From: a virus
Taxonomy: Duplodnaviria > Caudoviricetes
Strand: one strand, 5' to 3'
IMG/VR virus record: IMGVR_UViG_3300032312_002346
Span: 1-24,849 of that record
Length of the DNA stretch: 24,849 nt
Every line of letters starts with the position of its first letter. The first letter of the stretch is position 1. Below are positions 1 through 24,849 of this stretch, piece after piece. Both the position numbers and the translations under genes were made by a program. The notes beneath the pieces are model-generated. The model had not been told where the DNA came from, made no database searches, and saw only the letters and a program-made list of their open reading frames with translations.

Positions 1-206
1 TCATTTTCCCTAACAGCATTCGCATAGTAAGTCCATTCAATGTCTTTGTCTCTTGGGTCATTAACAATACCATATGAGGCAAATTCTGCTATTTCATATT
101 TTCCTGTTTTATGTAGTCTAGAAAGTATCTCTTTTGCATATGTACCGAAACCTGAACTTAAGAAGCTAGCTTCTGAACACATTAATACTTTTAGTTTATT
201 TTTCAT
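1..206 (-). CDS. Glycosyltransferase (GT-B/GT4-like), N-terminal part, runs off the window edge
   Basis: Not in the ORF track. Manual translation from ATG at 206 gives MKNKLKVLMCSEASFLSSGFGTYAKEILSRLHKTGKYEIAEFASYG..., open to position 1. The KVLM..(S/T)GFG.Y...L..L beta1-alpha1 pattern is typical of GT4 N-termini. Confidence 0.6.
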   Translation of the reverse strand, partial: MKNKLKVLMCSEASFLSSGFGTYAKEILSRLHKTGKYEIAEFASYGIVNDPRDKDIEWTYYANAVREN

Positions 207-221
207 AAATAATTTCTTCTA

Positions 222-260
222 ATATATAAACCAAGGGGCTGGTTTCCCAGACCCCTTAGT
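222..260 (-). terminator. Probable intrinsic terminator / stable hairpin downstream of ssb
   Basis: Minus-strand RNA ACUAAGGGG-U-CUGG-GAAA-CCAG-CCCCUUGGU (260-230) forms a GC-rich stem with one bulge and a GNRA loop, followed by UUAUAUAU. It lies 25 nt after the ssb stop. Confidence 0.7.
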
Positions 261-284
261 ATATATAATATTATTGATAATAAC

Positions 285-659
285 TTAGAAGGCCACTGCT
301 TCTGCATTATCTGTTGTTGTCTTGTTTTTAGACAATTTTGTAATCTTTGAAAAATTATTAACTCTAACTTTTAGACTACTATGCTTAACTCCATCCTTTT
401 CCCAAGTATCATTTCTTAATGATCCTTCTACAAGAACCAGATCGCCCTTCTTAAAGGAGGATCCAATAATTTCAGCACCGGTATCCCATGCTTCACAATT
501 AATAAATGATGTTACCTTGTCCTTTTCTCCGCTAGACTTGGTATATTCACGAGAAACAGCAACAGTAAAATTAACTACCGATGTCTGCTTTCCACCAGTA
601 TTGACAACTCTTAGCTCAGGATCCCTTGCTAAATTACCACGCAAAATTGTAATATTCAT
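285..659 (-). CDS. ssb: Single-stranded DNA-binding protein (short, 124 aa)
   Basis: MNITILRGNLARDPELR, FTVAVSR, CEAW, KKGDLVLVEGSL and W.KDG OB-fold motifs; AAGGAG RBS at 674-669. Confidence 0.95.
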   Translation of the reverse strand: MNITILRGNLARDPELRVVNTGGKQTSVVNFTVAVSREYTKSSGEKDKVTSFINCEAWDTGAEIIGSSFKKGDLVLVEGSLRNDTWEKDGVKHSSLKVRVNNFSKITKLSKNKTTTDNAEAVAF

Positions 660-700
660 ATCATATCACTCCTTAGTAAAATAAAATACTCAACACCATC

Positions 701-728
701 ATTATATCACAGGTACGCCCTGTGTCAA
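701..728 (-). promoter_or_regulatory. Sigma70-type promoter for ssb (TTGACA-N16-TATAAT, extended -10)
   Basis: Minus strand TTGACA CAGGGCGTACCTGTGA TATAAT. Both hexamers are perfect consensus, with TGn before the -10. The -35 overlaps the dnaE-C stop codon. Contains the inverted repeat CACAGG-N5-CCTGTG. Confidence 0.8.
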
Positions 729-2350
729 GATCTTGGAATAAAACATTTTTCTACGATAAAACCATCTTTCGTTTTTGCTCTATTCCCAATAAAAATTAAA
801 ACATTACCATTAAAAATATGAGGTTTATATTTAGTCCATGTTTCTGGAAAAAAAATGACCGAATCTAAATATCCTGTTTGATCCTCTATACTTACAAATG
901 ACATTTCTTGTCCTGGAGTTTTTCCTGATTTTGTTTTTATAGTATTGATATTTACTATTTCTCCAGCAATTATGATCTTTTCTGTTAAATTAGAATTTTT
1001 AAAAGTTTTACAGTCGCTATTTGTCATGGTTATATCATAGGTGTCTAGCTTAGAACAGCTAATAGATACTCCAAGCAAACTATTTTCCGAGTCAGAAAGC
1101 CATTCAATTTTATCTATTAATGAATATGGGGGTTTGTCTATTGTATTTAATATATTTATCAATACGTCTAATCTTTTCTTTGTAGCAAATTTATTTGATA
1201 TCATTAATTCGATAATATTTTTTAAACTTAATGTTTTATATTCATCAAGTAAATTTTCAAATTTTTCTAATTCTTTTTTTGTTAAAGATGAACATATGTC
1301 GAATTCAAACAACATTTCTGTTCTATTTTTTTTAAAGTAATCAAATGCCCCACAACTAATAAGAGACTTTGTGGCCGTTGAATTTATTTTTAATAGAACC
1401 TTTATGAGCATTTCTAACCAAGTTAATTTATTTATATCATAGTTTTTTGTTAAATCTAGTATTTTCTCAAATACTGATTGTCCAACACCTTTTATATCTG
1501 TCAATCCAAAATATATATCTTTATTTTTTAACATAAAGAATTTATTTAGATTTCTAAAGTCTGGGATTTTAACATTTATATCCATCTCATTTGCATTTCT
1601 AACTAACTCTTTTATTTCTTGCTGTGGATCTATTTTATCTTTTGCATATTTTAGATAAGAAGCAAAAAATATTCTTGGAAAATGAGCTTTAGAATACGCT
1701 GATAAATATCCATTTATAGCATAGCTTATAGAATGAGATTTGTTAAAAGAATATCTTTGACTTTTTTCGATCCATCCAAAAATTTCTTCAGCCTGACTTT
1801 CTGTAACAGTATTTAGTAATTTTGATCCTTCTATGAATCTTTTTTTTACTTTTGCCATTTCTTCTGGTTTCTTTTTACCAATAGCTTTTCTTAACATATC
1901 TGCTTCTTTTAAATCAAAACCAGCAATATCTTTAGCTATTTGCATAGCCTGTTCTTGATATATCATTTCTCCATATGTTGTCTTTAGCGATGGCTCAAGA
2001 GATGGATGGAAATAATCAACACTTTCTAAGGCATTTTTTTTATCTATATAATGATTAGTAACTGTTTTTCCATCTCTAATAGCTTCTAAACACCCAGGTC
2101 TAATAATAGCTATTAGTGCGGACAACTGCTCTATATTTTCAGGCTTTAATTTTTTAGCCATCATTTGACCTAATCTACTCTCTAATTGAAAACATCCTTT
2201 TGTGTTTCCTGAAGAGATTAGATCCCAAGTTTGTTTACAGTCCAGATTAATATTCTCTGTAGTTGGAGAAAATATTATCTGCTGTTCACCTTTTTCCGTT
2301 TTAATAATAGGAAATTTACAACCGCAATCAAATGCAAAAAAATCAGCCAT
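725..2350 (-). CDS. dnaE: DNA polymerase III alpha, C-terminal half (fingers, HhH, OB fold)
   Basis: GCFQLES, IIRPG, TYGEMIYQEQAM, ADMLRKAIGKK, YSFNKSH, FGLTDIKGVG, KTKSG..MSFVSIEDQTG...VIFFP. Lacks the PHP domain and palm catalytic aspartates. Confidence 0.93.
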   Translation of the reverse strand: MADFFAFDCGCKFPIIKTEKGEQQIIFSPTTENINLDCKQTWDLISSGNTKGCFQLESRLGQMMAKKLKPENIEQLSALIAIIRPGCLEAIRDGKTVTNHYIDKKNALESVDYFHPSLEPSLKTTYGEMIYQEQAMQIAKDIAGFDLKEADMLRKAIGKKKPEEMAKVKKRFIEGSKLLNTVTESQAEEIFGWIEKSQRYSFNKSHSISYAINGYLSAYSKAHFPRIFFASYLKYAKDKIDPQQEIKELVRNANEMDINVKIPDFRNLNKFFMLKNKDIYFGLTDIKGVGQSVFEKILDLTKNYDINKLTWLEMLIKVLLKINSTATKSLISCGAFDYFKKNRTEMLFEFDICSSLTKKELEKFENLLDEYKTLSLKNIIELMISNKFATKKRLDVLINILNTIDKPPYSLIDKIEWLSDSENSLLGVSISCSKLDTYDITMTNSDCKTFKNSNLTEKIIIAGEIVNINTIKTKSGKTPGQEMSFVSIEDQTGYLDSVIFFPETWTKYKPHIFNGNVLIFIGNRAKTKDGFIVEKCFIPRS

Positions 2351-3041
2351 TCAAAAAAGATCCTTTAAATTTTACTTTATTTCCCAAATTTCTGTGTAGC
2401 TTTAAAAATCTCATTAATATATTTGCAGTATCTTTAACATCTTTTAAAGCGTCGTGAGCACCTGTTTTGTCTATACCTAGATAGTCTCTAAGATTATCCA
2501 AAGTATAATTTTTTAATTCATTATTATTTTCAAACCAATAGAATATAACATTCATTATATCTACTACGTCTCTAGGATAAAATAAACTTGTTCTACCTTC
2601 TTTATTTATATTATTATATTTTTTACTTAATCTATCAATTATTCTTAGATCAAATCTATTAATATTATATCCGGCAGCAATTGGGGCTGAAAAGCAAGAT
2701 TTTTTACTATTGGATCTTATATGATACATATCAAGATATGAAACAAACATATTCCATCCAATTTCTTGTTTTTGAAAATTCTTCCAGTTTGCTAAGATCT
2801 TATTTTTATCGTTTCCTTGAACTTTAGCATGAAAATCCAAAACGTCACTATCTGAATAATCATATTCTGGATTACTCTCAAGAGCATCTGGTTTTAGATT
2901 AATATTAAATTCTGAATCTGGTATGATTTCTAGTTTAATAGGATCAACCATTATTGCAGCAATCTGAACCGGACTACAAACATCTGGGTTGCTTCCGTCT
3001 GTTTCAAGATCGAATACGCAAAATTTTTGAAAATTAGGCAT
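2343..3041 (-). CDS. DEDDh 3'-5' exonuclease (DnaQ/epsilon-like)
   Basis: ExoI FDLETDG, ExoII GYNINRFD, ExoIII AHDALKD. Confidence 0.9.
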   Translation of the reverse strand: MPNFQKFCVFDLETDGSNPDVCSPVQIAAIMVDPIKLEIIPDSEFNINLKPDALESNPEYDYSDSDVLDFHAKVQGNDKNKILANWKNFQKQEIGWNMFVSYLDMYHIRSNSKKSCFSAPIAAGYNINRFDLRIIDRLSKKYNNINKEGRTSLFYPRDVVDIMNVIFYWFENNNELKNYTLDNLRDYLGIDKTGAHDALKDVKDTANILMRFLKLHRNLGNKVKFKGSFLNG

Positions 3042-3213
3042 TAATCACCACTACAGTTTCATCAGAAAACATTTTCTTATCATTGATATTTTCCGATGCG
3101 TGAGCATTCATTGATTGGCAGCAACTAATTCTAACAGTGGCTACCTTTACGTATTCTGTGCCATTAACTACAAACTTATCACCGACATTCAGTTCTGAAA
3201 ATTTCTTTTGCAT
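3034..3213 (-). CDS. Small hypothetical protein, 59 aa (below the ORF-track cutoff)
   Basis: MQKKFSELNVGDKFVVNGTEYVKVATVRISCCQSMNAHASENINDKKMFSDETVVVINA. GGAG RBS; starts 2 nt after the dnaE-N stop and overlaps the exonuclease start by 8 nt, exactly filling the gap. Confidence 0.75.
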   Translation of the reverse strand: MQKKFSELNVGDKFVVNGTEYVKVATVRISCCQSMNAHASENINDKKMFSDETVVVINA

Positions 3214-3215
3214 GA

Positions 3216-5081
3216 TTATTCTCCATTTTTTAAAGATTCTGATATATTCATAACTTTATCTAACATCGCAACGCCTAAAATATCAAATTTTATTACCCCT
3301 AAAGATTCCAAATCTTGCATCTCCATTCCTGCTATTTTTTGATTATTTTTTGAATCATAAATCATTGGACATATATTATCTAGCATTTCATTACCGATAA
3401 CAACTCCAGCAGCATGTTTTGATTGATTAGATTTTGTTCCCTCTAAACGTATTGCTTGTTCAAATCTTTTAGCAAGTGGTCCTGCTAGAGAACCATCATC
3501 ACTAATATAGCACCATTCTTTAAGTTTGTCAACATTATTTTCTAGAGCCCATCTAATAATAGATGCTTCTCCGGTATCTTCTTTCATTTCTTGAAGTTCG
3601 TCAGCGATTTTAGCTTCGTCAGGTATATATTTTGTTATTTTGTTCATTTCTTCAAAACTTATATTATCATATACTCTTAAAACTTCTTTTAAGGCCCCTC
3701 GACCTTTCATTGTATTATAAGTTATCATTTGTGATACTTTATCATGACCATATTTATTTTTAATATATTCAATAATTTGTTCTCTTTTATTGATAGGAAC
3801 GTCAACATCAATATCTGGCATGGAAATTCTATCTGATGTATTTCTTCCAGCATTATAGAATCGTTCAAAAATTAAATCATAACGGATGGGGTCTATAGAT
3901 GTGATACCAATTAAATAAGAGACAAGACAGCCCGCAGCAGAGCCTCTGCCGGGACCAGGAAGCCAGCCTGACCGCCTAACCATATCTACGATATCGGAAA
4001 CTATTAGAAAATAACTGGATAATCCAGCACCCTGTAAAATTTCAAGTTCATATTTAATACGATCAACATATTTTTCTTGATCTTCTTTTGGGATAATATT
4101 AGCAATTTTATCTCTCCAACCATTCCTACACAACTGCCTGAGATATTCATCAGGATTATATGAATCAGGACAATCAAATGGTGGCAATATGGGCTTATTT
4201 AAGATATCATAATCTTCACATATTTCACTTATATAATTTGTATTTTCTATTTCAGACTGTAAATGAAGGTTTGACATTTCTTCGGGAGAAAGTATATGAT
4301 AATTATCAGACTTAAAAAAACAACCCATTGGTATATCTTCATTATTAATTAATTTTTTATTAATATCTATAAGAGTTGTTTTTAGATTATTGCACAATAA
4401 AATTCTTTGATCAACAGCGTCTTCTTTTTCGCAATAATGAGCATCTGGAGTGCATATGATTTTTGTATTAGTTTTTTGTCCAAGATCTCTAATTATAGCA
4501 GTTAATTCTTTTTGTATTGGTAGATTTTCTTGATCCATCAACTGTGTTTCTAAGAAAAAATTATCTTTTCCAAAGATATCTTTCATTTTAGAAATAAAAT
4601 TAATACCATTAGTTATCGCTTCATCTTTGGATGATTCTATTATATTAGATAATGTTGATCCTAAGTGACCACAAAATCCAATTATATTTCCATCTATAAA
4701 ATTAGCTAATTTATTAAAATCTAATCTTGGTTTATGGTAAAAATTTTCTTCTTTATTAGATTCAGAAATTATCTTAATCAAACTTTTCCAACCGTGTATA
4801 TTTTTAGCTAGAATAATAAAATGACTTAATTTACTATTCTCTTTGGTTTTAATATGAGAGTCATCGTTACTTATGTATAGTTCACAACCTAGTATGGGTT
4901 TTACTCCAGCTTTTTTCATTGCTTGATAAAACTGTACAGTTCCAGATATTGTGCCATGATCTGTTATGGCGCATGATTTTATACCAACTTTCAAACATCT
5001 ATCGGCTATTTGTTTTGGTTTGCTCAAACCGTCTAGAAGAGAATAGTGAGAATGTGCATGAAGACATGAATAATTAATCAT
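3216..5081 (-). CDS. dnaE: DNA polymerase III alpha, N-terminal half (PHP, palm, thumb)
   Basis: LHAHSHYSLLDG, ITDHG, PILGCE, FYHKPR, PDAHY, GPGRGSAAG, FERFYN, MPDIDVD, KHAAGVV, IKFDILG. All three catalytic Asp are present; stops 18 aa after KFDILG. Confidence 0.95.
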   Translation of the reverse strand: MINYSCLHAHSHYSLLDGLSKPKQIADRCLKVGIKSCAITDHGTISGTVQFYQAMKKAGVKPILGCELYISNDDSHIKTKENSKLSHFIILAKNIHGWKSLIKIISESNKEENFYHKPRLDFNKLANFIDGNIIGFCGHLGSTLSNIIESSKDEAITNGINFISKMKDIFGKDNFFLETQLMDQENLPIQKELTAIIRDLGQKTNTKIICTPDAHYCEKEDAVDQRILLCNNLKTTLIDINKKLINNEDIPMGCFFKSDNYHILSPEEMSNLHLQSEIENTNYISEICEDYDILNKPILPPFDCPDSYNPDEYLRQLCRNGWRDKIANIIPKEDQEKYVDRIKYELEILQGAGLSSYFLIVSDIVDMVRRSGWLPGPGRGSAAGCLVSYLIGITSIDPIRYDLIFERFYNAGRNTSDRISMPDIDVDVPINKREQIIEYIKNKYGHDKVSQMITYNTMKGRGALKEVLRVYDNISFEEMNKITKYIPDEAKIADELQEMKEDTGEASIIRWALENNVDKLKEWCYISDDGSLAGPLAKRFEQAIRLEGTKSNQSKHAAGVVIGNEMLDNICPMIYDSKNNQKIAGMEMQDLESLGVIKFDILGVAMLDKVMNISESLKNGE

Positions 5082-6163
5082 TCTGTAGTTCCTGGAGCCT
5101 TGTATTTACCAAAGGTGTGATTTGGGTGCTTGTACTGTTGTATCACAAAATCCATACCATGCAAGTCTATATCATATTTAACTTGTTCACATTTTGTCAT
5201 TGGAGCCCCGATATTACAGGTCTGTCCATCTCTATGTTCTATTTGTGATTCTATACTTGTATTATCGAACGTAGTTTTTCCAAAATGACATAGCTTATTA
5301 CACATCCAACTCTTTTTTAATTTAGGTCTTTTTGTATTTTTTACTATTTCAAATTTTTGTCTTAACATATCTTCTGTTTTTGGCAAATCTGATTTATCAA
5401 AACATATTGAAAATGGACCTCCATCATTAATAAAATATATAGAAAAAATAATATGATCTATATGAGGATACAGATGGCTAATAGCATAATGATAAATTCT
5501 TAACTGCGGATCTTTTTCAAGTTTTTCTTGTGTCTTTTCTTGGCCGGTTGCCCAGTCTAATCGTCTTCCTGTTTTCCAGTCTATAATTTCTATTGTTGAA
5601 TCATTAACCAGAGTTATAAGATCTATCGTTCCTTTAATTGCTAAATTACCCTCTAACTTACCATCCATAGTATCATAAGAATAATAAGACCATGGTTTTT
5701 TAATCTCTATATCAAAGTGTTGTTCTGGACACAATATAAATCTATTTCTTGGATCAAACATCCCATTATTAAATTCTATGGCTTTATATACCCAGCTATG
5801 ACAATCTTTATAGTCTTTTAAAGACCATTTATGATGAGAGTTAGATTCTGAATAATGCTTATAAACTTTCTCAATAATAGTATTTAAATTATAATTTGAG
5901 ATATTTACATCTCCTATAATATCATCATTAATAATATTAGTAGTATTATCTTGCTGGGCTTTTTTAATAACTGCTAGTATTTCTAATACTTTATGTACTA
6001 TTGTTCCTTTATCAGCCTTTTGTCCTGATGGACCTCTCCATCCAAGTACGTATTCCATAAAGTATTGCTGTTCACACATACTATGGGTATTATATGAACT
6101 ACTTCTAAAGTATGTGACTATAATCCTAGCACCTCTTGTAAAATGTCTTGAATTTTTAAACAT
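5078..6163 (-). CDS. PD-(D/E)XK RecB/AddB/Cas4-like exonuclease (true start may be near 6124)
   Basis: GTIVHKVLE, KGTIDL, IIDWKTG, QLRIY (RecB-family QxxxY). An N-terminal Cys (MCEQQY) plus a C-terminal Cys cluster (CNKLC...C...C) suggests an Fe-S/Zn staple. Confidence 0.8.
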   Translation of the reverse strand: MFKNSRHFTRGARIIVTYFRSSSYNTHSMCEQQYFMEYVLGWRGPSGQKADKGTIVHKVLEILAVIKKAQQDNTTNIINDDIIGDVNISNYNLNTIIEKVYKHYSESNSHHKWSLKDYKDCHSWVYKAIEFNNGMFDPRNRFILCPEQHFDIEIKKPWSYYSYDTMDGKLEGNLAIKGTIDLITLVNDSTIEIIDWKTGRRLDWATGQEKTQEKLEKDPQLRIYHYAISHLYPHIDHIIFSIYFINDGGPFSICFDKSDLPKTEDMLRQKFEIVKNTKRPKLKKSWMCNKLCHFGKTTFDNTSIESQIEHRDGQTCNIGAPMTKCEQVKYDIDLHGMDFVIQQYKHPNHTFGKYKAPGTTE

Positions 6164-6870
6164 TGATCATATATAGACAAATCATCATTTTTAACAACAG
6201 CATCAAAATTAGACCAATCATAATTAGTTTCGTCTAGTACTGTTTCGCTTTCATGCTTAGAAGAATATTTGTCTCGTGTCAATCTAATAACTTTACCATT
6301 ATTCTTTTTTATACTATCAATTTCATCAGGAAATCTGCAATCTGTTATAATAGCTAATTTAGGACTATCTATTTCGATTTTTTTAATAACAGCAGATACC
6401 CAAACATCTTTTTTCATTTTGCGAAAAATTCCAGTACCGACATATTCCATAACTTCTCTGGCTGTCATATAATCTGTTTTTTCGCCATCATATCCTGGCA
6501 TATCTTTCCAACTTAAATTTGTTAATGTATTTTTATCATTATCTGAACCATAACACTGCTCATGAGTTAAGCCCAAAATATTCATACATATATCTTTTTT
6601 AAGAGGATCTGCAAAACTATATAGTCTTATATTTGGATTTAAAACATCAATAGCTTTATTTATTAAAAAATCAGATGAACCAATAGAATTTACCATATCA
6701 AATTTACCAGCATAATTTCCATCACCGAACAAATCGGAAATAATAATATCTCCGTTATCATCAATATGTATCTTATTTGATACGCCTAAATTAGCCATAA
6801 ATAAAGATATTATAAAATTACCAGAAGTTGTCTTGCCTGATTGTTTTTTACCGGATATTCCTAATATCAT
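6118..6870 (-). CDS. Deoxynucleoside monophosphate kinase (phage type)
   Basis: ILGISGKKQSGKT P-loop, SFADPLK, TAREVMEYVGT, IITDCRFPDE, HESE. Confidence 0.85.
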   Translation of the reverse strand: MILGISGKKQSGKTTSGNFIISLFMANLGVSNKIHIDDNGDIIISDLFGDGNYAGKFDMVNSIGSSDFLINKAIDVLNPNIRLYSFADPLKKDICMNILGLTHEQCYGSDNDKNTLTNLSWKDMPGYDGEKTDYMTAREVMEYVGTGIFRKMKKDVWVSAVIKKIEIDSPKLAIITDCRFPDEIDSIKKNNGKVIRLTRDKYSSKHESETVLDETNYDWSNFDAVVKNDDLSIYDQCLKIQDILQEVLGL

Positions 6871-6871
6871 T

Positions 6872-8026
6872 TTAATTCCTAATTTGTGGTAATATGCTTG
6901 TTTTTATTTCCTCAACAGACATGGCTGCAACGTCTTCTTTTTCAATAATAATATTATGTATATTATATGTTTTATGACATTTAATCTTTATTTGTTCCGC
7001 TGCTTTTCTTCCTGCTTCATCGTTATCCATTATAGTGATAATAGTCATAGCTCCAGAAATATCAATTAACATTTTTTGTCTGTCACTAAGAGAAGAACCG
7101 AATATAGCAACACTATTGTGTATCCCTGCTTCTTCTAGTCTCCATACATTTCCAGGACTCTCAACAATAATTATTATATTATCAGACTTAATAAAATTTT
7201 TGGCATTCCAAAAATTATAAAGATGTTCCTCGCTCTTAAAACCATAACTATGTTTCCATTTAGAATATTTCCAAATATCATTTCCTGGACATTGATTGTT
7301 TGGATCATGATAACTTTTACATTTGTCGCATTTATCGAATAAACTTCTGCCACTACAGCCTACCATATATTTATTATCAATATCGTATATTGGAGCAACA
7401 GCCCTTCCAAACATTTCTTTGCCTTCTTTCAGACATTCTCCAATATCATATTTTTTTAGTATGTCTGGAGAAAAACCTCTGTTTATAAAATAGTTTGAAG
7501 GTATATTTAAATTTTGTCTAATAAAATCTTTAGATACTTTTGTTATTTCTTTTTTAGAGTCATTACTCAAATACTTGACAGTATTAATAAATGTTGATTT
7601 CTCTTTTGATTTTTTTGATACTTTAAAATCATTTAAGTCCTGTTGTAAAAAATCAGTAGCAAAGTTTATAGCTTCTTGAAAAGATATAACTTCATCACCA
7701 TGATTATTCCAATTTTTTTCACTATGAGATAAACATCCTCTAATAAAACCTATAATAGATCCTTTAAAGGTTTCTTCACAGTTGTGTGTTCTACATTTCC
7801 AGTTTCCTCTATATGAGTCTCCTTGATGATATAGATTAAAAGCAGAATCATTATCTCCGCCGTGTATAGGACAACTCATAGCTATCATCCTACCCATATC
7901 TCTATATTCATCTATTCCTAAAGAGATCAATAAATTTTCAATATCATCACACAAAGCATCTGAAATGAGCTTTAGTTGTGATTGATCATACGAATGGAAT
8001 TTCTTCTTTTTGTTCATCGTTTTCAT
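6872..8026 (-). CDS. dnaG: DNA primase, DnaG-type (CHC2 Zn finger + Toprim); start 8026 or 8017
   Basis: CPIH...WKCRTHNC zinc finger, YFINRGF, GCSGRS, LYN, IVESPGNV, MDNDEAG (DxD), KEDV. Directly downstream of the helicase. Confidence 0.85.
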   Translation of the reverse strand: MKTMNKKKKFHSYDQSQLKLISDALCDDIENLLISLGIDEYRDMGRMIAMSCPIHGGDNDSAFNLYHQGDSYRGNWKCRTHNCEETFKGSIIGFIRGCLSHSEKNWNNHGDEVISFQEAINFATDFLQQDLNDFKVSKKSKEKSTFINTVKYLSNDSKKEITKVSKDFIRQNLNIPSNYFINRGFSPDILKKYDIGECLKEGKEMFGRAVAPIYDIDNKYMVGCSGRSLFDKCDKCKSYHDPNNQCPGNDIWKYSKWKHSYGFKSEEHLYNFWNAKNFIKSDNIIIIVESPGNVWRLEEAGIHNSVAIFGSSLSDRQKMLIDISGAMTIITIMDNDEAGRKAAEQIKIKCHKTYNIHNIIIEKEDVAAMSVEEIKTSILPQIRN

Positions 8027-9455
8027 TTAATACAAAGCCTGATGCTTGAGATTTATTATTGTGAGAAAGTTCTAGTTTAGTTTGTCCTTCTGTAACCTTC
8101 GCACACCAACCTTTCATGTGACAATTAATATAATCGTTATCATCCAATCCTCCACCATGTCTACTGATAATAGGTATTAATTTTCTATTACCAGAACTTC
8201 CACCGTCTTCGGCTATTTCTTCATCGCTCTTTCTTTTAAAGATAGTAAAATTACTACATAGCCAAATTATTCTATCAGATCCGCTTGCAGTATCCGTACT
8301 TTCTTTTGTTATACCATCTCTGTTTAATTGTATAAAAGCTACAATAGGTACTTTATATTTTACAGCAAAATTATGTAATGCTGTCATCATAAATCCAAGA
8401 ACCTGATATTCTTTCATATCCTGAGATAAACCGGCAGAATCCATTAATTTCAAATAATCATAAAATATAACGCACTCTTTTGCTGAACCATCATCATTTA
8501 ATCCTACCTCTTTTACTATCCATCTTCTCATAATAGCTAATTGTTCATCAAAAGGCTTACCAGCTATTACTTTATAATAAAGAGGAGTCTGTTTTAATTC
8601 CTGAACAAAATCTTTTATCTTTGAAGAATGTATAGGAGAGTCCGAAAACTTTCCTGTTTCAATTTTATTTATCTCTATTTCTGTGCCCATAGCTATTAGT
8701 CTATGAATATGGTCATTTTTTGACATTTCTGTATCCATATTCAAAACTGGTATTTTTAATTTATTAGCAATATGCAAACCCATATTATCTGCTAAAAGAG
8801 TCTTACCAGTTTTTGGACGAGCCGCTATAACATTAACAGTACCTTTTCTAAGACCTCCTCCTATTGCTTGGTCGTATACTGGAAAACCAGTAGATATGCC
8901 AACTTGATCAATAGGATTTTCTTGGAGATATTCTATGTATTCTTCTATTCCATGGCTGATACATTCAGGAGAATTATCATTATCTTTACTTAATGAAGAC
9001 ACAAAGTTAAAAACAGAATCTTCTGCAATACCCAATATAGACGCAATGGTTTCTGATCCATTAACATCTAATAGTTTTTCTTGAGTATTTTCTAATTCTT
9101 TATGTAGAGATCTGGCTATTTCTAATTTTTTGATTTTTGCAGAAAATTTTCTGATATTCTCTAGATTAACTGGAAAATCTTTAATAGCCTTTAAATGTTG
9201 GGCCTCTTCTTTTTTTGATAAAATATGAGACAATCCCAAGTCTTGTGCTACTGAATAGATAGATGCTATGTCTATCTCGCTTTGAGATGGATTGTTTTCT
9301 ATAATAGATTTTAAACACTTAAAAATAAATTGATTACTATCAATTGTAAATGTGGATTCTTCTACTATGTCAGAAATTTCCAAAAAAGCTTTTTCACCAT
9401 AATGGAACATACCACTCAATACAGCTCTTTCAGCTGATGGATCACACAAAATCAT
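7986..9455 (-). CDS. dnaB: Replicative DNA helicase DnaB
   Basis: AERAVLS, GISTGF, IAARPKTGKT (Walker A), TEMS, FYDYLKLM (Walker B), QLNR. Start reassigned to MILCD (9455), which removes the overlap with the upstream ORF. Confidence 0.92.
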   Translation of the reverse strand: MILCDPSAERAVLSGMFHYGEKAFLEISDIVEESTFTIDSNQFIFKCLKSIIENNPSQSEIDIASIYSVAQDLGLSHILSKKEEAQHLKAIKDFPVNLENIRKFSAKIKKLEIARSLHKELENTQEKLLDVNGSETIASILGIAEDSVFNFVSSLSKDNDNSPECISHGIEEYIEYLQENPIDQVGISTGFPVYDQAIGGGLRKGTVNVIAARPKTGKTLLADNMGLHIANKLKIPVLNMDTEMSKNDHIHRLIAMGTEIEINKIETGKFSDSPIHSSKIKDFVQELKQTPLYYKVIAGKPFDEQLAIMRRWIVKEVGLNDDGSAKECVIFYDYLKLMDSAGLSQDMKEYQVLGFMMTALHNFAVKYKVPIVAFIQLNRDGITKESTDTASGSDRIIWLCSNFTIFKRKSDEEIAEDGGSSGNRKLIPIISRHGGGLDDNDYINCHMKGWCAKVTEGQTKLELSHNNKSQASGFVLNENDEQKEEIPFV

Positions 9456-9462
9456 TTTAACT

Positions 9463-9849
9463 TTAGCCTGCTGATGTTGAACAATTATTACATTTATATC
9501 TTGCGGAAGATTCATTAACCAACGACGGGCTAACATCCTCTTCCTTGCCGCAGACGCGACACTTCACTCTCATAGTCTCAAAATCTCTCGCCCTGGCAAC
9601 AGGGGCATGTTTTGACAATTTTTTATCAATTTCGATATCATCCTTATGCATACCTTTTTCTGACATAGATTCAAATTTATTTGGTCTTTTTTGAGAAAAA
9701 TTTTTCTTACCATCCTTAGTCCTGATAGGATTAACGAAAGACTCATCAGTATCTTCTGATTGCTGTTTTTGTTCAGGAATAAGCTGTTGCAGGACAGATA
9801 TTAGCTGTTTTATTTGGTCTGGATTTTTCATTAATTCATTAAGATCCAT
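9463..9849 (-). CDS. Hypothetical protein with C-terminal Zn ribbon
   Basis: CRVC and CNNC pairs; tightly packed between neighbours. Confidence 0.7.
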   Translation of the reverse strand: MDLNELMKNPDQIKQLISVLQQLIPEQKQQSEDTDESFVNPIRTKDGKKNFSQKRPNKFESMSEKGMHKDDIEIDKKLSKHAPVARARDFETMRVKCRVCGKEEDVSPSLVNESSARYKCNNCSTSAG

Positions 9850-10327
9850 GTTTCACCTTCGTTTTTTGAATGGATAAGATAATATCGGATAGATTTTTAA
9901 TATTATTAGCCAAATACGATAATCTATCAGTTCTTTGTTTAGCGTATTTTTTAATATTGCTTAGAGATAAAGCTTTATCATTATGTTTAATAGCCTGTAA
10001 AGATTTTTCTATAAATCCATAACCCTTATAATTATTAATTTCATCAGCTATTGTTTCTTTGATATACTCTTCAGCCCAATTATATCTAGCAATTTCTCTA
10101 TTAATAGTTCTTTGTAGATGAAATGCAAATTGACCAAGCCTATAAGATATTTGAGCACAATCTTCTGGTGATAGTTTTTCTAGTGCGTCTCTATTCATCG
10201 TTAAATAATCATTTAACTCTGATTCTGGTAATAATGATGGTGAATATTTGGGCAAAGATAGGCTCTGCTCATATTCATCAAGAATAGAATCCCAGTATTG
10301 AAGTTCTTCTTTAGATGTTTTGTTCAT
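9839..10327 (-). CDS. Helical/coiled-coil protein, possibly a UvsY-like recombination mediator
   Basis: 162 aa from MNKTSKEE (GGAG upstream). Appears all-alpha; size and position two genes after recA resemble UvsY. The function is inference only. Confidence 0.55.
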   Translation of the reverse strand: MNKTSKEELQYWDSILDEYEQSLSLPKYSPSLLPESELNDYLTMNRDALEKLSPEDCAQISYRLGQFAFHLQRTINREIARYNWAEEYIKETIADEINNYKGYGFIEKSLQAIKHNDKALSLSNIKKYAKQRTDRLSYLANNIKNLSDIILSIQKTKVKHGS

Positions 10328-10727
10328 TAGAAATTTTCTTTCTCCACTCTTCCATGCTTTCGTTATATGGTAGTACAATTTGTTTTATACTATTTATTTC
10401 ACACCATTCTGTTTTGTCTCTGTCTCTTTTTTGAGATTTTATAAAAGCTAAAACATTATTATGATAAAATGGTATAAATTTATAATGTTGCTCGCCATGA
10501 ATTTCTATGCATGTTTTTTTTAATGGTAAATAAAAATCCAAAAATAAAGTTTCGGATCTTCTTATGGAAATAGGAACCTCTTCTAAAATTTGTAGGGTAG
10601 GAAATTCTTTTGCTAAGATATTTCTTGCCTGCAAATGAAGACTGGACTTATTGAGCATTCTACCCTTTGCAATATGACCTGTCAAGTGCCAAACGGAAAG
10701 ATTTCCATCCAAATCCTTTACTGTCAT
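10311..10727 (-). CDS. PD-(D/E)XK endonuclease, Vsr/DUF559-like
   Basis: LFLDFYLP, CIEIHGEQHY, RDRDK, WCEINSI..LPY pattern. Confidence 0.75.
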   Translation of the reverse strand: MTVKDLDGNLSVWHLTGHIAKGRMLNKSSLHLQARNILAKEFPTLQILEEVPISIRRSETLFLDFYLPLKKTCIEIHGEQHYKFIPFYHNNVLAFIKSQKRDRDKTEWCEINSIKQIVLPYNESMEEWRKKISNEQNI

Positions 10728-11734
10728 TTTATTCCCATTGTTTCTTTAACGGACTGTAACAAAGAGTCGTACACCTTAGAATTATCTAATAGATATTGAC
10801 GAACTTTTTCTGTACCTTGAAATTTTGGTTTATCTTCAACAGAGGTTATTGTGTACCAAGCCCCTCCTTTACTGATTAGTCCGAGATCAGATGCTAAATT
10901 TATTAGTTCAGTATGCTTATCTATTCCTTGTCCATATCTAATATAACTAGAAATTACAGCACCAGGAGGACCAAGTGCAGAACACAATACTTGCCATTCA
11001 ATCTCTTGTCCTATTTGAGTATTATCACTACTTAGAACCCATGGTTTAAATGTTTTAGCTCTAATTTTTACGTCTGTTTGATAAGCAATAGCCTGACCGC
11101 TTTTTTCTTTAAATTCTGCACCATATCCTGTTGGATTGCCCATTAAATGAGTAATACCTATTACTATATTCTTATTTACAGGAATAACATTTGCGACTTT
11201 ACGACAAAATTTAGCTAATAATTTTGCACCGTCTGCGCGTTGCATTTTATCCATATCGCTAGTTATTTCGGCCTCGGTACATAATGCTGAATATGAATCT
11301 ATTATAAGTATACTTCCAGGTTCTTCGTTTATAATTCTTTCGGCTATTTGTAGATATTCTTCTGCGTGTAATATTTTTCCTTGTTGACTACCAATAACAT
11401 GAAATCTTTTTAGATCTAATCCCGGTATTCCTTCTAAATCTCTTTTCTTCAAACGACCTTCTATGTTTAGATAATAAACAGATCTTGGATTTTTTAAATC
11501 TCCTTGATATTCTGGTTTTTGTGCTGTTGCTGCAAAGTCTAGACTTGTGGTTGTTTTTCCGCATTTTGGTTGTCCTGTTAGAACAACAAAACTTCCTTCT
11601 GGAATACCTCCATTCAAAATAATATCTAAAGATGGACTTACTGGTATAGTGATAACTTTTTTATCAACAATAGCATTACCGCTCAAGATAATATCTTCGC
11701 CAAATGTTTTTAAAACATCCTCTTTAAGAGTCAT
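10724..11734 (-). CDS. recA: RecA/UvsX-like recombinase
   Basis: SPSLDIILNGGIPEG, GQPKCGKT (Walker A), AEEYL, LIIDS (Walker B), SGQAI, YGQGID, LGLISKGGAWY, FQG. Confidence 0.88.
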   Translation of the reverse strand: MTLKEDVLKTFGEDIILSGNAIVDKKVITIPVSPSLDIILNGGIPEGSFVVLTGQPKCGKTTTSLDFAATAQKPEYQGDLKNPRSVYYLNIEGRLKKRDLEGIPGLDLKRFHVIGSQQGKILHAEEYLQIAERIINEEPGSILIIDSYSALCTEAEITSDMDKMQRADGAKLLAKFCRKVANVIPVNKNIVIGITHLMGNPTGYGAEFKEKSGQAIAYQTDVKIRAKTFKPWVLSSDNTQIGQEIEWQVLCSALGPPGAVISSYIRYGQGIDKHTELINLASDLGLISKGGAWYTITSVEDKPKFQGTEKVRQYLLDNSKVYDSLLQSVKETMGIK

Positions 11735-12149
11735 AATCTAAATTCCTTAATTTTGAAATAATATTTTTATTATTCGGATTTGTATCTTTTCTGTAAGTTT
11801 TTTTATCATCTCTATTAATATCAAGAGATAATATCGTATTTTCAGATTCGATCATTTGTTCTTGTTGCTCTATAATAGCTGGTAAATGAGGCGCTCGCAA
11901 AGAATAGATTTTTTCTGCTTGCTTGCTCTTTAAAGCCTTTATAATAGATTTAGGTTTATATTTTTCTAAAAGTTTGTGGGCAGCAGCTATTTGATTTCTA
12001 TAGTAAACTTCCCATTTTTTATTAGTCCAAAATCTATAATGTAGATCGAGCTTATCTTTTTTTGCTTTATTTTCACATATCAATTCTGTTATATATTGTG
12101 CTGCTGAAACTGATTTTCCATTAGAGTATTTAGATATATATTTATCCAT
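11724..12149 (-). CDS. Hypothetical basic protein
   Basis: Start reassigned to MDKYISKYS (12149), overlapping the upstream stop by 8 nt; no recognisable motif. Confidence 0.7.
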   Translation of the reverse strand: MDKYISKYSNGKSVSAAQYITELICENKAKKDKLDLHYRFWTNKKWEVYYRNQIAAAHKLLEKYKPKSIIKALKSKQAEKIYSLRAPHLPAIIEQQEQMIESENTILSLDINRDDKKTYRKDTNPNNKNIISKLRNLDYDS

Positions 12150-12483
12150 TATCCCTTGGCCTAAAAATATGACTAGAATTTTTATTAGTAGCATCATACG
12201 ATGATTTTAGCTGATCATTATTTTGCGAAGCTTCTTTGGTCATGATTGAAACATTATTTGTATTTTTTGCAGCCGTGTGCCTTATCATCATATCGTGAGA
12301 TTTAGAAACTGGGGACTTGGCTGTTTTTATAGATGGACTATCTGTAACGGTTGTTGTTTTTTCCAGTATCTTTTCAACTTGTTTTTCTGTTATAGATAGC
12401 TCTGTTGCTATATCTAGATTGTTCTTTCCTTGACTGTTTAGCCACTGTATAGCATATGCTTGTGTTTTCGATAATCTGCTCAT
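12142..12483 (-). CDS. Putative HTH DNA-binding protein
   Basis: N-terminus LSKTQAYAIQWLNSQGKNNLDIATELSITEKQVEKIL resembles a sigma-region-4/LuxR-type HTH; ATGA coupling and GGAGG RBS. Confidence 0.6.
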   Translation of the reverse strand: MSRLSKTQAYAIQWLNSQGKNNLDIATELSITEKQVEKILEKTTTVTDSPSIKTAKSPVSKSHDMMIRHTAAKNTNNVSIMTKEASQNNDQLKSSYDATNKNSSHIFRPRDNG

Positions 12484-12857
12484 ATAGCCTCCCTTTCAGC
12501 ATTATTTAACCATGCTGTGTTTTTTGTTTTTAAAAATTTAATATACATATCAAATACTTTTAGATTTACTTCTTTAAATTTATCATTAGATTTACATACT
12601 CTATCTAAAAAAGTATTATCTTTCTTAGATCCATAAATTGAAAAAGGATTCACAAATTTACCGCCATCGCATTTGATAGAAAATCTTAGTGATCCATCGT
12701 CTCTATAGATTTTTTTGGCAATAACTCTTGTATCATTTTCATTAGAAACTCTAGGATTATTATTTTTATCAATAAAATCTTCATTACCAATCGTACTGTA
12801 AAATTCATTTAATGTACTATTTTCTTGTTTTTTATTTTCATGTATAAAGTTATTCAT
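12480..12857 (-). CDS. Hypothetical protein, paralog of 13502..13879
   Basis: Shares FID.N..PR, NPF, VCK....F.EV and YI.FLKT.N..W..NA.RE with the 13502..13879 product. Confidence 0.8.
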   Translation of the reverse strand: MNNFIHENKKQENSTLNEFYSTIGNEDFIDKNNNPRVSNENDTRVIAKKIYRDDGSLRFSIKCDGGKFVNPFSIYGSKKDNTFLDRVCKSNDKFKEVNLKVFDMYIKFLKTKNTAWLNNAEREAI

Positions 12858-13149
12858 TTTTATCCTCTGTTTTTTGTATTTGATAAGCTTCGCTCGCAGA
12901 AGCAGATAATGAATTTTCTAGAAATTTAAAAAAAGTATTTAGAAAAATTTTATGATCTTTGTCATTTGGTATTGGTATATGATAGTTTTGAGCATAAATA
13001 TTTTGTGAGTTTGATAGTTGGCCTTCGTTCTCTTCTAATAGAGAAGCAGATATACTGAATAGTAATTCATATTTACATTCGCTTAGTTTTTGTTCGTCTA
13101 CAAAAAACTCATCATAATTATTATTAAAATTATTTTCTTCTTTGTTCAT
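12850..13149 (-). CDS. Hypothetical acidic protein
   Basis: 99 aa, coupled at both ends; no motif recognised. Confidence 0.7.
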   Translation of the reverse strand: MNKEENNFNNNYDEFFVDEQKLSECKYELLFSISASLLEENEGQLSNSQNIYAQNYHIPIPNDKDHKIFLNTFFKFLENSLSASASEAYQIQKTEDKNE

Positions 13150-13502
13150 TTATCGTCCGTCCATTTAATTTTTGGGCTTTTTTCTAGTCTTGTCATTCCT
13201 GTTGGTAATTCTTTCATATTGCTAGTATCTTCTTTATAAGAATTATGTTTCTTAACCAAATTATCTTTTTCATCATTGCTTAATCTGTCTCTGTTTCTAT
13301 TTGCTAAGTCTCCTAATGTTTTTAACTCAGAGTCTGATTTTTTTACAGACATACTTATTGATGAGCAGTCAAATGTATACTCTCTGTATACTTTAGAACT
13401 ACTACAAGATGGACACTTTTGATTTGAAGAATAATCTTTTATTGATGAAAAGATTTCAAATATTTGTGAGCAATTTTCACAGGAAAATGTATAAGTGGGC
13501 AT
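13146..13502 (-). CDS. FmdB-family zinc-ribbon protein
   Basis: MPTYTFSCENC...FE...CPSCSS..V.R signature. Confidence 0.85.
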   Translation of the reverse strand: MPTYTFSCENCSQIFEIFSSIKDYSSNQKCPSCSSSKVYREYTFDCSSISMSVKKSDSELKTLGDLANRNRDRLSNDEKDNLVKKHNSYKEDTSNMKELPTGMTRLEKSPKIKWTDDK

Positions 13503-13879
13503 TATCTGATTTCTCTTTGAGCATTATGAAACCAGGTTGGATTTTCTGTTTTTAGAAAATTAATATACTTATTAAATATAGATTCTGTTACTTCGCTAAA
13601 ATTATTTGTATTTTTACAAACATTATTGATAAATGATTTATTATTTTTATTTGGATCAAATGGATTCAATATGTTTTTATTTGGATCTGTTCTAATATAA
13701 AACGATGGATACAATATATTATTATCTAGGCTTTTACGCTTTTTATTATTAACAATTTTAGCATAAGTAAATTCTGTTTCTGAATCTGACCTAGGATATC
13801 CGTTTTCATCAATAAATGATTGATATTTATTTGTTGTATAATATTGTGCTGAATTATTCATTTTAAATACGTGTTGCAA
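13502..13879 (-). CDS. Hypothetical protein, paralog of 12480..12857 (start 13879 or 13861)
   Basis: Same shared motifs as its paralog. ATG at 13861 (MNNSAQ) is an alternative start, 4-nt overlapped with the HNH stop. Confidence 0.8.
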   Translation of the reverse strand: MQHVFKMNNSAQYYTTNKYQSFIDENGYPRSDSETEFTYAKIVNNKKRKSLDNNILYPSFYIRTDPNKNILNPFDPNKNNKSFINNVCKNTNNFSEVTESIFNKYINFLKTENPTWFHNAQREIR

Positions 13880-14442
13880 ACCTCAACCAAGTCCTTATTT
13901 GAATAATCTATATTAGACAAGTCCTTGGCCCAAGGCAAGTAATCAATAGAATATTTTGGCTGTATAGGGATATTTATTAATTCCATGCTAGCTTCCTCTG
14001 GTGTCCTATTTCCTTTTTTAAAGTTACATCTTACACAAGCTGTTACTACATTATACCAATTTGTACATTGATGTCTTTTACCTTTAAATTTAGATTTTGG
14101 TACAACATGATCATATGTTAATTCTGATATAATAAATTTTTGACCACAATATTGACAAGTGTAATTATCTCTTATATAAAGATTTTTTCTAGAAAAATTA
14201 ATTGGTTTATTATAAAGATTAAAGAATTTATTTGTTTTTGCTATAAGAGGTAGTGGATATTGCTTACCACAGGCTCCTTGAATAAATTTATTTTTATAAT
14301 ACTCTATTATTTCTATAGAAGAGTCATAATTTGTATTATATCTTAATGACCATACTATTGCCTTTTGCCAATTTATAATTTTTAATGGTGTAAAATCAGC
14401 ATTTAGCAATAGACATCTAAGATTTTCCGTTTGATTGTTCAT
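13858..14442 (-). CDS. HNH endonuclease (HNH_5/McrA-like)
   Basis: CLLLNADF.PL, RDNYTCQYCG, LTYDHVVPKS, WYNVVTACVRCNFKKG. Confidence 0.9.
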   Translation of the reverse strand: MNNQTENLRCLLLNADFTPLKIINWQKAIVWSLRYNTNYDSSIEIIEYYKNKFIQGACGKQYPLPLIAKTNKFFNLYNKPINFSRKNLYIRDNYTCQYCGQKFIISELTYDHVVPKSKFKGKRHQCTNWYNVVTACVRCNFKKGNRTPEEASMELINIPIQPKYSIDYLPWAKDLSNIDYSNKDLVEVCNTYLK

Positions 14443-15148
14443 AGCTATCTAGTCTTGACAGTATCTTGCCTATTATTGGATTTCTTACAATATCAGAAAA
14501 ATCTAAATTAGCTACTCCTATGCCTTCAACACCATCAAGCATTTTGGTCATTGTATAAAAACCACCCTGCATATGTTTGTGTAAGTCAGATTGACTCACA
14601 TCGCCGGTCAATACCATTCTACTATCAGTACCTAGTCTTGTCAAGAGCATTTTTAATTGATCGTAAGATGCATTTTGACACTCATCTGCTACAATAAATG
14701 AATTATGAAAATTCCTTCCCCTCATTAATCCTAATGGAACTATTTCTATTTTATTATTTGTTTTTAATGAAGTGAATTCAGCAGAGGATATAAAATAATT
14801 TACTTCGTCTAGTAAAGGCAATAGATAGGGATGCAATTTTTCTTCTGCTGTTCCTGGTAAATATCCAATTTTTTCACCACTTTCAACAACAGGTCTGGTA
14901 ATAATAATTTTTTTAACCTTATTATCTAATAAATATTCTAAAGCCATTCCTATTGCTATGTGAGTTTTTCCACTACCGGCTACTCCTTGACAGAAAGTAA
15001 TACAATTTTCAGCAATTCTTCTAATGTATTCCTTTTGATTATCTGTCCTTGGTTTTAATCTATTTCTATAGGTTTGATGAGGAATAGATAGTTGATTGGT
15101 GGCATCAATCACTTTGGTCTTTTTGGACCTTTTGGTATTTTTTTTCAA
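14417..15148 (-). CDS. phoH: PhoH-family ATPase
   Basis: GVAGSGKT, ITRPVVE, GYLPG, MRGRNF, DECQN, LLTRLG, TGDVSQSD, DIVRN. TTG start. Confidence 0.93.
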   Translation of the reverse strand: MKKNTKRSKKTKVIDATNQLSIPHQTYRNRLKPRTDNQKEYIRRIAENCITFCQGVAGSGKTHIAIGMALEYLLDNKVKKIIITRPVVESGEKIGYLPGTAEEKLHPYLLPLLDEVNYFISSAEFTSLKTNNKIEIVPLGLMRGRNFHNSFIVADECQNASYDQLKMLLTRLGTDSRMVLTGDVSQSDLHKHMQGGFYTMTKMLDGVEGIGVANLDFSDIVRNPIIGKILSRLDSYEQSNGKS

Positions 15149-15188
15149 AAGCTAACCCTTGTTTGTAGGTATCAATACTGCCGCTTTA

Positions 15189-15204
15189 TGTATTATAATA
15201 CACC
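15189..15204 (-). promoter_or_regulatory. GGTGTA-AT-rich motif with perfect 14-bp palindrome upstream of phoH
   Basis: Minus strand GGTGTATTATAATACA in the dut-phoH gap; TGTATTATAATACA (15189-15202) is self-complementary. Confidence 0.55.
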
Positions 15205-15218
15205 ACTAAACTATATTT

Positions 15219-15644
15219 TTAGGTTCCGCTAGAACCAAAGCCTTTATCTGATCTGCTAGTATTCCCCAGTTCATTTATCTCTGAAAAAGATAAAGGATGG
15301 TATGTTTCTATAATTAACTGAGCAATCCTATCACCAATTTTAATTTCAAATGATTTTTCTTTATCAGTATTGATCAGAACAACTCCTATAATCCCTCTGT
15401 AGCCGTTATCAATAACTCCTGCCAATACATCGATTCCATTTTTAAAAGCAAGCCCTGAGCGTGGAGCTATGCGTCCATAGAGGTTGTCCTGTGGTAATTC
15501 AATTGATATGCCAGTACTTACAAGAGTTCTAGATTGAGGAGGTATTGTGATATTTTCTACAGAATATAAATCTGCACCAGCATCTCCTGGGTTGGCTCTT
15601 GTTGGTAATTTTGCATTAATATGTTCCTTTTTTACTTTAATCAT
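15219..15644 (-). CDS. dut: Trimeric dUTPase
   Basis: AGADL, IAPRSGLA, GVIDNGYRG, DRIAQL, RSDKGFGSSG (motifs 1-5). Confidence 0.96.
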   Translation of the reverse strand: MIKVKKEHINAKLPTRANPGDAGADLYSVENITIPPQSRTLVSTGISIELPQDNLYGRIAPRSGLAFKNGIDVLAGVIDNGYRGIIGVVLINTDKEKSFEIKIGDRIAQLIIETYHPLSFSEINELGNTSRSDKGFGSSGT

Positions 15645-15647
15645 TTA

Positions 15648-17300
15648 TTATGCCTCACATGATGAACAGGTTAAAATACTTCTTGCTAATTCTTGTGCTG
15701 GATTGGCTGATCTTTGATAATAAAATGTTTTTATTCCCATTTGCCATCCTTCTATTAATAAAGTACTTACTTCTTTTGGTGGACAAGTAGGACTTATCAT
15801 TATGTTCAATGACTGTGCTTGATCGATATACTTTTGTCTTTGAGATGCTTGTATAACGATTTCTTTTTGACTTAGTTCACCAAATGTTTTGAAAACACTT
15901 TTCTCAGTTTCTGTTAAAAACTTTAAATGTTGCACAGAACCGCCTCTAACTAGAATACTTTTCCAAGTTTCTTCATTATTCTTATCGTAATTTTTAAGTA
16001 GTTCTTTTAGATATGGATTTTTATAAGTAAATTTACCTTTAGCTAAATTTTTAACAAAATAATTAGAATTTAATGGCTCTATAGATGGACTTACCTGACC
16101 AAGAATAAAGCTACTAGATGTTGTTGGGGCAATGGCTAGTGTGGTTATATTCCTACGATTATATCCGGTTAAGAACTCAGGCTCTCCTAATAGAACCGCT
16201 AAGTCTTCCGTAGCCTTATCTGATTTTTGTCTAATATTTTTCCATATATCGATATTGAGCATTTTTGCTTCCATCGACTCAAATGGTATCATTTTTGACT
16301 GCAATAAAGAATGCCATCCAAGAACTCCCATTCCTAATGCTCTTTGTTCTTTTGCAAATTTATGAGCCGCCTCCATAAAAGGCATATCTTTTGTTTTTTC
16401 TATAAATTCTTCATTTACAGCATCCAAAAAATATACAAGTGTTTCTATAGCATCGGTTTCCTTAATCTCGTCCCAATGAAGCAGATTAAGGGATGATAGT
16501 ACGCAAACAAAAGAATTATCTTTGTCTGATACTAATTGTATTTCACTGCATAGATTTGATGCTTTAATTTTTATCTTTTTATCTTTGTATGCTTTAGGAG
16601 CATTTTTATTTGAGGTATCGCTAAACATTATATAAGGATACCCTGTTTCAAATCTTTTCTTTATAACTTTAGCCCATATTGCTCTTTTATCTTTATCACC
16701 GTCTACCATAGACTGCATCCATTTATCAGTAATAGTAATTCCTATACTCATATTTTGAATAGGATGACCTTCTGATCTTATTTGTAAAAATTCGTCTATA
16801 TCAGAATGGTCTATTGGAAGATATGCGGCAAAAGAACCTCTTCTTGCTGATCCTTGAGAAACTACATCAGCGACTTTATCATAAAGTTCCATGAAATGAA
16901 TAGGTCCGCTAGATTCTCCTCCTACACTTATTTTAGCTCCTCTTGGTCTTAAGTCTCCAAAAAAACCAGATGTTCCACCCCCCATTTTGCTCATCATTCC
17001 AACTTCTGCTGTTTTATATAAAATAGAATCCATCGTATCGTCAATAAAAGATCCAAAGCAACTTACTGGTAAACCTCTTTCATTTCCAAAATTTGTCCAA
17101 ACAGGAGTGGCTAATGAATAGAATCCTCTACTCATATAGTTTTCAAACTTTTTAGAAAAGCCTTTTATTTTTAATATTTTTTCTGCATTATCGGATATCT
17201 GTTTTATCCTATCTTCTGGACTAACATTTTCTGGTAAATATCCTCTGGCTAAAAATGTTCGACTATTGGTATTTAACCAATAATATTTTTTATCTGTCAT
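15648..17300 (-). CDS. nrdA: Ribonucleotide reductase class I alpha subunit, no ATP cone
   Basis: PVSCF, KMGGG, RRGS, SNLCSEI, VCVLSS, IAPTTSSS, KTFYY, C-terminal CSSCEA. At 550 aa it lacks an N-terminal ATP cone. Confidence 0.95.
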   Translation of the reverse strand: MTDKKYYWLNTNSRTFLARGYLPENVSPEDRIKQISDNAEKILKIKGFSKKFENYMSRGFYSLATPVWTNFGNERGLPVSCFGSFIDDTMDSILYKTAEVGMMSKMGGGTSGFFGDLRPRGAKISVGGESSGPIHFMELYDKVADVVSQGSARRGSFAAYLPIDHSDIDEFLQIRSEGHPIQNMSIGITITDKWMQSMVDGDKDKRAIWAKVIKKRFETGYPYIMFSDTSNKNAPKAYKDKKIKIKASNLCSEIQLVSDKDNSFVCVLSSLNLLHWDEIKETDAIETLVYFLDAVNEEFIEKTKDMPFMEAAHKFAKEQRALGMGVLGWHSLLQSKMIPFESMEAKMLNIDIWKNIRQKSDKATEDLAVLLGEPEFLTGYNRRNITTLAIAPTTSSSFILGQVSPSIEPLNSNYFVKNLAKGKFTYKNPYLKELLKNYDKNNEETWKSILVRGGSVQHLKFLTETEKSVFKTFGELSQKEIVIQASQRQKYIDQAQSLNIMISPTCPPKEVSTLLIEGWQMGIKTFYYQRSANPAQELARSILTCSSCEA

Positions 17301-17315
17301 CTTATAATAATCCTT

Positions 17316-18287
17316 TTAAAATAAATCCGACACAGCAAAACTTTGAGACTTCTTAGAATATTCAACGGGTCTACTATGGAAAAAATCTGTCATATTATTT
17401 CCAAGAACCTGCTCATCAAACCATGATGTTTTTGATAATAATTCATCATTAGTATCAAATATTTTTTGATATCCTATTTGTTGAAGAGATTCGTTCATTC
17501 TGTTTTTAATAAATTCTTCTACTAAATCAAAATTTAATGTTTCATGACCATAGCCATTAATTATCCAGTGTATTATTTGAATTTCATATTTAACAGCTTC
17601 TTTAGCTTCATAAAGAATTTTATTTTCTAGTTCTTCATCAAATATTTCTGGATATTCATTTCTTATAGTATTAATTAGTCTTATACCTATCATTGAATGA
17701 AGATTTTCTTCTCTGGATGTATACTCAACTTGTTTATTTGTATCTTTTAATACATTTTTATGTCTACCAAACCAGCTTATGGTATAAAACTGAGAGAAAA
17801 GAGCTATATTTTCAACGAATAAAGTAAATAGTATTAGGGAATATATAAATTGTTTTTTATTGTTTTCATGAAATTTATGTAAATGTTTTCTTAAATAATT
17901 AACTCTGCCTTTAATAATATCTAATTTCAAAATTTCTTCAAAACTATCTTCAATTCCTAATACTTCTAATAATCTTTCATAAGCATCCCCATGTATAACT
18001 TCGACATTAGCCATAACATAGCCCATGTCATTAATAGATGGGTGTGGTAGATTATCTCCTAGTTTTGCCCAAAACTTTTTGACAGAGATTTCTAATTGAC
18101 CTATAGTTGATAGTGCTCGTATTATTATTTCTTTTTCTTGATTTGTTAAGTTAACTCTAAAGTCTTGCACGTCACTTTGAAAATTGAATTCTTTATGGGT
18201 CCAAAAGCCATTATGCATAGCTTCTATGAACTCTTGTGTCCAAGGATAATGGTCCGGTTTTCTAGTAATCTGTTCTTCAAAAATCAT
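17316..18287 (-). CDS. nrdB: Ribonucleotide reductase class I beta subunit (class Id-like)
   Basis: FWTHKE, QLEISVK, EVIHGDAY, FVENIALFSQF, REENLH, TDFFHSRPVEY. Confidence 0.94.
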   Translation of the reverse strand: MIFEEQITRKPDHYPWTQEFIEAMHNGFWTHKEFNFQSDVQDFRVNLTNQEKEIIIRALSTIGQLEISVKKFWAKLGDNLPHPSINDMGYVMANVEVIHGDAYERLLEVLGIEDSFEEILKLDIIKGRVNYLRKHLHKFHENNKKQFIYSLILFTLFVENIALFSQFYTISWFGRHKNVLKDTNKQVEYTSREENLHSMIGIRLINTIRNEYPEIFDEELENKILYEAKEAVKYEIQIIHWIINGYGHETLNFDLVEEFIKNRMNESLQQIGYQKIFDTNDELLSKTSWFDEQVLGNNMTDFFHSRPVEYSKKSQSFAVSDLF

Positions 18288-18291
18288 AATT

Positions 18292-18429
18292 TTACCTCTT
18301 GTTTAGTAATGACCATATACCTAATAAAATTGTGACCATAAACTGACGATTTGTAAGTTCATGATCACTTGATAATATATTTAATATTAAAAATATTAAT
18401 ACTGATATTTTAAACGCTATTGATATCAT
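18292..18429 (-). CDS. Small two-TM membrane protein, 45 aa (not in ORF track)
   Basis: MISIAFKISVLIFLILNILSSDHELTNRQFMVTILLGIWSLLNKR. ATGA-coupled to the dCMP deaminase stop and ends 4 nt before the nrdB ATG. Confidence 0.6.
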   Translation of the reverse strand: MISIAFKISVLIFLILNILSSDHELTNRQFMVTILLGIWSLLNKR

Positions 18430-18896
18430 AGTACACCACACAAGGTTTTCAACCAAGAAAGATCAGCTTTGGTTTTAAAAATTTGTATACCACTCATTTT
18501 AACAAAAAGATCAAATCTTTTTTGTTCTTCTTCTTTGAAAAGATGAGTACCGTGATCATCATTCATAACAATTTTTGTAACACCTTCTTGCCATAAAGCA
18601 ATTATACAATCATTGCAGCATTGACCAGTAACATATGCAATACCGTTGTCTGGCCTAACAACGCAATTGGCTAATGCATTTTTTTCAGCATGTATCATCC
18701 AATTATATTTTTCTGGCCTAGATGTTGGCAAATTTTCATCTATTAGTCCTCTTGGAAAACCATTATATCCTACTCCTAATATTCTATTATTAGAATCTGT
18801 AATTATACAGCCATGCTGAGTATGAATATCATGACTTCGTTGAGAAACAACTTTAGCCAGTCCTAAGAAATAATCAGTCCATGTTGGTCGTTGCAT
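18426..18896 (-). CDS. dCMP deaminase
   Basis: YFLGLA, RS.D, GYNGFPRG, HAEKNA, CCNDC Zn ligands (Q-C-C in place of the usual P-C). Confidence 0.9.
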   Translation of the reverse strand: MQRPTWTDYFLGLAKVVSQRSHDIHTQHGCIITDSNNRILGVGYNGFPRGLIDENLPTSRPEKYNWMIHAEKNALANCVVRPDNGIAYVTGQCCNDCIIALWQEGVTKIVMNDDHGTHLFKEEEQKRFDLFVKMSGIQIFKTKADLSWLKTLCGVL

Positions 18897-18897
18897 A

Positions 18898-18932
18898 GTG
18901 CTATATTATAGCACAGAATCAACTTGTGTCAA
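18898..18932 (-). promoter_or_regulatory. Sigma70-type promoter (TTGACA-N16-TATAAT) with palindrome over the -10
   Basis: Minus strand TTGACA CAAGTTGATTCTGTGC TATAAT ATAGCACT ATG. GTGCTATA-N-TATAGCAC is a perfect 8-1-8 inverted repeat (18898-18914). Confidence 0.8.
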
Positions 18933-18941
18933 CAGTGGATA

Positions 18942-19190
18942 TTATTGATTTTGTAATTTATTATAGACTATGAGAGCAATTATAGATCCAACAACTCCCA
19001 TAAATAATCCAGACGGAGATAAAGAATCATAATTACCAAGCAAGTACATTATCGCTCCGCCAGAATAAGAACCACATATTCCTAATGCTATTGTTTGTAA
19101 AAAACCAAATTTTTCTTCTCCTGGTACTATTGATTTTGCTATACTGCCAACAAATATACCATAAACACACCATATTAATATACTAAACAT
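18942..19190 (-). CDS. GlsB/YeaQ/YmgE (transglycosylase-associated) membrane protein
   Basis: W.VYGIFVG.IAK.IVPG, TIALGICGS..GG, GVVGSIIAL; three TM helices, 82 aa. Confidence 0.85.
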   Translation of the reverse strand: MFSILIWCVYGIFVGSIAKSIVPGEEKFGFLQTIALGICGSYSGGAIMYLLGNYDSLSPSGLFMGVVGSIIALIVYNKLQNQ

Positions 19191-19578
19191 TTGCAGCCTC
19201 CACTAGTGTTGAAACTTCATCATCCGTGAGGTTTTCTCCTGTGTCTAACAAAGCTTCTGTAATTTTAATACCATATTTATTAAAATCTTCTGCATTTAAT
19301 TGTTTTTTAACTATGCGCTTAATACGCATTCTGGTAAACCATCCTCTTTTTTTACTATAGGATCGTATATTTTCACCATAAACAGCACATTTATCATTTG
19401 CTGTCATATTTTGGGTTTTATTTTTATTACACTCTTGAAGTATTCTGATAACAGTTAACATAATACTAACCATCATAAGGATAGCAATTACGCTACCAAA
19501 ATTTTGATCTTCGGGTATATTTGAATCTTTCAATACTTTACGAGCTATATTATTTATTTTTGTATTATCTTTATTCAT
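19183..19578 (-). CDS. Hypothetical protein with one TM segment
   Basis: FGSVIAILMMVSIMLTVIRILQEC hydrophobic helix followed by basic GWFTRMRIKR. Confidence 0.75.
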   Translation of the reverse strand: MNKDNTKINNIARKVLKDSNIPEDQNFGSVIAILMMVSIMLTVIRILQECNKNKTQNMTANDKCAVYGENIRSYSKKRGWFTRMRIKRIVKKQLNAEDFNKYGIKITEALLDTGENLTDDEVSTLVEAANV

Positions 19579-19581
19579 ATA

Positions 19582-19926
19582 CTACTTTCTTATATTTGAA
19601 CAAGTACCGGTTATACAATTGGGTTGAAGATTAACCGGAGGATGAATGACAACTTTTGGTTTTTCTGTAGATGTTGCTTCTAATTTTTTAGAATCTGGTT
19701 CGCAATATCCACAATCAACTTTTGTTATTTTGTCTCCACTAATATAATACCCTTTTCCTAAACATACTGGACAATCTTTTCTTTTATATTTTTTATCTAC
19801 AACAACACTTTGAGCCTTAACTATACCTCCTGCTATCGTTACAGCAGCAGTTGTTGACCCGTCATATTTTTGACCAAATGCTGTTAATGCTGATCCTATT
19901 AAAACAAGAGAGATTAATTTATTCAT
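19582..19926 (-). CDS. Signal-peptide protein with CxxC Zn-finger-like motifs
   Basis: MNKLISLVLIGSALTAFG signal-like N-terminus; CPVCLGKG (DnaJ-like CxxCxGxG), CGYC, terminal CITGTC. Confidence 0.75.
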   Translation of the reverse strand: MNKLISLVLIGSALTAFGQKYDGSTTAAVTIAGGIVKAQSVVVDKKYKRKDCPVCLGKGYYISGDKITKVDCGYCEPDSKKLEATSTEKPKVVIHPPVNLQPNCITGTCSNIRK

Positions 19927-20080
19927 CTTTATTTCTCCATGGCAATATTTTTTTTCTTTTTGGTTTTGGAATTTCTATCTCATCAACAGCTTTGGGTGCA
20001 AAAATTTTTAGAATGCCTAAAATAAAATTTGAAATAATAATAATAAGTCTATTTAGTGCTATTTTATCTAAGAGTCTCAT
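19919..20080 (-). CDS. Small membrane protein with basic tail
   Basis: MRLLDKIALNRLIIIISNFILGILKIFAP...KPKRKKILPW; start reassigned to 20080 (GGAG RBS, 1 nt after the upstream stop). Confidence 0.7.
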   Translation of the reverse strand: MRLLDKIALNRLIIIISNFILGILKIFAPKAVDEIEIPKPKRKKILPWRNKDE

Positions 20081-20081
20081 A

Positions 20082-22148
20082 TTAAGCTCCACATGTGTTA
20101 CCTTCATTCCATGCTGATGGTATAGGATCCTTAACGCTAATAGCTACTCCGGGATAAAGACCAGCATCTACGCTTATCCATTCTCCTATTGGAGCAGCAT
20201 TGCACGTGACCGGTACTTTTGCCATATTCCATGAATAGGAATTTGTTTCATCAATAAAGTCGCTATAATCTGTAAAACTATTCAATAAAACCTCTGGTAT
20301 TCCTCCAGTAGTATATTCCATGGTATAATGCGAAACGAATACACTATTCTCAATCTTACCTAAATGCCATTTATTTACAATAAATCTCATTTGATAATTA
20401 CCATTTCCACTATTAAGATTAATATATCTATTTGTAGTGGAATCATGTCCGTATTGTCCTACAAGATCAGAAGCACCGGGCTCAAAGCCGAATTTTCCAT
20501 CAACAGATATTATATAAACTCCTGGAAATGCTGGTTCAAATGCTGCAGAATCACACGGTATTAATCTAGCCCATGCAACTCCTTCAGCGGATTCATTGAG
20601 TGGTGCAGTATTCCAATATAAATCAACACCAGGATATGAGTATGTTACATTATTACTAATATCTGTTTTTACAAAATTAAATTCTTTATTGATCCATGAT
20701 CTTAGTGCTTCTGGAGTATTTTCTCCATTGTAATTAATAAAAATCATTTGTCCGGAATTGGCTTTATAAAGATTAGCAGTTGATTTGGTGGTTTTCACTA
20801 ATGGATAAATATTATCTGCAATTCCAGAATATACAACTTTTAATCCAGTAACAGACTCTGCTGTAAAATACGCTCCTGTAGGACGAGCAAGGTTATCTCC
20901 ACAAGCAAAGTCAGCATTGATATATGATCCTAAACAGGAAGCAGATATACTTGTAAAGCCTGTTGATACTGGAGTAATGCTGTCAAAATCGTTACATACT
21001 GTACCGCTTTGTCTACACGAGAATGAAAAGGTTATCCATGCCTCCATAGGAGTTTTATTTTGGAATAATCTTGTTTCATTAACTGTAAACGATCCGTGAC
21101 TAATAGATCCTCCAAATTTTGGTCTTATTCCAGAGAAATTACTTAATTTAGTATCATAGGTGACGCTATCAAAAGGAATACCACTAGCAGATGTTTTATA
21201 TGAGAATCCAAGATGTGCTAGTCCTGTGCATGATCCTACTATAGCGGTAGTTGTATCTGATAAATCATATGTTGCTGGATTATTTGTTATTCCACTCAGT
21301 CCAACAGTGTATGGTCCACTTATTGATGTGGCATATCCACTTGGAAAACATTCCACTGATGGAATCCAACTTGGATTACCCGCATTAGATGTTTTTGTAC
21401 CACTAATCTTATGCCCCACTGAATCGGCAATGACCCAATCATTATATTCATGTCTCCATCTAATTGGTAAATTAAATCCAACTACTGCTCTGTGTCCTGA
21501 TCCTGTTGGAGAACTAGCTGGAGTGCCGCCAGCAGATGTAACGTCTGATGGGGCTTGCATAGCGGTAAAGACAAATTTACCAGGATATGCAAATACTCCA
21601 CTTAAATTAGAGGTATGATTAGTGAGTCTGGCTGCCTCAAGATAACCTTTATATGTTGGCTCATCGCTAGTTTCTACTAAATTTACCAATAACTCATCAT
21701 AATAGGTCGCATTGCCAGCATCAGGATATTTTGATAATGATGTTTGACTTAATTCAGTGTTATAGATCCAATTTCCTGCTCTCCAATCAAAAATATATGC
21801 TCCACTAAATACTGGATCATATGGTATTTTAATTTCTATTCTACTAGATAAATTTGTAAGAGGAGGGGTTCCGCACAATACAGAGTATGCATTATTAGGT
21901 ATCGGATTAACTTGTCCATTAATATTACCAGATGGAAAATGCCAAAATGGTACAGTTAAACTTATTTGATGGGTGATTCGCTGGAGCGCACAAGCGATGT
22001 TTGGGTGTTCCCATAATGTAGCGAAAGTTGATGGACAGCATTCTATACATTCATTTCCACTAGGCATAAAAACATATGCTATTCCCTGATCGTATCTAAT
22101 GTACGGTTGCCCTGCTGAATATTTAATATTGTATGTTGGATCACTCAT
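20082..22148 (-). CDS. Large Ser/Gly/Thr/Cys-rich hypothetical protein (possible virion-associated or fibre-like protein)
   Basis: 688-aa open frame with AGGA RBS. About 15 xSG tripeptides, low Lys, appears beta-rich. No signal peptide and no catalytic motif recognised. Confidence 0.7.
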   Translation of the reverse strand: MSDPTYNIKYSAGQPYIRYDQGIAYVFMPSGNECIECCPSTFATLWEHPNIACALQRITHQISLTVPFWHFPSGNINGQVNPIPNNAYSVLCGTPPLTNLSSRIEIKIPYDPVFSGAYIFDWRAGNWIYNTELSQTSLSKYPDAGNATYYDELLVNLVETSDEPTYKGYLEAARLTNHTSNLSGVFAYPGKFVFTAMQAPSDVTSAGGTPASSPTGSGHRAVVGFNLPIRWRHEYNDWVIADSVGHKISGTKTSNAGNPSWIPSVECFPSGYATSISGPYTVGLSGITNNPATYDLSDTTTAIVGSCTGLAHLGFSYKTSASGIPFDSVTYDTKLSNFSGIRPKFGGSISHGSFTVNETRLFQNKTPMEAWITFSFSCRQSGTVCNDFDSITPVSTGFTSISASCLGSYINADFACGDNLARPTGAYFTAESVTGLKVVYSGIADNIYPLVKTTKSTANLYKANSGQMIFINYNGENTPEALRSWINKEFNFVKTDISNNVTYSYPGVDLYWNTAPLNESAEGVAWARLIPCDSAAFEPAFPGVYIISVDGKFGFEPGASDLVGQYGHDSTTNRYINLNSGNGNYQMRFIVNKWHLGKIENSVFVSHYTMEYTTGGIPEVLLNSFTDYSDFIDETNSYSWNMAKVPVTCNAAPIGEWISVDAGLYPGVAISVKDPIPSAWNEGNTCGA

Positions 22149-22157
22149 AATAATTCC

Positions 22158-23081
22158 TTATAGATATGTAAAACCATAATCAGGTAGTTTTTGAACGGGA
22201 AAGCCATCAAAATTACTAAATGCATAACTACCATTAGCCGCTAACATACCAGCAGCAACTTCTGCTCGTATTAAAAACGATCCGTCAGGTATTGGACCCC
22301 AATCAGGATGTCCACCATCATTCCATTTTCCCCAACTATTTTGAACTAAGAATAATGGCTCACTACCAGTATCGTCACAGGCTATCCAAGCCATAGCGTG
22401 GGCCCAATTACCACTAACGTTAGCAATACCCTTTTTATCTCTTTTATTACTAAATCCATAATTCGAACATACTGATAATCCATAACCATTTGCAAGAGCG
22501 TCTCTCGCTTCTTCTATGGTTCTTACTAAACTAACAGTTTTAATTTGATGATCATTAGCTAAATCAATAACAGGATCAGGTAAACCTCGTCCACCCCAAC
22601 CAGCTCCTAGATTTCCATTATATTTAGTAAAGTCAACTACGCCCTTATAGTTTTTTCTAATTACTATACCGCCATTCTTGCTAACGAATTCAGCAGCTCG
22701 TGAGCAACTCATTCCTTGTCCACCATGACCTCGTGCTCCATAGATTGCTTCTGTTGCTCCTCTTGCTATCCAAGCTTCTCTGTCATTATGTACATCTATT
22801 TCTACTGCTCGACTAACATCACAAGCATTTCGTGTTGCATGACTGACACAATCTCCAGTGGTTTGTCTTTCATTATAAGGATTCTTGTCAAATTTCAATA
22901 CACTCTTGTATGGAGTTGATAACTTGCCTTTACCACTAGTTTTAATTTTTTTATTAGCATCACCAAATAATGGATATTTACTTACTTCCATAAGATGGTC
23001 ATATACATGCTGCTCCCATAAGCAACCACTGAAACCTTTACGGTAATTATTATATAACTCGGCTGGCGTGAAACGTGCCAT
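22158..23081 (-). CDS. Papain-like cysteine peptidase (C1 family)
   Basis: RQTTGDCVSHA (oxyanion Q, catalytic C), WAHAMA (H), VQNSWG (N). Start reassigned to MARFTP (TAATG coupling at 23081). Confidence 0.85.
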   Translation of the reverse strand: MARFTPAELYNNYRKGFSGCLWEQHVYDHLMEVSKYPLFGDANKKIKTSGKGKLSTPYKSVLKFDKNPYNERQTTGDCVSHATRNACDVSRAVEIDVHNDREAWIARGATEAIYGARGHGGQGMSCSRAAEFVSKNGGIVIRKNYKGVVDFTKYNGNLGAGWGGRGLPDPVIDLANDHQIKTVSLVRTIEEARDALANGYGLSVCSNYGFSNKRDKKGIANVSGNWAHAMAWIACDDTGSEPLFLVQNSWGKWNDGGHPDWGPIPDGSFLIRAEVAAGMLAANGSYAFSNFDGFPVQKLPDYGFTYL

Positions 23082-23581
23082 TATTTGCTCCCTTCGTAAC
23101 ATGCCCATGCTAATGCATTAAAGGCATCTACTGCTTTAGATCTAAGATCACTATTTAAAAGAACCTGATCGTCTCCAACAACAGAAACAACTAGAGACTG
23201 ATTAGCTTCTGCTAAATCTGGATATTTGCCCTTTATATCCAAATCAACCATTAAGCCAGAAATTCTATTGGCTTGACGTATTTCTTCGGTATTTTTAATA
23301 ACCTGATCTTCCCCGTCCAATGAAATAAGCTTAGCAATATCAACATATAGTTTAGCTAATTTTTTTCCATCGGCTTTTCTGTCGCTAGATACTGATAATG
23401 CTTTAATTACATTTTCAGACTTTTCTAGCAAAAGTTCCGATGAAGGTTTTTCTACCTTAATATCTTCGACAATAACTGCTGATGGCCTAGGTCCATCTAA
23501 TAAATTTGTTATAAATGGAGGTTTTAATAGTCCGATACCTATTAATACAGCAGCTATAATTAGTAATGTGCTTTTATTCAT
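23081..23581 (-). CDS. Membrane-anchored helical protein
   Basis: N-terminal TM LLIIAAVLIGIGLL, Pro-rich linker, helical body; AAGGA RBS. Confidence 0.75.
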   Translation of the reverse strand: MNKSTLLIIAAVLIGIGLLKPPFITNLLDGPRPSAVIVEDIKVEKPSSELLLEKSENVIKALSVSSDRKADGKKLAKLYVDIAKLISLDGEDQVIKNTEEIRQANRISGLMVDLDIKGKYPDLAEANQSLVVSVVGDDQVLLNSDLRSKAVDAFNALAWACYEGSK

Positions 23582-23598
23582 AATAATATTATCCTTAT

Positions 23599-23982
23599 TC
23601 AGACTTTGGTTGATGGAACAACTTTATTTCCACATGCTGTTGGACTAAGATATGGAAAAGTTTGATCTAGTGCTTTAACAGCCTCTTCACAATCGCTTTT
23701 TACTGCTAAATCACGGGTTTGTTTCCATGATGCGATAAGCTGAAAAAATACATCTTCTTTTGGTGATTCTGGAACTTTTACCGAAACAACTGGTGTTAGT
23801 AGGTTTGATTCTATGGATTTATTAGACTTAACCTTTGCAATCAAATCTGATATAATTTTTTGTACTGGACTAAGTCTATCTTTAAATAGCACCCATAATA
23901 CTACGCCTAAACCAGCATATAGTGCTAAGTCTAAAGAGGTTACTCTTGTGGCAAACTGTTCGAAACTTTCTGTGTAATTCAT
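23599..23982 (-). CDS. Single-TM hypothetical protein
   Basis: LALYAGLGVVLWVLF TM; ATGA-coupled; GAGG RBS. Confidence 0.75.
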   Translation of the reverse strand: MNYTESFEQFATRVTSLDLALYAGLGVVLWVLFKDRLSPVQKIISDLIAKVKSNKSIESNLLTPVVSVKVPESPKEDVFFQLIASWKQTRDLAVKSDCEEAVKALDQTFPYLSPTACGNKVVPSTKV

Positions 23983-24416
23983 TTCTTTTTCCTCGCTTTA
24001 ATTTTACGCTTATTTGATTGTGACGAAACTACTGTTTGTGATTTAAAAACACCAACTTGTTTAAATGTTGTTACCATAGCATCTATACTTGAGCTTACTA
24101 ATGCCATCAAAAAGATTTTAACATAATTACGAATTATAGGTTGTACAAAACTCGGAATCATCGGAATATCAATCATTATGAATACATTGTCATAAAACTT
24201 AGACAAATAATCCATAGCAATAACTTTTTTATCCGGTCCTGTTAGATCTCCAGAATTTTTTTCTAATACCTGAATGGTCTCAGCAATAGCTAATTGTAAA
24301 ATTTTCCAAGCCTGAGCAATAGCAACAGATTTAACTTCACCTAAAGAAGATTTTACTTGAGAGATTAAATTATCAATATGGCTTTTAATTATGTTTACAG
24401 AAGCAGTATCTGGCAT
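23979..24416 (-). CDS. Hypothetical amphipathic protein with basic C-tail
   Basis: Start reassigned to MPDTAS (AAAGGA RBS). The GTG at 24458 lies inside the GGTGTA motif. Contains GPDKK..A and DIPMIP.FV segments. Confidence 0.75.
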   Translation of the reverse strand: MPDTASVNIIKSHIDNLISQVKSSLGEVKSVAIAQAWKILQLAIAETIQVLEKNSGDLTGPDKKVIAMDYLSKFYDNVFIMIDIPMIPSFVQPIIRNYVKIFLMALVSSSIDAMVTTFKQVGVFKSQTVVSSQSNKRKIKARKKK

Positions 24417-24445
24417 AGCTTTTCCTTTATTGAGAAATCCAGTCT

Positions 24446-24459
24446 TATAATAATACACC
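24446..24459 (-). promoter_or_regulatory. GGTGTA-AT-rich motif (candidate phage-specific promoter)
   Basis: GGTGTATTATTATA, intergenic, ending about 30 nt upstream of ATG 24416; 13/14 identical to the copy upstream of phoH. Confidence 0.55.
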
Positions 24460-24472
24460 GTGAGTATACTGA

Positions 24473-24793
24473 CTACTCTGCTTTTGGCTGGATAGTTTTT
24501 TTAGTAGTTTTTCTTTTAGTTTTAGCATTCCTTTTACTAGCAATTTTTCTTTCTTCTGGACTAGCTGTATTCCACCATGTTTTTTTAAGATCTGTTCTTC
24601 CTTTAATATATTTAAATAAAAGAGTTAATTGACCAATAATTAATATTACAGCTTCTACTCCCTTGCTAGTTTCTTGTATTAAATCTTCTTTTTGATTAAA
24701 ATTATCTAATACTCCAAATAAATAAGCTCCACTAAAAATAAAGCTTACTAATGTAAACCAAAATTCACTAGTTCTATAACCAGGTTTGATCAT
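24473..24793 (-). CDS. Holin-like membrane protein
   Basis: KPGYRTSEFW N-terminal motif, two hydrophobic segments, highly basic C-tail (KRNAKTKRKTTKK); GGAG RBS. Confidence 0.6.
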   Translation of the reverse strand: MIKPGYRTSEFWFTLVSFIFSGAYLFGVLDNFNQKEDLIQETSKGVEAVILIIGQLTLLFKYIKGRTDLKKTWWNTASPEERKIASKRNAKTKRKTTKKTIQPKAE

Positions 24794-24824
24794 TTTATGA
24801 CTCCAATAAATATGAGATAATATC

Positions 24825-24840
24825 TATTATTAGATACACC
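24825..24840 (-). promoter_or_regulatory. GGTGTA-AT-rich motif upstream of the holin-like gene
   Basis: GGTGTATCTAATAATA ending about 30 nt upstream of ATG 24793. Confidence 0.5.
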
Positions 24841-24849
24841 TAATCTAAA

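Follow-up and report, generated by a model that had tools for sequence, protein, structure and literature searches.

An intein-free split dnaE in an uncultured phage suggests a two-chain C-family replicative polymerase

To our knowledge, the characterised DnaE replicases are made of one chain. How does a phage obtain a C-family polymerase when its dnaE gene comes in two pieces? In the window, i.e. the whole stretch of 24,849 nucleotides that was analysed, a stop codon and 865 nt separate the two halves of the gene. Both halves and the two genes between them lie where the original prediction had placed them, all on the minus strand and with the spacing it gave. The N half (dnaE-N, 3216..5081, 621 aa) carries the PHP, the palm/thumb and one further helix, and ends 18 residues past the KFDILG motif, as had been claimed. 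It is followed by an ORF for a 59-aa microprotein (3034..3213), by the gene of a 232-aa DEDDh 3'-5' exonuclease (2343..3041) and by the C half (dnaE-C, 725..2350, 541 aa), where an N-terminal three-stranded cap precedes the fingers, the HhH and the OB fold. An SSB gene (285..659, minus strand) lies immediately downstream of dnaE-C, a position that it keeps in most relatives. Upstream on the same strand are further replication genes (5078..9536), coding for a DnaB helicase, a Toprim primase, a dNMP kinase and a PD-(D/E)XK nuclease. The successive junctions are a 4-nt overlap, a 2-nt gap and two 8-nt overlaps. The overlaps suggest the translational coupling that had been proposed for the block, but coupling is not conserved across split loci, since the gap between the halves exceeds 1.5 kb in 36 of 190 distinct ones. 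A point against the two-chain reading is the weak ribosome-binding site at which dnaE-C starts: of 50 relatives, 8 show an SD-like word at -16..-4.

The two halves are complementary and non-redundant, as first proposed. dnaE-N covers positions 3-572 of TIGR00594 and 43-613 of PHROG 405, dnaE-C positions 571-1022 and 615-1054, and in the alignment with Taq Pol III alpha, a comparison suggested at the outset, dnaE-N runs up to 625 and dnaE-C starts from 646. Together they hold the domain set of C-family polymerases of the DnaE type: a PHP, a Pol-beta-like palm with three Asp, fingers and HhH/OB. Four Pfam families are above cut-off in the halves (PF02811, PF07733, PF17657 and PF14579), the OB fold (PF01336) is just below it, and the fold match of dnaE-C is Pol III alpha. 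The catalytic D423, D425 and D600 of dnaE-N are kept in all phage rows scored, its PHP ligands are H8, H10, D17, H42, E67, H87, H139, D213 and H215, and the fingers motifs are intact on dnaE-C. One-piece DnaE (E. coli 2HNH, 5FKU; T. aquaticus 2HPI, 3E0D; M. tuberculosis 5LEW, 7PU7) is alike in domain order, catalytic Asp, PHP ligands and fingers motifs. Yet the phage enzyme comes in two chains, has a His in place of Cys at one of the PHP ligands and stops after the OB fold, and a beta clamp gene was found in 0/5 complete relatives of the phage. The claimed N-terminal extension of dnaE-C is present but smaller than the 30 or so residues proposed. It amounts to about 20 net extra residues, because a tail of 18 and a lead of 47 stand against a stretch of 40-46 residues in 11 bacterial-type DnaEs.

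A gene in two pieces might simply be broken or decaying, or be an assembly error, in a phage that uses the polymerase of its host. Only one contig in the sequencing runs covers the whole stretch, without differences, and it may be the window's own source; the remaining runs yielded short fragments, of which none was counted as crossing a junction, and no RNA run was listed as containing the sequence. Yet the search for the same breakpoint and gene order in relatives, which the original prediction had recommended, found an identical break position in 79/79 close loci containing both halves and the same break in 190 distinct split loci, down to ~40% identity, and independent assemblies contradict an error. 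Loci L001-L300, a redundant and similarity-ranked set whose counts are not a frequency, comprise 273 split, 1 fused and 26 incomplete loci; a locus search with P0008 gave no match. Across the 190 distinct split loci dnaE-N ends 12-40 residues past the third Asp motif, and the loop that contains the cut varies in length. The phage is uncultured and has many environmental relatives with the same two-gene polymerase; cultured phages among the matches listed (the best 40 of 1317 and the best 40 of 1437 records) were all below 35% identity. The 80 loci kept from cellular genomes (9 of 64 parts scanned) include 76 fused, 3 incomplete and a single split one, on a 9.4-kb MAG contig with the entire phage module that was probably mis-binned. 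Twelve pairs of relatives gave dN/dS of 0.02-0.11 for dnaE-N, 0.01-0.10 for dnaE-C, 0.01-0.11 for the exonuclease (11 computable pairs) and 0.02-0.23 for the microprotein (8 computable pairs), many dS values being above 1. Purifying selection acts on all four genes. With dN/dS of at most 0.11 for both halves and intact catalytic residues, the split is neither error nor decay, and we give almost no credence to a broken gene.

The halves might instead end up as an ordinary one-chain DnaE, covalently joined through splicing of the RNA, through ribosomal bypass or through a protein ligation of unknown kind. Inteins are frequent at other dnaE sites in the phage lineage, which speaks for such joining. 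Yet the four window proteins have no intein or Hint match in Pfam at E<=1, whereas the same scan detected intein halves in three relatives (L044, L169, L174), and the claim that the split is intein-free thus holds. No Rfam intron family was found in 1900-3700, where one chance-level U6atac match fell under its gathering score. Moreover, the gap is wholly coding and under purifying selection; among the 190 distinct split loci it spans 143-6821 nt and all three reading frames (69/39/82). C halves share conserved leader residues that are missing from fused forms, and two other C-type halves (P0066, P0069) carry an N-terminal NADAR or Macro domain, as expected of a free chain end. Covalent joining is therefore very improbable. 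The cyanobacterial split DnaE and the "fractured" phage dnaE are, in the part of the source considered here, re-joined by split inteins, with a homing endonuclease (Dassa et al. 2009, PMC2677866). They resemble the present case in being two-gene DnaEs, the fractured one also with a free-standing gene between; they differ in that the present phage has no intein, another break site, and an exonuclease and a microprotein in the gap. We rejected a split-intein DnaE, both for want of N- and C-intein halves at the break and because the FNK|S site is uncut: as had been claimed, YSFNKSH is continuous in dnaE-C (residues 200-206). The fractured-gene type with a homing endonuclease was also rejected, the gap being occupied by the DEDDh exonuclease and the 59-aa ORF.

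Since no splicing element was found, the halves likely assemble unjoined. In the DnaE of E. coli and Taq the N part holds the metal-binding Asp and the thumb, and the C part the dNTP-binding fingers, the HhH and the OB. dnaE-N would thus give the Asp and thumb and dnaE-C the fingers, HhH and OB, so that the active site would exist only when both chains meet, probably across the palm/fingers surface that one-piece DnaE also has. Because the phage's own genome record consists of the window only, the absence of other polymerases was assessed in relatives. Five CheckV-complete ones (200-244 kb) have PolB in 0/5 and PolA in 0/5, and each has a single palm match and a single fingers match, which lie in different frames. 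dnaE is thus cut at the palm/fingers border, with no intein or intron found. We regard it as very probable that the two proteins assemble non-covalently into the replicative polymerase, and the exonuclease encoded between them would likely act as proofreader. The core of the original prediction, an intein-free two-chain C-family replicase, finds support in the conserved break, the purifying selection, the intact catalytic residues and the lack of PolA and PolB in the five complete relatives. The halves are complementary, conserved and under purifying selection, as expected of an intein-free split phage replicase.

Such assembly has precedents in another family. According to the parts of these papers considered here, the split PolB proteins gp43A and gp43B co-purify and are active (PMC2988022), and PhiKZ DNAP-N pairs with DNAP-C in a stable 1:1 complex (PMC13648687). 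A two-chain replicative polymerase with splice-free assembly is likely the working principle here as well, although those enzymes belong to an unrelated polymerase family and fold and are bench-tested, whereas the present phage is known from sequence. Closer in family, group 2.2 jumbo phages split a minimal Pol III alpha core between two genes that lie far apart, and they have a PolB replicase as well (Iyer et al. 2021, PMC7824862). Both are C-family polymerases in two phage proteins, and no intein is mentioned in the part of that paper considered. Yet the present enzyme is full length (PHP to OB) and cut after the whole palm, and its complete relatives lack PolB and PolA; membership in that group was therefore rejected.

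Do the proteins encoded between the halves belong to the replicase? Both had been proposed as possible subunits. The exonuclease has the DEDDh (DnaQ-like) motifs D-x-E, D and H-x4-D, with D11, E13, D131, H196 and D201 invariant in 66 aligned rows; PF00929 is above cut-off, and unlike the epsilon of one-piece DnaE systems it has only weak matches to epsilon models. It is gene order that lends good support to a possible role as a subunit: the gene is in the gap of 187/190 distinct split loci (missing in L158, L160 and L162) and immediately upstream of dnaE in four of five fused loci examined (L174, L302, L305, L307). It is also retained in a sublineage where 24/32 rows have lost PHP ligands or the PHP part. 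These observations argue against another reading, compatible with a two-chain polymerase, in which N and C form the enzyme, the PHP proofreads, and the exonuclease and microprotein are independent neighbours acting in nucleotide salvage, recombination or host DNA breakdown. In its favour, the PHP ligands are complete in 15/16 rows of the window's subclade; the DEDDh protein hence need not be the sole proofreader and could have another job. In addition, the exonuclease lies downstream and ~2 kb away in the fused locus L301, and in Bacteroides phage DAC19, which has a distant homologue of it, the 9 kb to each side of the gene contain no dnaE match. A predicted complex of dnaE-N and the exonuclease scored 0.00 in two runs with the controls not folded, a result that speaks neither for nor against such a complex. 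We consider independent neighbours quite possible, though on balance doubtful.

The microprotein is found in the gap of 114 of the 190 distinct split loci, and none of the five fused loci examined showed it, which also fits an independent neighbour. Given its absence from the other 76 gaps, it is not an obligatory subunit and would be accessory at most. It has no family in Pfam, PHROG or NCBIfam, and only unnamed viral clusters under 0.9 in the ESM Atlas. Theta (HolE) has a helical fold. The microprotein is predicted (pLDDT 92.8) as a nearly all-beta small barrel in which the tip of a hairpin bears a Cys-Cys pair, its best fold matches being of SH3/KOW/Tudor type (Z<=5.2), and a theta-like identity was rejected.

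Many C halves begin with a Cys-x-Cys…Cys hairpin. In the window's subclade this small folded hairpin would cap the free start of dnaE-C, and its three cysteines (C9, C11, C38) may bind a metal. The cap is absent from many split lineages and is thus not required for the split. A metal site common to this hairpin and the Cys-Cys pair of the microprotein was rejected, there being no strict co-occurrence (both features in 16 dereplicated rows, Cys-x-Cys only in 16, the microprotein only in 4); no fourth ligand clearly co-varies. One might speculate that the replicase has been two-chained since the origin of the lineage and repeatedly re-fused, that in the window's subclade it has four subunits (N, C, exonuclease and SH3-like microprotein), and that the metal site, to be completed by a further subunit in trans, stands in for the missing peptide bond, its assembly or redox state switching replication on. 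We regard this combination as rather unlikely.

How old is the split? The original prediction would have been refuted by fused relatives together with decay; fused relatives do exist, but they nest within the split lineage and the window shows no decay. Trees of the N and C cores (121 rows of 289 after removal of gappy rows and near-copies) each need 3 changes within the phage rows. AU tests (LG+G4, on a 52-row subset picked after the first tree, with poorly resolved deep branches and without L157, misaligned in the C tree) reject a single clade of split rows (p=7e-5 for N, 2e-4 for C) and a single clade of fused rows (p=2e-53). Because the fused relatives nest as two groups, a single group being rejected, the trees suggest a single, basal fission in the phage lineage followed by at least 2 re-fusions as the likely history; the exonuclease gene would have stayed outside the fused gene each time. 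Many independent fissions at a weak loop, with the fused relatives ancestral rather than re-fused, would agree with the one-piece outgroups, the weak support of deep nodes and the variation of leaders among split lineages, with and without Cys-x-Cys. Yet if re-fusion is forbidden, 12 fissions (bootstrap 9-15) are required, all at one site, compared with a total of 4 changes otherwise, and the same exonuclease gene would have come to lie in the gap in nearly every case. Furthermore, all of the deepest phage rows in the sample are split, and the linkers of the two fused groups differ in length (37-42 and 32-35) and are mostly shorter than bacterial-type ones. The two groups also differ in where the exonuclease lies, downstream of dnaE in L301 and upstream of it in L174, L302, L305 and L307. 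We therefore judge repeated fission improbable.

The literature already describes split PolB enzymes without inteins and a minimal split Pol III, and the natural full-length DnaE splits found there are intein-repaired. The layout of a split dnaE with an exonuclease and a microprotein was not found described in full-text searches and is new to the literature searched; the parts considered of PMC12926913, PMC3201878 and PMC4889955 hold no split C-family phage polymerase. Annotation pipelines will label such genes as fragments and overlook them. If our reading is true, the active site of a C-family polymerase can be assembled in trans, with catalytic Asp and fingers on separate chains, in the only detected polymerase of a large phage lineage. 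This would supply a natural two-component polymerase for structural work and switch design. It would also be a case of fission of an essential gene followed by repeated re-fusion, with split and re-fused versions both available for comparison.

In the window, dnaE is divided into two minus-strand genes: dnaE-N (5081-3216), which spans PHP and palm/thumb, holds the Asp residues D423, D425 and D600, and ends 18 residues past KFDILG, and dnaE-C (2350-725), carrying the fingers, HhH and OB regions. The original observation that these halves are complementary is borne out: they tile the DnaE model TIGR00594 end to end (positions 3-572 and 571-1022), and against Taq Pol III alpha the N half aligns up to residue 625 and the C half from 646. 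We take the cut to lie just past the first helix after the palm, given the Taq domain limits. The 865 nt between the halves are indeed filled by a 59-aa ORF (the microprotein) and a 232-aa DEDDh exonuclease, and every sequence feature of a C-family polymerase that we scored was found, chain continuity excepted. The anticipated lack of inteins also held, with no profile match at E<=1 in any of the four window proteins, while the same scan detected intein halves in three relatives' loci (L044, L169 and L174); an Rfam search found no intron. With no intein match in the four proteins, this is not a split-intein gene or a fractured dnaE of the kind described in PMC2677866.

Might the break be a chance event, or a gene in decay? 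An IMG/VR search with the C half returned 249 relatives, and among the best 80 of these the break lies at the same place in all 79 holding both halves; by BLAST, 79 of them have the exonuclease and 78 the microprotein. Across 12 pairs of relatives, many with dS >1, dN/dS fell within 0.02-0.11 (N), 0.01-0.10 (C), 0.01-0.11 (exonuclease, 11 pairs computable) and 0.02-0.23 (microprotein, 8 pairs computable). The shared break and the values of 0.11 or below for both halves argue against these alternatives: from the sequences, the split is neither chance nor decay. Three more scans, with distant and fused proteins as queries, brought the total to 300 loci, of which 273 are split, 1 is fused and 26 are incomplete; since the set is redundant and similarity-ranked, these counts give no population frequency. 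Removing identical rows left 190 distinct split loci, with gaps of 143-6821 nt in all three frames. Each of five CheckV-complete relatives has one palm and one fingers match in separate frames, and none matched PolB, PolA or beta-clamp. The enzyme is not the split Pol III alpha of group 2.2 jumbo phages, a minimal form that occurs alongside PolB (PMC7824862). The present layout was not found by full-text searches, which covered the main texts of mostly open-access papers.

The 24.8-kb record also encodes ribonucleotide reductase, PhoH, RecA, DnaB, primase, dNMP kinase, a PD-(D/E)XK nuclease and SSB, all on the minus strand like the dnaE region, and related contigs reach 200-244 kb. Two free-standing homing-endonuclease-like genes (10311-10727 and 13858-14442, minus) lie near recA and phoH. 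A perfect sigma-70 consensus (12/12, extended -10; 728-701, minus) overlaps the dnaE-C stop upstream of SSB, and scores 11 or 12 in 58/75 relatives. An 11/12 promoter-like site in dnaE-N (3532-3504, minus), some 290 nt ahead of the gene for the microprotein, scores 11 in 22/79 relatives, which may reflect only codon use. The whole module also occurs on a 9.4-kb contig, probably of a phage (L343, NZWA01000066.1), binned into a Flavobacteriales MAG, a weak hint to the host.

In DnaE structures, palm Asp residues hold the catalytic metals and the fingers hold the incoming dNTP. Here the former lie on the N chain and the latter on the C chain, so that both chains would be required for activity. 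Since no splicing element was found and the gap varies in length, frame and genes, the simplest reading is a putative non-covalent assembly, which we infer to use the native palm/fingers surface. Bench work on intein-free splits in another polymerase family offers a precedent: gp43A co-purifies with 43B and the pair is active (PMC2988022), while the DNAP-N of PhiKZ forms a 1:1 complex with its DNAP-C (PMC13648687). The split DnaE most likely works like these PolB enzymes. The split is real, and the enzyme a C-family one with putative two-chain assembly.

The start of dnaE-C has about 20 net extra residues, modelled by AlphaFold2 as three short strands (pLDDT 81-84). Three cysteines there, C9, C11 and C38, co-occur: every one of the 32 dereplicated split rows that have Cys-x-Cys also has C38. 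The Cys-x-Cys motif is missing in 36 split rows and absent from all 30 fused rows scored. A putative metal site is a reasonable guess, with no fourth ligand identified. Two relatives' C-type halves (P0066, P0069) carry a NADAR or Macro domain at the N-terminus; both domains are tied to ADP-ribose removal.

The five DEDDh residues are all present in the exonuclease. Its gene lies inside the gap in 187 of the 190 split loci and directly upstream of dnaE in 4/5 fused loci, and is retained in a sublineage where 24/32 rows lack the PHP ligands or the PHP part itself, which together favour a putative proofreading role. That this role is exclusive is countered by the window's PHP, which has the full ligand set (His replacing Cys of bacterial rows), as have 15/16 rows of its subclade. 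L173, L181, L203, L225 and related loci form a sublineage in which PHP is degenerate or detached, the exonuclease is retained between the halves and the cysteine cap is missing. Three deep-branching split loci lack an exonuclease match in the gap: in L162:7702-12379 the halves overlap directly, and in L158:2365-12541 and L160:64-12778 8-9 other ORFs separate them.

The microprotein is a real gene by its conservation: 162 clusters match its profile and 127/130 short homologues have a Cys-Cys pair. Its predicted fold is a small beta-barrel (pLDDT 92.8), best matching generic SH3/KOW/Tudor folds (Z<=5.2). It is encoded between the halves in 114/190 split loci, and its absence from the other 76 gaps makes it dispensable for the split enzyme in general.

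Some relatives are broken further. In L016:4140-7133, L076, L077, L079 and L080 the N half is broken again just before the catalytic D-x-D motif, with no Pfam intein match (L016, L076), likely giving a three-chain polymerase; in L016 an endonuclease-like ORF separates the pieces, the next of which has an ~88-aa extension. L158 and L160 have a longer continuous insert at this site. L044:3327-6406, L169:9956-12951 and L174:7198-11884 carry classical split inteins elsewhere in dnaE, either past residue 380 of N or at the FNK|S site of C. These come with free-standing endonuclease-like ORFs and are additional to the intein-free split or the fused form.

One-piece relatives, 37-48% identical to the C half, turned up when longer proteins were searched. 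In N-core and C-core trees rooted on bacterial-type DnaE, also run under a mixture model, the deepest phage rows are split and fused rows nest inside the split lineage as two principal groups, with one fused locus seen for the group nearest the window; deep nodes are weak. AU tests (LG+G4, on 52 rows picked after the first tree) rejected placing the split rows in a single clade (p=7e-5 and p=2e-4) and likewise the fused rows (p=2e-53). If re-fusion is disallowed, the same site must have been cut 12 times (bootstrap 9-15); otherwise 4 changes in total suffice. Linkers measure 37-42 residues in one fused group and 32-35 in the other, with 40-46 in bacterial-type DnaE, and the two groups also differ in exonuclease gene location. 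The nesting, the AU rejections, the change counts and the unlike linkers suggest that dnaE in this phage lineage likely underwent one fission, followed by at least two re-fusions.
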